Source: Candidatus Doudnabacteria bacterium (GTDB lineage: Bacteria; Patescibacteriota; Doudnabacteria; UBA920). Taken from it: DNA of 64,000 nucleotides. Below the pieces are notes generated by a model. It saw nothing but the letters and a program-made list of their open reading frames with translations. It was not told the DNA's origin and did not search any database. This document shows, in pieces, positions 1 to 64,000 of the stretch; position 1 is the stretch's first letter, and every line of letters starts with the position of its first letter. A program made the position numbers and the translations under genes. Location: contig JACRDK010000010.1 of the NCBI GenBank assembly GCA_016218585.1, positions 4,974 through 68,973 on the forward strand, read 5' to 3'.

Positions 1-195
1 CGCTGTTTGTTTTTAGCTATAGGGCTACCAATGCAAAAAATAAATTTCGGCAGTTTATAATTTCTAAAATCGCCCCGCCGGGTTTATTGGTTATGCGCTG
101 TTGATTTAAAAATTATAAGCCAAATACCTTATTAAATTTAAGCTCTTCGTTTATAGTTTTTAAGCTTATACGTAAGAGCATAGAAAAGGAAAATA

Positions 196-792
196 ATGTC
201 AGACGAAATAAAAGTAAACCGCGTTGCAACTCAAAGCCCAAGCCCTGCCGCTGCTCCAGTTATGTCGGCTCCGGCCAAAACTTCCAAAATGCCATGGGTA
301 ATTTTAGCGGTAATAGTTGTGGTGTTGGTTGTTGTCGGTGTTTTGTTCAGGGATAAGTTAATGCCAAAATCTAAAACCGATGCGGCAACAATGAAAGCTT
401 CGGATTATGACGCGGTGTTCTTAACCAACGGACAAGTTTACTTTGGTAAAATGACCGACGCAGAAGGGGAGTATGCCACCTTAAAAGATATTTATTATCT
501 ACAGGTTGTGCAACAGCCGGGTTTGCAGGGAAGCGGACAGACTCCGGAACAACAGCAGCAGCAAACCCAGCCGCAAATTTCTCTAGTCAAGTTGGGAAAT
601 GAATTGCATGGCCCGGTAGATGAAATGAAAATTTCCCGCAACCAGATTCTATTTTTTGAAAGTATGAAAGAAGACAGCCAGGTAGTTCAGGCTATTAAAA
701 ACTACAAGGCTAACCCGCAAGGTTCTGCTGCACCAGCTGGCCAGCAGCAACAACAACAGGTTCAACAACAGCCTGTCGCGCCCACAAAATAG
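196..792 (+). CDS. Hypothetical single-pass membrane protein with Gln-rich low-complexity tracts
   Basis: Complete ORF; N-terminal hydrophobic helix (WVILAVIVVVLVVVGVLF); poly-Q/QQQ runs; no recognisable family. Confidence 0.5.
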   Translation: MSDEIKVNRVATQSPSPAAAPVMSAPAKTSKMPWVILAVIVVVLVVVGVLFRDKLMPKSKTDAATMKASDYDAVFLTNGQVYFGKMTDAEGEYATLKDIYYLQVVQQPGLQGSGQTPEQQQQQTQPQISLVKLGNELHGPVDEMKISRNQILFFESMKEDSQVVQAIKNYKANPQGSAAPAGQQQQQQVQQQPVAPTK

Positions 793-1209
793 TCCAATCT
801 AAAATCAAAACAGGACAAAAAAATCCTCTTCCAAATTTGGGAGAGGATTTTTTAACCTCCGGTTTTTTTAAGACAACAATTTATTAAATTTAGTTTTGAA
901 AAATAATTTTGGTTGAACCTGCGCTTTAAAATATTTTGTTTTTATTACCGCTGCGGTTTATCTTAATAAATAAATTAATAAAGATTAAATTAGTTTGAGC
1001 AATATTTTTTTGTTCAAAGAGAATAAATAAGGATCCTTAAAAGAGGGGGAAAGAAAGTTTTTAATTTTATACTTTCAGCAGCAAAAAACACTTTTTTATT
1101 TAAAAAATTCCTACTGAATTTTACTTCAATTTGGCTTGTAAAATTATGTAATTTATGATATACTAAATATATAAAGTTTTACCAGTTAGAAACAAAAAGA
1201 CAAGGTGAT

Positions 1210-4200
1210 ATGAATAAGAATCTACTAATTGCAGTTGCACTGTTTATTTTAGGTTTAACCCTAATTAGCTATCAAACCCAGACAACTCTTACGTATATAG
1301 ACGTAAATACTATCCAGTTTCCAATAGGGCACGGGGATGTTTTGGGCGCAACAACTTTTACCGATTCTTTTACGGGAAACAATGGAACATCGCTATCTTC
1401 TCATGACTCAAATTGGGTTTCTCCCGATCCAGCATATTTAGTTTCCGGGCTTGAACTAAACAACAATCAAGTAAGAACAACAGCTGATTGGGCGATAACC
1501 GGGGCGATGTATAATAGTTCTAACTCAGACACATCGCAAATTGTTATAAAAAACACAGTTTTAAAGAGTCGTTATGTTTGTGCCAGAATGGGCCTGGGTT
1601 CCGGTAAAAAGACCGGCTATTGCGCAAATTTTGCCTCTATAAGCGGAAGCAATTGGACCAGCGTCTCAATAAGCAAAAATAAAAATTGGCTTACTTCCTT
1701 TTCTTTTAGCACCCCGCAAACAAGCGATCATACTTTAAAAATTGTTGTCTCCGGTACGTCCAGTGCTGCAATTTCAGTTTACTCTGATGAAACATTGGTT
1801 GGTTCTTTCACGGACAGCTCTTCACCTTTGGGGGCAGGCGGCCATCCTGGTTTTATTGTTGAGGGTGGGGGAGTTCAAGCTGATACTCTTTTTGACGACT
1901 GGTCCGATGGCGCTGGTGGAACAACTGCCTCTGATGCAACGGCTCCGATAATAAGCGGCATTGCTTCTTCTGCCATCACATCTTCCAGCGCAACGATTAC
2001 GTGGATTACAGATGAAAGCTCTGATACTCAAGTAGACTTTGATACGACTCTTAATTATGGACAGTCGACCACTTTAAATAGTTCTCAAACCACAACTCAT
2101 ACAGTTACTTTGTCTTCGCTGCTTGCGGGCACTTATTATCATTTCCGCGTAAAGAGCCGAGACCTATCTGGCAACCTGGCTATTTCTTCAGATAATACTT
2201 TTACCACCGCTTCGGCTTCAGGCTCTGGTGATACCACAGCGCCAACAGCCCCGGCTAATTTATCCAGTTCCGCAGTCACCGGCACTTCGGCTACTTTGTC
2301 ATGGTCTGTGGCTACGGACAATGTTGGGGTAAGCGGTTATAAAGTTTACCGAAACAACTTAATTATTGGAACTACAGCTTCTAATTCTTTTTCAGATTTA
2401 GGGCTATCTCTGGGGATAAGTTATGTCTATAAAGTTGCCGCTTTTGACGCAGCCGGAAATACTTCGGCTTTTTCAAATTCTCTTACAGTGACTACTTCGG
2501 GAACTTCAGTGCAAAATCCTTCGGACTCAATTGCTCCAACAGTGCCGAAACATTTATATGGTTTTAGAACTTCTGTTTCTGATGCGACAATAATTTGGGA
2601 CAGCTCTACTGACAACGTGGCAGTAACCTCGTACAACATTTACAGGTTTGGAATTAAAATTGGTTCGTCACTCACAACAAAATATGTAGACAGCGGTCTG
2701 GTTATGGGAGCCGGTTATGCTTATAGTGTTACCGCAGTGGACGCTGCCGGAAATGAATCAGCCCAAGCAGCGGCAGTAAATGTGGTTATGCCTTTTATGT
2801 CGTCAGCCCCAGGAGACGGAACTTGTTCTCCCGCAGGTTCAATAAGCGCGGCAGCTCAACAAAATCTGGATGCAATAAAACAAAACTTACCAGGCATCTT
2901 AGCCGACGCGGATAATTATGATAACTTAATTGCGCCATACAGAAATTCAGGTAACGGCTATATTAAGGACTCGGCTAATATGGTTGACTTAAGCGTTTAC
3001 TTACTAAGAACTTTACCGGTAGCAATTAATTGCAGCCCGGAAGATTTTGCTTACAATTTTACCTTGGCAAAAATTCAAGCTATCCAAGCCGCCTTGCCGT
3101 ATTTTTATGGCAAGGCTCAGGCAGGGCAGGATGCTTATGCCGGAATGAAAAAAGGAGTGGTCGCTATAAAGTCTGACATTGACGGACAAATTGATTATTA
3201 CTATTTTGCTTTGCCGACAAATTATAACCCGGCAACAAAATATCGTTTGCAGGTAATTTTACACTTTGCGGGAAGCTGCGCTTGGGAAGCGGCGGGCATA
3301 GGTTCGTTTAAACCTGTGAGCGCAGATTTAGCAGTTGGCGTTCCAAGCAGCGCTTCCGCTTTGGCCAGTACTATTACCGACACAGTTTACATTGTTCCTT
3401 GCGGCAGAGGCGCAACAACATCCTATACTTTAATGGCGCAAAAAACTATTCTGGATGAAATTGCTGATGCAATGTCCCGTTTTTCCATTGATCAAAATAA
3501 AATTACCGCAAATGGCGCCAGCATGGGCGGAACCGGCAGCGTAAATATGTCTACCCATATGCCGGATTTATTTGCAGGCATTGGAGCCCTTACTGCCAAT
3601 GCGGATTTTAAATTGCCGACGGGCGACTATCGTTATGACGGCTGGACTTTAGGCCAAAATGTTGGAAGCGTAAATTACATTATGTGGAATACGCCGGGGG
3701 ATACATCTAACTATGACGATGTAAATAATTTTGCCGCGAATTTGCAAACTTTAGCCAACGCCCACCCAGGCTATTATAAATATCAAAAATATACCGACCC
3801 TGCCGGCAGTCATGGAATTATCGATCCGAATCTTATAGCCCAAGGAGAAGCGTCCTTAAACCAAAGCGTCAAAAATCCTTATCCTGCCCGCGTCTCTTTT
3901 ATGACCGGCACCGAACAGTATGACGGCGCTTATTGGGTTCACGGCATAACCAGGAGCGATGTAAAACTTCCTGGCAGCATTGAGGCGGAAGTCTCCGGCT
4001 CAACAGTAAATGTCACAACGACAAATTTAAAGACTTTTAATTTTGACCTCAGTTCAGCAAACCCGTTATTTAGCGGAAAGTCCTCGGTGTCGGTAAATAT
4101 AAACGGCAAGGTGGTAACCGCTTCCACCGGCGGCACGGCTTACTTTACTGTTGCTTCCGGCTCTTGGGCATATGCCAGCGGGCCTGACTCCGGTTTGTAT

Positions 4201-7200
4201 AAGAAAAAAGGCGTGGCCGGTCCAATTGCGGATGTCTTTATGGATAAGCCGGTGTTGATGGTTTACGGCACCAAACAAGGCAACAACGCCACTAAAGGAA
4301 GAGTGTTAGTTGACCAGTTGGCTCAGGTTTATTTTGGCACTTCAATTTCCGGCGATAGTTTTATGCACTACGGCAAATTTGAAATGAAGGCCGATACCGA
4401 AGTTACCCAAAGCGATATTCAAACTAAAAATTTGGTTTTGTTTGGCGACTCCAGCCAAAATTCAATTGTCTCTAATATTGCCGGCAGCTTGCCGTTCCAA
4501 TTTTCAAGCAGCGGCGTTCAAATTAACGGACAAAATTATACCGGGGCAAAACTCGGCTGGTCTATTGTTTACCCAAATCCTTTGAACAATTCCCGCTATG
4601 TCCTGCTGGTTTCAGAAAATTATAATATGGGCCTGACCGGATTTATAAATGCGTATGTTTTGCAAAATGATTATGTAGTAGCTCAAGGGTTGGATTCGGG
4701 GCCAAACAGCAGAAAAGTTTTAGCGCAAGGTCTTTTTGACAGCCAATGGAAAACAGGCGGTGGTTCTACTGCCCCTGTTTCTAATGCGCCGGTAATAAAC
4801 TCTTTTACTTCCTCGGCCTCAAATGTTTCTTCCGGACAAGCCGTGACGCTTAACTGGTCGCTATCCGGCGGCGGCGCTACCGCAGTCAGCATCGACCAGG
4901 GGGTAGGGAGCGTGTTGTCATTAACTTCAAAGATTGTGAGTCCTTCAGCAAATGTAACTTATACTTTAACCGCTACAAACAGTTTTGGCAGCGTGTCTAA
5001 GCAGGTCACTGTTACTGTTGGGCAACAACAGACATCAGTGGGAGCACACCCAAGAGTTTTAGTTACTCCAAGCTTTATATCCGCAAAGAAAGCTAATTTA
5101 AGCAGCGTAGCTGACTGGCCTGCTTTAAAAGCCAAAGCGGACAAATTTGTTGCAATGGCGGTATTGCCGTACGATACAACATCTACAGCCGGAATAACTT
5201 CCGGTTATAGAGGTGAAAATTATTATGATGTTTTAACTACGCTTGCGCTGGCTTATCAGTTAAGCGGTAACACCGCCTATGCCGATAAGGGGGTAGAAAT
5301 AATGCAGGTTATGGATAATGCCGGGCTCTGTATTATTTTAAGTGAAAGCAAGGACGCAACTTTGTTTAAGAGTTTAAATTGTACTTCCGGCAAAGGTGAT
5401 TCGAGCAACGGTTACCCAATTCGCAATTATGGCGCTGGAATGGCATTGGGTTATGACTGGCTTTATGATCGGTTAAGCGCTGCGCAAAAAACCGCATTTT
5501 ACACCCAGATCAATGAATGGTTAGATTGGTATGCGGTAAATGGTTTTGAAGTTGAGGCGACCCCAACGGCCGGTAATTTTTTTGGCGGATATTTGGAAGC
5601 CTTGGCGTTAGGCGGTTTTGCTACAGAAGGAGAAAATCCAAAGGCGGCTGGTTATATTGCCAAAGCCAGGAGTTTAATTACCAGTACGGTTTATACCCAA
5701 TTCTCGCCAAATGGCTGGTTTTATGGCGGCAATGAACCGGAAGGTTTTGCTTATGGCAGCGACCACTTTATTAGACTGCTTAATTCGATTATGGTTTTTA
5801 AAACCGCTCAGAATGAAGATTTGTTTGGCGGCAAAAATATTCCGGAGCAAATGGCTAAGTTCCTGCTTCATGCCACTAAGCCAAATCTTTGGCAAATGAT
5901 AGACACCGGCGAGTGGGGAGGAACAGTTGGCGGAAACTTGTCTTTGGGTTTACCAATGTATTTGTCTCAGCTTTTAGCCGGAACAAACTTAGGCGCGGAA
6001 ATGCAGTATTTTTTGCAAATCACTTATCAGCCAGCTCCCGCCGGACTTTACTCAACCCTTTATGACGCCACGCCGGTAGAAAAAATTCTGCACCGCGACA
6101 CCGCCAGAACAGCGGTTGATTATCGCCTCCAGGAACCGCTTTACTACGAAGCAGAAGGCACTAAACAATTCTTTACCCGTTCCGCTTGGAGCAACGATGC
6201 TATTTGGGCGTCCTTCCACGGCGGCGCAAAAGTTTACTCTGTTGGGCATGAAAATAAAGACAACGGCACCTTTACCATTCAGCGCGGTAATGACTATTTG
6301 GTGGTAGACGGCAGCCAATATCGCCAGCCGGATGGCTGGTCAGGCTATGCTGTAACCGGCTATCAATCGTGCAATGAAAATACTTTGTTCTTTAATGACT
6401 TTGGCGATTACATTCCGGCCACGGCTGCTAATTGCGGCGGACAAACCGGAACTTCGGACGATGTGCCGACTACTTTTGAAAATACCGATAAATATTTTTA
6501 TTCGAAAATAGATCTTACCGGAGCCTATGACATTGCCGGATACTTTAAGGATCCGAATAAAAAAACCATGCTTCACTATGAAAGAAGCTTCCTACAGCTG
6601 CGCCCGGATATGTTTTTGGTTTTTGATTTAGTAAGCAGTAAAAAACCTAATTACGAAAAGAAATTCCGTTTGCATTTTGGCAACGAACCGCAAATTAACG
6701 GCGATACAATTACAGCCAGCAGCGGCGGTTCTAAAGTTTTTGTAAAAAGCTTGTTGCCGCAAACCCCAACAATTACCAAGAGAGGGGTAACTATTGACCG
6801 TTCTGGAATTCCTACCTTAACAACCTGGGAAACCGATTCTTACAACCCGGTTGCCGTAACAGACGACGCGTTGCTTAATGTAATTTATGTTGCTCCAAGC
6901 AGCGTTTCTACTATGGTGCCAACCAGTAAAGTTGCGGTGCAGAGCGGAAATATGCAAGGCGCGCAAATTCAAAACCAGGGCAATTATGTAGTGTTATTTA
7001 ATTCAAATATGACTGCGGCCCCGGTGCAAAGCGCTAGTTATCAAGTAAGTTCATTAACCGGCCAGGTGACTCATTATTTATTAGGCATGCAGGCCAATGC
7101 TTCCTTTAAAATAAAGAAAGATGGCGTTGACTTAGGCAACATCACATCTTCAGCAAACGGAGTTTTACAATTTACATCCAGCGGCTCCGGTTCCTTTACC

Positions 7201-8295
7201 GTGCAATCGCTTACTAATGCTCCGGTTGATGTAACTGCGCCGGTAATTTCCTCAGTCAGCACTTCTAACATTACATCTTCCGCGGTTACGGTAAATTGGG
7301 TTACAGATGAGTTGGCCGACGGGCAATTGGAATATGGTTTAACTACCAGCTACGGCACCAGCACCCAGGTGTTCCCAACTATGTATATTAGCCACTACAT
7401 TAACCTGCCCGGCCTGGCGCCAAGCACCACTTACCATTTCCGAATAAAGAGCAAAGACGCAGCAGGGAATTTGGGAGTTTCGGCTGATGGCACCTTTACC
7501 ACTGCGGTGTACGTTGCGCCGCTTACGCCGGATGTTACCGCGCCTTTGGTTGCCATTACTACCCCAACAAATAATTCTACTGTGTCCGGTACGGTGGCTA
7601 TTTCCGTTACCGCCAGCGACCCGGCAATTAACGGAGCTACAAATTCCGGCTTGGAGGTTCTTACTCTAATTATAGACGGCGCGCAGGTAAGCAGTACAAC
7701 GGCCGGCAGCTTGGGCTACCAATTAAACACTCAAACCTTAACAAACGGTGCGCATACTATTTCCGCCACGGCTAAAGACAAGGCCGGCAATACGGCAAAT
7801 TCCGCGGTTGTAAATATAACGGTTAACAATGGGCAGCTTCCGGTGGGAGGAGTTACAAGAATTATTCACTTAACTCCGGAAGGAAAGACTGTAAATAAAA
7901 GCGTGAGCGGGACTTTGGTATTTATTTCCGCGCTAACCAAAATTGTTATTGCCGGAACAAGCATTAACTTTAGCACTAACAGCAATGGCGATTACACCCT
8001 TACAGTCCCAACCGGCCTGCCGGCCGGAGCGGGTTTGCGGGTAACGGTAAATGGATATTTGCCGCAAATCTTTACCGGCGGAGATTTAACCAGCACCGCA
8101 ACCCAAACTTTTACTTTCCCAACTTTGCCGGCAGGAGACTTTAACAACGACGGGGCCATTAACACTTTGGATTTTTCCCAAATGAATTCGCATTGGAACC
8201 AGAATTATTCCTCAGCAGATATAAACGGGGATATGCTAATTAACACTTTTGACTTCTCAGTCTTAAAAAATAACTGGGGTAAAGTCGGTCAATAA
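1210..8295 (+). CDS. Giant secreted multidomain surface enzyme: repeated Fn3-like modules, alpha/beta-hydrolase esterase-like domain (GASMGG), heparinase II/III-like polysaccharide lyase-like region, Ig-like domain, C-terminal dockerin-like repeats
   Basis: 2361-aa uninterrupted ORF with signal peptide. Fn3-like repeats (TAPxISxIxxSxITSSSATITW...YHFRVKSxD); GASMGGTGS nucleophile-elbow-like motif; HGG..HENKDNG..QRGNDYLVVDG region reminiscent of heparinase II/III; C-terminal DFNNDGAINTLDFS / DINGDMLINTFDFS dockerin-type Ca-binding repeats; strong terminator follows. Confidence 0.85.
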   Translation: MNKNLLIAVALFILGLTLISYQTQTTLTYIDVNTIQFPIGHGDVLGATTFTDSFTGNNGTSLSSHDSNWVSPDPAYLVSGLELNNNQVRTTADWAITGAMYNSSNSDTSQIVIKNTVLKSRYVCARMGLGSGKKTGYCANFASISGSNWTSVSISKNKNWLTSFSFSTPQTSDHTLKIVVSGTSSAAISVYSDETLVGSFTDSSSPLGAGGHPGFIVEGGGVQADTLFDDWSDGAGGTTASDATAPIISGIASSAITSSSATITWITDESSDTQVDFDTTLNYGQSTTLNSSQTTTHTVTLSSLLAGTYYHFRVKSRDLSGNLAISSDNTFTTASASGSGDTTAPTAPANLSSSAVTGTSATLSWSVATDNVGVSGYKVYRNNLIIGTTASNSFSDLGLSLGISYVYKVAAFDAAGNTSAFSNSLTVTTSGTSVQNPSDSIAPTVPKHLYGFRTSVSDATIIWDSSTDNVAVTSYNIYRFGIKIGSSLTTKYVDSGLVMGAGYAYSVTAVDAAGNESAQAAAVNVVMPFMSSAPGDGTCSPAGSISAAAQQNLDAIKQNLPGILADADNYDNLIAPYRNSGNGYIKDSANMVDLSVYLLRTLPVAINCSPEDFAYNFTLAKIQAIQAALPYFYGKAQAGQDAYAGMKKGVVAIKSDIDGQIDYYYFALPTNYNPATKYRLQVILHFAGSCAWEAAGIGSFKPVSADLAVGVPSSASALASTITDTVYIVPCGRGATTSYTLMAQKTILDEIADAMSRFSIDQNKITANGASMGGTGSVNMSTHMPDLFAGIGALTANADFKLPTGDYRYDGWTLGQNVGSVNYIMWNTPGDTSNYDDVNNFAANLQTLANAHPGYYKYQKYTDPAGSHGIIDPNLIAQGEASLNQSVKNPYPARVSFMTGTEQYDGAYWVHGITRSDVKLPGSIEAEVSGSTVNVTTTNLKTFNFDLSSANPLFSGKSSVSVNINGKVVTASTGGTAYFTVASGSWAYASGPDSGLYKKKGVAGPIADVFMDKPVLMVYGTKQGNNATKGRVLVDQLAQVYFGTSISGDSFMHYGKFEMKADTEVTQSDIQTKNLVLFGDSSQNSIVSNIAGSLPFQFSSSGVQINGQNYTGAKLGWSIVYPNPLNNSRYVLLVSENYNMGLTGFINAYVLQNDYVVAQGLDSGPNSRKVLAQGLFDSQWKTGGGSTAPVSNAPVINSFTSSASNVSSGQAVTLNWSLSGGGATAVSIDQGVGSVLSLTSKIVSPSANVTYTLTATNSFGSVSKQVTVTVGQQQTSVGAHPRVLVTPSFISAKKANLSSVADWPALKAKADKFVAMAVLPYDTTSTAGITSGYRGENYYDVLTTLALAYQLSGNTAYADKGVEIMQVMDNAGLCIILSESKDATLFKSLNCTSGKGDSSNGYPIRNYGAGMALGYDWLYDRLSAAQKTAFYTQINEWLDWYAVNGFEVEATPTAGNFFGGYLEALALGGFATEGENPKAAGYIAKARSLITSTVYTQFSPNGWFYGGNEPEGFAYGSDHFIRLLNSIMVFKTAQNEDLFGGKNIPEQMAKFLLHATKPNLWQMIDTGEWGGTVGGNLSLGLPMYLSQLLAGTNLGAEMQYFLQITYQPAPAGLYSTLYDATPVEKILHRDTARTAVDYRLQEPLYYEAEGTKQFFTRSAWSNDAIWASFHGGAKVYSVGHENKDNGTFTIQRGNDYLVVDGSQYRQPDGWSGYAVTGYQSCNENTLFFNDFGDYIPATAANCGGQTGTSDDVPTTFENTDKYFYSKIDLTGAYDIAGYFKDPNKKTMLHYERSFLQLRPDMFLVFDLVSSKKPNYEKKFRLHFGNEPQINGDTITASSGGSKVFVKSLLPQTPTITKRGVTIDRSGIPTLTTWETDSYNPVAVTDDALLNVIYVAPSSVSTMVPTSKVAVQSGNMQGAQIQNQGNYVVLFNSNMTAAPVQSASYQVSSLTGQVTHYLLGMQANASFKIKKDGVDLGNITSSANGVLQFTSSGSGSFTVQSLTNAPVDVTAPVISSVSTSNITSSAVTVNWVTDELADGQLEYGLTTSYGTSTQVFPTMYISHYINLPGLAPSTTYHFRIKSKDAAGNLGVSADGTFTTAVYVAPLTPDVTAPLVAITTPTNNSTVSGTVAISVTASDPAINGATNSGLEVLTLIIDGAQVSSTTAGSLGYQLNTQTLTNGAHTISATAKDKAGNTANSAVVNITVNNGQLPVGGVTRIIHLTPEGKTVNKSVSGTLVFISALTKIVIAGTSINFSTNSNGDYTLTVPTGLPAGAGLRVTVNGYLPQIFTGGDLTSTATQTFTFPTLPAGDFNNDGAINTLDFSQMNSHWNQNYSSADINGDMLINTFDFSVLKNNWGKVGQ

Positions 8296-8303
8296 ATAAA
8301 ATA

Positions 8304-8336
8304 AAAAAACCTCTCCCAAAATGGGAGAGGTTTTTT
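8304..8336 (+). terminator. Rho-independent terminator of giant surface protein gene
   Basis: cctctccca/tgggagagg hairpin followed by TTTTTT. Confidence 0.8.
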
Positions 8337-8451
8337 AAAATTGAAACTATTCGCGACGTAGAGCGAGAGAAAGTAAAAAGTTTACTTTTTTCTTTCCGAG
8401 CCGAGGAGCTAATACAGGTTTAATACCCTGTCAGTTCTGCTGAGGGAACCT

Positions 8452-8796
8452 TTATTTAAAGCTTTGGGCCAATTTGTCAAAAACTTCCGGATGTCTTACC
8501 GCTAATTCAGAAAGCATTTTGCGGTTAATCTGTACGTTCTGTTTTTTTAACATACCGGCAAACTTGCTCCAGGTTAAACCGTTTTCACGCAAGGCAGCGT
8601 TGGTTCTAATTAGCCACAGGGCGCGGAAATCGCGCTTGCGGTTGCGGCGGTCGCGGTAAGCGTAAGAGTCCGCTTTAAGCAACGCCTGTCTGGCGGAGAC
8701 AAAGTTAGTGGAGCGGCGGTTATCAAAACCTTTGGCTCTTTTTAATACATTCTTTCTTCTTTTGCTGGCGGCTACGCCGCGTTTTATTCTGGCCAT
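8452..8796 (-). CDS. rplT: 50S ribosomal protein L20
   Basis: MARIKRGVAASKRRKNVLKRAKGF... typical L20; follows rpmI. Confidence 0.95.
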   Translation of the reverse strand: MARIKRGVAASKRRKNVLKRAKGFDNRRSTNFVSARQALLKADSYAYRDRRNRKRDFRALWLIRTNAALRENGLTWSKFAGMLKKQNVQINRKMLSELAVRHPEVFDKLAQSFK

Positions 8797-8845
8797 AAAA
8801 TCTTTACTAAATACTAATTATTACTAATATACTAATAAACAAAAC
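8797..8845 (-). promoter_or_regulatory. Recurrent upstream motif (TAGTATATTAGTA..AATTAGTATTTAGTAAAG + about 7 nt + ATG) preceding rplT; promoter giving a very short leader
   Basis: Near-identical motif also precedes the PLD-like gene (44167-44215) and rsmA (57480-57528); no Shine-Dalgarno between motif and ATG. Confidence 0.4.
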
Positions 8846-8908
8846 TGAAAAATAATTTTTATCAATACGAATTGGTATATTGGTACAAATTCGTATTTGG
8901 TAAAAGTT

Positions 8909-9103
8909 TTATTTGTAAGGGATTACTTGTTTTAACTTCTGGTGAACTCTTCCCAAGGAAAGGTCGCGGCGTTTGTTGGTGCCGGTCTTGCCGGATTCGC
9001 GGGAGTTGTAATGGTCCTGCCCGGTGGCTCTGGCCATTAATTTTCCGGATTTGGTCTTTCTAATTCTCTTGGAAGTTCCTTTGTGAGTTTTGACTTTAGG
9101 CAT
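8909..9103 (-). CDS. rpmI: 50S ribosomal protein L35
   Basis: MPKVKTHKGTSKRIRKTKSGK... typical L35. Confidence 0.9.
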   Translation of the reverse strand: MPKVKTHKGTSKRIRKTKSGKLMARATGQDHYNSRESGKTGTNKRRDLSLGRVHQKLKQVIPYK

Positions 9104-9197
9104 AATGCGATCCTAATCTACGAATAACATCCGAATGTTCCGAATGGGCCCAATTCGGGGCATTCGGATTTAATTCGTTGTATTCGAATCGGTTTAA
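9104..9197 (-). promoter_or_regulatory. Structured infC-rpmI spacer (CCGAATG/CATTCGG inverted repeats); candidate L20 autoregulatory RNA element
   Basis: Multiple hairpin-forming inverted repeats (ccgaatgggcccaattcgg etc.) at the position where L20-binding translational operators lie in other bacteria. Confidence 0.3.
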
Positions 9198-9704
9198 TTA
9201 TTTTGTGGGTGCTATTGTTAATGACCAGGTGCCGCCCATTCTTTTAATCGGCACTTCAATGCGGTAAGGGCTGGTAATATAAGTTAAAAAGTTTTGCAGT
9301 TGTTTATGGCCTAAATCCCCATGAGCCTGTTCGCGTCCGCGCATGCGCAGTTCAATGCGGACCAGGTCGCCATCGGTTAAGAATTCGCTAACCTTATTGG
9401 CCTTAATTTGCATATCGTGTTCGCTAATGCGGACACTCAGCCAAATAGTCTTTACTTCAGTCTTTTTGGCCTTCTTTTTCTGCAATTGCTCGATTTTCTT
9501 TTGCTGGTATTTAAACTTAGCAAAGTCAATGAGCTTAGCCACCGGCGGATTGGCCAGAGGGGAGACCTCTACCAAATCCAAGCCGTGTTCAAGAGCAAGA
9601 GCCAGCGCTTCCGAGGTCTTCATAACCCCTACCTGCTGCCCCTCTTCATTAACGACTCTTAAAGTCGGCGATTTAATTTGGTGATTTATCCTTGTTTTTA
9701 GCAA
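9198..9704 (-). CDS. infC: Translation initiation factor IF-3
   Basis: LIDFAKFKYQQKK, EVKTIWLSVRISEHDMQIK, GREQAHGDLG motifs; first gene of the infC-rpmI-rplT operon; true start may be an upstream non-ATG codon as is usual for infC. Confidence 0.9.
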   Translation of the reverse strand: MLKTRINHQIKSPTLRVVNEEGQQVGVMKTSEALALALEHGLDLVEVSPLANPPVAKLIDFAKFKYQQKKIEQLQKKKAKKTEVKTIWLSVRISEHDMQIKANKVSEFLTDGDLVRIELRMRGREQAHGDLGHKQLQNFLTYITSPYRIEVPIKRMGGTWSLTIAPTK

Positions 9705-9873
9705 AATTTTGTTCGTTTAAACTGATTAATATTCTAGCTTAATTGGGCTATTTTGTCAATAACTCATAATGATACCAATATACTGATTTATACAGATGAT
9801 ACTGATAATGCCCCCATCAGTATTATCGGTTTCATCTGTATTCAGATCTGTATATCAGTATCAAATACGAGTA

Positions 9874-11250
9874 TCATATAGGTGATATTAATATGGCAAT
9901 GGTTGCAACTCCTACTATAATCATTAGCCCGGTAATTATCCAGCCTAAAGTGCTGGCGGTGCGGCTGTTTACCCGATGATTCATAACTTTTTTGTTGCTG
10001 CTTAACTGAACAATAAGAACCAAAATAACCGGAGCAACCAGCCCATTTAATACGGCGGCGTAGATTAATCCCTTAATCGGATCCAGGCCTAAAAAGTTCA
10101 TTAGCATCCCTAATAGCATGGAGATAATAATCACGCCATAAAATGGATAGGCTTGTTTGAGTTTGCGGTACAAACCCTGCTTCCAGCCCATAGCTTCCGA
10201 CATAGCATAAGCGGTTGAACCGGCCAAAACCGGCACAGCAAGAAGTCCGACGCCGACAATTCCTAAAGTAAAGAGCAGGGAAGCAAAGGGGCCGGCAATG
10301 GGTTTTAAAGCCGCCGCCGCGTCTGCCGCGGTTTTAATGTCGGTAATGCCGTGCTGATAAAGCGCTGTGGCGCAGGTAACTATTATAAAGAACATAGTTA
10401 GGTTGGAAAAAAACATGCCGGACCAAACATCAATCCGCATTTTGGAGATTTCTTCATCTGTGGTTTCCGACTGCCTGAGCTTAATGGAAGTTTTGCCTTC
10501 CATAATTTGTTCTTCCACTTCCTGGGATGTTTGCCAGAAAAATAAATATGGCGAAATTGTAGTGCCCAAAATTCCGCAAATCAGAAAAATTTCATCGCGG
10601 TTAAAATTAATGTGCGGAATAAAGGTATGAAAAACTAAGCTCTTGCCGTTTAAATCAAGAAAAAATGCCGACAGAATATAGGCCAGTAAAACTAAGGCCA
10701 GCCATTTTAAATACTTAGCATATTGGGCGTAGCTGGTAAAAATTTGTAAGACTAAGCTTAAAACTGTAAAAAATATTACCAAAGCGTAAAAGCCCGTTTG
10801 CGGCAACAGCAGCTGGGTGGCTTTGGCCATAGCGCCTAAGTCCGCGCCAATGTTAAAGGTGTTGGCGATAAACAGCAGGGCAGTGCAGACATACAAAACC
10901 CAAGCCGGATAATGGCGGCGAATATTTCCGGCAAGCCCGCGGCCGGTAACCAGGCCAATGCGCGCGCACATTTCCTGGACAATAGCCATAAGCGGAAAAG
11001 AAAAAGCCGCCATCCAAAGAAGGTTAAAAGAATATTGAGCGCCGGTTTGGCTATAAGTGGCAATGCCGGACGGGTCGTCGTCGGCAGCTCCCGTGGTTAA
11101 ACCAGGTCCCAAAGTGGCCCAATAAGCCCCAGCTTTTTTTACCGGTTTATTGTTAACTAATTTTCCGGCCAGTTCTTCGGTTAGTTCCAAAGTTTTTTCT
11201 AAACTTTGAGCCGGAGCGCTGGCAATTTTTTCTATAATTTTAGATGGCAC
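9874..11250 (-). CDS. mntH: NRAMP-family divalent metal (Mn2+/Fe2+) transporter
   Basis: GPGLTTGAADDDPSGIATYSQTGAQYSFNLLW NRAMP signature; polytopic. Confidence 0.9.
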   Translation of the reverse strand: MPSKIIEKIASAPAQSLEKTLELTEELAGKLVNNKPVKKAGAYWATLGPGLTTGAADDDPSGIATYSQTGAQYSFNLLWMAAFSFPLMAIVQEMCARIGLVTGRGLAGNIRRHYPAWVLYVCTALLFIANTFNIGADLGAMAKATQLLLPQTGFYALVIFFTVLSLVLQIFTSYAQYAKYLKWLALVLLAYILSAFFLDLNGKSLVFHTFIPHINFNRDEIFLICGILGTTISPYLFFWQTSQEVEEQIMEGKTSIKLRQSETTDEEISKMRIDVWSGMFFSNLTMFFIIVTCATALYQHGITDIKTAADAAAALKPIAGPFASLLFTLGIVGVGLLAVPVLAGSTAYAMSEAMGWKQGLYRKLKQAYPFYGVIIISMLLGMLMNFLGLDPIKGLIYAAVLNGLVAPVILVLIVQLSSNKKVMNHRVNSRTASTLGWIITGLMIIVGVATIAILISPI

Positions 11251-11345
11251 TTTTTGTTTCGTTAATGAAACACTCTTACCCTAATAATAGCCTAAAATGG
11301 GTTATTTTTCAATCAAGCTACGCCCTACCACCTAACTCCTACTAA

Positions 11346-12077
11346 CTATTCAACATCTGTAAAGACCATTACTTCTTTAATATTTTGCCAGGCGCAGGCG
11401 GGGAGGACGCTAAATTCATTTTTTCCCGCTAGAGCCTGTTTTAACATTGCGGATTTTTCTTTGCCGCAGGCGTAAACAAAACCAAAGTCAATTAACTTAA
11501 AAAAAGTCGCGGTGGTGGTTAGTCGTTCTGGAAATTTATTTTTTCCCGCGGCGGAATAAGCCGCTACCCAGTTGTCATTTTCAAAAAGTTTATGGAATTT
11601 CCCGGCATCTTCCGGGAAAGGAAAAATTCCGGCGGTGTGGCCGTCCGCTCCCATGCCCAAAGTAGCCATAATTAAACCGTTAGGATTTTCTTCTTTCCAT
11701 TTTTTTAGGTTTGCCTCCCATCTTAAAGCAAGCTGGTCTATGGTTTCCGCCGGCCTGGGCAGGGTGCCAAAAAAACTTACGTCTACATTTAAAGCCAGCT
11801 GGTAAAAGTCATGCTTTTGCAATTGGGAGAAATTGTTTATGCTTGGATCTTCGGAAAAGCGTTCGTCTAAAACCGACACGGTTAAATTCTCGCCGAGAGA
11901 GGTTTGGCCAATATAATCCAAAACGGAGAGCGCGGAACCGCCGGACAGTAAAAGCAGAATCGGAGTTTTTTTATTTTCCGCCAAATAGTTGTTTAAATAT
12001 TCGCCGGCCTCAGCCGCCGCCGCTTCTTTGTCTGCCTGTTTAAATATTTGAAAGGTGTTATTCATAAGAGTTAACAA
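11346..12077 (-). CDS. 6-phosphogluconolactonase / glucosamine-6-phosphate deaminase family protein
   Basis: ILLLLSGGSALSV sugar-phosphate isomerase/lactonase motif; about 243 aa as in Pgl. Confidence 0.55.
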   Translation of the reverse strand: MLTLMNNTFQIFKQADKEAAAAEAGEYLNNYLAENKKTPILLLLSGGSALSVLDYIGQTSLGENLTVSVLDERFSEDPSINNFSQLQKHDFYQLALNVDVSFFGTLPRPAETIDQLALRWEANLKKWKEENPNGLIMATLGMGADGHTAGIFPFPEDAGKFHKLFENDNWVAAYSAAGKNKFPERLTTTATFFKLIDFGFVYACGKEKSAMLKQALAGKNEFSVLPACAWQNIKEVMVFTDVE

Positions 12078-12291
12078 TAAGGTTTTTTATGGCGTTATCC
12101 TAATTCCGATTTATCACGTGGTTCGCGAACTACGTGATTTATCGGAAGAAGGATTGCATAAAGTTATTTTTAGATATTCTTAAGCATTAGTAAATCCATT
12201 TTACCTAAAAGTCCTAAAAAATGCTAATATTAAAAAGCGCCCCAATAAGGGGCGCTCTACTATCTACAAACTACCGCCTACAAACTACAAA

Positions 12292-12942
12292 CTAGCTAAC
12301 CTGTTCCTTCCTGTAAGCCCAGTAGGAATAACCAAACGTGCCAATTACCATTATCGCGACTCCGAGCAGTAAAATTGAAAGTCCGAAAACTTTAGGCAAA
12401 AAAGGCGATAAGATAATCATCAGGCCATAGAAAATAAATGCATAGCCGCCAACCCGGTGAGTTTTGTTCCAAACATTTTCGGAGGACATTGTCCACGGAG
12501 TGCGAATGCCCATAAACCAGTTTGGTTTAATCTTTCCCATATAGTTGCCAATAACAATTAGCAGCAAGCCAACCAGAGTTGGGACAACGTATTGAATTTT
12601 TATGTTATATCCCAGGTTATAAAATCCGGCAGCTAACATAACTACAAAGAGCACTAACAAAATTAAATTTTTGAATTTGCGGTATACGCCTAAAAATTCT
12701 GGATAGCGGTCTTTGCGCGGATCTATTTGCGGCAAAAAAGTAAATAACAAATACATGCCGGTAAGCAAGCCTGGAATGCCCCAGGCGTTGGTGGATTTGC
12801 TGCCCCAGGCATCAGGAGTGCCGTTAAAGTTCCAGTGGGTAACTACCGTGGCCGGGAAGTGTTGGTAAAAGTACCATCCTGCGGCCCAAGCTAAGCCGAG
12901 GATTAATAAAGAGAAAAGCTCTTTTTTAAGTTCGTATTTCAT
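12292..12942 (-). CDS. SdpI/YhfL-family membrane protein (DUF1648 + SdpI immunity-like)
   Basis: THWNFNGTPDAWGSK and KPNWFMGIRTPWTMSSENVWNKTHRVGG motifs; 6 TM helices; downstream of an ArsR/SdpR-like regulator. Confidence 0.75.
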   Translation of the reverse strand: MKYELKKELFSLLILGLAWAAGWYFYQHFPATVVTHWNFNGTPDAWGSKSTNAWGIPGLLTGMYLLFTFLPQIDPRKDRYPEFLGVYRKFKNLILLVLFVVMLAAGFYNLGYNIKIQYVVPTLVGLLLIVIGNYMGKIKPNWFMGIRTPWTMSSENVWNKTHRVGGYAFIFYGLMIILSPFLPKVFGLSILLLGVAIMVIGTFGYSYWAYRKEQVS

Positions 12943-12960
12943 ATGTTTTCCACAAATTCA

Positions 12961-13030
12961 CTAATAGCACGAATAACACGAATAACACGAAATTATTATT
13001 AGTAAAATTAGCGATTATTCGTGAATTAGT
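12961..13030. promoter_or_regulatory. 9-mer CACGAATAA x2 direct plus one inverted copy (TTATTCGTG) between the ArsR-like and SdpI-like genes; candidate operator
   Basis: Seen directly; direct-plus-inverted arrangement of the 9-mer in the spacer between regulator and target. Confidence 0.35.
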
Positions 13031-13203
13031 GGGTTGTTAATTATTTTTTAATTGTTAAAACGTTAGTATGATAAAATGTTTAGATGCAGAATAACTTTCT
13101 TTCGGAGCATTTGGATTGCGTTCCATTCGTTGTTTTCGGATTAGCAGTTGTTAGTTTTTTAGGAGCATTCGGATTGTCCCAATCTGTAGTATTCGGATCG
13201 GTT

Positions 13204-13500
13204 CTACTTTTTAAGATTAAAGAACTTTATTATTTTTTCACTCACGTCTTCAAATACGCTCAAATTTAAGTTATAAATAATTCTTTGCCCGTCCCTGCGG
13301 GAAGAAACCAGTCCGGCGCGTTTTAAAATGTCTAAGTGGTGCGAGAGGGTAGGGAGGGTAATATTTAAATAGCTGGCGATTTCCGACACGGGCATTTCCC
13401 GTTTTTTTAACGCGTCCAGAATTTTTTGGCGGTTTGGGTCAGACAGCGCGGCAAAAGTTTGTGATAGAGACATAAAAAATGAATAATGTAGTCTGCCCAT
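13204..13500 (-). CDS. ArsR/SmtB-family transcriptional regulator (SdpR-like)
   Basis: LSDPNRQKILDAL...VSEIASYLNITLPTLSHHLDILKRAGLV winged HTH. Confidence 0.8.
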   Translation of the reverse strand: MGRLHYSFFMSLSQTFAALSDPNRQKILDALKKREMPVSEIASYLNITLPTLSHHLDILKRAGLVSSRRDGQRIIYNLNLSVFEDVSEKIIKFFNLKK

Positions 13501-13614
13501 TTATGGGCCGCATTAATATTTGTATATTTAGATGACTATCTAAATATTATACCTTTTTAAATAACTTGTCAAATGGCTTAAAAAGCAGTAGAATTCGGCC
13601 ATAAGGAGGCTAGT

Positions 13615-14163
13615 GTGAATCCCAAAGAATCTAATAGTGGTCTAAGGTTGGTGCCAGCCCGCACCTATGCGGAAAGCCGAATTGAACAGGCTGAGCAATG
13701 CGCGGACGCAAATGACTTTCTGGGCGCATTGAAAGCGTACCGCGACTATCTGCGGGTTAACCGGCGCAAGGCCGAAGTCTGGAGCAATATTGGCTGCTGT
13801 TTGATGTCGCTGGAGAGGTTGAACAGCGCCAAGCGTTGCCTTATGGTGGCTTGCAGGCTGGAGAAGCATAGTTTGTACTTCTCCTATCTGGGCTTCTGCT
13901 ATATGCAGATGAACGACATTAAGCGGGCAATTCAGTGCTATCGAATTTCCGTAAGGATATATGAAGGCAACACCGACTCGCTGAACATGTTGTTTCTGTT
14001 GTTAATTGGCGCGGGTCGTGAACAAGAAGCTGTTGCGGCAGCCGGAAAATTGCTGGAGCAGATGGACCCGAAGTCAGAGAAGTATAGCAACTTTCTCGCC
14101 GACCTCACGGCGTACGGGTTGAACCCGGTAATTTCTTTGGTCAGCAAGCAAGCAGCGCCTTAG
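13615..14163 (+). CDS. TPR-repeat protein
   Basis: GTG start with AGGAGG RBS; TPR-like helical repeats; GC-rich relative to neighbours. Confidence 0.55.
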   Translation: MNPKESNSGLRLVPARTYAESRIEQAEQCADANDFLGALKAYRDYLRVNRRKAEVWSNIGCCLMSLERLNSAKRCLMVACRLEKHSLYFSYLGFCYMQMNDIKRAIQCYRISVRIYEGNTDSLNMLFLLLIGAGREQEAVAAAGKLLEQMDPKSEKYSNFLADLTAYGLNPVISLVSKQAAP

Positions 14164-14187
14164 CCGGTAACGGCAAAGGCGCTGCTT

Positions 14188-14700
14188 TCAAATTAAAAAA
14201 GCGGCCCCGGGGTTAGCGGGGCCGAAAGTTGAGTTCATCGCGCAGGCGATTAACTTTGCAAAATAATTGCAGCGCGCAACCACAAGCCCATAAGGAGAGG
14301 TTAAGCGCTCTGAAAGTATTTCGCAAATTGCCACCAGCCTGTGGCTGTAGTTGAGGCTGAAGGCAAAAGTTATATCTGCCAATACGCTGCCTAAAGCTGC
14401 GCCTTGTCCGCGGTCTCCCAAAAGTCTCGGAAGAAGCCAGATTAGAAACAGGCGGATGGCGCTGTCCAGTCCTTCTACTATGACAAGCTGTTTTAAAGTC
14501 TCTCTGGACTCTTTAAAGATCTTGTCATTAGCAGGAAGATATCGGTCACAGAACTTCGCGGTTGCATAGTATCCGCCATTCTCAAACGCCCAGCACAGGG
14601 CGACCATGAGAATTTCGGATATTTGCCAGTATCTCTCCGCGCCAGCTGCCGCAAAAGCAGCCAGAGTGGAGACGCCGTAGGGTAAACCCCACTTGAGCAA
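14188..14700 (-). CDS. Hypothetical protein (GC-rich; TTG start uncertain)
   Basis: ORF converges on the TPR gene; its 3' end overlaps a cggcccc/ggggccg hairpin plus U-tract reading on the minus strand; start codon unclear (nearby ATG is out of frame). Confidence 0.35.
   Translation of the reverse strand: MLKWGLPYGVSTLAAFAAAGAERYWQISEILMVALCWAFENGGYYATAKFCDRYLPANDKIFKESRETLKQLVIVEGLDSAIRLFLIWLLPRLLGDRGQGAALGSVLADITFAFSLNYSHRLVAICEILSERLTSPYGLVVARCNYFAKLIACAMNSTFGPANPGAAFLI
14196..14228 (-). terminator. Hairpin plus U-tract terminator overlapping the stop codon of the 14188-14700 ORF
   Basis: cggcccc..ggggccg stem; CTTTTTTAATTTGA on the minus strand. Confidence 0.5.
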
Positions 14701-14932
14701 CCATCTAAAGGCGAGGCTAAATATACCCCCTCGCGGTTAGCGTAAAACGGCCCGCTCTTTGGGCCACAGGCATAAAAAATGCCTCCTTATTTCAGGATAG
14801 CTTTATTTTACCACAAAAATGACATCAATATCTAATATCTAATATCAAGTCACTAGCAACTCGCCACCTGCCACCCCGTACTATCTATAATCTACCAACT
14901 ACACCCTACACCCTACAAACTGCCCCCTATTG

Positions 14933-15805
14933 TTAGTGCTCATGCGGCGGGCAGATTTCCGTTTCCGCTTCAATGGTGCAATGGTTAATGTTATATTTTT
15001 GTTTCAATTGTTCTTTAATTTGTTTTATTAAAGAAACGTTCTGCTTAAAGTCGTAAACGTTAGGAATAATGTGGCAGTTTAAAGCGACTTTTTGCGAAGC
15101 AATGGACCATATGTGCAAATCGTGCACGCTTTGCACTCCCGGCATGGCGGCAATAAAAGCATTAACATCTTTAAAGTTTAAATTTTCCGGCACGCCCTCA
15201 AGCAATATATGCACGGCTTCATAAATAATTTGCCAGCTGCCGTAAATAAGCATGGCGGCAATAACCAAACTGATAATCGGATCCGCAACAGTTTTGCCGG
15301 TAAGCAGAATTACCAACCCTGCGGCCATGGCCCCAACGGACACGGCGGCGTCAAAAGCCATATTCAAAAACACGCCGCGCAAATTAAGGTTGTCGCGGTT
15401 TTTTAAAAACATTAAAGCCACAATGCCGTTTACCAGCACGCCAATGCCGGCAACTAAAATTACCACGCCGCCTTTAACCGGCTGTGGCTCAACAATTTTT
15501 AAGTAGGCTTCGTAAATAATGTAAGCGGCAACCAAAATTAAAATAATGCTGTTGGCCAAAGCGGTTAAAATTGTGGCTTTGCCGTAGCCAAAAGTATGTT
15601 CTTCGGTTGCCGGGCGTTTGGCAAATTTTTGTCCGGCCCAGGCAATTAAAATACTTAAAGAATCGGTAAGGTTATGCGCGGCATCGGACACTAAAGCCAA
15701 GCTGCCGGAAAATAATCCGACAAAAATTTCCAAAAAAGCAAACCCGGTATTTATTACAAAACTGAGCTTGAGCTTGTTGTTGGTTTGTTGGTCCGCGGAA
15801 TTCAT
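14933..15805 (-). CDS. Cation diffusion facilitator (CDF) family metal efflux transporter
   Basis: DAAHNLTDSLSILIAWAGQKFAKRPATEEHTFGYGKA signature; His-rich C-terminal domain. Confidence 0.9.
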   Translation of the reverse strand: MNSADQQTNNKLKLSFVINTGFAFLEIFVGLFSGSLALVSDAAHNLTDSLSILIAWAGQKFAKRPATEEHTFGYGKATILTALANSIILILVAAYIIYEAYLKIVEPQPVKGGVVILVAGIGVLVNGIVALMFLKNRDNLNLRGVFLNMAFDAAVSVGAMAAGLVILLTGKTVADPIISLVIAAMLIYGSWQIIYEAVHILLEGVPENLNFKDVNAFIAAMPGVQSVHDLHIWSIASQKVALNCHIIPNVYDFKQNVSLIKQIKEQLKQKYNINHCTIEAETEICPPHEH

Positions 15806-15838
15806 CGGCTTAATTATACCAAAAATAAAAAGTTTTTT

Positions 15839-16543
15839 CTAACGTTCAGAAACGGTAAACGGATTAAAGTTAGTATTTTTGTCGTAGTAATCTTCCTGCT
15901 CGGTTCGCTTTAAGAAGTTAATAACTTTGTAGGTAAGCGGCGTGGCTAAAATTTCATATAAAACTTTAAACACGTAAATCGTGCCGATTAAATTAAGCAG
16001 AGCGAGTAGCGGCATAGTGCCGTAAAAAGCGGCAAAGCTAAAGACTATAGAGTCTACGCCTTCGCCGACAATGGTTGAGCCAATGGTGCGGCTCCATAAC
16101 TGCCTGCCTTTGGTCCAGACTTTCATTTTGGCTAAAATGTAAGAGTTGGAAAATTCTCCGGCCCAGTAGGCGAGCATGCTGGCCAGCACCAGGCGCGGCA
16201 CAAAGCCTAATACGGCTTCGTAAGCCGATTGGTTGGGCCAATCTATCGCTGAGGGTAAATATTGCACCGCGGCCAAAGTTAAGGCCATTACAGCCAAACA
16301 TAAAAAGCCGGTCCAAATAATCCGTCTGGATTTTTTGTAGCCGTAAACCTCGGTTAATACGTCGCCAAAAATATAGGAAATGGGGAAAAGAATGGTGCCG
16401 CCGTCAAAGTTAAAACCGGCCACAGAAGCCACTTTGGCCGAAGCAATATTGGAAATAATCAGCACTGCCACAAACAGGGCGCCAATAACATCGTAATATT
16501 TAAAATTGGTTTTAGCTGGTATTTCGCCTAAAGAATCTTGCAT
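15839..16543 (-). CDS. yhhQ: Queuosine precursor transporter (YhhQ/VUT family)
   Basis: FDGGTILFPISYIFGDVLTEVYGYKKSRRIIW conserved block. Confidence 0.8.
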   Translation of the reverse strand: MQDSLGEIPAKTNFKYYDVIGALFVAVLIISNIASAKVASVAGFNFDGGTILFPISYIFGDVLTEVYGYKKSRRIIWTGFLCLAVMALTLAAVQYLPSAIDWPNQSAYEAVLGFVPRLVLASMLAYWAGEFSNSYILAKMKVWTKGRQLWSRTIGSTIVGEGVDSIVFSFAAFYGTMPLLALLNLIGTIYVFKVLYEILATPLTYKVINFLKRTEQEDYYDKNTNFNPFTVSER

Positions 16544-16656
16544 AGGTAATTTATGTTAATAAGATAATGCGATAATTATAGCATAAAAAACACCCCGCCC
16601 TTTCACAAGAAAGGGGTGGGGTGTTTGGCAGTTAATTATTAAATATTCTCTAAAGA

Positions 16657-17346
16657 TTAATTTTGGACTTTTCCAATTTGCGGCATTTGTCCGTCCATAA
16701 TATGTTTTGCGGTAATTTGGCTGCCATTCTTTTCGCCGGCAACCATTAGCGTATCGCCAACCGCAATATCAGAAACGGAAATTGTGGAAATTTTGTTAAC
16801 CGCCGCGGCGGAGGCTTCCACGGTGTAGGTTGCGCCGTCTTTTCCGGTTAGGGTAATAGTATTACCGCTAACAGAAGAGACAGTTCCTACGGTGCCCATA
16901 GCCCCATGCATTTGTCCACGGCCAAAGCCTTTACCCATTTGTCCGTCCGTAATTTTAGTGGCAACAATATTATTGCCGGAGACTGTTCCTTGGACCATTA
17001 CGTGGTCGCCGACTTTAATGTCGGCAATAGTAATAGTGGTCGGAGTCGGCGGGGTCAATTTGCCGGTTGAGATCGAGCTGCTTTCAAACTTTTCTAAAGC
17101 CGCGGCCGAAGCATCTACCGTAAAAGAAGTGTTAGTGCGACTGTCAGTTACGGTTAAAGTGCTTCCGGAAATGGCGGTAACTTGCCCGGCTGCCGCCGGT
17201 TTTACAAATTGCCTCATCCCATTTTGGCTGTTGTCATTAGTTGTTGAGCTGTTGTCCGCCTTGGTTTGCAGGGCAACGGTTCCGGCTGTGCCGGCGGCTA
17301 ACCCCAAAATGCTAAAAAGTACGGCTGTTTTTTTGGATATATTCAT
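16657..17346 (-). CDS. Secreted protein with two tandem homologous domains
   Basis: Signal peptide; internal duplication (TVTDSRTNTSFTVDASAAALEKF...DIKVGDHVMVQG vs TLTGKDGATYTVEASAAAVNKI...DIAVGDTLMVAG). Confidence 0.6.
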   Translation of the reverse strand: MNISKKTAVLFSILGLAAGTAGTVALQTKADNSSTTNDNSQNGMRQFVKPAAAGQVTAISGSTLTVTDSRTNTSFTVDASAAALEKFESSSISTGKLTPPTPTTITIADIKVGDHVMVQGTVSGNNIVATKITDGQMGKGFGRGQMHGAMGTVGTVSSVSGNTITLTGKDGATYTVEASAAAVNKISTISVSDIAVGDTLMVAGEKNGSQITAKHIMDGQMPQIGKVQN

Positions 17347-17629
17347 TCATTGTTCCTTTACGTAAAATAGTTAATTGTTAGTTGCGACCTTTTTCCCGGC
17401 CAAATATTTTTTGCTTTGTTGTTGCTTGCCCTTTAATTTTGTACAAAGGGGACGCGGCAACATTAATTTTTTTACTCCCTCCGTAAGTTTTGGCTGGGTG
17501 TATATAATACTGCATTGGGTTTGCAATTTGGTTCACAAAATTTTGCATTGCCCGTAACTAAGATAAAAAATAAAAAATTCCCCTTTGCCGGTAAACAAAC
17601 TTGTGGCTTAACTAATTTTTATAGGCAAA

Positions 17630-17677
17630 CAAAAAACCGCCCCGTTGTTTCTTGCGAAAGCAGGGCGGTTTTTTTAA
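17630..17677. terminator. Bidirectional intrinsic terminator downstream of csp
   Basis: ccgccc...gggcgg hairpin flanked by A-run and T-run. Confidence 0.75.
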
Positions 17678-17686
17678 AAGCAAAAA

Positions 17687-17884
17687 TTATGCTCTTTGTA
17701 CGTTGACGGCATTAGGACCTTTTGGAGAATCTTCAACTTCAAAGGAGACTTGGTCGCCTTCGTTGAGTTCGTCAAAAGTAACGCCGACAAGGGACTTGCT
17801 GTTGAAAAATAAATCTTTTTCCTGGCCAGCAACAGAAATAAAGCCGAAGCCTTTGTCTGTTTTCTTTTTGATTACACCTGTCAT
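17687..17884 (-). CDS. cspA: Cold-shock protein (CspA family)
   Basis: GVIKKKTDKGFGFISVAGQEKDLFFN RNP motifs. Confidence 0.9.
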   Translation of the reverse strand: MTGVIKKKTDKGFGFISVAGQEKDLFFNSKSLVGVTFDELNEGDQVSFEVEDSPKGPNAVNVQRA

Positions 17885-18191
17885 ATGTTTTTAGAATAGT
17901 TTAAGTTTGTAAGAAAATATATTTGTGAAATTCGACTACTTTTCTAAATGTATCTTATGTCATAAGTATGACACGGATGGCAAATAAAAGCAAACCCCCG
18001 GGGTGAATGTTTTTATATTAGTCAAATTAATGTTTTTTGCCTTAATTAAGGGTTATAATTTAGCCTAAGTTCATTGTGTTTATAGTTGTTTACTGCTAAG
18101 CTTAACCCATAGGCTTTCATATCCATTGAAGCCACTGACAATTTAATACTGTGCTTCTTTAGGATATAGGCAGTACAGCGAAGGGTAGTTT

Positions 18192-18299
18192 ATGTCAGAT
18201 CAACCAGATCCTACATCCACTCCAGTTACACCAGCGCCTACTGCGCCAGTTGAAACAAAGCCAGCAGAAGCCACGCCGGAAACTCCGGCCGCTATGTAA
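18192..18299 (+). CDS. 35-aa Pro/Thr-rich micro-protein (MSDQPDPTSTPVTPAPTAPVETKPAEATPETPAAM)
   Basis: ATG ORF followed 15 nt later by its own ccttcc/ggaagg + T7 terminator; paralog at 22675-22779. Confidence 0.35.
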   Translation: MSDQPDPTSTPVTPAPTAPVETKPAEATPETPAAM

Positions 18300-18312
18300 G
18301 CTTGCCGTTTTA

Positions 18313-18350
18313 AACCTTCCAGTCGAGGAATCGATAGGAAGGTTTTTTTA
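18313..18350 (+). terminator. Intrinsic terminator of micro-ORF
   Basis: ccttcc..ggaagg hairpin plus TTTTTTT. Confidence 0.7.
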
Positions 18351-18368
18351 ATGTCCGCGCCCCGCCTG

Positions 18369-18617
18369 TTACTTCCTTATAAATTTCACAATTGCAATTA
18401 AAACCACGGCGCCGAGTATGGCAACCAGGAAGCTATAAAGGTTAAAGCCGGTTACTCCGCTTTTGCCTAACTGGCTCATTATCCAGCCGCCAATAACCGC
18501 CCCGACTATGCCGACAATAATGTTAAGCAGCGCGCCCTGCTGGGCGTCGGTGTTCATTATCATAGAAGCAATCCAGCCTGCCAATGCTCCAAATACTATC
18601 CAAAGAATAATTCCCAT
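18369..18617 (-). CDS. GlsB/YeaQ/YmgE-family (transglycosylase-associated) small membrane protein
   Basis: GIILWIVFGALAGWIASMIM...IIVGIVGAVIGGWI typical family sequence. Confidence 0.8.
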   Translation of the reverse strand: MGIILWIVFGALAGWIASMIMNTDAQQGALLNIIVGIVGAVIGGWIMSQLGKSGVTGFNLYSFLVAILGAVVLIAIVKFIRK

Positions 18618-18657
18618 AAAGTTTTTGTTTAATTAATTAAGTCAGGCTAAAGTTAAT

Positions 18658-18801
18658 TTACTCCAGCTCCTCAGCTTTTTCTTTTTCTTCTTTTGCCAGC
18701 TCCTCGTGCTCTTCGACTGCTCGCTCATGCAGCCGTTCGTTATTTTCAGTAGACTCTCTGGCCTGTTCGTCAGAGGCGGCAATTTCTTCGTCCGAGATCA
18801 T
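18658..18801 (-). CDS. 47-aa acidic small protein (MISDEEIAASDEQARESTENNERLHERAVEEHEELAKEEKEKAEELE)
   Basis: Not in ORF track (<60 aa); GGAGGG 3 nt upstream of ATG; charged low-complexity. Confidence 0.3.
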   Translation of the reverse strand: MISDEEIAASDEQARESTENNERLHERAVEEHEELAKEEKEKAEELE

Positions 18802-18836
18802 AAACCCTCCATTTATAGTTTAATATTTAAATTAAA

Positions 18837-19124
18837 CTATTTAATAATTTTGCGTAAATATTTAACTTGCCGGTAAAGTTTTATTGAATAAATGGCAATT
18901 ATAGCTCCGGCTATGTCTACGCCAATGCTTAAGGCGCTTACCCCTACAATGTTGCGCCAGGGAAAATAATTCATTACGTACCCGTACGACATTAGCGAGC
19001 TCGCCAGCGCAGCGCCTGCAGCACCAACACCCGCGGTCTTCCAACTGCTAAAACCGGTTTTGCTGAAATTTGCGGCTATGAGCCCAATAACTCCGCCAAT
19101 CATTATAACCAAAATTAAACTCAT
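18837..19124 (-). CDS. Small membrane protein (GlsB/YeaQ-like, divergent)
   Basis: Three predicted TM helices, Gly/Ala-rich; adjacent to another family member. Confidence 0.5.
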   Translation of the reverse strand: MSLILVIMIGGVIGLIAANFSKTGFSSWKTAGVGAAGAALASSLMSYGYVMNYFPWRNIVGVSALSIGVDIAGAIIAIYSIKLYRQVKYLRKIIK

Positions 19125-19147
19125 AAATTTGCCCCTAAAATAATTGG

Positions 19148-19504
19148 TTACTTATCTTGGTTATCCAGTTTAACCGCGGCTTCCGGCGTGGACACTGTTT
19201 TGCCCATAACAAAAGCGCGAGCTATGGCCACGGCAATTAGCCAGTAGACCAGCATGGCCAGAATGGTTGTCCATTCAAACACGCTGCCTTCAATTTTGGA
19301 AATTTTGAATACGCTTAAAAATGGCGAGACAAAGGGCTGGGTAATGCCGTAAATTAAGTCGGTAAATCCGGCGTTAGGGTTGGCGCCAAGCAGCTTGAGA
19401 ATAAACCGAAAGGCCAAGATTGCCTCTAAGAAAGCTAAAATATACCAGACAATTTGCGTTCCCCGGTACAAAGGTTTGGTGCTGGGAGAGTTATATGAAT
19501 CCAT
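19148..19504 (-). CDS. YggT-like small membrane protein
   Basis: Likely start at MDSY (19504); WYILAFLEAILAFRFILKLLGANP resembles YggT/Ycf19 family. Confidence 0.45.
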   Translation of the reverse strand: MDSYNSPSTKPLYRGTQIVWYILAFLEAILAFRFILKLLGANPNAGFTDLIYGITQPFVSPFLSVFKISKIEGSVFEWTTILAMLVYWLIAVAIARAFVMGKTVSTPEAAVKLDNQDK

Positions 19505-19565
19505 AAATATTTTTCCTTTAATTAAGACCTTTATAATTTTTAGCCTGATTTTTAAGGGCATAAAA

Positions 19566-20243
19566 TTATTTTATCCTGCCAAAGACAATTAGGTTGTCGC
19601 TGTATCGTGCGGCTTTTTTGTTATAACTGCCGCTGCAGGTAATTAATCTTATCGCCGGGTAAGGCAACTGGCCATAGACTTCCGCGGTGGGAAAATTATC
19701 TTGAGAAAATTTTTCCACGCGCTCCACTGTATATACAACCACCGAGCCGTTGCTTCGTTCAATGCTTATTTCCGAACCCAAAGTTATTTTGTGTAAATCA
19801 GCAAACACGGCCGGCCCTTTGGCGGAATCTAAGTGCCCGACTATAACAGCAGTGCCAACTTCTCCGGGCTTGGCCCCATAAATAAACCAGCCTACCGCCA
19901 TGCTTTCAACCGGCACTTCAATGCCATGCTTTGCACCTAAGGCCAGCTGTTCAAATCCCGCATCAATGTTTAAGCTGGGAATATTTAGCCTTTCCGGATT
20001 CGGAATATTATATGGCTGAATTGTTGGGGCAGTGGAGCGTGGCAATACTGGCGCGGCTGCTTGGGGTTGTTTGCTGTTCGAAGATTTAATTGCGCCATTG
20101 GCAATTAAGGTGGAGCCAAACAGAGCCAGGCCAATAATTAACAGTTTTAGTATTGGCCTGGATTTTTTGTCGGTTTTTTCCTGCTCCAGAGCAGGGTTTA
20201 AAACAGGTTTAACAGTTTTGTTTTTATCATTAGTTTTTAACAT
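19566..20243 (-). CDS. Sortase-family transpeptidase
   Basis: N-terminal TM; VIVGHLD (His), RLITCSG (TLxTC Cys), R in C-terminal strand. Confidence 0.8.
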   Translation of the reverse strand: MLKTNDKNKTVKPVLNPALEQEKTDKKSRPILKLLIIGLALFGSTLIANGAIKSSNSKQPQAAAPVLPRSTAPTIQPYNIPNPERLNIPSLNIDAGFEQLALGAKHGIEVPVESMAVGWFIYGAKPGEVGTAVIVGHLDSAKGPAVFADLHKITLGSEISIERSNGSVVVYTVERVEKFSQDNFPTAEVYGQLPYPAIRLITCSGSYNKKAARYSDNLIVFGRIK

Positions 20244-21315
20244 ATGAGTTTTTACCCCTCACCGCAAACCAAGCAAGCATTCCCGCGGCCAATAAAGTTG
20301 TCAGGCCAAACAGGATGTTAGAGTTGCTGTTTGAGGGACCGGAACCGGCATTTACGCCGCCGACCGGAGTAGTGTTAACAGGATTGGTTACCGCAGTAGC
20401 CGCTCCAAGCATAACTACGTTAGAAAAAGTTGAGCCATTCGGGCAGGTAACAATTAAGGTGATTGGGTCGTTGCCCATAGAACCAGGTAAGAAGACTGTG
20501 GAACTAAAAGCGCCGTTGCTGTTGGTTTGGTTGTTGGAAGAAGTAAGCATAGTTGGGCCGCCGCTGCGCATATAACTGAAATTGACCGCGCCATTGGCGT
20601 TGCTGCTGACATTATTACAAACGCCGGAAATATAGGAATTGGCGTTGAGTAGGGGGTTGGCGCTAAATTCAAAAGAGTTAACAGCCACCGGGTCCAGGTT
20701 AACGCTGGAAGAAAAAGTATTGCCATTGGAACAGACGGCGTTAAAAGTCGCAGGTCCTGTGCTTATGCCGTTCGGAACAATTACACTGGCGGTAAAGTTG
20801 CCGGTGGAATTTAAATTCACATTGTTTAAAGAATAGTTGCTGCCGGCTTTGTTTAAATTAATTTGCACGCTGCCGCCGCCGTTGGAGTTGCCGCAAGCGC
20901 CGGACAGGTTATAGAGGCCGCCAACGGAAGGCGGGGAGCTTGGCAAATTAAATGACGAACTTACCGGAGAGGCAAAGGTTAAGACCGGTGAATTAATAAC
21001 ATCGCCGCTGCGGGAGCAGCTTGCTATTATAGTAGCTTGTCCGGCGTTGTAGGAACTCGGCAGGCTAATACTGCCGGAGAAGGCGCCGCTGGAATCGGTG
21101 GAAAGATTATTGCTAAGCTGAGTGTTGTTGCCGTTTTGCGACAGCGCAAAACTCACATTGCTGTTTGCTCCCAAACTGCCGCAGGTGCTGGTAACAGTCA
21201 CGGTGCTGCCCTGGCTGGGAAAATAGTTGCTAACGGTGAAGGTATTGTTTAATGTTGCCGCGGAAGCAAAAAAAGGCAGGAGAGCCACAGCGGACAATAG
21301 AAGAATTTTTTTCAT
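20230..21315 (-). CDS. Cell-surface protein with three Cys-pair repeats (about 90 aa each) and C-terminal TM + basic tail; putative sortase substrate
   Basis: Signal peptide; Ser/Asn-rich; repeats each with two Cys; C-terminal ...NILFGLTTLLAAGMLAWFAVRGKN (no canonical LPXTG); 14-nt overlap with sortase gene. Confidence 0.65.
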   Translation of the reverse strand: MKKILLLSAVALLPFFASAATLNNTFTVSNYFPSQGSTVTVTSTCGSLGANSNVSFALSQNGNNTQLSNNLSTDSSGAFSGSISLPSSYNAGQATIIASCSRSGDVINSPVLTFASPVSSSFNLPSSPPSVGGLYNLSGACGNSNGGGSVQINLNKAGSNYSLNNVNLNSTGNFTASVIVPNGISTGPATFNAVCSNGNTFSSSVNLDPVAVNSFEFSANPLLNANSYISGVCNNVSSNANGAVNFSYMRSGGPTMLTSSNNQTNSNGAFSSTVFLPGSMGNDPITLIVTCPNGSTFSNVVMLGAATAVTNPVNTTPVGGVNAGSGPSNSNSNILFGLTTLLAAGMLAWFAVRGKNSYVKN

Positions 21316-21499
21316 AAAATTCCTTTCTTTAAATTAGGATAAAACTGTATTTTTAGAGTTGCGGTTTGGCCGCTTTGAGTTAAGATTTCCGTTAATTTTT
21401 CTATTCGTCTTCAAGCCCATAAAAGAGTTGTCTGTTTTCGGCCGGCGCTATTGCTTGCAAGTGAGGGTTCTAACACCTGGGAGTTGGCGCTAAACAGAG

Positions 21500-21745
21500 T
21501 TAATCCGGGCTGGATAAATGTTGATAATTGTTATTGGTAATGTATTCCTCGCCCAATGCAATAATCAGTTCGGCTGTCCTTAAGGCCTCTTTGTACCATT
21601 TTTCCATTACTAAATCGTCGTAAAAGGGAATTGCTTTAACTTTTGCTTTGTGAATGCCGTCGTCTTCCGCCGGGCCTTCCCGCGCCGCGGAGATTCTAAT
21701 TTTCAGCAGTTCTTTGGCCAGAACCACCACATCTTCCTTTTTCAT
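21500..21745 (-). CDS. Hypothetical small protein coupled to ArsR-family regulator
   Basis: Start ATG directly follows the regulator's TAA (TAAATG). Confidence 0.4.
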   Translation of the reverse strand: MKKEDVVVLAKELLKIRISAAREGPAEDDGIHKAKVKAIPFYDDLVMEKWYKEALRTAELIIALGEEYITNNNYQHLSSPD

Positions 21746-22051
21746 TTAAACAATGTCATCTATTATAGACTGAGCTATGGCATTGTCGGCCCGCAGTTTA
21801 TAAAACACTTTTTGCCCCTGTTTGTCTTTTTCCAAAATCCCGCCTTGCTCTAAAATTTTTAAATGTTGGGAAGTGAGCGGAATGGAAACTTTAAGAATTT
21901 TGGCAATATCGCTTACGGCCAGTCTGTTGCTTTTGCCCAGCATTTCAAAAATCCGGTAGCGGTTTGTATCGCCAAGAATTTTAAAAATTAACCGTTGATT
22001 ATTGCCGTTGAAATTTTTTCTTATTTTGAGAATTTGTTTATTGGTAAGCAT
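21746..22051 (-). CDS. ArsR/SmtB-family transcriptional regulator
   Basis: RIFEMLGKSNRLAVSDIAKILKVSIPLTSQHLKILEQGGIL winged HTH. Confidence 0.8.
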   Translation of the reverse strand: MLTNKQILKIRKNFNGNNQRLIFKILGDTNRYRIFEMLGKSNRLAVSDIAKILKVSIPLTSQHLKILEQGGILEKDKQGQKVFYKLRADNAIAQSIIDDIV

Positions 22052-22674
22052 AACCGCTCCTTATATTTAATCAACCATTGGTCTTACGCTTTTTACCTTA
22101 AAATTTTGTTAAAAAATAAAAGGCGTAAGGTCAATAGCCAATTAAATACTTAATTAATAATTTAAGTATTTAGCTATCTATTTTAAGCCTACTCTCTATT
22201 ACCATTGGTGTATATAGCAAGCGCGCAAGTTATGCACTTGTTGTGAACTTTTGCGCGCTTTTTTACCCATTAATTTCATTTAAGTAGTTAATTAAACGTT
22301 TAACTGCACCACTAAATATTTCTTAAGGCTTAGTGCAGGCGGTTATGTTGTAATACGCGCATTTTGCTATATACAGGACAGGTAATAGAGCCTATGCTTA
22401 ATGAGCCAAGGAGAAAAACTTTTACATGAACATTAAAAACTGGATGCGTCTTCTAAAAACATTTCTGTTTCAATTGAGTAACTACAGGCGGCTAGCCTAT
22501 GTCAAAATAACTTAAGCTCAACATTGGAAAATAAATGGCAGCAAGACGCGTGTGTAGAAAGAGCAGGCAAAAAAATGGAGGGCGCTGCCTGCTCTGGAAA
22601 CTTTGGCCCAAGCTAACTTATAACTTAAGCCTGGCTTAAAAAAAGAAAAGCACGGGCAATAGAAAGGCAGAATT

Positions 22675-22779
22675 ATGTCAGACGACACAAAACCAGCAAC
22701 ACCTACGCCAACAACAACAGCTTCTGTAGAAACAAAACCAGAAGGCACTAAGCCAACAACTCCTCCTACAACTAAGTAG
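22675..22779 (+). CDS. 34-aa Pro/Thr-rich micro-protein (MSDDTKPATPTPTTTASVETKPEGTKPTTPPTTK), paralog of 18192-18299
   Basis: Same MSD.. start, ETKP motif and P/T composition; own GC hairpin terminator 22788-22822. Confidence 0.35.
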   Translation: MSDDTKPATPTPTTTASVETKPEGTKPTTPPTTK

Positions 22780-22787
22780 TGAAGAGC

Positions 22788-22822
22788 AAAAAGCCCCCGC
22801 AAGTTGCGGGGGCTTTTTGTAA
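22788..22822 (+). terminator. Intrinsic terminator of micro-ORF
   Basis: gcccccgcaagttgcgggggc hairpin plus TTTTT. Confidence 0.75.
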
Positions 22823-22886
22823 TTAATGCAACCTTTTTAAAAGTTTGTGGTTATACTATTATATAGAGAATAATAGTTTTCAGTTT

Positions 22887-23522
22887 ATGGATTTAGCCCA
22901 AGAACGGGAATTGGTGGAAAAATCAAGAAAAGATCCGGAAAGCTTTGGCAGGCTTTTTGATATTTACTATGGCAAAATTTTTGCCTATATTTTTAAGCGC
23001 ACCGGGCACACGCAGGCCAGCCAGGATATAACCTCGGAAGTATTTTTAAAAGCCTATAACAAACTATGGCAATTTCGCTGGATGAATTTAAGTTTTGGCT
23101 CGTGGCTTTATAAAATTGCGGGCAATGAAGTGAATAACTATTTTAAAAAAGGAAAAACAGCTCCCATTCCGGCGGAGTTTATAGAGGAACTGGAACACCT
23201 GGGAGTTTGCGCTCCCAGCGCGGAGCTGGAATTTTTAGGGCTAGAACAGCAGCAGGCATCCTTACAGGATTTGCATTTATTGCACCGGGAAATTTTAAAC
23301 CTGCCGCCAAAATACCAGGAAGTTATGGCTTTGCGCTATTTTGAAGATTATAGCTTAAAAGAAATTTGCAAAATTTTGGGGAAAAAAGAAGGAACCGTAA
23401 AATCCCTGCTGTCGCGCGGGGTGGATATGCTGGAAAAGAAATTGCAACCTAATTCTACGAATGAAGTTATATCTACGAAGACGATAATTAAAAGTACCAG
23501 CTATGAACAAACAGGAAATTGA
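22887..23522 (+). CDS. RNA polymerase ECF-type sigma-70 factor
   Basis: Region 2 (FGRLFDIYYGKIFAYIFKRTGHTQASQDITSEVFLKAY) and region 4 HTH (YQEVMALRYFEDYSLKEICKILGKKEGTVKSLLSRG); likely start at MDLAQ. Confidence 0.85.
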   Translation: MDLAQERELVEKSRKDPESFGRLFDIYYGKIFAYIFKRTGHTQASQDITSEVFLKAYNKLWQFRWMNLSFGSWLYKIAGNEVNNYFKKGKTAPIPAEFIEELEHLGVCAPSAELEFLGLEQQQASLQDLHLLHREILNLPPKYQEVMALRYFEDYSLKEICKILGKKEGTVKSLLSRGVDMLEKKLQPNSTNEVISTKTIIKSTSYEQTGN

Positions 23523-24369
23523 AAAAAGCTTAGGGGTTATGTCCCAGTGGCAACCCTTAGTCCCAACCGGACATAAACACCAGCTCAAACTGGCGCTGCT
23601 TCAATACGGATTAAAAAACCGTCCTGGCGTTTGGGCTTGGTTAAAGAAAGCGGGAAAACATATGCAACAGAATTTTAAAATAGCTTCATTTGTCGCCGGA
23701 ACTATGGTCGGCGTGTTAATGTTTAGCGGCGTGCAATACGCCAACAATTCGCCGGAGCTGGCAAAGTATAACCCGTTTGCCACGCCAACGGCGCAGGCCA
23801 AAGCCGAAGTGCGCAATGTAATGCACCGGGTGAGCTTGTTGTCGGAAGACCAGCGCGTGGAATTGGAAAAGAAATTTAAGTTAGATATGACTCAGTCTTT
23901 AAAGGAAGCTTATGAAGCAAAAGATTTGGTAATTTCCGACGCCTCCCAGTTTCAGCCGGTTGAAGGTATGCCAAATACCATTGCTTTAACGCAAAGTTCT
24001 AATGCCGGGTTTGTTACTACTTCTTCCGGAAATGCTTCCACAGCGCCTCTTAGCGTTAGCGGAGCAATGGGTTTTGCGGTTTCCAATGTGGGAACAGGGG
24101 AAGGGGCAGAAAATTCTTCCGTATCTTTGAATGCCGGAACTGTGACCGCGGTTGGCGGGATGAAGAAATTGTCTAAGCGCCTTACCTATACAGACCCTCA
24201 AGGAAATAAAACCGTACTGATGCTGGACGAAGACGGATTGCCGGTAATGAAAATGACAATGCTTTCCGATGAAGAATCTTTAAAACTGAAACAGCAAGCG
24301 GACAGGGGAGAAGTGCTAACCCTCCCGGCCACTGGAGCAACCTTTCATACGGAAGTTGAAGAAAAGTAA
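23503..24369 (+). CDS. Putative anti-sigma factor (cytoplasmic N-terminus, single TM, extracytoplasmic domain)
   Basis: Overlaps the sigma gene by 20 nt; topology typical of ECF anti-sigma factors. Confidence 0.5.
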   Translation: MNKQEIEKSLGVMSQWQPLVPTGHKHQLKLALLQYGLKNRPGVWAWLKKAGKHMQQNFKIASFVAGTMVGVLMFSGVQYANNSPELAKYNPFATPTAQAKAEVRNVMHRVSLLSEDQRVELEKKFKLDMTQSLKEAYEAKDLVISDASQFQPVEGMPNTIALTQSSNAGFVTTSSGNASTAPLSVSGAMGFAVSNVGTGEGAENSSVSLNAGTVTAVGGMKKLSKRLTYTDPQGNKTVLMLDEDGLPVMKMTMLSDEESLKLKQQADRGEVLTLPATGATFHTEVEEK

Positions 24370-24428
24370 AAAAGATAAAGTATAACTAAAAAAAACAGCA
24401 CAGGTCTAGAGCCTGTGCTGTTTTTTTG
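24334..24428. repeat. Direct repeat copy 1 (3' end of anti-sigma gene + bidirectional terminator)
   Basis: About 90% identical to 25263-25358. Confidence 0.85.
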
Positions 24429-24488
24429 ACTTGTAAATTAACCTTTAAATGTAGTATTATTAGCCCAGCCTGCGAAGGAGGCAGAATA

Positions 24489-25193
24489 GTGGAACGTTAC
24501 AAAATAAATACCGTATCGCGAGAAACCGAGCTGCAAATAGCTCAATGGGCAAAAGCGGGTTATGAACACCCGCTCACCGAGCAGTACAAGCATGGTCCGC
24601 ATTTAAATAAACTCCACAATGGCCGGTACTCGGCGAACATTGTCGGGTTTATACTCGTAGGGAAGTTCGGCGAGCCTGGCACGGCCCACGAGCGGCTTCG
24701 GAAAGTTCAGGGCCGGTATTGGGAACTGCTTGGGCTAACCGAAGACCAGTGTGCGCCCCTCGAAGATCTCGCTGCATTTCAAGACTGCAACGACATCGGC
24801 ACTGAAACCATCATCCACGATCTTTTCAACGTGTTACATCTGGAGGCGCACGTTTGCGGGGAAAACGAGTGGAGCCTCACCGGCGATTTCTTGGCTTCGG
24901 GGGCTGTTGTCATTCTGCCCGTTTCTGAACAGGCCAAAGAATGGCTCAAACTCGCTCTGGAACCTCGCAACTTCGAATTGCGGAACGTGCGCGTCAACAA
25001 TCTGTTAACAGGCATGGATGACTGCGTCGAAATGCGCGTATGCACCAACGGCGCCGGGGACTTGGCGGTCTTCGTCGACTATCAAGGTGTCAAACAGGAC
25101 GCCCTCGACCTGCGCCTCTGGTGGCTGACGAGGATGCTCAACCATTTCATGTCCAAGCGCATTGCCGCAATCAAACGTCGCGATGTGGCGTAA
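24489..25193 (+). CDS. Hypothetical protein, GC-rich single-gene insertion
   Basis: GTG start 7 nt after AAGGAGG; markedly higher GC than flanks; no recognisable family; bracketed by about 95-bp direct repeats. Confidence 0.5.
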   Translation: MERYKINTVSRETELQIAQWAKAGYEHPLTEQYKHGPHLNKLHNGRYSANIVGFILVGKFGEPGTAHERLRKVQGRYWELLGLTEDQCAPLEDLAAFQDCNDIGTETIIHDLFNVLHLEAHVCGENEWSLTGDFLASGAVVILPVSEQAKEWLKLALEPRNFELRNVRVNNLLTGMDDCVEMRVCTNGAGDLAVFVDYQGVKQDALDLRLWWLTRMLNHFMSKRIAAIKRRDVA

Positions 25194-25262
25194 CTTCCAA
25201 CATCAACCAAAAAAGCGGCCTGCGCGAAGTCTAAACTTCCGCCGGCCGCTTTGTCTATTACC

Positions 25263-25358
25263 GGAGCAATTTTTCATACAGAAGTTGAAGAAAAATAAAA
25301 AAAGATAAAGTATAACTAAATAAAAAAACAGCGCAGGTCTAGAACCTGTGCTGTTTTT
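25263..25358. repeat. Direct repeat copy 2 (pseudo 3' end of anti-sigma gene + terminator)
   Basis: ggagcaa(tt)tttcatac(a)gaagttgaagaaaa(a)taaaaaagataaagtataactaaa...acagcGcaggtctagaAcctgtgctgtttttt. Confidence 0.85.
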
Positions 25359-26070
25359 TATACTTTGGTAATACTAACTCGCCGTTATACCCATAGGAGT
25401 GCAGTATTGCTTGCCATGCCATTTGAAGTAGTTCTTGAACAGGCACATCGGACTTAATATGCAAAGGATCTTCTTTTGATCCCAATCCCTCTAACCAGCC
25501 CCACTCTAGACCTCTTGTTTCTATTCCTGCATCGTGGATAAAGCCAGACCTGACGCGAATCCATAAATGATCTATGACATCCGAAAATTTTAAAATACTT
25601 TTATTATACTTGAATAGTTCCTCGACTTTGTATCTTTTTGCAATGTCAACCTTTGTTGATTCTGGCAGATTTTCTTCAAGAAATTGAGTTATTTTCTTTT
25701 GTTTCTTATTCCAGAAACCAGCCTTTCCTTTTGCGGTAATTTCCAGCATACCGAACATTATAACAATCATAAATTGAGACCACGTAATTTCCGAATAAAA
25801 TTTATAAAGACCATTTTCTGATTCTGTATTTAAAAGAGTCTTAAGTGGCAGAGCATGTATCTCAAAATAGTTTATTGCATTTACTAGCAACTTCTTTTTA
25901 TCGTCAGCTAACTTTTACAGAGTAGGAAGAAATTCTTCTGATAGTTCGTACCCAATTTGTATGTACTTTTGCTGTTCTTGCCCCCAAGAGTGAACGCGTC
26001 CAAAATATCCTGATTCTGGGCTTAGTACTTCAATTAACTTTCGGTTGATTTTTTCGTTTTGTTCACTCAT
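25339..26070 (-). pseudogene. 243-codon ORF interrupted by one in-frame TAA (25915-25917); hypothetical protein, AT-rich
   Basis: The 51-aa N-terminal ORF (ATG 26070) and the 183-aa ORF (25890-25339) are in the same frame, separated only by TAA; ATG overlaps the upstream gene's TGA as ATGA. Confidence 0.5.
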
Positions 26071-26831
26071 AGAGCTAGATTATTCTGAGTTTTTATCTGG
26101 TGATATTCTTCAATGTTTTTACAAAGCTTGATTCCTAGATCTGTTAAACGATCAGCAGAACGTATTCCGCTCCTGTCACTATAAGTTCTATCGCTGATGA
26201 GCTTTTGGTCGATTAACATAACTTCATCATTTTCAACTAATCCTGCTGAGTTATGACCCGCTAGTCTCGCTATCGTACTTAGCCATCCACTAGCTTCTCC
26301 TGTCATAGCAAGAGTAGAATCTTCCTTCTTATAAACTTTATAAGCCGCCCTTAATGTCAAAAGTTGTGAAGATGTTAATTTTTTTGTTATTTGGAATACC
26401 TGATAATTAAGTATTTCTTCCCCGTCTTTTTCTTTGATAACTGCAAAAAACATCGCTTTTATTGCATCAAATCTGTCTTCATCAGGAGCTTCATTATCTA
26501 TAAAATTTAGCAACTCCGCAAAACTATCAACTGCATATTTTTTGTCCCCATAGTTCGGCTTAATTTTGCCTTTATCTAACAAGAATTGCAATTCTTGGCC
26601 TAGCTGCTGTTTCATCTTGCCAACCAAAGCACCTTGTAAAATTCTACCTCCTGCCAAAATTATTTCCTCTTTTCCCATAGCTAAACCCGCACTTATAATA
26701 GCAGCAATTTTTGTCTTCGGTTGATCCAAGAGTATTTCTAAATCTTTTGGATTACGGTAAGATAAAAGTTCCCCTTGAATCGCAGAGGGTTTAAATGAAT
26801 CCAACTTTTTTACTTTATTATCTTCGTTCAT
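26067..26831 (-). CDS. Hypothetical protein (AT-rich block)
   Basis: Complete ORF; translationally coupled to the downstream ORF (ATGA); no recognisable family. Confidence 0.55.
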   Translation of the reverse strand: MNEDNKVKKLDSFKPSAIQGELLSYRNPKDLEILLDQPKTKIAAIISAGLAMGKEEIILAGGRILQGALVGKMKQQLGQELQFLLDKGKIKPNYGDKKYAVDSFAELLNFIDNEAPDEDRFDAIKAMFFAVIKEKDGEEILNYQVFQITKKLTSSQLLTLRAAYKVYKKEDSTLAMTGEASGWLSTIARLAGHNSAGLVENDEVMLIDQKLISDRTYSDRSGIRSADRLTDLGIKLCKNIEEYHQIKTQNNLAL

Positions 26832-26896
26832 AATATTTTATGTGCAAATTTCATTAAATTTCAAAGTCGCAAGCTATGTAGCATATTTTTGTTAAT

Positions 26897-28024
26897 TTAT
26901 TTACCATAATTATTTAGGACAATTTTATATAGAGTTGATGTTGTCCTAGATTTTGTAAAAGTGCTTTCGTAGAGGGTTTCTCCATTATCAAGTATGTATG
27001 GGTTGTCTAAATAATATTCAGCAATAAAACCAAACATATTATGAGGAATTTCTCTATAACCTAATGCCTCAGCTAAACTTATTTTATCATTTACAATATA
27101 TGGGTTGCCATGATTCCATGAATTATCAAACAGCCAGTTTCCGTTATCGTATTGAAGGACCGTAATTGCCCATTTATGGTCACACCAATGGCATTCAAAA
27201 TCATCTTTTAAATTTATCTGAGGATGCCCTAAAATAAGACGATATGTATCATCCTCCCCTAATTTTGCCCATTTAATAAAGGTATCAGTATCGATAATAT
27301 TTATGGAGATTTTTTTGTCATTATTAATTAAATCTATGGGTTTGGTAAATTCTTCATCTGCAGGTTTTAAAACCAAACATGTCCTCGCGACGCATTCTTT
27401 ATTATATGATAAATTTGGGAGAAATACTTCTTTATAGTTTCCATTAATGTTGTCAATAACAAAATTTATAAGATTCGTTCCACTACCGCAAACATTCCCA
27501 AGCATAGTAAAAATTATTTGTTTTTTCCCCTCATTATTTAAGTCTAAAACCTGACTCTTGTATATCCATAAATCTGTATTATCATCTTTGAACTGCGGTC
27601 TAAATTCATATTTTTTATTATACGGAATAGAAAAGGCGGAAAATAGCAAATTTTGGTTTTTTCTTTCGTATATTTGAATTATTGGCGGTTTTAATGATGG
27701 TGATTTATTAGAACATTGAAGTTTAAAATTTTTATCATTTGCAATTACTAATAAAGAACCGTCTCCATAACCAGCTAAATCAACTTGTTGAATTTGGACA
27801 TCATAATCAGTACCGATTTTGTATTTAATAAATTGTGCAATCCTTTCATTGCTATAATTACTCGGTAATTTACCATAAATAAATACAGAAATAATTATTA
27901 TAAAAATATAGCTAAATAGTAGTTTTACGACATCCTTTCCTTGATCTTTTAAAATTGATAGAATAGATTTTTTTATACCTGGAAAGAAATCTTTAATTTT
28001 ATTAGTGTATTCTTTATATGACAT
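26897..28024 (-). CDS. Hypothetical N-terminally membrane-anchored protein (AT-rich block)
   Basis: TM helix near N-terminus (LLFSYIFIIIISVFIY); Cys/His cluster HWCDHKW; preceded by repeat A copy 1. Confidence 0.55.
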   Translation of the reverse strand: MSYKEYTNKIKDFFPGIKKSILSILKDQGKDVVKLLFSYIFIIIISVFIYGKLPSNYSNERIAQFIKYKIGTDYDVQIQQVDLAGYGDGSLLVIANDKNFKLQCSNKSPSLKPPIIQIYERKNQNLLFSAFSIPYNKKYEFRPQFKDDNTDLWIYKSQVLDLNNEGKKQIIFTMLGNVCGSGTNLINFVIDNINGNYKEVFLPNLSYNKECVARTCLVLKPADEEFTKPIDLINNDKKISINIIDTDTFIKWAKLGEDDTYRLILGHPQINLKDDFECHWCDHKWAITVLQYDNGNWLFDNSWNHGNPYIVNDKISLAEALGYREIPHNMFGFIAEYYLDNPYILDNGETLYESTFTKSRTTSTLYKIVLNNYGK

Positions 28025-28077
28025 AGCTTCGTTGTTGAAAAAAGCTCAGAATTATCCCGTCTCATTATAGACATTAT

Positions 28078-28135
28078 AAGTATGCTACTGTAATTTCCCT
28101 CTGTCAATTTGCTTAATTTGTCCGGGAAAGGGGAG
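28078..28135 (-). promoter_or_regulatory. Repeat A copy 1 (promoter-like: ...GGACAAATTAAGCAAATTGACAGAGGGAAATTACAGTAGCATACTTATAAT on minus strand)
   Basis: Contains TTGACA and TATAAT-like hexamers; located upstream of the 26897-28024 gene. Confidence 0.5.
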
Positions 28136-28139
28136 ATAA

Positions 28140-28169
28140 AAACAAAACACCGCTATAGGCGGTGCTAAG
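28140..28169 (-). terminator. Intrinsic terminator of 28170-28616 gene
   Basis: caccgc..gcggtg hairpin plus TTTTGTTTTT on minus strand. Confidence 0.6.
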
Positions 28170-28616
28170 TTAATTTTCGATGATTTGAATTTGGTTCTCG
28201 GAAAACAAGGGTTTGAGTCTGTTGTAGATTTCTAAATTTACCCCCAAAATTATAACATACAACTTGTTTTTTAAATTTATTTCAATACTTCTATAAGTTC
28301 CGTCGGGTCTGGAAAGAATGGTTCTTTTAATAACGACATTTTTAATGTCAGAATATTTGATTAATATAGGGGTTTGTGAAAATGGTGAAAAGTTTGTGTT
28401 TTTTAAAACAAAGCCATCTTTTTGTAATTTTATTGAATCTTTTGCGCCACCCCTGCCTATAGGGAAGAAATAAATTTTTGCGAAAATTGAACGTACGGGT
28501 ATTTCCTCGCCCTCTATTTTTTCCCAACCGGATACTAATTTATAATAATTGTAGTTTGTAATGCAAAAAAATGTCAAAATTCCTAAAGCAATAATTATAA
28601 ATAGATAATTAATCAT
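28170..28616 (-). CDS. Hypothetical membrane protein with bacterial PH-like C-terminal region
   Basis: Probable start at MINYLF (28616); the track's N-terminal extension is repeat A read as codons; two TM helices. Confidence 0.5.
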   Translation of the reverse strand: MINYLFIIIALGILTFFCITNYNYYKLVSGWEKIEGEEIPVRSIFAKIYFFPIGRGGAKDSIKLQKDGFVLKNTNFSPFSQTPILIKYSDIKNVVIKRTILSRPDGTYRSIEINLKNKLYVIILGVNLEIYNRLKPLFSENQIQIIEN

Positions 28617-28646
28617 TGAATTAAAATAGTTTAAATCACTTAAGTT

Positions 28647-28710
28647 AAGTATGCTACTGTAATTTCCCTCTGTCAATTTGCTTAATTTGTCCGGGAAAGG
28701 GGAGGGGAAA
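28647..28710 (-). promoter_or_regulatory. Repeat A copy 2
   Basis: 61/62 identical to copy 1; directly upstream of the 28170-28616 gene. Confidence 0.5.
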
Positions 28711-28784
28711 ATAGGAGAACCGCAAGCGGGGGCGCTTGCGGTTTCGTTGCTATTGTTGGTCGATGGCCGTTTGCCCCCAGGCCG
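28707..28784. repeat. Repeat B copy 1 (structured element: aaccgcaagc/gcttgcggtt hairpin + ggcc..ggcc hairpin)
   Basis: About 95% identical to 30765-30840; lies 3' of the 28798-29348 gene. Confidence 0.7.
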
Positions 28785-28797
28785 TTGGCGTCGGAAT

Positions 28798-29348
28798 TTA
28801 CTTGGGTTGGAAGAGCGTTATTTGGCTGAAGCACCCAACACCCTGAGTGCGGTCTTGGTCTCTTTCCTGATCTTTGGATAGCAGGGTTTGAGAGCCCAAG
28901 CAGGAGCCGCGAGGATGCCCAAACATCAGTCGGTAGAGCATCTCTTGAATATTGGCGACGCTGGTTGAAGAAATGGAAGCGTTGCACCAATAAGTCTTTC
29001 CCATTGTCGGTTCTCCCTCTTTCAGAGTGTTGCGATCATTCCCACAGGTGTCGATCAGCATGTATGTTGTCATGTCAGCGCTCCGATAGGATCCGAATGG
29101 TAAGTGCGAATCCCAGTGGTAATACACGCTGACAAGGTATATTTTCCCCTTGAAGGTCACTCGCTCGATGACCTCTTGGGGAATTTTCGGTATTTCCTCG
29201 GTGGGGTCAGTCAAGCTCACGCTGAGTTTGACATACTTTTTGCCTGTTGCTTGGTGCTCTTCGATTTGGAGATTCGCAAGAGTCCCAGCTTCCACGAGAC
29301 GATCAATTTCAGCCTCGCCGCCTTTTTTCAACCATATCCGGACTGACA
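28798..29348 (-). CDS. Hypothetical protein (GC-rich island)
   Basis: Best start MSVRIW at 29348 with GAAGGAGG RBS; the track's TTG start is the TTGACA of repeat A copy 3. Confidence 0.5.
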
Positions 29349-29446
29349 TAATACCTCCTTCACCGCTAAGGGGTTCTTGTGGCGAGTACAATTTCGCCAT
29401 CTGCCTATTAGACGGTTGCGGAGTATTTGTAGCAAATAAGCATAAT

Positions 29447-29488
29447 ATTGTCAATTTGCTTAATTTGTCCGGGAAAGGGGAGGGGAAA
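29447..29488 (-). promoter_or_regulatory. Repeat A copy 3 (5' half only, retains TTGACA)
   Basis: gtcaatttgcttaatttgtccgggaaaggggaggggaaa identical to copies 1 and 2. Confidence 0.5.
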
Positions 29489-29504
29489 TTGCTATTTTAA
29501 ATTT

Positions 29505-29541
29505 TGTTGACATCTTTCACATTTGTGAACTATATCAACAA
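29505..29541. promoter_or_regulatory. Operator-like nested palindrome O2 (TTGTTGA..TCACATTTGTGA..TCAACAA)
   Basis: 7-bp outer inverted arms around a TCACA/TGTGA core; followed by conserved AAATTGYYATTTTAAA. Confidence 0.5.
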
Positions 29542-29582
29542 GTTAATTTTATTTAGAAAAGGAAAAATTGTCATTTTAAAAC

Positions 29583-29620
29583 TTGTCTAAAACTCTCACA
29601 TTTGTGAATATTTTAGACAA
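29583..29620. promoter_or_regulatory. Operator-like nested palindrome O1 (TTGTCTAAAAC..TCACATTTGTGA..GTTTTAGACAA)
   Basis: 10-bp perfect outer arms plus the same core; near-identical to 30697-30734. Confidence 0.55.
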
Positions 29621-29659
29621 ATTGGTTTTATTTTATTTAAGGAAAGGGGAGGGAATTGG

Positions 29660-29702
29660 AAAAGCGCCGGAGCCCGTATGGTGTACGGGGCGGCGCTTTT
29701 GC
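29660..29702. terminator. Bidirectional terminator (agcgccg..cggcgct) downstream of 29708-30484 gene
   Basis: GC stem flanked by A4 and T4 runs. Confidence 0.65.
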
Positions 29703-29707
29703 GGCGG

Positions 29708-30484
29708 TCAGTAGGTTAAAACGGCTTGCTTGATGTCAGAGATGTTGGTAGCGTGTGGTACGGTAATTCCATCCAAAGTTGTTTCGGTAAACACTTTGTG
29801 TGGCCCAACATGCTTGATCACGCCATTCACGGGCGCCCCATTCTTTAGGGTCAGCGTAACCATCATGCCTTCGTTCCCTGCGAGACCCTTCTGTGACGGG
29901 AAGTCGATAACCTTCACAGGAGCAAACTTCTCGGCCACAAAGCCCGGCGCATAGCGTATGACCACGCGGAACAGCTCTTGGTTATCCTTCAAGAGCGCGC
30001 CCAGGGCTTCGATTATGGTCGAGCCGAAGGCAAACGGCAACGGGGAATCTTCTTCCCCGCGCTGTGAGGGTCTGGCATCTGGATTGTCCAGAATCTGGGC
30101 TCTGATGATGTTGTCCGCGTTGCTCAATTCAATTGGCACTCGGCGAGTCTCGGTCATGCCCTCGTCGCTGTACTGGAAGAATTGCTCGGGTTCGTACGAG
30201 CAGACTTCGCCGCTTTCATCGCAGTTGCCAATTCTGACCGAGCCGTGGGACCATCCTCGAGAGGTCTTGAACATGAAGCACTCGGCTGTAATGTCCAAGA
30301 AGTCCTGGCGCTGGACGCGGATGGACAGATGCCGGAAATTTCCGAGCGTGCCATCGGGGTTTACGGGGTTGTCGTCGGGGTAAGGCTCAACTTCGTGTTT
30401 GAGCCAAATCAAGTCTGGTTGGTCTGCCATTTGCACCATCTTGAGCGCAAATTTCAGAGAAAAACCTTCCGAATCTTTAGACAT
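29708..30484 (-). CDS. Hypothetical protein (GC-rich island)
   Basis: 258-aa ORF; long structured 5' leader containing operator O3 and repeat B copy 2. Confidence 0.55.
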   Translation of the reverse strand: MSKDSEGFSLKFALKMVQMADQPDLIWLKHEVEPYPDDNPVNPDGTLGNFRHLSIRVQRQDFLDITAECFMFKTSRGWSHGSVRIGNCDESGEVCSYEPEQFFQYSDEGMTETRRVPIELSNADNIIRAQILDNPDARPSQRGEEDSPLPFAFGSTIIEALGALLKDNQELFRVVIRYAPGFVAEKFAPVKVIDFPSQKGLAGNEGMMVTLTLKNGAPVNGVIKHVGPHKVFTETTLDGITVPHATNISDIKQAVLTY

Positions 30485-30696
30485 AGTTGTTCTCCATCAT
30501 CCGGATGCCTGTTTTACCAGGTACTGCCATCTCCGGCAGCGAACTACGCGTAAAATACGCACAGATCGCTGCCGAAGAATAAACTCCTCCTTTACGACAT
30601 TAAAGTATATCAAAAGGCTTAGAAATGTCCAGGTTAATTTATAAAAAATATTTATCTATTCTAGAAAGGGTAATTAAAAAATTGCCATTTTAAATC

Positions 30697-30734
30697 TTGT
30701 CTAAAACTCTCACATTTGTGAATATTTTAGACAA
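30697..30734. promoter_or_regulatory. Operator-like nested palindrome O3
   Basis: 37/38 identical to O1. Confidence 0.55.
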
Positions 30735-30764
30735 GTTGATTTTATTTTATTTAAGGAAAGGGGG

Positions 30765-30840
30765 AAAATAGGAGAACCGCAAGCGGGGGTGCTTGCGGTT
30801 TCGTTGCTATTGTTGGTCAATGGCCGTTTGCCCCCAGGCC
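30765..30840. repeat. Repeat B copy 2
   Basis: See copy 1. Confidence 0.7.
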
Positions 30841-30868
30841 ACTAGCGAGAATCAGGGTTCGTCGCGCT

Positions 30869-31159
30869 CTACTTGAATAGGAGCTCTTTGAATTCGCTGA
30901 AGGTGCACAGGGAATGCGGAATCAGGATCACGCAACCCGATTCGGGATCGTACGTCCCAGCGAAAGTGAATGCGGCTTCTTTGAGCCACTCGCTGTTCCG
31001 TAGGATTGCCCGCCGCAGAGCGCGAGCGGAGTGGATGTAGCACTCGTTGAAATGTTCGTGTTTAACCCATCTCGGCCTTCGGTTCCTGCCTCCTCGGCTC
31101 AAAGCGGTCACTCCTTCCGGAGTTTCCCCTTTAATGATGATATAACCAGAAAGGTACAT
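30869..31159 (-). CDS. Hypothetical small protein
   Basis: Likely ATG at 31159; GC-rich. Confidence 0.4.
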   Translation of the reverse strand: MYLSGYIIIKGETPEGVTALSRGGRNRRPRWVKHEHFNECYIHSARALRRAILRNSEWLKEAAFTFAGTYDPESGCVILIPHSLCTFSEFKELLFK

Positions 31160-31373
31160 CAATTCTTCATCCTTTGTAGATGTATTCTGCTCTGCCCGGG
31201 TAATTTACCAGGGTAAGTCAGTTTAGCAATTCTATCATAAATTAGAATAAGTTCAAGTACTGAATATTTTTTTAAACAAAATAAAAAACTCTAAAGTTGG
31301 GAGCAGAAATGATGCAGCGCGAGGAACTTTTGGTTCCCCGCGCTGTGTGCTGGTGGTTGTTGTTGGCCTGCAA

Positions 31374-31598
31374 TCAAACCGTCCTGGGTTCGGTTTGTGC
31401 GCCTTGGGAAGCGCAAGGGTTTTTTGCGGCGAGCCGCTTGGCCCTATCCTGGTCAATTAGCTCGTTAATCACATCGTACACAACCCTTTTGCTGAATGGG
31501 CATTCAGCGCCGTCAGCGGTGGTGTGGGTTTCAATGTGGTCTTCGAGCTCTGAAAATTGGATTCGGCTGTTGCAGCCCGGGCAAACTGAGATTATCAT
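31374..31598 (-). CDS. Small Cys/His protein (putative zinc ribbon)
   Basis: CPGC...H..H...C; ATG overlaps upstream gene stop (ATGA). Confidence 0.4.
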   Translation of the reverse strand: MIISVCPGCNSRIQFSELEDHIETHTTADGAECPFSKRVVYDVINELIDQDRAKRLAAKNPCASQGAQTEPRTV

Positions 31599-31888
31599 GC
31601 CTTTCCTTTCGAACGCCGAAATCTTCTTGGCTTCTTGAAAATGACTGGGCCGTCGGCGGCCTTGAAGCTGAGAGCTGGACGCCCGGGTTTGGGCACTTCC
31701 TGGACTCCGGGGACCCTGGTGGCCTGCTTTTGCTTCTTGCCCACGAAGTACAGAATGCCTCCTTGCCAGGCGAGTTTCCGGCCCGGATACTCGCGCATTG
31801 CCAGTTCTTTCAAGCGCTTTCTCATCTTCAGGTAAGGCGCCCGTCCGCCAGGGTTTTCTTCGCCATGAGTCGTGCGGGGGTTAGCCAT
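31595..31888 (-). CDS. Hypothetical basic small protein
   Basis: AAGGAGGAG RBS 5 nt before ATG; preceded by GC-hairpin module copy 1. Confidence 0.45.
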   Translation of the reverse strand: MANPRTTHGEENPGGRAPYLKMRKRLKELAMREYPGRKLAWQGGILYFVGKKQKQATRVPGVQEVPKPGRPALSFKAADGPVIFKKPRRFRRSKGKA

Positions 31889-31960
31889 ACAACTCCTCCT
31901 TGTTGAAGTATAATACTGTGAGGCATAGTAGCAAAAAGCAATAACAAAGTCCAGGTATGA

Positions 31961-32000
31961 ACAAGCGCCGGGTCCGCGGGGGTGCGGACTCGGCGCTTTG
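31961..32000. repeat. 40-nt GC hairpin repeat copy 1 (AACAAGCGCCGGGTCCGCGGGGGTGCGGACTCGGCGCTTT), terminator-like
   Basis: Near-identical copy at 33707-33745; both followed on minus strand by promoter-like ctggacttt..tata region and an RBS-bearing gene. Confidence 0.7.
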
Positions 32001-32020
32001 TGCTTGTTGACGTGAGTACG

Positions 32021-32539
32021 TTAACCGCTGGCCTTTTTCCAAATAAGGCTTAAGGCCAGAGCGGCTAAGCTGATCCAAAACCACCAGTTGTACAGCTTGG
32101 TGTGCGGATACGACTTGTGGTCCGGCGGCAGGATTAAAATGAATTTGTCTTTTCTCTTTATCATCAGCCTGTCCCTAATGAGAGAAATGAACAGCTGGTC
32201 GTCCGGCGGTTCATTCGACAAGTTGTATCTGATTGTCGCTTCCTGAATCTCCACCAGGTTGTTGAACCAGATTTGAAACGGAGGCGACGCCGGGTTAACC
32301 GCGAAATGAAGGTCGGTTTTCTTTAAGCCGTAACCTCTGAGGTGGGTGACGGCTGTGTCGATGTTTTTCTGGCAGTCCTTCATATTTTTGGCAAACACGG
32401 CTTGCCGCAAGGGCTGCTCTACCTTATTGGCGAAGTCGTAGCCGTGGTGCCACCTGAGAATCAGGCACAAAGCCAAAGCGGCGAAGGCCAGGGAAATCAT
32501 CGCTTCTTGCCACGGAAAGAATCTGTTATTCACGTTTTC
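32021..32539 (-). CDS. Single-pass membrane protein, paralog A (WFNNL motif)
   Basis: Best start GTG 32539 with AGGAGG RBS; TM ISLAFAALALCLIL; paralogous to 32563-33096. Confidence 0.5.
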   Translation of the reverse strand, partial: ENVNNRFFPWQEAMISLAFAALALCLILRWHHGYDFANKVEQPLRQAVFAKNMKDCQKNIDTAVTHLRGYGLKKTDLHFAVNPASPPFQIWFNNLVEIQEATIRYNLSNEPPDDQLFISLIRDRLMIKRKDKFILILPPDHKSYPHTKLYNWWFWISLAALALSLIWKKASG

Positions 32540-32562
32540 CTCCTGAATGCTGTGCGAGTGTC

Positions 32563-33096
32563 TTAATATCCGTTGTCGTCCTTTGCAACCCACCAGCCAA
32601 GACCGCCTACAAACATCATCGTGCTTACCAAAGCCCAACACAGGTAGAGGATGCCGTAGGGGTAGGTGGAGATGCCGGTAGGTGATTCAACCACCAGAAG
32701 TCCTCGCTCTTCCTTAAGAATTTTCTCGCGGACAGTTTCGAGCATTTCTTCGCCTGAGGGGAAGAAGCCCTCCTGTCCTTGCCTCTCTAGCGCTTCTTGA
32801 AGGTTGGCCAGGTTGTTAAACCACGCCTGCGTGTCGGAGATGTTTTGATTGCGCGGCGCATTGTTCGGAGTTTTCTGAAAACCCATCTCCTTCAGGTGCG
32901 AGATAGCTACGCTTAAGTGCTCAAGGCATTCCTTGGTGCTCTTGGAGTAAGCGGCACGACTCAAAGGTTCTTCGATGTTGCGGTTGAACGCTGTGAGGTT
33001 TGAAATAGACATCAGGACGCAGAACAGCATTAACAGCAATCCTATGCCCGCGATGTTCACGCTCAACGGTGTAGCTTCTTTGTTTTGCGTTTGCAT
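32563..33096 (-). CDS. Single-pass membrane protein, paralog B (WFNNL motif)
   Basis: Shared blocks: basic-Cys..H(L)xxxG..KT..AWFNNLANLQEA; N-terminal TM. Confidence 0.5.
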   Translation of the reverse strand: MQTQNKEATPLSVNIAGIGLLLMLFCVLMSISNLTAFNRNIEEPLSRAAYSKSTKECLEHLSVAISHLKEMGFQKTPNNAPRNQNISDTQAWFNNLANLQEALERQGQEGFFPSGEEMLETVREKILKEERGLLVVESPTGISTYPYGILYLCWALVSTMMFVGGLGWWVAKDDNGY

Positions 33097-33314
33097 TCAT
33101 ATCCTCCTGTATTTTCCACGAACAAATAAAAATACCACATTGCTGTGGTTGTGTCAATTGTGATTATAATTTACTGAGAAGTAAAATAAAAATTTTAATA
33201 GCGCAGGAGCCCCCACTTCCTGCGCTATTTCTGCTGGCATTGTTGCCGTTAGTTCAAGTACGATGCGTTCGGTTCGACGTTGTTGGTTATTCAGCCGACT
33301 CTCTTGCCGCCCTG

Positions 33315-33635
33315 CTACCGCTCGGTCACGAACTTCTTTTCGCAGTTGGGGCAATCGTTGGGCCCAAGCTTCACGTTGTTGATGAACCGTTTGCAATAAG
33401 GGCAGTCGGAGCTGCCATACATTGCACCTGTGTAGTAAGGGTACCACTGGGTCTTTTTGGCGCTTGGTTTCTTGTCCAAGGAGCGCAGGTATTCCCACCG
33501 GTTTTGCCGAGCCGCTTGAACTGCTTTTTTGGAAATAACCTCGCCATTCCAATTGCAGCGGAACCGGTTGCGGGCAAGGGGGGTAAACGTAATGCGTTTG
33601 TCCAGCTGGACTGTGCCTTGATTCGATATCGGCAT
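33315..33635 (-). CDS. Small zinc-ribbon protein (CPYC...CPNC)
   Basis: AAGGAGG RBS; preceded by GC-hairpin module copy 2. Confidence 0.45.
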   Translation of the reverse strand: MPISNQGTVQLDKRITFTPLARNRFRCNWNGEVISKKAVQAARQNRWEYLRSLDKKPSAKKTQWYPYYTGAMYGSSDCPYCKRFINNVKLGPNDCPNCEKKFVTER

Positions 33636-33706
33636 CGAGTCCTCCTTGCAGCAAACTATACCAAACTGTTCAAAAAAAGTCCAGATTTATAAAAAAGTAA
33701 AAATTA

Positions 33707-33745
33707 ACAAGCGCCGGGTCCGCGGGGTGCGGACTCGGCGCTTTT
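33707..33745. repeat. 40-nt GC hairpin repeat copy 2
   Basis: See copy 1. Confidence 0.7.
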
Positions 33746-33857
33746 ATATAGCTTGCCTGATTTCCGTTCAGGCGGACGGCTGGGTTACAATTGTGCTCAA
33801 TAAAAAAACAAATGAGTACGGTAAAATTAGAAGTCAGTTACTTTGGTGGTGTGACGG

Positions 33858-34058
33858 TTAGTTTTTTTCTTCTAGTTTTTTTCTCATTCCCTCCAAATGG
33901 TTTTGAAAGTCAATGCCAACAAAGTGCGCCTTAGCAACGCATTCCGCACAGTGGGACAGGTGGCTTACGGCTTGCGCATCGTCATCGGTTAATGGCCCCC
34001 CAGAACCAGCAAACAGGCGAGCAAGCTGCTCGTCTGACACGTGATCGTCTTTATCCAT
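33858..34058 (-). CDS. Small protein with anti-sigma-like zinc-finger motif (HxxxCxxC)
   Basis: AGGAGG RBS; SHLSHCAECVAKAH. Confidence 0.4.
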   Translation of the reverse strand: MDKDDHVSDEQLARLFAGSGGPLTDDDAQAVSHLSHCAECVAKAHFVGIDFQNHLEGMRKKLEEKN

Positions 34059-34238
34059 ACAGCCTCCTCTTGTTAAGAAAGACTATATTATATAGAAGAC
34101 AAGGTCAAGAAAAAAATAGCGAAAAGTAAAAACTCCCGCATGAAAATGAACAATAAAAATAAAGCCCTGTTATTTAAAGAAATGAAGATGCCGCCGACAG
34201 CCTTAATGGCATTGTCGGCGGCGGTTTGGAAGAGACAG

Positions 34239-34427
34239 TTAGTCCTTAGTGGGGGGAACTTTTTTCCCTGTTCCTCCGCACGAAGGGCACTTGGTAACTT
34301 CGGTGCTCCAGAGGCATGAGCATTCCATTAACCCTTGCGAGTCTTTGCCGTCCCCGCGGCAAAGTGGACACACGCCAATTCCTGTTCCACCACAATCGGG
34401 GCACAGTTCGTCAGTTTCGATAATCAT
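34239..34427 (-). CDS. 62-aa protein composed of DnaJ-type CXXCXGXG zinc-finger repeats
   Basis: CPDCGGTG, CPLCRGDG, CPSCGGTG; GGAGG RBS. Confidence 0.5.
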   Translation of the reverse strand: MIIETDELCPDCGGTGIGVCPLCRGDGKDSQGLMECSCLWSTEVTKCPSCGGTGKKVPPTKD

Positions 34428-34441
34428 AATTCCTCCATTGT

Positions 34442-34726
34442 TTACGGTCCGGCTACGGGCACGTCACATTTGCCCTCATAGGCAATGTTCATAACCGGTT
34501 CTCCTGCCCACTTTGTCCTTTCCAGCCAAAGAATTTTGGCCGACGGACAGGAATCATGGAAAACCTTGGCGGCCTCCGCAGCGCTCGCGGCATCAACAAA
34601 GACGCTGCTTGGTTTTGTGGCGGTGCTTCCTGCCCAAATGCGTGACGCTGCGACCTTCTTGTTTTTTGGCGGAGCCGTAAAGCCCACGCTTAAACAAATT
34701 AAAAACAACACTAGCAGCCTCCTCAT
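34442..34726 (-). CDS. Small secreted protein
   Basis: Signal peptide MRRLLVLFLICLSVGFTAPP; AGGAGG RBS; first gene of a 3-gene operon. Confidence 0.5.
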   Translation of the reverse strand: MRRLLVLFLICLSVGFTAPPKNKKVAASRIWAGSTATKPSSVFVDAASAAEAAKVFHDSCPSAKILWLERTKWAGEPVMNIAYEGKCDVPVAGP

Positions 34727-34819
34727 GGCTACCTCCTTTTTATTTCAATGCAATTATATCATTTTGGCTTTGAGTGTGGAAAGTTTAAAAAAGCGGAAAA
34801 ATTTGCATATAAATATTTA

Positions 34820-34848
34820 AAACCACCGCGTACTGCGGTGGTTTTAAA
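34820..34848 (-). terminator. Intrinsic terminator (accaccgcg..cgcggtggt)
   Basis: Hairpin plus T-run after the 34849-35253 gene. Confidence 0.6.
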
Positions 34849-35253
34849 TTATTGTACTTTAGGTTTATTCTTTTTTTGTTTTTTAGCAAATTCATCGCTC
34901 AGTCTATCTATGGATTCCTCGGAGCTTCCTTGTTCCATTAAAAACTTTTTCATAATTTTTTTGTCTCTGTCGGTTACTTCAATAGCTGGCTCCGGGTTTC
35001 TTGCATATATTTTTTCAGCAGCAGCAATTGCCTCGTCAGGGTTTATTTTTCCCTCTTTGTCCCATTTTTTGCAGAACAACCTAAACTCATCCATATTTTC
35101 AACCTCAACAAAAGCCGCAGCCGCGCCGTCAGCATCAAAAAGGTCAGTCTGTTTTAATAGTCCAAGTAAAATATTAACCATGGCTTCGTTATAGGCACGG
35201 GTTCCTCTAACTCTTTCCCAGTTTATGTAATTTGTATTTTCTTTTTCAGACAT
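34849..35253 (-). CDS. Hypothetical protein (AT-rich), between island and ssrA
   Basis: 134-aa ORF; no recognisable family. Confidence 0.5.
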   Translation of the reverse strand: MSEKENTNYINWERVRGTRAYNEAMVNILLGLLKQTDLFDADGAAAAFVEVENMDEFRLFCKKWDKEGKINPDEAIAAAEKIYARNPEPAIEVTDRDKKIMKKFLMEQGSSEESIDRLSDEFAKKQKKNKPKVQ

Positions 35254-35391
35254 ATATTTATTTAGTGGCCAAACAAGGCCGTTATTTATAAATCTTAATT
35301 AATTGTATCATTACAATGCTTTTGGACAAAATGCTAATCCCTAGTAATTAAATTTAAATATGACCTAAAAGGCGATAGGGAGTTTAAAAAC

Positions 35392-35424
35392 AATTAAAAA
35401 AACCGCTTTAGGCGGTTTTTTTAA
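35392..35424 (-). terminator. Terminator immediately 3' of tmRNA
   Basis: aaccgcctaaagcggtt hairpin flanked by A7/T7. Confidence 0.75.
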
Positions 35425-35431
35425 ATTCACT

Positions 35432-35821
35432 TGGTGGAGATGCCGGGAGTTAAACCCGGGTCCAAAACTAATTCACTTTCCAATTGTTCACAAGATTAGC
35501 TAAGTTTAATACCTCTATAACAATAACTTAGCAAATAGTTATAAAGGGCGATTTACGTGTCTTAAGCTTGCGGGTGCAAATCAAATCCGCAAACAGCAGT
35601 CCAAAATGAACCCGGCGATCTTAGGTTTGGACAAACTTAAGGCCGGGATCTCAGCTTAATAAATTAAGCTAAGACTGGTTGTAAGTCGGCGTTTTGAAAC
35701 GCGGCTACAACTTTATTCCATGCGTTAGCATTTGTTTGTGTCCGAGGGATTTACGAGTCTTCAGACTGGCTCGTCTTGCATATTAGAAAATGTCAAAGTC
35801 CTGTCAAAATCCGTCATCCCC
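35432..35821 (-). ncRNA. ssrA: Transfer-messenger RNA (tmRNA, SsrA)
   Basis: Minus strand 5' GGGGAUGACGGAUUUUGACAGG (compare GGGGACGUUACGGAUUCGACAGG). 7-bp acceptor stem pairing with 3' CAUCUCC-ACCA including the G3:U70 wobble. T-arm CCGGG-UUUAACU-CCCGG. Internal tag-like ORF ...DLQPVLA-TAA. -35/-10 promoter just upstream. smpB is present 9 kb away. Confidence 0.8.
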
Positions 35822-35849
35822 GTGGGCTATAGCATATCATTTTTTATAA

Positions 35850-36135
35850 GTATTGACAATACCGCAGAAATATGGTATTTTTATGTGTTACAAGCTTCCT
35901 CTTATGCTGATAAAGTCTATCAGTTTTAGCGGGAGCTGGTCTGGGTGGACATGGCAAGGACAGGTGTTGGTATGAGCTGATCATATCTTCACACCCTCTC
36001 TTGCAGCCTCCACTTGCTCGTTTGACCGAACAAACGCTCAGGCGACCTTCAGGGTCAGCTCCCATAATTTCCACGGAGGAATAAAAATTAAAAGCAACGG
36101 TAGGCGACGCAATCGCTATGCCGTTTTTTAATATA
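35850..36135 (+). ncRNA. Candidate structured non-coding transcript divergent from ssrA
   Basis: TTGACA-17nt-TGGTATTTT promoter sharing its palindromic -35 with the ssrA promoter; about 230 nt with long-range GGGAGCTGG/CAGCTCCC pairing; ends in hairpin plus TTTTTT at about 36100-36130; no ORF. Confidence 0.3.
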
Positions 36136-36208
36136 TAGGTTGTCTTTAGTATTCAAAAAGGCCAGCGCGTGCGTCGTCATTGACGTTTCGCGCTGGCCTT
36201 TGCTGTTG

Positions 36209-36694
36209 TTATTGGAGCTTCACGATTGCGTTGACCGCTTTTGGAGCGGTTGGTTTGGCGTTTTCCTGCCGCACGTACAACAGGGCGTGCAGCGTAGCCA
36301 TAACAGAAGTGACCTTATCCTCCGAGAGCGATCTGAAGCAGTCCCCAAATACCGCAACATCGAACGGACTGTTCATTTTCTTGGCGTTAAGGTACCCTGT
36401 AAGGAAAAACATCGTCTGCTCCAGGCTTTGACCCGATACGCCGGCCTTCTCCAGCTGGAGCTTTAGGGTCGGAACCGGTATATAGCCTCCAGCCGTTTTG
36501 AGCGTGTTGACCGCTTCGGCTGCGAGAACCGTAATCTTTTCCAGAGTTTGGGCAAACCCGCCGCTCAGATCGGGATCGTTGAACACCGGTGAGATGATGG
36601 TGTCCAGCTTGCGTTCCGGCATGTCATCATCTATTGGCTCAAAAGGAGGTGGAGTACGCCGTTTCCTAGTTTGCTTCTTTGATTTTGTGGTCAT
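36209..36694 (-). CDS. Hypothetical protein (GC-rich)
   Basis: 161-aa ORF, basic N-terminus; terminator hairpin ggccagcgcg..cgcgctggcc downstream. Confidence 0.5.
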   Translation of the reverse strand: MTTKSKKQTRKRRTPPPFEPIDDDMPERKLDTIISPVFNDPDLSGGFAQTLEKITVLAAEAVNTLKTAGGYIPVPTLKLQLEKAGVSGQSLEQTMFFLTGYLNAKKMNSPFDVAVFGDCFRSLSEDKVTSVMATLHALLYVRQENAKPTAPKAVNAIVKLQ

Positions 36695-36936
36695 CTTTTT
36701 TCTCCTTGTCTGAATTTAAAAACCGCGGTTTGTTACGCCGTACAAAAGTGAAGTCTAAAAGTCCTCCTTACAAGACTACTTATTTTATTTAATAATGATG
36801 AAAAAGTCAATAGTCTTGAAAAGATAAAAGAGAATAATAAACATTTTATTTAAATTTAAAATATGTATATGGCATAAGTTAAGCAATTTGGCATATTTTT
36901 GCTATAATATAGTAGAGCATTAAATATAAAAATAAT

Positions 36937-37146
36937 ATGTCCGAACAAACAAATTGTGATTGTCATAAAGCATATAAACACCATCACGGAGCGCTAGGCG
37001 GCGCTTATGGCTTGGCCGTGTTAGGCGCGGCCGTTTACTATATTCAGCATTCCGCAACTTTCTGGGCCGGGGTATTGGGAGTGCTAAAAGCCCTAATTTG
37101 GCCTGCGTTGGTAATCTACAAACTTTTGGACTTTCTAAAAATGTAA
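36937..37146 (+). CDS. Small membrane protein with Cys/His-rich N-terminus (CDCH..HHH)
   Basis: 69-aa ORF, two TM helices. Confidence 0.45.
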   Translation: MSEQTNCDCHKAYKHHHGALGGAYGLAVLGAAVYYIQHSATFWAGVLGVLKALIWPALVIYKLLDFLKM

Positions 37147-37166
37147 AATTAATTGAAAACATATCT

Positions 37167-37202
37167 TTGTTCAATTTCAGACGATCGTCTGAAATTGAAC
37201 AA
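37167..37202. promoter_or_regulatory. Perfect 36-bp palindrome TTGTTCAATTTCAGACGATCGTCTGAAATTGAACAA
   Basis: Core AGACGATCGTCT shared with the second nested palindrome at 38252-38283 on the other side of the AEC transporter gene. Confidence 0.5.
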
Positions 37203-37212
37203 ACTAAATATT

Positions 37213-37245
37213 TAAAATCCCTGGTTCTGGTCCAGGGATTTTAAA
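37213..37245. terminator. Bidirectional terminator (atccctgg..ccagggat)
   Basis: Hairpin flanked by A and T runs. Confidence 0.65.
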
Positions 37246-37268
37246 TTTATATATAATTTCCTTTATTT

Positions 37269-38186
37269 TTAAATTGCCGCGGTTAAGAGAGAGGAAATGG
37301 TAATCACTGAGGCGGCCGTAGAAAGCAGAATGGCATTTGCCACCAGTTTTTCATCCAGCTTGTAGCGTTCGGAAATTACAAAGCAGGTAACCGCCGAGGG
37401 CATAGCGGAAACTAAAACGGAAATATCCAACGCCGGCTGCTTAATTTTAAAAATAATTCCGCCTAGCCAAATTAACAGCGGCAAGGCCAGCAGCTTGAAG
37501 GCCGAAGCGAGCCCGGCGGTTTTTAAATGGCCGGACATAAATCTGCCGTGCAAAAATCCGCCCAAGGCAAACAGCGCCACCGGCGAAGCGGTAACGCTTA
37601 AAGCAGAGAGAGGGGATTTAAAAAATTCCGCCAAAGGTCCGCTGGCATTTAAAAGGCTTAAGCCAATACCCGCAAACAGCGCCAACACCAGCGGGTTAAT
37701 AAAAAAGTCCGCGGCATATTTTTTCCAATTTTTTGACTTCTGCACCAAAAACTCCACCGTCAGAATGGAAAAAGCCATTCCCAAAACCAGATGGACTGTG
37801 GCTGCGGCTACAACCAATTTATAATGCTCCGCGGCTACGGTTTTGCCAATTAAAGGGAAGCCCATATAAATGGTATTGCCAACCATTATTGTTAAAAACA
37901 CCGCTGCCCGGTCCTTTTGGGAAATAGGAATAAATTTTAAACCTATCAAGAGCAGGATGCTTAAAATTATTAGTATTACAATATTAAACACTAAAATTTT
38001 TTGAACTTCTGAATCAAGCCAATTAATGTTCCAAAAGCTCAGCAAAACCAGCGCCGGAAGAGCAATGTAATAAACATAACTATTTAGCGCGTGTACCCAG
38101 GCGGATTTTAAAATATTTATCCGCCTTAACACAAACCCGGCTAAAATAATTAAAAAAATTGGCAGAACAATATTAAGCAATTGCAT
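37269..38186 (-). CDS. Auxin efflux carrier (AEC) family transporter
   Basis: MQLLNIVLPIFLIILAGFVLRR... typical AEC/MleP N-terminus; 10 TM; likely start at MQLL (38186). Confidence 0.8.
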   Translation of the reverse strand: MQLLNIVLPIFLIILAGFVLRRINILKSAWVHALNSYVYYIALPALVLLSFWNINWLDSEVQKILVFNIVILIILSILLLIGLKFIPISQKDRAAVFLTIMVGNTIYMGFPLIGKTVAAEHYKLVVAAATVHLVLGMAFSILTVEFLVQKSKNWKKYAADFFINPLVLALFAGIGLSLLNASGPLAEFFKSPLSALSVTASPVALFALGGFLHGRFMSGHLKTAGLASAFKLLALPLLIWLGGIIFKIKQPALDISVLVSAMPSAVTCFVISERYKLDEKLVANAILLSTAASVITISSLLTAAI

Positions 38187-38251
38187 TAAAGGAGGATTAG
38201 TTAATAAATTAATTATAACATGCCAATAAAACCCTAAAAATAATCGTATTG

Positions 38252-38283
38252 AAATATTCTGGTCAAAATAGGACGATCGTCTA
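38252..38283. promoter_or_regulatory. Nested palindrome GGTCAAAATAGGACGATCGTCTAATTTTGACC
   Basis: Same AGACGATCGTCT-type core as 37167-37202. Confidence 0.45.
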
Positions 38284-38369
38284 ATTTTGACCGGTAGGTA
38301 ATTAACAAAAAGACCTGGACAAGTTCCTGGTCTTTTTGTTAAGATGTAAAACATCAATAAGGAGGGGAC

Positions 38370-38465
38370 GTGAGTAACGATGTTAAGAAGGCAATTTTCA
38401 TAGGAACCATACTTTTCGTGTTCCTGATTTCCATTGTTTTATACAACTTGCTTAGCGATTTGTAG
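38370..38465 (+). CDS. 31-aa hydrophobic micro-protein
   Basis: GTG start 4 nt after AAGGAGG; single TM (AIFIGTILFVFLISIVLY). Confidence 0.4.
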   Translation: MSNDVKKAIFIGTILFVFLISIVLYNLLSDL

Positions 38466-38489
38466 CCAGGCAACAGAAAGGAGGCTTGA

Positions 38490-38756
38490 GTGCCTAACGA
38501 CGATGCGGCATTTGAAAGAGCTCTGAGTCTGGCAAACAAGCTTCGTCTGCTTTGCCAAGATCACGAGCTACTTCCGTCTGCTGGCCAAAAATTCGGAGTT
38601 CAACCGTGGGATGAGCTAATTAAGAAGTATTGCTCACAGGGCCTTGTGGTCACCTGGGAAAACCGGGCTGTGGTCTGGGAGAACGTGTGGTTGAAATACG
38701 CGTTGGATCTGCTGGATGCAGTCAGAGCCGAAGAGGCGAAGTTTAGGAAAGGCTGA
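38490..38756 (+). CDS. 88-aa hypothetical protein (GC-rich)
   Basis: GTG start with AGGAGG RBS. Confidence 0.5.
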   Translation: MPNDDAAFERALSLANKLRLLCQDHELLPSAGQKFGVQPWDELIKKYCSQGLVVTWENRAVVWENVWLKYALDLLDAVRAEEAKFRKG

Positions 38757-38770
38757 GGAGCGGTGAAAAC

Positions 38771-38851
38771 ATGCAAAAATGTTTAACATGCGTATTACTA
38801 GTTGGCCTGGCCACCGTCATCGTCCTGATGATGTGGCACAACTTTGGCTAA
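38771..38851 (+). CDS. 26-aa hydrophobic micro-protein (MQKCLTCVLLVGLATVIVLMMWHNFG)
   Basis: GGAG RBS; single TM; terminator hairpin 38866-38918 follows. Confidence 0.4.
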   Translation: MQKCLTCVLLVGLATVIVLMMWHNFG

Positions 38852-38865
38852 CGTCAATCAGCAAC

Positions 38866-38918
38866 AACGGCGCGAGCAGACTTTGTCTGCCCGCGCCGTT
38901 CCACTTTCTTTATTTTTT
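38866..38918 (+). terminator. Intrinsic terminator of small-ORF cluster
   Basis: aacggcgcgagcag..ctgcccgcgccgtt hairpin plus T-run. Confidence 0.7.
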
Positions 38919-38953
38919 GACTCTCTCTATAATCTCTATCTAAAATCTCTAAT

Positions 38954-41185
38954 CTATTTAGCTACTTCAAAACTCTGCAACAAAGGTTGGAGTTTAGCAA
39001 AGATTGCATCTTTGCTAACTTGCTCGGTAATTTGTTCGTTTGCGCCAAAACCTTCGGTGCGCGCGCCCATATCAATTTCGTAACAAATATTATTGTTATA
39101 GCTATGGTAAATTTTATCCATAGCCTGGTGTCCCAATCCGGCGCTGCTGGCATCGGCTAAAGCAAAATCCGCGCCGTTGATGTTTAATTTTTGGCTGCTG
39201 GGAGTTGCTTGGTTGCCGAATTTGTAGCATTGAGCGGAGGTGGAGTTTTTTATAACGCTGACGGAAAGAAAGCCGCCGGCAAAATCTGTATTGCTGGGAA
39301 AAGTTTCTTTGGGCAGGAGCGCGGTAATAACTCTTTCTCCTTTTTTATTTTGATAGAAATAATTTTCTATTGGCAAGTAAAAGCCGTTGTTCAAATTTTC
39401 ACCGGCTTGCATTTGGTAGTTGCCGGGATAATTAAATTTAAATCCATAAATTTCATTGGTGTATTGCTTGTCCGCATCCGGCGTATAGTCGTAATAATTT
39501 TCATTGTCAGTTTCAAAGCTTTGCTTTATGCGGCTGGCGCCGGAGAGGTTTTGCTTAAGGCTCATAGTTTGCTGGTAGGTAACCGTGCTGGCGCCGGAAG
39601 CAATTACTTCTAAGCTGTTTAATTTGCCAAAAGAAGCTCGGGAAGCGCCGGAGAGATTAACATTTGCCGCGGCGAGCATAGCGTTTTGCGCATTAACACT
39701 GCTGGCGCCGGAAATTTCGGCGGTCAAAGCGGTAGATGTGCCGGACAGTTCCAGGCGGCTGGCGCCGGAAAGCTCTGCCGTTGTTTGTGTTGCTTGGACG
39801 CTTAAATTTGCCCGGGAAGCGCCGGAAAGGTTAACCTTAATATTGGCAGCTTTTAAATTGCCGGCATTAATGCGGCTGGCGCCGCTGGCCGATAAGGCGT
39901 TTATTGCCGGAGCATAAACCGTATATTTTACAGATTTAATATTGCAGAAAATGCAGAACTTTATTTTGTTGTCGCGGTCAAGTTTTAGTACGCCATTTTC
40001 CACAACCAACTTCGCGTTGCCTAAATCTTTTTCCGTGCCCGTGGCCATAACCTTAAAGCTGTCGCCCTGGTAAAAGTTCAGGCTGTCGGCTCCGGAAAGA
40101 TCAACGGCGGTAAAGTTTTTTAAGTCATAAGTTTTTCCAACTTCCCGGAAGTATGGGCTGGTTTGGGTAATCTGTTCAATTTGCGGAGCTAATTTAATGC
40201 CCATATTAACTAACACAATCAACGACAAAATCCATAAGCCCAAAAGGGAAAAGCCGCCCATTTTGCTCAAGCTCGGCCGCATAGACATTAAGCTGGTGCC
40301 GAGCAAAGACAAAAATACTGCGGGAACAAAAGCCGCAAAGAAAGCGCTGGCTAGCGCGGCGTAATAAATTGTGCCGTGCGCTAATTCTTTAAACGGAAAA
40401 TCTACGTAAGGGGAGTTGGCGTTAAACAGCAGGCTAAAGGCAACAAAGACCAAGACAGCTATGCCTAAAGAAGCGGCAACGGTTATGCACAAGCCGATTA
40501 ATTTAAACAGCAGCGGAAATATTTTTTTTATTAATCTCCCCAAAGCCTGAAATATTTGTCCCACAACCCGAAAAGGAGCGGCCAAAACTTTTTTTATTGG
40601 AGATTTATCTTTTTTTTTAAGTTCTTCCACGCGTTCCTTAACCATTGTTTCCAGGTTTTTTAAATTTACCGCCTCGCCGCGCATTTGCATTTTTTCGGTA
40701 TCGGTGGAAGCAAAAGGCACAATTATCCAGAGAATTAAATAGAGCAGAATGCCGAAGCCGCCAAAGAATATGGTCAGGGCAAAAATTAGCCTTACCCAAA
40801 CCGGATCTACGTCTAAGTAGGCCGCAATGCCGCTGCAAACGCCGGCTACCAAAACGTCGTCCGGGTTCCTAAATAATCTTTTGCCAAAAGCGGAAGAGGT
40901 TTTTCCGGGAGCGGTTTTTTCTTTGTCCTCGCCAAACTGTTCCGGCCGCCCCATAACGGAAATTAATTCTTCCACTAAGGCCAAAGTAATAATTTTATCG
41001 TTTTGGGTCTTGGTTGCAAATTGTTCGGCTATACGGTCTTCCATATCGCTTACAATTTCACTTGCATCCGGGTAGGCGGCAAATTTTTGCTTAATAGCGT
41101 TTAAATAGTTTTCCAGCGCCTGGTAGGCGTCTTCTTCAACCTGGAAACTCATTCCGCCAATCGAGATGTTAATTGTTTTTTTCAT
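38954..41185 (-). CDS. PspC-domain membrane protein with C-terminal DUF2807/DUF4097-like repeats
   Basis: PspC block LFRNPDDVLVAGVCSGIAAYLDVDPVWVRLIFAL; LSGASRxNL repeat array. Confidence 0.8.
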   Translation of the reverse strand: MKKTINISIGGMSFQVEEDAYQALENYLNAIKQKFAAYPDASEIVSDMEDRIAEQFATKTQNDKIITLALVEELISVMGRPEQFGEDKEKTAPGKTSSAFGKRLFRNPDDVLVAGVCSGIAAYLDVDPVWVRLIFALTIFFGGFGILLYLILWIIVPFASTDTEKMQMRGEAVNLKNLETMVKERVEELKKKDKSPIKKVLAAPFRVVGQIFQALGRLIKKIFPLLFKLIGLCITVAASLGIAVLVFVAFSLLFNANSPYVDFPFKELAHGTIYYAALASAFFAAFVPAVFLSLLGTSLMSMRPSLSKMGGFSLLGLWILSLIVLVNMGIKLAPQIEQITQTSPYFREVGKTYDLKNFTAVDLSGADSLNFYQGDSFKVMATGTEKDLGNAKLVVENGVLKLDRDNKIKFCIFCNIKSVKYTVYAPAINALSASGASRINAGNLKAANIKVNLSGASRANLSVQATQTTAELSGASRLELSGTSTALTAEISGASSVNAQNAMLAAANVNLSGASRASFGKLNSLEVIASGASTVTYQQTMSLKQNLSGASRIKQSFETDNENYYDYTPDADKQYTNEIYGFKFNYPGNYQMQAGENLNNGFYLPIENYFYQNKKGERVITALLPKETFPSNTDFAGGFLSVSVIKNSTSAQCYKFGNQATPSSQKLNINGADFALADASSAGLGHQAMDKIYHSYNNNICYEIDMGARTEGFGANEQITEQVSKDAIFAKLQPLLQSFEVAK

Positions 41186-41525
41186 ACTTTTTGATTAAAG
41201 AATTAATTGATAAAGATAGTTCGTGCCAAGTTTGATTCAGCTGTTCTAAGGCATCTTTGCCTTCTTTGGTGAGCCGATAGTACTTGCGGGGAGGTCCGGC
41301 TTTTGATTCCTTCCAGGTGTATTCCAGCAAATGGTCAGACTTAAGCCGGGACAGCAGGGGATAGAGCGTGCCTTCTACCACAATTAAGTTATCCGCTTTA
41401 AGCTCATTTAAAATATCGGAAGCATATAACTCGCCGCGGGCAATGGCTAAGAGCGTGCAATATTCTAAAAGGCCTTTGCGCATTTGCGAGCGGGAATTTT
41501 CCGTGTCAAAAACTGAGTTTTCCAT
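41169..41525 (-). CDS. PadR-family transcriptional regulator
   Basis: YCTLLAIARGELYASDILNEL...GTLYPLLSRLKSDHLLEYTW; overlaps the PspC-domain gene. Confidence 0.85.
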   Translation of the reverse strand: MENSVFDTENSRSQMRKGLLEYCTLLAIARGELYASDILNELKADNLIVVEGTLYPLLSRLKSDHLLEYTWKESKAGPPRKYYRLTKEGKDALEQLNQTWHELSLSINSLIKKYEKNN

Positions 41526-41661
41526 AGGGTTGTATTAATTACACATACAGTATAGCACCCACTACCTTTTTATGCAAGGTACTAGGTGTGGATAAACTAA
41601 AACCCGCCGAAGCTTAGGCTTGGCGGGTTTAATTACTCGAACTTATATATTTAGTTAAACT

Positions 41662-42291
41662 CTATTTTAATAAGCTTTTTAGGTTGGCTATGCGGCCTTC
41701 AGTTATTTCCCATTCGTAAATATCCGCATTGGTAATATCTTTTGAAGAGCCGTCCTTGCCGCGATAAATTCTGACAATAGACGGAAAATGGAATAATAAC
41801 AAACGAATAACTCCATTATGCGTAACAATGCCGACATTTGAGTGGTCGCAATTATCAATAATGTCTAAAATTGCGCTAACTGATCGCTGGCGGACGTCTT
41901 CCACGCTTTCGCCGCCAAACGGCCGGTAATCATATTCCTGCATTGCCTCCAGCTCTTTATGGTTTGGCAGGAGCTTGTCCCATTCTTCCATAGGCTTGCC
42001 GGTAAGGCTACCGAAGTCGCGTTCGGTGAGCCGGTAATCGTGAAAAATTTTTATTTTTTCCGGCAGCAGGTTGTTAATATAGACGGCGGTTTCTTCAGCG
42101 CGCCGCAGGTGCGACGTATAGAGCACGTCTAAATATAAAAACTTAACCAGCTTGGCTAAAGTTTGGGCCTGCAGGACGCCTTGAGTATCAAGGTAGTCGT
42201 CAATCTGTGAGCCTTGGCGGATATGTTGTTTGTTTTTTATGGTTTCGCCGTGGCGAATGAAATATAATGTAGTTTGAGTTTTTATATGCAC
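41662..42291 (-). CDS. Histidine phosphatase family protein (phosphoglycerate mutase-like)
   Basis: LYFIRHGET RHG motif. Confidence 0.8.
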   Translation of the reverse strand: MHIKTQTTLYFIRHGETIKNKQHIRQGSQIDDYLDTQGVLQAQTLAKLVKFLYLDVLYTSHLRRAEETAVYINNLLPEKIKIFHDYRLTERDFGSLTGKPMEEWDKLLPNHKELEAMQEYDYRPFGGESVEDVRQRSVSAILDIIDNCDHSNVGIVTHNGVIRLLLFHFPSIVRIYRGKDGSSKDITNADIYEWEITEGRIANLKSLLK

Positions 42292-42306
42292 GTGAGGAAA
42301 CGGAAA

Positions 42307-42693
42307 TTATTTTTTGGCTTTCTTTGCAACAGACTTTTTAACCGGCGCTTTAGCCTGGCCAACCTTAGCTAAATCTTTTGCTATTTTTTGCCAGTGCCCG
42401 GTTAATTCTTTTTTTAACTCTTCCACTTCTTTCGGGCTAATATTTTTTACCTGTTTGTATTTAGCCAGAACTTCTTTGGCCGCGGTTTCGTAAGTGCTTT
42501 TGCTTACGTTTTTCATTGTTTTAATTTTCTTGACCATTTCGTCCTTGGCTTTTTGGCTCCAGGCGCTTACGGCTTTGCGATGCTGTTTGCCGTCTTTGCC
42601 ATAAAAATAATAAGTTGCTGCGGCTGCTGCGGCTAACGCGGCCAAGCCTAACCCCTCAGCTACCTTTGTTCCGGTTGATGTTGTTTTTGGCAT
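42307..42693 (-). CDS. Hypothetical Lys/Ala-rich protein with N-terminal hydrophobic segment
   Basis: 128-aa ORF. Confidence 0.5.
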   Translation of the reverse strand: MPKTTSTGTKVAEGLGLAALAAAAAATYYFYGKDGKQHRKAVSAWSQKAKDEMVKKIKTMKNVSKSTYETAAKEVLAKYKQVKNISPKEVEELKKELTGHWQKIAKDLAKVGQAKAPVKKSVAKKAKK

Positions 42694-42762
42694 ATGTGTG
42701 TTCCTTTCTCTTAGAGCCGGTTTTAAAATTTCGTCTAAAAATTATTTTTAAACTGGCTCTTG

Positions 42763-43029
42763 TTAATCTTTTTTCGATCTCTTGTTCAGATTGCTAAAAA
42801 AACTGGCAAAGTATTTTAATTTAGCGCCGTGGTCTTTAACGTTTTGCCTCAGGTCGGATAAATCCTGGGAAATAAGTTCAGCTTCAGAGCGGGCTTTGTT
42901 GGTAATGTGTTTAATGTCCCGGGAAATTTTTATAATGTAAATTATTAACACGGCCAAAAGCACGGTCAGCACAGCTACGGCAATCGTGGTAACAAAAAAG
43001 AAAATGTCCATTTTGGCAAAATCACTCAT
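42763..43029 (-). CDS. Small single-TM protein
   Basis: FFFVTTIAVAVLTVLLAVLIIYII helix followed by a charged coiled region. Confidence 0.5.
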   Translation of the reverse strand: MSDFAKMDIFFFVTTIAVAVLTVLLAVLIIYIIKISRDIKHITNKARSEAELISQDLSDLRQNVKDHGAKLKYFASFFSNLNKRSKKD

Positions 43030-43073
43030 TTTTTTATTTCTTAATTTCTTAGTTACTATTAATTTCCAACAGG

Positions 43074-43553
43074 CTATTTATAGTATTCTTTAATCTGGAA
43101 CAAAAAGTACATGGAAATTATTAAACCGATTATGGCGCCAAAAATTTGCCCGCTGAGAATTTGCGCCACCGCGGAAAGCAGAGAAGCATAGTAAACCAAT
43201 TGCCAGCCTCTTTTTTGGCGGGCAAACAGTCCCGGCAAAGCGGAAGCTTCCAAAACCAAACTCGCAATATTAACAGCTGCAATTACGAAGCCAAAAAAAC
43301 CAACGTGATAGGCGCCGGACATCATGGCAAAAGGCGCGAGAAAAGTGCTTAACCCAAAAGCCACTAAAATTATCGGCAAAGCTAAGACCATAATAACTAA
43401 AGTTATCCACGGCCCAAATTTTACAATCATTTCCCGAACATTCGGCGGAAGATGAAACGGAGCTTTGTCAAACAAATAGGTCTTAAAAAAGTTTTCCATT
43501 TGTTGAAGAAAGCTCTGATTATTTTGATTTTGTGTTGTTTGTTGTGTTTCCAT
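43074..43553 (-). CDS. Hypothetical polytopic membrane protein
   Basis: Four predicted TM helices. Confidence 0.5.
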   Translation of the reverse strand: METQQTTQNQNNQSFLQQMENFFKTYLFDKAPFHLPPNVREMIVKFGPWITLVIMVLALPIILVAFGLSTFLAPFAMMSGAYHVGFFGFVIAAVNIASLVLEASALPGLFARQKRGWQLVYYASLLSAVAQILSGQIFGAIIGLIISMYFLFQIKEYYK

Positions 43554-43608
43554 AAAATAGTTTAATTCTTTATATAATTATACCATACTAGTGCGTAGTG
43601 TATAGTGC

Positions 43609-44166
43609 TTAGCGAGTAGTAGGCGAATATTTTGCAAACATTTCTTCCAGGATTTTTTGGAAAGTGGAACGCAAAGTTTCGTCGCGGCCAACCTCCAAAA
43701 CTTCGTCATTAATATTGGTGGCCGAAGCTGTCCAGTTATAGCTGCCGCTGGCGTAAGCTTTTTCCGTAACCACAACCTTTAAATGCATAATGCCGGAGTG
43801 GTCCTGGACATAAACCGGGATGCCGGATTTTTTTAACTCGTCAATAATTTTTTGCTGCGATTCAAGTTTTTGATATTGATCCCTGTCGGTAAGGCCAATT
43901 ACATTAAGGCCGCGGTATTTGGCCGCAAGCAGGGCGTCTTTAATGTCGCTGCGGGTAAAGGTATAAACGGCAAAGTAGACAAATTTGTCGGCGTCGCGAA
44001 TCTCATTAATTATTTCCTTATTCAATTCGCGCTCCTGATTATAGTAAACGCTAATTTCGCGCTGTTGTTTTGGCAGGTAGCGGTAAGAATAGTAAAATTG
44101 CCCGCACAGCGCAATTAGCAGGACGATAATTAGAAGATAGATTTTTTCTTTTGTTTGGGAAGACAT
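43609..44166 (-). CDS. Phospholipase D-like (PLD/Nuc family) protein
   Basis: HLKVVVT..GSYNWT resembles the HxK(x)4D/GSxN motif; N-terminal TM; preceded by the recurrent upstream motif. Confidence 0.65.
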   Translation of the reverse strand: MSSQTKEKIYLLIIVLLIALCGQFYYSYRYLPKQQREISVYYNQERELNKEIINEIRDADKFVYFAVYTFTRSDIKDALLAAKYRGLNVIGLTDRDQYQKLESQQKIIDELKKSGIPVYVQDHSGIMHLKVVVTEKAYASGSYNWTASATNINDEVLEVGRDETLRSTFQKILEEMFAKYSPTTR

Positions 44167-44265
44167 ATTTATCTGGCTTTACTAAATACTAATTTTTACT
44201 AATATACTAATGTCGGTTTGTTAGAATTAGTATATTAGTACCGATTGGTAGTTAGTAAATACAGC

Positions 44266-44697
44266 TTAAGTGTAGCTCTTGATTTCTTTCTGGGCGTCTC
44301 TTTTCTTTATGTATTCTCTTTTGTCGGTTTTTTTTCTTGCTTTGCCTAAAGCAATTCTCATTTTTACCAAGCCGCGTGGTCCCAAGAATATTTCCAGCGG
44401 AATAATAACCAAACCTTTTTCTTTTCCTAAAAGTTGGTTAATTTCTTCTTTTTTTAGCAAAAGCTTTCTGGTTTGCGTCGGATCATATTTTTCATTTGGC
44501 GCATATTTGTAAGGACCAATATGACAGTTAATTAAATTGGCGCCGTTTGCCGAAACTGTAACATAAGCGCCGGTTAAGGAAACATTGCCTTGTTTAACGG
44601 ATTTAACTTCCGCTCCGGTCAATACCAAACCCGCCACGAAATTTTCTTTAAGATCGTAGTCGAATCTGGCTTTGCGATTTTCGGCGAATGTTGGCAT
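44266..44697 (-). CDS. smpB: SsrA-binding protein
   Basis: ENRKARFDYDLKENFVAGLVLTGAEVKSVKQG...LLLKKEEINQL typical SmpB. Confidence 0.9.
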   Translation of the reverse strand: MPTFAENRKARFDYDLKENFVAGLVLTGAEVKSVKQGNVSLTGAYVTVSANGANLINCHIGPYKYAPNEKYDPTQTRKLLLKKEEINQLLGKEKGLVIIPLEIFLGPRGLVKMRIALGKARKKTDKREYIKKRDAQKEIKSYT

Positions 44698-45074
44698 TGA
44701 AGCGAATTTAATAAAATGCTAAAATAATTTACTTTGTCAGGAGGGCAGTATGAAACGGAAACTTTTTTGGTCAAAAATGGTCATCGCTGGATCCGATCTT
44801 CAAAAGAGGATGGGGAGCGGGCCATTTCAAGCGGAACTTCCCGCGGAAGGAGAGCCGGTAAAAACCGTGACTATCCAAATGCCGGGAGAGGAACTGAAAC
44901 ACTCAACGGTCACCTTGGCTGGCTTTTATTTCTCCCTCACCAAAGGTGGTGAGCCACTCAGATGATCCAACAGCAGTTCCCGCACGGGTCGGCGGCGCAA
45001 ATTCGCGCTGCTGACCCCTTTATTTTACCCTGTTTCACTAATTTTGTCATTTTGTGTTATAATAACGGCATCTT

Positions 45075-46826
45075 ATGAATAGTGAAACAGGAAAAAACTT
45101 AATAAATCATTTGTTGTCCAGCGCGCTTTCGGACTTAAAATTAACCTCCCATTTGGATAGTTTGGATATTAAGGTGCCAAATAGCGAGTTTGGGGATTAT
45201 TCTTCAAATGCGGCTTTGGTTTTGGCTAAAAAAGTTAAACAAAACCCGAAAGTTGTAGCAGCCAAGATTATTGAAGAAATAGCAAAAAACGAGTCTTTTA
45301 AAGACTTGGTAACAATGAAGGAACAGGGCGGGTTTATTAATTTTACTTTTACCCCAAAATATCTAACGGAAAATTTAAATAAAATTTTAGAACAAGGGGA
45401 TTTATACGGTTGTTCGGTTTCAGGCCAGGGTAAAACAGTGGTGGTGGAATATTTCCAGAATAATGTAGCAAAACCGCCGCATGTGGGGCATTTGCGCTCC
45501 GCGGTTATCGGCGACTGCTTGTTGCGAGTCTTAAAATCACAAGGATATAAGGCGGTTTCTGATACGCATATTGGCGATTGGGGGACGCAGTTTGGTATTT
45601 TGCTTTTTGCATATAAGGAATATTTAAAAAGCGGCGGAGATAAAAAACAAATTGAAGCTGATCCGATTTCCGAATTAAATAAGCTTTATGTCGGAATGTC
45701 TGCAAAAATTGAAAGCGAGCCGGAGCTGCGTGACCAAGGAAAAGAAGAATTCGCTAAATTGGAAAAAGGCGATACGGAAAATCGGGAATTGTGGCAGTGG
45801 TTTGTTCGCGTGTCTTTGGCGGACTTTGAAAATTATAGAAAAATTTTAGACATTTTACCGTTTGACCATAACTTGGGCGAGAGCTTTTACGAAGATAAAA
45901 TGCCGGCCATATTAGCCGACTTAAAGCAAAAAAATTTGCTTTCTGAGTCGGAAGGCGCTCAGGTGGTAAATTTAGAAGAACAAAAATTGGGAGTGGCTGT
46001 GCTGGTAAAGTCCGACGGGGCAACAACTTATTTGACCCGCGACGTCGCCACAATAAAATACAGAGTGGAAGAAATGAAACTGGAAAAAATGTTGTATGTG
46101 GTAGACAACCGACAGTCGCACCACTTTGATCAGTTGTTTGAAATTGCCAAACAGGCAAAATATGTGCCGGAAGCCCATACCGCTGAACATGTAGATTTTG
46201 GTTTTATGTCTTTGCCGGAAGGAGCAATTTCCACCCGCAAAGGAACAACCATTAGTTTAAAGAATTTAATAGAAGAAGCGCGCAAGCGGGCTGCGCAAAT
46301 TATTGAAGAAAAAAATCCGGGATTGGAAAATAAACAGGCAGTGGCGGAGCAAGTTGCACTGGCAGCAATAAAATATTTTGACTTGTCGCATAATCGGAAA
46401 ACGGAAATTATTTTTACTTGGGACAAGGCGCTTAGTTTTGAAGGAAACACCGGACCTTACTTGCAATATACTCACGCGAGAATTAATGGAATTCTACGCA
46501 AAGTTGTGAGTAGCGAATCCAGAGTTGAGAGCGAACTAGCAACTAGCAACTCGCAACTAGCAACTCCCGAGCTTGCTGTTTTGCGCAAACTGGTTTTATA
46601 TCCGGAGGTTGTGGCGCAGGTGGCAAAAGATTATTTGCCCAACGGTTTATGCAATTATTTGTTTGAACTTTCCCAAGAATTTAACTCATTCTACCAGGCG
46701 GTGCCGGTGGCGCAGGAACAAGATTTAAAGATTAGAGATTTTAGACTGCAGTTAATTACCGCCACGGCCCAGGTGTTAAGAAACGGCCTTTATCTTTTGG
46801 GAATTGAAGCTCCGGAAGAAATGTAA
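45075..46826 (+). CDS. argS: Arginine--tRNA ligase
   Basis: PPHVGHLRSAVIGDCLLRV HIGH region, C-terminal DALR domain; contains a short in-frame tandem repeat (ATSNSQLATPELA) at 46531-46567. Confidence 0.95.
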   Translation: MNSETGKNLINHLLSSALSDLKLTSHLDSLDIKVPNSEFGDYSSNAALVLAKKVKQNPKVVAAKIIEEIAKNESFKDLVTMKEQGGFINFTFTPKYLTENLNKILEQGDLYGCSVSGQGKTVVVEYFQNNVAKPPHVGHLRSAVIGDCLLRVLKSQGYKAVSDTHIGDWGTQFGILLFAYKEYLKSGGDKKQIEADPISELNKLYVGMSAKIESEPELRDQGKEEFAKLEKGDTENRELWQWFVRVSLADFENYRKILDILPFDHNLGESFYEDKMPAILADLKQKNLLSESEGAQVVNLEEQKLGVAVLVKSDGATTYLTRDVATIKYRVEEMKLEKMLYVVDNRQSHHFDQLFEIAKQAKYVPEAHTAEHVDFGFMSLPEGAISTRKGTTISLKNLIEEARKRAAQIIEEKNPGLENKQAVAEQVALAAIKYFDLSHNRKTEIIFTWDKALSFEGNTGPYLQYTHARINGILRKVVSSESRVESELATSNSQLATPELAVLRKLVLYPEVVAQVAKDYLPNGLCNYLFELSQEFNSFYQAVPVAQEQDLKIRDFRLQLITATAQVLRNGLYLLGIEAPEEM

Positions 46827-46942
46827 ATCGCGGATACGCAGATGGGGGCAGATAATACGGATAAAAAATCAAATTAGATATTATGTGCAGGCAAATTTAA
46901 AAACCCCTAAGGTTTAAACACATAACAGGTAAATTTAGGTTT

Positions 46943-47641
46943 ATGGAAAAATCGGTAAACGGAAGGGAGATTGAGCGTCCGCAGTTTTCTCTTAAGGATT
47001 TATTTAAATCTTTAAAAAAAGAAACACCATACGGTAGCTTGATTTCAGATCAAATAGAGAATGATGGCAATAAAATTTCCACCCCTTATAGTTTTAAAAC
47101 AACAGAATGGCTACAGGATCAACATTTGTTGCAGCAATTTCCAGAAATTCAAAAAGATCGGGATTATATAAAAGGCAGGCTATCTAGTTCTGTATTAGTA
47201 GACTTAGGTGGGGGTAGGTCGTTAATGAAAACAGTTGCTAAGTCTTACGGCAGCTTGGGGTATATAAACACCGACCTAAATTCTGAGAGCGATGAAGTTG
47301 TTGATCCATTTAGTAAGGAGGGTCAAGAAATTTTACTAAATGGTACTGACGAGTTTCGAAGTGTTTTAGTAAAAATGGATATGCTAGATTTCGTTTCGCG
47401 ATTGCCAGACAATTCTGTAAACTTTACCGCCAATGGCATTGACAATTTCATTATAGGAAGAGGAAAGTACAATAATGCGTTAGCAAAAGAAATTACTCGC
47501 ACTTTGAAGCCCGGAGGAATTATTTTTGGAAATGATATGAGTGCGATCGAAGATGAATTATGTGAGCTTTTAAACGAAGTTCCTAACTCCTTTCCTAGAA
47601 GAGTTCAAAGGCCCTATTTAAAAATTTTTGAGAAATTATAG
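46943..47641 (+). CDS. Putative class I SAM-dependent methyltransferase
   Basis: VLVDLGGGRS (motif I-like), GYINTD, LKPGGIIF; overlaps ileS start by 14 nt. Confidence 0.45.
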   Translation: MEKSVNGREIERPQFSLKDLFKSLKKETPYGSLISDQIENDGNKISTPYSFKTTEWLQDQHLLQQFPEIQKDRDYIKGRLSSSVLVDLGGGRSLMKTVAKSYGSLGYINTDLNSESDEVVDPFSKEGQEILLNGTDEFRSVLVKMDMLDFVSRLPDNSVNFTANGIDNFIIGRGKYNNALAKEITRTLKPGGIIFGNDMSAIEDELCELLNEVPNSFPRRVQRPYLKIFEKL

Positions 47642-50600
47642 TAATTTTATGAATATCGAAGAAAAAAAACTACCTACGCCGCCGGCTGGCGGGCCGCCGA
47701 ATTTTAACGAACTGGAAAAAACAGTTTTAAAATTTTGGGACGACAATAAAATTTTTGAAAAATCTTTAGAGGCGACTAAGAATAATGAGCCGTACATTTT
47801 TTATGACGGGCCGCCTTTTGCTACTGGCTTGCCGCACTACGGGCATATTTTAGCTTCTACTATAAAAGACGCCATTCCGCGCTATCAGACAATGAAAGGG
47901 CATTTTGTCCGCCGCCGCTGGGGCTGGGATTGCCACGGTTTGCCCATTGAAAATATTGTTGAGCAGAATTTAAAAATTTCCGGAAAAAAACAAATTGAAG
48001 AATTGGGCGTGGAGCGCTTTAACAAAGTTTGCCGCGACAATGTTTTAAAGTTTGTGGAAGAATGGGGCAAGACCGTACACCGCATGGGCCGCTGGGTAAA
48101 TTTTGAAGATTCCTACAAAACCATGGATACCAGCTATATGGAATCGGTCTGGTGGGCCTTAAAACAAATTTGGGACAAGGGGTTGGTTTATGAAGACCGC
48201 AAGGTTTTGCTTTATTGCTCCCGCTGCGAAACCCCTATTTCCAATTTTGAAGTAGCAATGGACAACAGCTATAGAGACGTAACCGAAGAATCGGTTTACG
48301 CCAAGTTTAAGCTGCTCCCGCGCCAAAGAATTGTAAACGATTTAACCAACGACAAAACTTACTGCTTAGCCTGGACTACCACGCCCTGGACGCTGCCCGG
48401 CAACACCTCCTTGAATATTGGCCCGCAAATTACTTACGTAATGATAGAACAGGAAAATGGAGAGCGCTATATTTTGGCTAAAGACCGCCTTTCGGTAATT
48501 GACGGCGCGTATGAAAGCATTGCGGAATTTCCGGCCCGCGCTTTGGAAGGGTTGTCTTATGAACCTCTTTATCCCGGAGTAATTACCGATCCGAACAATA
48601 AAGCCCACAGAATTTATTCCGCGGAGTTTGTTACTACTGAAGATGGAACCGGAATCGTCCATAACGCCGCTATGTACGGCGAGGACGACTATAAACTCGC
48701 TAAAGACAAAGGGCTTCCCCGGGTAGATATGCTTGACCATAAGGGCCAGTACTTAGAAATAGCGCCGGAAAATTTGCGCGGCGTGTTCTTTAAGGACGCG
48801 GACAAAATTATTTTAAAGGAACTCGCGGAAGCCGGAAAAATTTATAAAACTCAGAGTTATATGCACTCTTACCCGCATTGCTATCGCTGCGGGACGCCGT
48901 TGTTTTATAATGCTTTGCCGGCCTGGTTTATTAATATTCAAAAAGTAAAAGGCGATTTAATAAAGAACAACCAAAATATTAATTGGTACCCGGAGCACTT
49001 AAAAGAAGGGCGTTTTGGCAAGAGTATGGAGCAGGCGCCGGACTGGAATATTTCTCGCAATCGCTATTGGGCTACGGCTTTGCCGTTTTGGAAATGTGAA
49101 TCGTCCGAATGTGGTCATGTTACTTGTATTGGCTCAATTAAAGAGCTGCGTGATAATTCAACAAATTTTGCGGAAGTATACCCGGACGCTGAATCAAGAA
49201 TCAAGAATCAAGAATCAAGCGATGCAAACCTTAATTCTCAATTCATAATTCATAATTCCGATCCTGATCTTCATCGCCCATACATTGACCGCATAAAATT
49301 AAAATGCGAAAAGTGCGGCTCGGCTATGAACCGCGTGCCGGAAGTGGTGGATTGCTGGGTAGAATCCGCTTCTATGCCTTTTGCCGAACTTCACTATCCA
49401 TTTGAACATAACGCGGAAGGACGCGGAACTACTGCAATCGCGGAAGGGCCCGGAAAGGATCCGGAAGATTTCAAAAATCGTTTTCCTGCGGATTTTGTGG
49501 CGGAATACATTGCCCAGACCCGCGCTTGGTTTTACGTTATGCACGTAGTCTCCACCACTATATTCGAAACAGCGCCGTTTAAAAATGTTGTTACAACCGG
49601 AAATATTTTGGCCGAGGACGGCAGCAAAATGTCCAAGAGCAAAAATAATTTCCCCGACCCATGGATACTAATTGAAAAATATGGCATAGATGCCATCCGT
49701 TTTTATTTGCTAACCACGCCGGTTATGAACGGCGATGATTTAAGTTTTTCGGAAAAAGGAGTTTCTGAAACTAGCCGCAAAGTTAACTTGCTGTTCTACA
49801 ATGTCTGGAGTTTTTACCGCATGTACACGAAAGAGACGATTGGTTCTCAAATTCCAAGCTCTGAAAACATTTTAGACAGATGGATCCTTTCGGCGCTGGC
49901 CGGTTTGCAGGCGGAAGTTACAAAGCAAATGGATGCTTACAACACCGTTCGCGCAGGGAAGGCGATGGTAGATTTTATCAATGACCTGTCTACCTGGTAT
50001 TTGCGCCGCAGCCGCGACCGAATAAAGCAGCCTGAAACCGCCAAAGAAGCTTTAAATACTTTGGGTTTTGTTTTGGCGGAAACCGCAAAACTGCTCGCTC
50101 CGTTTATGCCATTTTTGTCCGACTTTATTTATAAAGATATAACCGGCCAAGAATCGGTGCATTTAGCGCAATGGTCTGGCGGTTATAATCAGCTAGTAAA
50201 TCCGGCTATTGAAGCGGGGATGCAGACCGTAAGAGAAATTGTTTCTTTGGGTCTTGCCGTAAGAAAAGATAAAGCTATGCCTGTAAGGCAGCCTTTGCGC
50301 GCCGCCGCTTTTAAGCTAAAAAGCGGGTCGGTTGAATTGGCTCCTGAATTTATGCAGCTGATTTTAGAAGAGTTGAATGTTAAAAAAATTGATATTGAAT
50401 TATTAGATAAAGATTTGCGCCCCCAAGGCACGGTAGTGGTGCCAGGCAGCAATGCTATTGATAATTTCTATTTAGATTTAAATTTAAATGCCGAACTTAA
50501 AGCGGAAGGAGTTGCCAGAGAACTGGAACGCCAGGTGCAGGATTTAAGGAAAAAAAGCGGGCTAAAAGTAGGCGAGCTGGTGGATTTATATTACAACACC

Positions 50601-50756
50601 CAGGATTCAAAGCTGGAAGAACCGCTGTTAAAATTACTTGACCGCAAGAAAACTTTTGTAAACCAAATTGCCAAGAGCTTTGAAATAGAAGTGGACTTTG
50701 AAGTGCAGGCTAAGGTTGAGGGCCAGGCGCTGTGGCTCGGGATAATCAAAATATAA
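47628..50756 (+). CDS. ileS: Isoleucine--tRNA ligase
   Basis: PPFATGLPHYGHIL (HIGH), KMSKSKNN (KMSKS), Zn-binding C-terminus; low-complexity insertion from gaatcaa x3 repeat at 49191-49260. Confidence 0.95.
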   Translation: MRNYSNFMNIEEKKLPTPPAGGPPNFNELEKTVLKFWDDNKIFEKSLEATKNNEPYIFYDGPPFATGLPHYGHILASTIKDAIPRYQTMKGHFVRRRWGWDCHGLPIENIVEQNLKISGKKQIEELGVERFNKVCRDNVLKFVEEWGKTVHRMGRWVNFEDSYKTMDTSYMESVWWALKQIWDKGLVYEDRKVLLYCSRCETPISNFEVAMDNSYRDVTEESVYAKFKLLPRQRIVNDLTNDKTYCLAWTTTPWTLPGNTSLNIGPQITYVMIEQENGERYILAKDRLSVIDGAYESIAEFPARALEGLSYEPLYPGVITDPNNKAHRIYSAEFVTTEDGTGIVHNAAMYGEDDYKLAKDKGLPRVDMLDHKGQYLEIAPENLRGVFFKDADKIILKELAEAGKIYKTQSYMHSYPHCYRCGTPLFYNALPAWFINIQKVKGDLIKNNQNINWYPEHLKEGRFGKSMEQAPDWNISRNRYWATALPFWKCESSECGHVTCIGSIKELRDNSTNFAEVYPDAESRIKNQESSDANLNSQFIIHNSDPDLHRPYIDRIKLKCEKCGSAMNRVPEVVDCWVESASMPFAELHYPFEHNAEGRGTTAIAEGPGKDPEDFKNRFPADFVAEYIAQTRAWFYVMHVVSTTIFETAPFKNVVTTGNILAEDGSKMSKSKNNFPDPWILIEKYGIDAIRFYLLTTPVMNGDDLSFSEKGVSETSRKVNLLFYNVWSFYRMYTKETIGSQIPSSENILDRWILSALAGLQAEVTKQMDAYNTVRAGKAMVDFINDLSTWYLRRSRDRIKQPETAKEALNTLGFVLAETAKLLAPFMPFLSDFIYKDITGQESVHLAQWSGGYNQLVNPAIEAGMQTVREIVSLGLAVRKDKAMPVRQPLRAAAFKLKSGSVELAPEFMQLILEELNVKKIDIELLDKDLRPQGTVVVPGSNAIDNFYLDLNLNAELKAEGVARELERQVQDLRKKSGLKVGELVDLYYNTQDSKLEEPLLKLLDRKKTFVNQIAKSFEIEVDFEVQAKVEGQALWLGIIKI

Positions 50757-50852
50757 TCCGAATGCTACGAATATTGCAATCCTAATTATCCAAAAAAGGG
50801 CTGCAGTTAAATTTCGGAGTATTTTGATAATAATTCGGAGCATTAGGATTAT

Positions 50853-51581
50853 ATGTCCAGAGAAATAAAATACAAAGCTATTATTTTAAAAAAACAGCCG
50901 CTCGGCGAAGGCGATGAAATAATAACTTTTTACAGCAAAGAACAGGGAAAAATTCGAGGCTTGGCCAAATCGGTTAAGTCTGCAAAGTCTAAGTTGCAAC
51001 AGAGTTTGCAGGCTTTGTTTTTGGTTGATTTGGAACTTGCCGGGCGCGGCGGTTTGCCAAAAATTATCGGCGCCCAGCCGGTGAAGGTTTTTATGAATTT
51101 GCGGGAAAATCTGGAAGCTTTAAAAACCGCTTTTGTGGCCGCCGAACTTATTTTAAAGTTTGCTCCCGATGAAGAAAAAAATGAGCGGTTATTTGAAATG
51201 CTTGAGATTTTTTTGGAATTTTTAAACTCCGCCCCAACTAATGAGCAAATGAACTTAGGCTTGGCTAAATTTAAGCTGGCTATTTTAACAGTTTCCGGTT
51301 TTTCCATAATTGCCCCAAAAACAGTTTCAGAGAGCGCCGGGTTATTTTTTTCCGCTGAGAACGGCGGTTTTGTTTCCGGTTTTTCCGGGCGGCCGGTTAA
51401 ACCTTCGGTCTTGCAGCTCTATTTAAATTTAAAACAAATTAGTTTGAAAAATTTGCCTGAAGTAAGTTTTCAACCTTTGGATTTAGCCGAGCTTCAGCAT
51501 ATGCTTTCGGAATTTATTGAATATCAACTGGAACGCCATTTGAAATCGGAAAAGTATTTAAACGCTAAAGACGTGGTATAA
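50853..51581 (+). CDS. recO: DNA repair protein RecO
   Basis: N-terminal OB fold KAIILKKQPLGEGDEIITFYSKEQGKIRGLAKS. Confidence 0.85.
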   Translation: MSREIKYKAIILKKQPLGEGDEIITFYSKEQGKIRGLAKSVKSAKSKLQQSLQALFLVDLELAGRGGLPKIIGAQPVKVFMNLRENLEALKTAFVAAELILKFAPDEEKNERLFEMLEIFLEFLNSAPTNEQMNLGLAKFKLAILTVSGFSIIAPKTVSESAGLFFSAENGGFVSGFSGRPVKPSVLQLYLNLKQISLKNLPEVSFQPLDLAELQHMLSEFIEYQLERHLKSEKYLNAKDVV

Positions 51582-51639
51582 TTTAATAGAAAGCATTTAG
51601 TAGATAGCATATAGAATTTAGAATTAAGAAAGTTTATTT

Positions 51640-53487
51640 ATGGATAACGAACAAATTCCCGGAGACAAACCGCAGGCTGATAATGCGGGTTTTGTAAAAA
51701 AGGCCGTGGAGACGCCAATTTTTGACTCTGCCTTAAGGCAGAAAATTAACAGTTCGCCGGCTGAGACCGGTGGCTGGTCAGGGTTCTACCGGTCAAATAA
51801 ATATTATTTTCTGGCAATTATTGTGGGTTCCATTACTATTGCCGTTCTTGCCTATTTTGCTTTTAAAAAACCTGCCGCAGTTGTTCCAAAAGAGGCAAAT
51901 GTTGCAATAAATATTAGCGTTCCGGATACAGTGCCAAGCGGCAGCGAGGCAATTTACAATATAACCGTACAGAATAATGACAGCCAAAAACTGGTTAATG
52001 CGGAGTTGGAGCTGGTTTATCCGGAAGGAATTACTTATGTTAGCAGCGTGCCGGAAGCGGAAGGCATAACCGGCACAAGATTTGTGGTTCCGGATTTAGT
52101 GCCCGGGCAAAATGCCGCGTTAATAATCAAAACAAAACTTAGCGGCAGCGTTAATGAAAACAAGACTTTGGATGTTAAATTGCATTATCGTTTAGGCAAT
52201 TTTAATTCCGATTTTGTAAAAGACCAAACTGTCACAGTTCGCACGGTTGCGGCCGAAGTATTGGTGGAATTGCAGGGGCCGAAAGATGCCAATAATGCCC
52301 AGCTTATTGTGTATACGGTAAAGTATCAAAATAATTCAGAGAACGACATTAGCAACGCCAGGATAAAATTAACTTATCCGGACGGTTATGCTTTTGCCTC
52401 CGGCAACCCGGCTCCGGATATCGGTTCCGACACCTGGAATATTGGAACTCTGGCCAAAGGGGCGAGCGGGCAGATTCAAATTCAGGGCAGTTTTAATTCG
52501 GTTAATTCAGGCGAATCTAAAACAGCCACAGCCGACTTTTTAGTGTTAGACAGCAATGGCCAGCCGCAAATTCAAAATTCTTCCACTTTCACCACGGCAA
52601 TTGCTAATTTGCCTTTATTAGTTACCCAGGAAATCCAGCCAAATAATAATTCCATTATTAAACCGGGCAGTACAGTTACTTTTAATATTCGTTATCAGAA
52701 TAATGCCAGCACTGCGGCTACCGGTGTTAATGTTGTGGTAACTTTAGATTCCAAAGTTCTTAATTTAGCCAGCCTCAAAGCAGAAAGCGGGCAAATTAAC
52801 AATAATACAATTGTTTGGAACGCCGCCAATGTTCCTAATTTGGAGAATTTGGCTCCAAATGAATCCGGACAGCTGTCATTTAGCGTTCAGGTAAACAGCC
52901 CCGCGGTAAAAGATTCCTCCAAAAATTTAACGGTTGTTTCTAATATTAAAATTAAATCCAACGAATACGAAAACTTTTTCCCCGGCGGCACGCTTACTTT
53001 AAAAGTCTCCAGTCCGTCCAGTATTTCTTCGGATTTGTCTTTTGTCTCCGGACAATTGCCGCCGCAAGTAGGCAAAACCAGCATTTATAAAGTTAAGCTA
53101 TCACTGCTTAACTCTACTAACGATTATTCCAATGGCGTTTTAACAGCCTTTTTGCCGCTTGGCCCGGGAGCTATGGTTTCCGGCAGCGTTACCCCCGGCG
53201 AAGCCAATAATGTGCAGTATGACTCCAGTACCGGCAAGCTAACCTGGAATGTTGGGGCGCTGCCTGCTAACACCGGCAGATTCAGCCAGCCAAAATCTTT
53301 GGAGTTTCAAATAAAGCTGGCTCCGGCTGCGGCTCAGGCCAGCTCTGCTCCGACCCTGGTTAAAACCATAAACTATACCGCAACCGACACCTTTACCGGA
53401 GAAAATATTTCTTTGTCCACTGACAATATTACCACTAATGACTTGTCGGGCAGCGACAACTACGGCAAGGGGATAGTACAGCAGTAG
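51640..53487 (+). CDS. Surface protein with N-terminal TM and repeated DUF11-like beta domains
   Basis: TM YFLAIIVGSITIAVLAYF; repeated Ser/Asn/Thr-rich domains. Confidence 0.6.
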   Translation: MDNEQIPGDKPQADNAGFVKKAVETPIFDSALRQKINSSPAETGGWSGFYRSNKYYFLAIIVGSITIAVLAYFAFKKPAAVVPKEANVAINISVPDTVPSGSEAIYNITVQNNDSQKLVNAELELVYPEGITYVSSVPEAEGITGTRFVVPDLVPGQNAALIIKTKLSGSVNENKTLDVKLHYRLGNFNSDFVKDQTVTVRTVAAEVLVELQGPKDANNAQLIVYTVKYQNNSENDISNARIKLTYPDGYAFASGNPAPDIGSDTWNIGTLAKGASGQIQIQGSFNSVNSGESKTATADFLVLDSNGQPQIQNSSTFTTAIANLPLLVTQEIQPNNNSIIKPGSTVTFNIRYQNNASTAATGVNVVVTLDSKVLNLASLKAESGQINNNTIVWNAANVPNLENLAPNESGQLSFSVQVNSPAVKDSSKNLTVVSNIKIKSNEYENFFPGGTLTLKVSSPSSISSDLSFVSGQLPPQVGKTSIYKVKLSLLNSTNDYSNGVLTAFLPLGPGAMVSGSVTPGEANNVQYDSSTGKLTWNVGALPANTGRFSQPKSLEFQIKLAPAAAQASSAPTLVKTINYTATDTFTGENISLSTDNITTNDLSGSDNYGKGIVQQ

Positions 53488-53615
53488 GGAACTAGGGAGT
53501 TGTTGGTAGTGAGTAGTTTGTAGTTAGTATAGTAGTCTAGCCTTATTAAAATACCCGCTCCGATTCATCGGAGCGGGTATTTGTTTTGCGTAATTCTTGA
53601 TTCGTCGTATGAGTT

Positions 53616-54965
53616 CTATTGATAAATATATCCACGGATGCTGGCATCGTGAATGGAGAGCCAGCGCTGGCTGGTTTTATTAAAGCCAACATAGTTCATT
53701 TCTGAAATTAAGATCTTGCCGTCTTCCACTTTTTCAACATAAGCCACGTGGCCGTAAAGCCTCATGCTGCGGGAGGCATTGCCGGTCATAACTACCGCTG
53801 TTCGCGGGGCTGCTTCCTGGCTTACTACATAGCCGGAGGCTTTAGCATTGGCCAGCCAGTTTTTGGCGTTGCCGCCAAAAGTAATTTTCATTCTTGAGGC
53901 AACATAGTAAGTGCAATATCCTTTAGGGAAAATGTGGTTAACGCCGTCGTAGCCGTCGCCCAGGCTGGTAACCTGGTCTATGCCTGCATTTGGGTTGACT
54001 GTGGTGTTGTTTTTTGGCTTTGTCGGGGTAACTTTGGGCGCCGGAGGAAGGACGATTTGTCCGCCGGGGACAATTATTACGTCTCCCGGGTTAATGTCTT
54101 CCGCGCCGTCTAAAGCGTTATAAGAAATAATTTTTTGCAAAAGGGCGTCTGCCGAATTTTCGCGGATTGTGGCATTGGTGTTGTATTTTTCCGGGTTGTA
54201 AGCGTGAGCAATGTCCGGCAGGGTGTCGTTAGCGGTGGCTTTAACCAAAACGCCGTCTGTGGGCAAAATAATAAGCTGCCAGCCCGGTTTAATTTCCGGG
54301 GCGGTCAGCTTGTTGGCGGACATTATGGTTTGTTGGCTAATGCCAAAATTTTGCGCAATGTTTTTTAAGGTATCACCCTTTTGAGTTTGATAAATTTTAA
54401 CCTGTTTGGCAATTAAGCTCTGGACGCTGTCCGGGTTTGGCGCCAAAATTGTAGACTCGTCGCCTAAGACAATGTCCTGGTGATCGGTAGAAGTTGTTTG
54501 GTTGGAAAGACCCTGGCTGTCCAGTCCCGAGAAATCTTCAGCCATAGCCTGGGGGACAAAACCATTTTTAGAGACCACAGTAACAATGCTGCTGTTTTTA
54601 GCGGCAAGTTTTTGGTTCAAATGAGTATGATGGCTTAAAAAAGTGCTGGCCAGGCTCTGGTCCTGGAAGTTTTTGCCGCTGTTGCTGGAAAAGAACATTA
54701 AATTCATGCCGGCAACTAAAAGACCCAGCAGTAAAACCATGATTTCACTGGAAAATTTCAACACAAAATCCATCCAATCCATTCTTTTTATATGGATGGC
54801 CGGAAAGCTGTCTAAATGTATTTTTTTTAAGCCCGGAGCTCTTTTTTTAATTTGGAAAAAAAGTCTCCTAGAATAATATTGGGCTATGAAGGCTAAGCGG
54901 GAATAGGTGGTTTTTATTCTCTCTAGCCAGGATTTGATGTCTTGAATATTAGTCCCTTTTATCAT
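53616..54965 (-). CDS. LysM + CHAP-domain peptidoglycan hydrolase
   Basis: LysM (YQTQKGDTLKNIAQNFGISQQTIMSANKL); C-terminal CHAP (C in YCTYYVASR, H in YGHVAYV). Confidence 0.8.
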   Translation of the reverse strand: MIKGTNIQDIKSWLERIKTTYSRLAFIAQYYSRRLFFQIKKRAPGLKKIHLDSFPAIHIKRMDWMDFVLKFSSEIMVLLLGLLVAGMNLMFFSSNSGKNFQDQSLASTFLSHHTHLNQKLAAKNSSIVTVVSKNGFVPQAMAEDFSGLDSQGLSNQTTSTDHQDIVLGDESTILAPNPDSVQSLIAKQVKIYQTQKGDTLKNIAQNFGISQQTIMSANKLTAPEIKPGWQLIILPTDGVLVKATANDTLPDIAHAYNPEKYNTNATIRENSADALLQKIISYNALDGAEDINPGDVIIVPGGQIVLPPAPKVTPTKPKNNTTVNPNAGIDQVTSLGDGYDGVNHIFPKGYCTYYVASRMKITFGGNAKNWLANAKASGYVVSQEAAPRTAVVMTGNASRSMRLYGHVAYVEKVEDGKILISEMNYVGFNKTSQRWLSIHDASIRGYIYQ

Positions 54966-55296
54966 TGCCAGGGTCAGAATTTAGCCGACAAGCCCTAGAA
55001 ATGATAATAAATATTTACAGAATTTTGGAGTTGCCGGAAGAGGGGAAAAAGTTTAGCGCCGGAGAAAACAGCTACTGTCTTTTGGGCTAAAAATTTAAAA
55101 TTGCTATAAATATTCTTAATTTGTTAACACTAATTTCCTATCGCTAATTTTACCATTGCAGGGGTCAGGTAGCAAGGTTTTAATCCACAACCAGCCAATT
55201 TAGCTCTTATTTAAGAGGGCTTAAAATCTTTATGGCTTAAATAAGGATAAACTTAGCCATTAGATAGGACAATGCATTTCGTGGTAAAATTAGTTA

Positions 55297-57444
55297 ATGG
55301 ATTTATCATCTTTAAATGAAAAACAAAAAGAAGCAGTCACTGCGCCAATGGGCGCAGTATTGTTGCTAGCCGGTCCCGGCAGCGGCAAAACCAAGACTTT
55401 AACCAACCGCATTGCTTATATTATAGAGAAGAAAATGGTGAAGCCGGAAAACATTTTGGCTTTAACCTTTACCAACAAAGCGGCCAAAGAAATGCGTGAA
55501 CGGGTAGGCAAACTTTTGGTTGGCCACAAGGCCGCATCGGACAGCCTGACCATGGGCACCTTTCACGCGGTTTGCGCCAAAATTTTGCGGCACGAAATCC
55601 AGGCTTTGGGTTACGGCAATAATTTTGTAATTTTTGATTCCGACGATCAGCAAAAAACAATAAAGGAAATTTTGGAAGACTTGCGCATAGACAGCAAAAA
55701 GCTGCCGGCCCAGATGTTTGGGGCGCTAATTTCCCGCGGCAAAAATTTATTGCAGACTCCGGGAGAGCTAAATTTGGGGCTGGATTCGCCGCTAAAGGAA
55801 CATGTGGCCGAGGTTTACGCCCGTTATCAGGACGCGCTGTTTAAACAGAATGCCCTGGATTTTGACGATTTGCTAATGCTCACGGTAAAGATTTTTGAAA
55901 ATTATCCGAAAATTTTAACCAAGTACCAGAAAAAGTTCACCTATATATTAGTGGACGAATATCAGGACACTAACCAGGCGCAGTATTTGCTGCTGTCTAT
56001 GCTTGCTACTTCGCGCAATATTTTTGTGGTGGGCGACGATGCCCAGAGCATTTATAAGTTCCGCGGTTCGGACATTACCAATATTTTGAATTTTGAGAAA
56101 GATTATCCGGAAGCCTTGGTAATTAAGCTTGAGCAAAACTATCGCAGCACCAAAAATATTCTGGAAGCGGCGCAAAAAGTCATTGAGCTAAATCCGGAAC
56201 AAAAGCCAAAAACTTTATGGACGGAGAATCCCCAGGGGGAAAAAATTATTTTAACCTGCGAACAAGACGAGCGCGGCGAGGCTGAATTTGTGGCTAAAAC
56301 CATTGTCCAGCTGGCCGGGCACGAGGAGAAAGAGTTGGAGTACAAGGCCGAAGAGGCTCCAAAAAAAGGCTATAGCATTTTGGACCGGTTTATTATGGCC
56401 AAGAGAATGCAGGCGAAATATTCGGAAAACTTTACCTTAGGGCGCGGTGTTTTGCCGCAATTGCCAAAACAACACGATCCGCTAACCGAGTATTGCATAC
56501 TTTATCGCACGCACGCGCAAAGCCGAAGCATAGAAGAAGCGTTAATTGAAGCCTCTATTCCGTATCAAATTGTCGGCGGCTTAAAGTTTTATGACCGCAA
56601 AGAAATAAAAGATATGCTTGCCTATTTGCGCCTGGTGGTGAATTATCGAGATTTAGTTTCTTTAAAGCGCGTAATTAACGAGCCGCCAAGGGGTTTGGGC
56701 GACAAATCTTACGCTGTTATCCGCGATTTTATTTTAAATTTGAATTCCGGAGGTAAAGAGTTTGGCTTAAAAGATTTTCGCACGGCTTTTGCCGAAGTTA
56801 AATTGCAGCCAAAAGCTTACAACTCAGCCATTGAGTTTTTTGCCGTGCTGGAAGAATTGGCCGATTTTAATGACCAGTTCGGTTTGCCGGAATTAATGCG
56901 CCTAATTACGCGCCGGACCGGCTATGAGCGTTATGTAAAAGATGGCAGCGAGAAAGGGGATTCGCGCTGGGAGAACGTGGAAGAATTAATTAATGTTGCT
57001 CACAAGTTTAAAAACCTGCCGTGGCGGCAGGCGCTGCAGGATTTTTTGGAAGAGGTGGCGCTGCTTGCGGAAATTGACCAGAAGGACGACGCGCGGGACG
57101 TGGTGACTTTAATGACCCTGCACTCAGCAAAGGGTTTGGAATTTGATAACGTTTTTTTTGTCGGGCTGGAAGAGGGAATTTTGCCGCACTCCCGCAGCCT
57201 TATAAATCCGGACGAGCTCTCCGAAGAGGTTCGCCTGGCTTATGTTGGGCTCACCCGCGCGCGCAAACGCCTGTTTTTAATTTATACGCAAAACCGCCGC
57301 GTCTTTGGCAACTTGCAAATAAACCAGCCTTCGCGTATTTTAAAGGTGCTGCCAAAAACTGCGGTAGAGTTTAAAGGTTTGGCCAAAGACCACTTTAAGG
57401 AAGTTGAACAAGGAGAACTTACGGTAGAGCCAATGGAATTTTAA
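55297..57444 (+). CDS. pcrA: ATP-dependent DNA helicase PcrA/UvrD
   Basis: AGPGSGKTKTLTNRIAYII Walker A, VDEYQDTNQAQY motif II, helicase motifs IV-VI. Confidence 0.9.
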   Translation: MDLSSLNEKQKEAVTAPMGAVLLLAGPGSGKTKTLTNRIAYIIEKKMVKPENILALTFTNKAAKEMRERVGKLLVGHKAASDSLTMGTFHAVCAKILRHEIQALGYGNNFVIFDSDDQQKTIKEILEDLRIDSKKLPAQMFGALISRGKNLLQTPGELNLGLDSPLKEHVAEVYARYQDALFKQNALDFDDLLMLTVKIFENYPKILTKYQKKFTYILVDEYQDTNQAQYLLLSMLATSRNIFVVGDDAQSIYKFRGSDITNILNFEKDYPEALVIKLEQNYRSTKNILEAAQKVIELNPEQKPKTLWTENPQGEKIILTCEQDERGEAEFVAKTIVQLAGHEEKELEYKAEEAPKKGYSILDRFIMAKRMQAKYSENFTLGRGVLPQLPKQHDPLTEYCILYRTHAQSRSIEEALIEASIPYQIVGGLKFYDRKEIKDMLAYLRLVVNYRDLVSLKRVINEPPRGLGDKSYAVIRDFILNLNSGGKEFGLKDFRTAFAEVKLQPKAYNSAIEFFAVLEELADFNDQFGLPELMRLITRRTGYERYVKDGSEKGDSRWENVEELINVAHKFKNLPWRQALQDFLEEVALLAEIDQKDDARDVVTLMTLHSAKGLEFDNVFFVGLEEGILPHSRSLINPDELSEEVRLAYVGLTRARKRLFLIYTQNRRVFGNLQINQPSRILKVLPKTAVEFKGLAKDHFKEVEQGELTVEPMEF

Positions 57445-57479
57445 TATTTTTACCAATATACTAATCTTATTACCTTCTA

Positions 57480-57528
57480 AATTGGTATATTAGTATAAAT
57501 TCGTATTTAGTAAATACAGAAAGATTTT
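57480..57528 (+). promoter_or_regulatory. Recurrent upstream motif preceding rsmA (TTGGTATATTAGTATAAATTCGTATTTAGTAAATACAG + 10 nt + ATG)
   Basis: Same family as 8797-8845 and 44167-44215. Confidence 0.4.
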
Positions 57529-58362
57529 ATGAATGTAGAACAATTAAAAAATTTATTAAGAAGCAACGGACTTAAACCCAACTTTACCTATGGGCAGAAT
57601 TTTTTAATTGATGAAATTGCTTTGCAGGACATTGTTGACTCCGCCGGGATTACAAATAAAACCGCGGTTCTGGAAATTGGCCCCGGCATCGGCAATATGA
57701 CTAAGCTGCTATGCGAGCGCGCGGGGTTTGTTTTGGCAATTGAAAAAGATCCTAAGTTTGTTCAGATCCTCCATAACATAAAAAAAGATTTCCGCAAAAA
57801 TTTTCGTTTTGAAATCGCCGATGCGCTGGAATTTAATTTTCAGGATTTTTTTAAAGACGAAGGCTTTGACTCTTACATTGTGGTGGCAAATATCCCATAC
57901 TACATTACCGGAAAAATTTTGCAGATGCTGATGACCGCAAAATTTAAACCCGACAGCATTACTGTGCTCACGCAAAAAGAAGTGGCGCAGAACGTCTGCG
58001 CCAAAGCAGGGGACTTGTCCGTGCTGGCAATTTCCGTTCAGCTCTTTGGCACGCCGGAGTTGGTGCAGGTTGTGCCGGCCAGAAGTTTTTATCCGGCGCC
58101 AAAAGTTGACAGCGCGGTTTTAAAAATTACTTTGGACAAAAAACAGAGGTATGATATTGCCGACGAAAAAAGATTTTTTAAAATTGTCAAAGCCTGTTTC
58201 TCCGGAAAGAGAAAACAAATCCATAACACGCTGGCAAATAATTTGGGGATAGAAAAAACCCGAGCGATGGAAATTTTAAGTGAACTTAGAATTAAACCAG
58301 CTAGCAGGCCGCAGGAGCTAACGATTGAAGATTGGATCCGATTAGTCGAAAAAATTAAATAA
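57529..58362 (+). CDS. rsmA: 16S rRNA (adenine1518/1519-N6)-dimethyltransferase
   Basis: YGQNFLIDEIALQDIV...VLEIGPGIGNMT KsgA signature. Confidence 0.9.
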   Translation: MNVEQLKNLLRSNGLKPNFTYGQNFLIDEIALQDIVDSAGITNKTAVLEIGPGIGNMTKLLCERAGFVLAIEKDPKFVQILHNIKKDFRKNFRFEIADALEFNFQDFFKDEGFDSYIVVANIPYYITGKILQMLMTAKFKPDSITVLTQKEVAQNVCAKAGDLSVLAISVQLFGTPELVQVVPARSFYPAPKVDSAVLKITLDKKQRYDIADEKRFFKIVKACFSGKRKQIHNTLANNLGIEKTRAMEILSELRIKPASRPQELTIEDWIRLVEKIK

Positions 58363-58448
58363 AGTTTTTATTTCCAAAACAAAATAAACCCCAATGTTGA
58401 AATTCGACATTGGGGTTTATTAATTATTTAGAAATTAGAATAATTAGG

Positions 58449-58994
58449 TTAATTAGAATAATTTACCAGAGAGACATCGTCGCCGGTTTTTATTTCGTGT
58501 TTATTGCTCCAGCCGGAGTTGACTTCTAAAACCTGAGTTATAGGAGCGGGAGGGGAGTATAATGGAAAATTTCCAATTTCCAATTTCCAATTTCCAATTG
58601 GCGCATGCACATTCGGTGTAATGCCAATTATTTTTTTGTCCGCAATCCAAATTAAATCCAAGTCAAACTTCATATCTTTCATCCAAAAAGTCGGCGCGGT
58701 TTTTTCTTTGCCGAAGTCAAAAAGCATTCCGTTGTTTTCCGCCAAGGATTCCCGGTTAGACAATCCGTCCTGCATTTTTTTTGAGTCGCTAACTACTTCT
58801 ACAAATAAAATTTCTTTGCCAACTTGCAGCTTGTGCGAATAATCGTAAGCCGGCTTGATGTTATTTGCAGGGGACAGGTTGCCGCTGGAACAGGAAACAG
58901 CAAAAAATACTAAACAGAAAAAAATACCAATTTTTTTAATTATTAACTCCATAATTCTTGATTTAAAATTCTTTATTCTAAATTTATAATACAT
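58449..58994 (-). CDS. DUF192-family secreted/membrane-anchored protein
   Basis: FWMKDMKFDLDLIWIADKKIIGI DUF192 block; in-frame ggaaat x4 repeat (PIGNWKLEIGNF). Confidence 0.6.
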   Translation of the reverse strand: MYYKFRIKNFKSRIMELIIKKIGIFFCLVFFAVSCSSGNLSPANNIKPAYDYSHKLQVGKEILFVEVVSDSKKMQDGLSNRESLAENNGMLFDFGKEKTAPTFWMKDMKFDLDLIWIADKKIIGITPNVHAPIGNWKLEIGNFPLYSPPAPITQVLEVNSGWSNKHEIKTGDDVSLVNYSN

Positions 58995-59189
58995 TATTCC
59001 GGTTGGGCTTGCAAAATTAGTTTAGATGTGCTATAATAAGTATAGTTAAGTGAGAAAACAGCGAGAAACCAAAAGAAAAATACAATTTAATCAAAGGGTT
59101 TTAAACGCAGCTAATTCCGTTTTGGAATTTTTTGTCATGTCTAAAACAGAGCGTTTGGAAAATAAAATCCTTGAAAAAAATTTAGGAAA

Positions 59190-59549
59190 ATGAATCAAAA
59201 TAAATTCAAAATTTCTGTATTTAGTTTAGCAGCTACTTTAGTTGTAGCGGTTTCATTGTTTTCGCCAATGCCGGCAAGGGCTGCCGCGGTAGGCGGTAGA
59301 TTTATGCCAGGCTTATTTGATATTTTTACTCCTAACATTCTGCTCCCAAGTTGCGGTTTAACTGTCGGTGTTATTGGCACAAACGGAATTCCAAAACTAT
59401 ATTCTTGGATTCCAACAATGATTTACGATTTTTTTCCATACACCATAAGCCATATTGGCAATAGCATGCTGGGTTTGGCAACAGATTTCCCGGTTGCCGG
59501 ATGTCCCTACCCAACCTTATATTTAACCGGCTCTAGCATCGCACCATAA
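59190..59549 (+). CDS. Small secreted hypothetical protein
   Basis: Signal peptide. Confidence 0.5.
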   Translation: MNQNKFKISVFSLAATLVVAVSLFSPMPARAAAVGGRFMPGLFDIFTPNILLPSCGLTVGVIGTNGIPKLYSWIPTMIYDFFPYTISHIGNSMLGLATDFPVAGCPYPTLYLTGSSIAP

Positions 59550-59579
59550 ATAACTTACAAAATTGTAAACAAAAATAAA

Positions 59580-60335
59580 ATGGAAAACATAAATTCAAAT
59601 TATCAAGAAGCAATTCCAAACCAAGGTTTAACCCTTGGCCATTTGGGAATAGTTTTTGCCACCATACTTTTGTTGCTGGGAATTTCCTGGATGAAAAATC
59701 CGGCGTTGTTTGCTTTTCATAAAAATCAACAGCCGCAAAATTTTGCGGACGTTCCCCGCTACTATGCTTATGTCTCGCCAGCCGAAGATGCGCAGCCTCT
59801 TGTAGCCGGAGCTAACACTAACGACGTCGCCAGTTTAATAAATGAAGACGGCAGTGTTTCGCCGGTTGATATGGGACAGGTTTTAGGAGCGAGTACCGAA
59901 GATGTTGTGTTGTCGCTTGATGATGTTAAAGTAAAAACTTTTAAAGATTCGCCGGAGGCTATTCAAAAATATTTTGCCGACACGCAGAGCATTGAAAATG
60001 GTCCCATTGACGGAACAGAATTTGAAGCTGCTTTGTCTTCCGGAAACCAATCAAGAATAGACAGCCAGGTTAAAACTATGGAAGCAATAAAAAATAATTT
60101 GCAGAGCTTAAGCGTCCCGGAGAGTTTGGCCAAGCTGCACAAATTAAAAATAATTCAATTTGCTTCGGCAATAGGCGTGCTGCAGAATTTTACCAAAGCA
60201 GATGAGAGCCCGGAATTGGTAGGGAAGTACTTGCAGGAGTTTTTAAAAAGCCAACAAGATTTGGATACCGAAAGCGCGGCGGTCCAACAAAAATATAATT
60301 TAACCGACGCCCAACTTTTCAATGCACAACAATAA
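59580..60335 (+). CDS. Hypothetical single-TM protein
   Basis: N-terminal TM. Confidence 0.5.
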   Translation: MENINSNYQEAIPNQGLTLGHLGIVFATILLLLGISWMKNPALFAFHKNQQPQNFADVPRYYAYVSPAEDAQPLVAGANTNDVASLINEDGSVSPVDMGQVLGASTEDVVLSLDDVKVKTFKDSPEAIQKYFADTQSIENGPIDGTEFEAALSSGNQSRIDSQVKTMEAIKNNLQSLSVPESLAKLHKLKIIQFASAIGVLQNFTKADESPELVGKYLQEFLKSQQDLDTESAAVQQKYNLTDAQLFNAQQ

Positions 60336-62214
60336 AACAAAAATCTTTGTAGCCGCTGTTTTACTTTTTGTCGAACTGGCAGTTTTTCCATTGTCGGCTC
60401 TGGCGCAAATTCCTTCTATAAATCCGGTGCCGACTTCAGACTCGGCTTTGGGAAGCGGGGGAATTACCGGTACTGCTGCTAACACCGCGGCAGCTTCGGC
60501 TTTATCCGGTGTTGATGTGGCCAACAAAAGCTGTGCAACGGCTGAGGCTGCGTACGAAACAACAGACAACGCGGCGCAGTTAGGTTTTTCCGGTTTGAGT
60601 ATAATTGGCGGCGACTCAGTTTTGCTCGGACAGCTTACCGCTAAAATAAATGCTTACAAAGGATTTATAACTTGCAGGCAGGGCGTTTTGGATTCGGTTA
60701 GAGCCGTTGTATCGCCAAATATTTATACCAGCAATTTAAAACAAAGAATGGAAGATCAGCAAATCGCTGCAATTGCGGCGTGGCGCGTGAAAATGGAAAA
60801 TGCGCAGGCGCGTTACAACAATGCCAAGCAGGGTTTTTGGAAAACTTTGGTTTTTAATATTTTAATTAAAACTAGCAAAGCGGTTGCCACATCTTTAGTG
60901 CAAAAGTTGGTTAGCAATTACAAAGTGCGCAACATAATGCAATACACGGATTCGGTTGCCACGTTAATGTACGACAACCAGTTTATCCGCCAGAATTTTC
61001 CGAATGCCGAAGGCCAGTTTATGGCCAGAGCAATTTTGGAGAATCCGCTTGTTAGAAATAAAGTGCCGTCCGCGGTATTTATAGCGGCCGACAACGCTTT
61101 AGGCTTTGATCCAAGCACTGTAAACGTGAACGATCCAAATTTTTATACTAAAATGTCGGCAGTGGGCAGCACGGTTGCTAATCCATATTTTCAGCATACT
61201 ACTAATATTGGCGGCGTAGACCAGGCCAGAGCCGCTTCTTTGGCTTATGCTCAGCAACAGGTAGCCCAAAGCAGTGGGCTTAAGACGCCGGTGACTTGCG
61301 CCGGCAGCATGGCTAATCAACAGTCAGTTGATGCCAGATACAAAGCAGCCAGCAATAAATTTGATGACCGCTGGGCGCTGCTAAGGAATTTACAGCAGGC
61401 AAAAGAACTTGGGCAGCCGGTTTCCGATTCCGACTTAGCTAAAGCTCAGGCGGATTTTGACCAAGCCAGAACAGCATTACAAGTTTTGCCGCAGGCCGTT
61501 AACACTCCCGCTACAACAATTTGTGAAGCGATAGTTTCTCCGCCAAGCTTAATTAATAAAGGCATAGACCAGGCGTTTGAAGCTATTGGCATAAATATGA
61601 AGCAGTATAATGACAATAATTTACCGGGCTTTATGAGCATGATTGGCGACGTAGCTTCACAAATTGGTTCCAGCTTAATATTTGGCGGAGTTGATGGAGC
61701 CAAGAGCGCGGCGTTAATTAATGAAGAAAGAGTTGCCAAAGGAGCGGTACAGGCAGGGACAGAAGCGCTGTACAGCAACGCTTCGGAAAATTTGGCTAAA
61801 GGAATTGAACTTTCCGCTTACTCCAACGATGCCGGAACTTGGTATGATTTGTATTGGGATATTGTTCCTCTTTCGGTTTTAGATGGAAAAGTGAGCTTTG
61901 TTACCATTGCTGGCGAGGGTGTGTCTGCTACAAAAATTGATCCAACTACCAAAGCATCAGTGCCAAATAAGCAACCGCCTTCGGGTTCGGTTAGAGTTTA
62001 TCCAACCAAGAGTGGTCCTTACATTATTACAGTTTTTGACGCCAACGGCAGAGCTATAACCTCAGCGACAATGAATTTAACAGTAACTGGAACGCAGCCT
62101 CAGGCATATAACAACAATTCGCAAACAGCGGTACTCGGAGCTTTTACCGACAAGCCAAGCTTAAATATTCGCGGCGGCAATGAGTCCATACACCCAAGAG
62201 GCCTAATGCCGTAG
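60322..62214 (+). CDS. Large secreted hypothetical protein
   Basis: Signal peptide; overlaps upstream gene by 14 nt; terminator hairpin at 62231-62264. Confidence 0.6.
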   Translation: MHNNKTKIFVAAVLLFVELAVFPLSALAQIPSINPVPTSDSALGSGGITGTAANTAAASALSGVDVANKSCATAEAAYETTDNAAQLGFSGLSIIGGDSVLLGQLTAKINAYKGFITCRQGVLDSVRAVVSPNIYTSNLKQRMEDQQIAAIAAWRVKMENAQARYNNAKQGFWKTLVFNILIKTSKAVATSLVQKLVSNYKVRNIMQYTDSVATLMYDNQFIRQNFPNAEGQFMARAILENPLVRNKVPSAVFIAADNALGFDPSTVNVNDPNFYTKMSAVGSTVANPYFQHTTNIGGVDQARAASLAYAQQQVAQSSGLKTPVTCAGSMANQQSVDARYKAASNKFDDRWALLRNLQQAKELGQPVSDSDLAKAQADFDQARTALQVLPQAVNTPATTICEAIVSPPSLINKGIDQAFEAIGINMKQYNDNNLPGFMSMIGDVASQIGSSLIFGGVDGAKSAALINEERVAKGAVQAGTEALYSNASENLAKGIELSAYSNDAGTWYDLYWDIVPLSVLDGKVSFVTIAGEGVSATKIDPTTKASVPNKQPPSGSVRVYPTKSGPYIITVFDANGRAITSATMNLTVTGTQPQAYNNNSQTAVLGAFTDKPSLNIRGGNESIHPRGLMP

Positions 62215-62412
62215 TCTATAATCAATTTAAAAACCCATCCCGATAAACCGGGATGGGTTTTTAAATTTGGGCCTGTGGAAGAGCGGAAAAAGTTGCGTTA
62301 AATGTCCCAAAATCGGCATAGTTGCAAAATTTTGTGTTTTAAAAAAGTTTATGGTATAATTTTAAGGTAATTTGGAAGCAAAAAGCAACAATCTTTAAGC
62401 TTTTTTAATACC

Positions 62413-64000
62413 TTGTTAAAGAAATTAAAAATAAACAATAAATTTTACGGCAAAGATATTCAAGGCAACATTCGCGCATTAAAGGCCTGGCTTTCTAAGC
62501 TTGCTTTTACTGGACTGGTTGCTTTGTTTATAATTGGTCCGGTTTTGTATTTTACAAAACCGGCTCTTGCCGCTAATTGTACGACTTCTACTATTGGAAC
62601 TGATCAGCACACTATTTGCGATGGATTAAGTGTTTCTTTTACAGATTCCGTAGGCGGTTCGATAACCGAGGCTCATCTTGGAGATACAATTTATGTTAAA
62701 CTGACAAGCCCTTCTTCAGTTGCTGGACAGCCTCAATTTTATGTAGGATTATGTTCCGGCCTTAATGATTTTACTAATTGCGCAACAGCTTCGGGCAAAA
62801 TAGCATCAGTAAATGGTTCAGTAAATCAAAGCTCGGCTACTATAGCTGTAAGCCTTGGTTCAGGGGGCAAATTAAACTCGGCACAAAAGTATTCAATTGG
62901 CGGATTAATGCAGTTGGCAACTATTAACAGCGGAGGCACATTCTCAACCGTTACCTATAAAGATACTGTTGGGGTAGCAACGTTAACGGTATTGCCGGCG
63001 CAAAACACAGGAGTTGCAACTCTTAAGGCAGTTGAATCTTCCCGCACTTATGATTCCACAATAACATCTGCTTATACATCCGGTTCAGTAAACTTAAATA
63101 TGGCGGCTACGTATTCAAATGGCGGCACCACCAAAACCCTTTCCTCGTATACATATGATTGTGGAAATAATTCCGGTGTTCAGACTTCCAGTGCAGGTAG
63201 TACAATGAGCTTTAAGTGTACATACCCATCTACGTCGACCAGTAGTCCAAAAACTTATCAAGTTACTGTGGTTGGAAGCTTGAGTGATGGCACTAAAACT
63301 CAGCCCGGGGTAACGTCAATTACCATTACAGGAAATGAAGCTGGTCAGAGCCCCGGCCAAGCGGCGGCGCAAAATACAAATAAATCGACTCCTGGAATCG
63401 CGGCGATTATAAATGAGATTTTAGGAACATTAATTGGTCTGGTACAAGAATTTGTATACGCGGTGTTCTTTTACTTAATTGCACCGCTTATCCAGGCGAT
63501 GCTGTCTATTCATGTTTATACTGATACATTTGCAGCTGTAATTTATCCGGGCTGGGAAGTTGTTAGAAATATTTGCAACATATTTTTCGTTATTGCGCTT
63601 ATTATAATTGCAATGGCAACCTTGTTTAGAGTGGACAGCTATCAGTTTAGGTCTTTGCTGGTTCAGTTAATTTTGGCGGCTTTAATGGTTAATTTTAGCT
63701 TGGTAATTGCCCAGGCGATTTTAGGTTTGGCAGACACTATCCAAGCACAATTTTTACCAAGCAATGTGGAGGTTATTAGGTCGCTCGCTAAAGATTTAAT
63801 GGTAAATACTTATAGAGATATCTATTATCAAAATCCATTTGGTGATTCATCTTTTTCAGGTATTGTTAAGCCGTTGTTCTTTTTAGCATTGGCCCTAGGC
63901 AGTTTTACAGTATTTGCAGCTATTGCCGCGTTTTTGGTTATTAGAATTGTGGCTTTGTGGGTTTTGCTTTTAATTTCTCCAATAGCATATGCGGCAGGCG
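62413..64000 (+). CDS. Large envelope protein, partial (runs off window end): signal peptide + extracytoplasmic domain + polytopic C-terminal region reminiscent of TrbL/VirB6-type proteins
   Basis: TTG-start ORF open to the end of the window; signal peptide (LAFTGLVALFIIGPVLYFTKPALA); after about 330 aa a series of TM helices. Confidence 0.5.
   Translation, partial: MLKKLKINNKFYGKDIQGNIRALKAWLSKLAFTGLVALFIIGPVLYFTKPALAANCTTSTIGTDQHTICDGLSVSFTDSVGGSITEAHLGDTIYVKLTSPSSVAGQPQFYVGLCSGLNDFTNCATASGKIASVNGSVNQSSATIAVSLGSGGKLNSAQKYSIGGLMQLATINSGGTFSTVTYKDTVGVATLTVLPAQNTGVATLKAVESSRTYDSTITSAYTSGSVNLNMAATYSNGGTTKTLSSYTYDCGNNSGVQTSSAGSTMSFKCTYPSTSTSSPKTYQVTVVGSLSDGTKTQPGVTSITITGNEAGQSPGQAAAQNTNKSTPGIAAIINEILGTLIGLVQEFVYAVFFYLIAPLIQAMLSIHVYTDTFAAVIYPGWEVVRNICNIFFVIALIIIAMATLFRVDSYQFRSLLVQLILAALMVNFSLVIAQAILGLADTIQAQFLPSNVEVIRSLAKDLMVNTYRDIYYQNPFGDSSFSGIVKPLFFLALALGSFTVFAAIAAFLVIRIVALWVLLLISPIAYAAG

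Follow-up and report, generated by a model that had tools for sequence, protein, structure and literature searches.

The 64,000-nt stretch analyzed here (the window) is part of a bacterial chromosome, carrying argS, ileS and pcrA, and comes from a metagenome-assembled genome (MAG) of Candidatus Doudnabacteria with locus-tag prefix HY918, whose ArgS is MBI5530258.1. Within it, three palindromes lie among small genes of higher G+C content that adjoin the tmRNA gene, and all the genes neighboring them are on the - strand (Table 1). This island is made up of orphans: for ten of its proteins, neither Pfam nor PHROGs returned anything useful. The gene encoding the 258-aa protein HY918_01930 likewise lacks a Pfam match; a word-indexed homologue search with this protein returned only itself, and an exhaustive search of 1.84 billion representatives found homologues in only five clusters. 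A search for the borders of the island turned up a 14-nt repeat of the tmRNA 3' end at 32665-32678, inside an ORF and of marginal significance (E = 0.026).

Each of the three palindromes (A, B and C) is a 38-bp near-palindrome in which 15 of the 18 arm positions are self-complementary. B and C share the full sequence TTGTCTAAAACTCTCACATTTGTGAATATTTTAGACAA at 38/38 positions, one more than the 37/38 given in the first-pass annotation, which had also begun A one nucleotide late, at 29505; A starts at 29504 and is 38 nt long as well. The central claim of that annotation, nested palindromes with a common core, was borne out: the core 13-mer TTCACAAATGTGA occurs three times in the window against an expectation of 0.07, and none of 100 shuffled sequences reached three. 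A conserved box, AAATTGYYATTTTAAA, is found exactly three times in the window, 2 nt before each palindrome as read on the + strand. The earlier description of a palindrome followed by a box thus holds on the - strand, the strand of the genes, and fails on the + strand. Palindrome and box together sit inside an 87-nt repeat unit, D1, present in three copies (95% identity between B and C, 66% between A and B).

Table 1. Positions of the palindromes, repeat modules, predicted promoter elements and neighboring genes in the window
Feature	Coordinates	Strand	Description
Palindrome A	29504-29541		Variant operator (predicted); TTGTTGACATCTTTCACATTTGTGAACTATATCAACAA; arms TTGTTGA../..TCAACAA, core TCACATTTGTGA
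Palindrome B	29583-29620		Operator (predicted); arms TTGTCTAAAA/TTTTAGACAA
Palindrome C	30697-30734		Operator (predicted); sequence as in B
Conserved box	29486-29501, 29565-29580, 30679-30694		Beside palindromes A, B and C, respectively
D1-A	29484-29570	-	Repeat unit from repeat family analysis
D1-B	29563-29649	-	Repeat unit from repeat family analysis
D1-C	30677-30763	-	Flanked by terminator module D3 and the native promoter of the 258-aa gene
Tandem D1-A + D1-B	29484-29649	-	Between the terminator of the 258-aa gene and the D2 promoter of the 183-aa gene
Predicted -10 of D1-A	29494-29499	-	TAAAAT, inside the box, 4 nt from the palindrome; -35 ATGTGA at 29517-29522
Predicted -10 of D1-B	29573-29578	-	TAAAAT; -35 ATGTGA at 29596-29601
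Predicted -10 of D1-C	30687-30692	-	TAAAAT; -35 ATGTGA at 30710-30715
Native promoter of the 258-aa gene	30604-30631	-	TGGACA-N16-TATACT, with upstream TG
D2 promoter module	29424-29489	-	TTGACA...; adjoins the 183-aa gene; other copies at 28077-28142 and 28646-28711
D3 terminator module	28704-28790, 30761-30847		
HY918_01930 (258-aa gene)	29708-30484	-	Orphan gene downstream of D1-C
183-aa gene	28798-29348	-	Orphan gene, 183 aa from ATG; downstream of D1-B, D1-A and D2
tmRNA gene	35432-35821	-	Adjoins the island

The intergenic regions of the island consist of the modules D1, D2 and D3, reused within 3 kb. Followed along the - strand, each D1 comes after the terminator of one gene and before the proximal promoter of the next. 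For the 258-aa gene, this proximal promoter and its leader of about 110 nt are conserved in L029, the sole retrievable locus homologous to the gene, in which no palindrome was found. The centers of the window palindromes lie approximately 100 to 185 bp upstream of the predicted start sites of the proximal promoters, which excludes simple occlusion of those promoters. The palindromes had earlier been placed in long 5' leaders of the 258-aa and 183-aa genes; they do lie upstream of both of these - strand genes, but their placement within leaders is uncertain, as nearer promoters exist.

A scan of species-representative genomes gave 12 hits, 10 of which were chance matches to the core only. The remaining two were contigs of one MAG with the full 38-bp palindrome in flanks unrelated to the window. 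These contigs (L007 and L005) overlap by 55 nt and so form one locus, which also occurs in a contig of the Hainich groundwater metagenome (L015). In L015, the order is a divergent EamA transporter gene, a palindrome, a gene for a 222-aa PaaX_M protein, a second palindrome and an M23 peptidase lipoprotein gene; apart from the palindrome, L015 and the window have no sequence in common. Loci were then fetched for nine homologues of the PaaX_M protein, hereafter the regulator: six close species (L015, equivalent to L007 plus L005; L016/17; L018; L019; L020-22; and L023), whose regulators are 75 to 96% identical, and three more distant loci (L025, L026 and L030, the last from Curtissbacteria), whose regulators are 48 to 52% identical. 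Each of the six close species has the 38-bp palindrome ahead of its regulator gene, and in L015, L016/17, L018 and L020-22 an exact or near-exact copy stands on either side; the L019 and L023 contigs end at the regulator gene, leaving the upstream site alone visible. The second copy of the close relatives falls between the stop codon of the regulator gene and the ribosome-binding site of the M23 gene. The distant relatives keep the operator-gene-operator layout with diverged palindromes (36 to 40 bp) and different downstream genes, and in L025 and L026 the next gene has a separate promoter, with the second operator upstream of it. Across loci, the neighbors of the regulator gene are the EamA transporter, the M23 peptidase, a polysaccharide-synthesis gene, a methyltransferase or orphans.

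Comparison of these loci suggests a function for the box. On the - strand, all three window copies read ATGTGA-N17-TAAAAT, with TAAAAT exactly 4 nt past the palindrome. The same arrangement, palindrome-N4-TAAAAT (TATAAT in L015), is found in 6/6 promoters of the close regulator genes and in none of the four sites that follow a regulator gene. In the close regulator promoters, the right half of the core supplies the -35 element (TTGTGA or TTGTAA), and the outer arm plus 4 nt makes up the 17-nt spacer; the regulator ATG follows 10 to 12 nt beyond the -10 in the six close species, making the mRNA near-leaderless. Given TAAAAT in the window copies at the N4 position where all six close regulator promoters have their -10 hexamer, the box is best read as a putative -10 hexamer plus start region (TTTAAAATRRCAATTT on the - strand), with predicted - strand start sites near 30680, 29566 and 29487. 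Against a promoter role, the window -35, ATGTGA, is weaker than the TTGTGA of the regulator promoters, and both downstream genes have promoters of their own. On these grounds, the chances are evenly balanced that D1 serves as a repressible - strand promoter for the orphan island genes.

The regulator is a protein of about 220 aa (220 to 222) composed of a winged helix and a Cas2-like PaaX_M domain (PF20803; E = 8.5e-15), without a C-terminal domain. In the PaaX family, the helical PaaX_C domain is implicated in sensing phenylacetyl-CoA. No PaaX_C match was found in the regulator at E <= 0.1, and the protein ends after the Cas2-like domain. An AlphaFold model (pLDDT 90, pTM 0.77) comprised three helices, a beta wing and a Cas2-like ferredoxin domain, with nothing further. 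Its best Foldseek match in the PDB was E. coli PaaX (8a39; E = 5e-5, probability 1.0), followed by the PaaX-like 3kfw, with 3l09 lower in the list. Searching PDB sequences with either the regulator or its profile gave no significant match. BlaI/MecI structures were absent from the best 50 fold matches, and Pfam gave no Penicillinase_R match. A hydrophobic stretch at approximately residues 36 to 62 was considered as a transmembrane helix and rejected, as the AlphaFold model places it in the core of the winged-helix domain. More than 200 homologues of the regulator were found, mostly labeled Doudnabacteria.

The outer arms of the palindrome vary by species (TTGTCTAAAA, TTGTTGATAA, TTGTTCAYAA, TTGCTAC.. 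and CCTCCCAAA), and both sites of any one genome carry identical arms. In L030, even the core is altered, to CGCAATTGCG, alike at both sites. The same sequence at two sites per genome points to a common trans-acting reader, since an RNA stem needs complementarity only. The arms also follow the predicted recognition helix of the regulator: ..IKTA-H-AF.. goes with TTGTCT, ..TA-Q-TF.. with TTGTTGA and ..A-R-AF.. with TTGTTCA, while the distant regulator P0015 combines an AQTF helix with arms TTGTTGAA/TTGTTAAA. This apparent tracking comes from few, mutually related lineages and is supportive, not conclusive. Arm and core are 12 bp apart, and a single recognition helix cannot read both. In the window, palindrome B is matched exactly by the site that follows the regulator gene in L015 and L020-22, where the regulators carry AHAF helices, and the arms of palindrome A are of the type found at L018 and L019, whose regulators have AQTF helices.

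A tblastn search with 120 homologues found no regulator in the island or anywhere in the 64-kb window, in agreement with the first-pass annotation, which had seen no cognate regulator inside the island. One homologue (P0002) is HY918_03550 (MBI5530550.1), encoded on another contig (55 kb) of the same MAG; its assignment to the genome of the window follows from the prefix HY918, common to it and HY918_01930, and from an accession 292 away from that of the window ArgS. HY918_03550 shares 86% identity with the L015 regulator, and its helix, of the AHAF type, predicts arms TTGTCTAAAA, the arms of window copies B and C. Judged by this correspondence of sequences, HY918_03550 is most likely the cognate regulator of the window palindromes. 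The arms of copy A differ in specificity type from the prediction for HY918_03550 and match the family-consensus AQTF helix. Copy A may bind the repressor less strongly, may serve a paralogue that was not seen, or may be left over from a module acquired from another lineage.

The closest characterized parallel is PaaX, the repressor of the phenylacetate catabolon (paa genes) in E. coli and Pseudomonas. In E. coli, PaaX recognizes TGATTC-N27-GAATCA, a site of 39 bp in total, and keeps its own promoter repressed by sterically hindering RNA polymerase (PMC9493321). A structure of a PaaX-family protein in complex with DNA had not been reported by the time of a 2022 review (PMC9493321). The regulator described here has the winged helix and Cas2-like middle domain in common with PaaX, and its site is likewise built from two inverted hexamers about three turns apart, TTGTCT-N26-AGACAA, 38 bp. 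These outer hexamers are 26 bp apart with centers separated by 31 bp, approximately three helical turns, which would place them on the same face of the DNA; the layout is 6+26+6 bp here and 6+28+6 bp in the distant relatives. Autoregulation, too, appears to be common to both, predicted here from a site that overlaps the -35 and spacer in 6/6 close species. In contrast to PaaX, the regulator is only 220 aa long and lacks the C-terminal domain, no paa genes are among its neighbors at the examined loci (the neighboring putative target is an M23 peptidase or another envelope or uncharacterized gene), the site contains an extra, strongly conserved inner dyad (YACA-WW-TGTR), and operators flank the regulator gene on both sides. 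The system probably works like PaaX, yet on account of the C-terminal domain, the paa genes and the inner dyad it is not a canonical member. The inner dyad recalls the 10-bp dyad bound by BlaI/MecI/CopY, TACANNTGTA (KACANNTGTM) (PMC7253601). The core YACAWWTGTR is TACATTTGTA in L025 and L026, the same 10-mer pattern, and two operators per locus and autoregulation (here predicted) are common to both systems. However, the window core CACATTTGTG breaks the K/M positions, the L030 core is no strict fit either, the linked regulator is not a Penicillinase_R protein, and the site extends over 38 bp with essential-looking outer arms. We treat the likeness to the BlaI/MecI/CopY box as a resemblance only.

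We propose that each palindrome is an operator bound by a homodimeric, truncated PaaX-like repressor, here HY918_03550. In the relatives, the upstream copy would overlap the promoter of the regulator gene itself and mediate autorepression, and the second copy, right after the stop codon, would face the next gene (the M23 peptidase in close relatives). In the window, an orphan-gene island would have taken up three such operators between its genes as repressor-controlled upstream promoters, whose transcripts could run from D1 through the genes' own promoters into the 258-aa and 183-aa genes, so that the island genes join the regulon of the regulator. That the palindromes are DNA operators of a PaaX-like repressor is, as predicted from sequence, very probable. 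The joint explanation, an operator for the truncated PaaX-like repressor HY918_03550 together with repressor-controlled upstream promoters in the island, we regard as probable. The earlier proposal of a palindromic operator for a dimeric repressor is strengthened by the synteny at the regulator gene, the concerted change of the arms and the PaaX-like fold.

Two alternatives accept the repressor and differ in what its operators do in the window. The internal asymmetry of the window palindromes (CTC..ATA, central TT) points opposite to the neighboring genes, and in nearly all relatives this asymmetry and the central TT point in the direction of the gene. Operators of the same repressor could control promoters on the + strand, from which short transcripts would run antisense to the upstream genes at their 3' ends and stop at bidirectional terminators (29655-29700 and 30775-30800). 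Copy A indeed reads TTGACA-N18-TATATC on the + strand, a purine-rich block (GGAAAGGGGAGG) comes after the palindrome, and the downstream terminator hairpins are followed by T-rich tails on this strand. Yet the + strand -10 candidates (TTTTAT, ATTTTA and AATATT) lack the key A at position 2 or T at position 6, none of them is listed by the promoter scan, and the conserved box gives a far better -10 on the - strand than any of them. Neither a conserved ORF nor an Rfam family was found on the + strand; small + strand ORFs behind the purine-rich block were rejected, as they are not conserved between copies. We consider + strand promoters improbable. It is unlikely, to a slightly lesser degree, that the operators have no promoter activity and act instead as a roadblock or insulator behind terminators, by looping between the tandem sites or as a decoy titrating the repressor. 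A position that does not overlap a promoter would be natural, given that the second operator of L025 and L026 sits upstream of a separate promoter, and every D1 in the window is directly behind a terminator. Against this, all three copies, the diverged A included, keep the exact N4-TAAAAT, which pure operators would not need, and the centers of A and B are 79 bp apart, or about 7.5 helical turns, out of phase for simple looping.

The other alternatives dispense with the repressor. Read as RNA, the palindromes could be attenuators, terminators or processing sites: their predicted folds are stable, at -12.5 (+ strand) and -16 (- strand) kcal/mol with z of -5 to -6, and arm changes between copies and species are compensatory. 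However, at the regulator genes the palindromes lie upstream of the -10, with the ATG 10 to 12 nt beyond it, and are thus outside that transcript; one of them (L016-R) folds at just -3.9 kcal/mol (z = -0.9), no more stably than its shuffled versions. The terminator scan did not list these AT-rich stems, an Rfam match was absent, and what is kept at two sites is the sequence itself, not complementarity alone, in covariation with a DNA-binding helix. The RNA attenuator suggested in the first-pass annotation is not supported, given the position upstream of the -10 and the weak fold of L016-R, and an RNA hairpin is very improbable. Least credible of all is a MITE-like mobile or recombining repeat without regulatory role, or a CRP-type site. 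The reuse of D1, D2 and D3 as modules within 3 kb and the breaking of assemblies at the copies are what a mobile repeat might produce, but the window holds just three copies in 64 kb, in a single cluster, and the real genome and metagenome matches come from one other species, at syntenic positions. The generic nested motif matched no viral contig (a loose pattern had one chance match), and no match to the element was found in phage DNA. The refuting case named in advance, copies at random positions as the ends of a mobile repeat, does not describe these data, in which, at the loci retrieved from outside the window, the motif occurs at fixed syntenic positions flanking the regulator gene. The CRP/FNR site is TGTGA-N6-TCACA. 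The pentamers TGTGA and TCACA are common to both, but here they stand in reversed order with a 2-nt spacer (TCACA-TT-TGTGA), and nothing implicates a protein of the CRP family; TCACA-N2-TGTGA is incompatible, both in the order of its half-sites and in their spacing, with the CRP-like operator that had been considered. The same palindrome at both sites of each genome, together with its tracking of the recognition helix, favors a protein operator over an RNA hairpin or mobile repeat.

A more elaborate version of the PaaX-like operator reading may also be considered. The island next to the tmRNA gene could be horizontally acquired and plug its genes into the PaaX-like regulon of the host by means of portable operator-promoter cassettes. 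Two specificity types in tandem, the family-consensus TTGTTGA of copy A and the host-specific TTGTCTAAAA of copy B, would then respond to or titrate the repressors of different host lineages. Separately, the invariant inner dyad might be read by a second factor, making the site a two-protein composite operator. We offer these ideas as speculation and think them doubtful.

Bacteria of the Candidate Phyla Radiation (Patescibacteria) are uncultured, and to our knowledge almost nothing is known of their gene regulation; we found no paper linking PaaX-like proteins to Patescibacteria. The palindromes are real and, on the evidence of synteny and covariation, appear to be regulatory, and the mechanism, an autoregulated dimeric repressor, is an ordinary and familiar kind of switch. 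What is new is a testable regulator-operator pair for the Patescibacteria, a PaaX-like protein of about 220 aa with a 36- to 40-bp palindrome, in an operator-gene-operator layout that recurs within a group whose regulation is little known. It allows a first sketch of a regulon, which would include the regulator, the M23 cell-wall peptidase, possibly the divergent EamA transporter and, here, the orphan island genes. The putative recruitment of operator-promoter cassettes into an orphan-gene island is noteworthy in itself, and the variation of arms and helices may provide a ready-made specificity series for the study of DNA recognition in the PaaX family.

A run of small orphan genes adjoins the tmRNA gene and spans about 6 kb (window 28750-34750), in which most genes have their own promoter and a strong terminator and the G+C content is 50 to 57%, compared to approximately 42% for the genome. 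The tmRNA 3' end, GGTGGAGATGCCGG, recurs within an ORF as a 14-nt exact direct repeat at 32665-32678 (E = 0.026), which may be either an old attachment site or a chance match; no integrase was seen. Directly beside it lies a strongly AT-rich stretch (window 25250-28700; 25 to 37% G+C) that carries more orphan genes, with products of 254 aa, 375 aa, and roughly 130 aa. The two regions have in common the promoter cassette D2, which precedes three consecutive genes, two of them AT-rich; the terminator cassette D3 is another repeated intergenic module.

Features in and around the island and the divergent promoter of the related regulator loci
Feature	Position	Strand	Remarks
tmRNA gene	35432-35821	-	tag ANAWNKVVAAFQNADLQPVLA
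D2 promoter cassette	28077-28142, 28646-28711, 29424-29489	-	CCCCTCCCCTTTCCCGGACAAATTAAGCAAATTGACA...
D3 terminator cassette	28704-28790, 30761-30847		87 nt; two copies 94% identical
EamA transporter extended -10 promoter	L015 1630-1665; L016 5860-5898		TGATATAAT; divergent from regulator gene

The intergenic regions of this area look as if they were put together from parts. A GC-rich terminator hairpin, AACAAGCGCCGGGTCCGCGGGGTGCGGACTCGGCGCTTT, stands nearly identical at 31957-31999 and 33703-33744, behind two different island genes, and a 49-nt inverted repeat (78%) links 33121-33169 with 35841-35889. The promoter of island gene 32563-33096 (TTGACA-N17-TATTTT) is similar to a + strand promoter beside the tmRNA gene, directed away from it, and is a further instance of promoter reuse. 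The same gene and its neighbor, 32021-32530 (both - strand), encode orphan proteins that are hydrophobic at the N and C termini and have a DNA repeat in common (79%; 32237-32269 and 32791-32823). The pair appears to be tandem paralogues. An Rfam ylbH leader match at 28597-28750 (+), overlapping D2 and D3, scored 23.8 bits (E = 0.037), below the gathering threshold of 50, and is probably due to chance.

For the 258-aa orphan gene (HY918_01930), the promoter and leader of about 110 nt (window 30485-30640, -) are 81% identical to positions 300-468 of L029, a homologous locus from a different sample, whereas the encoded proteins share just 50% identity. This leader contains a long hairpin, CGGCAGCGA...TCGCTGCCG, preceded by AAAGGAGGA, with apparently compensatory changes within it, and may be an uncharacterized cis-regulatory leader RNA.

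Short-read assemblies end at the palindrome elements, the candidate operators of the PaaX-like repressor. Logan contig L001 has both ends inside palindromes B and C, and in MAG ERP119705_co23_139 the regulator gene is divided between two contigs (L005 and L007) that overlap by 55 nt. This MAG is labelled Saccharibacteria, yet among named homologues, those closest to its regulator are Doudnabacteria. At two related loci (L015 and L016), the divergently oriented gene for an EamA transporter carries a promoter of its own, which begins approximately 10 to 20 bp from the regulator-side palindrome. The transporter gene may also be controlled by the same PaaX-like repressor.
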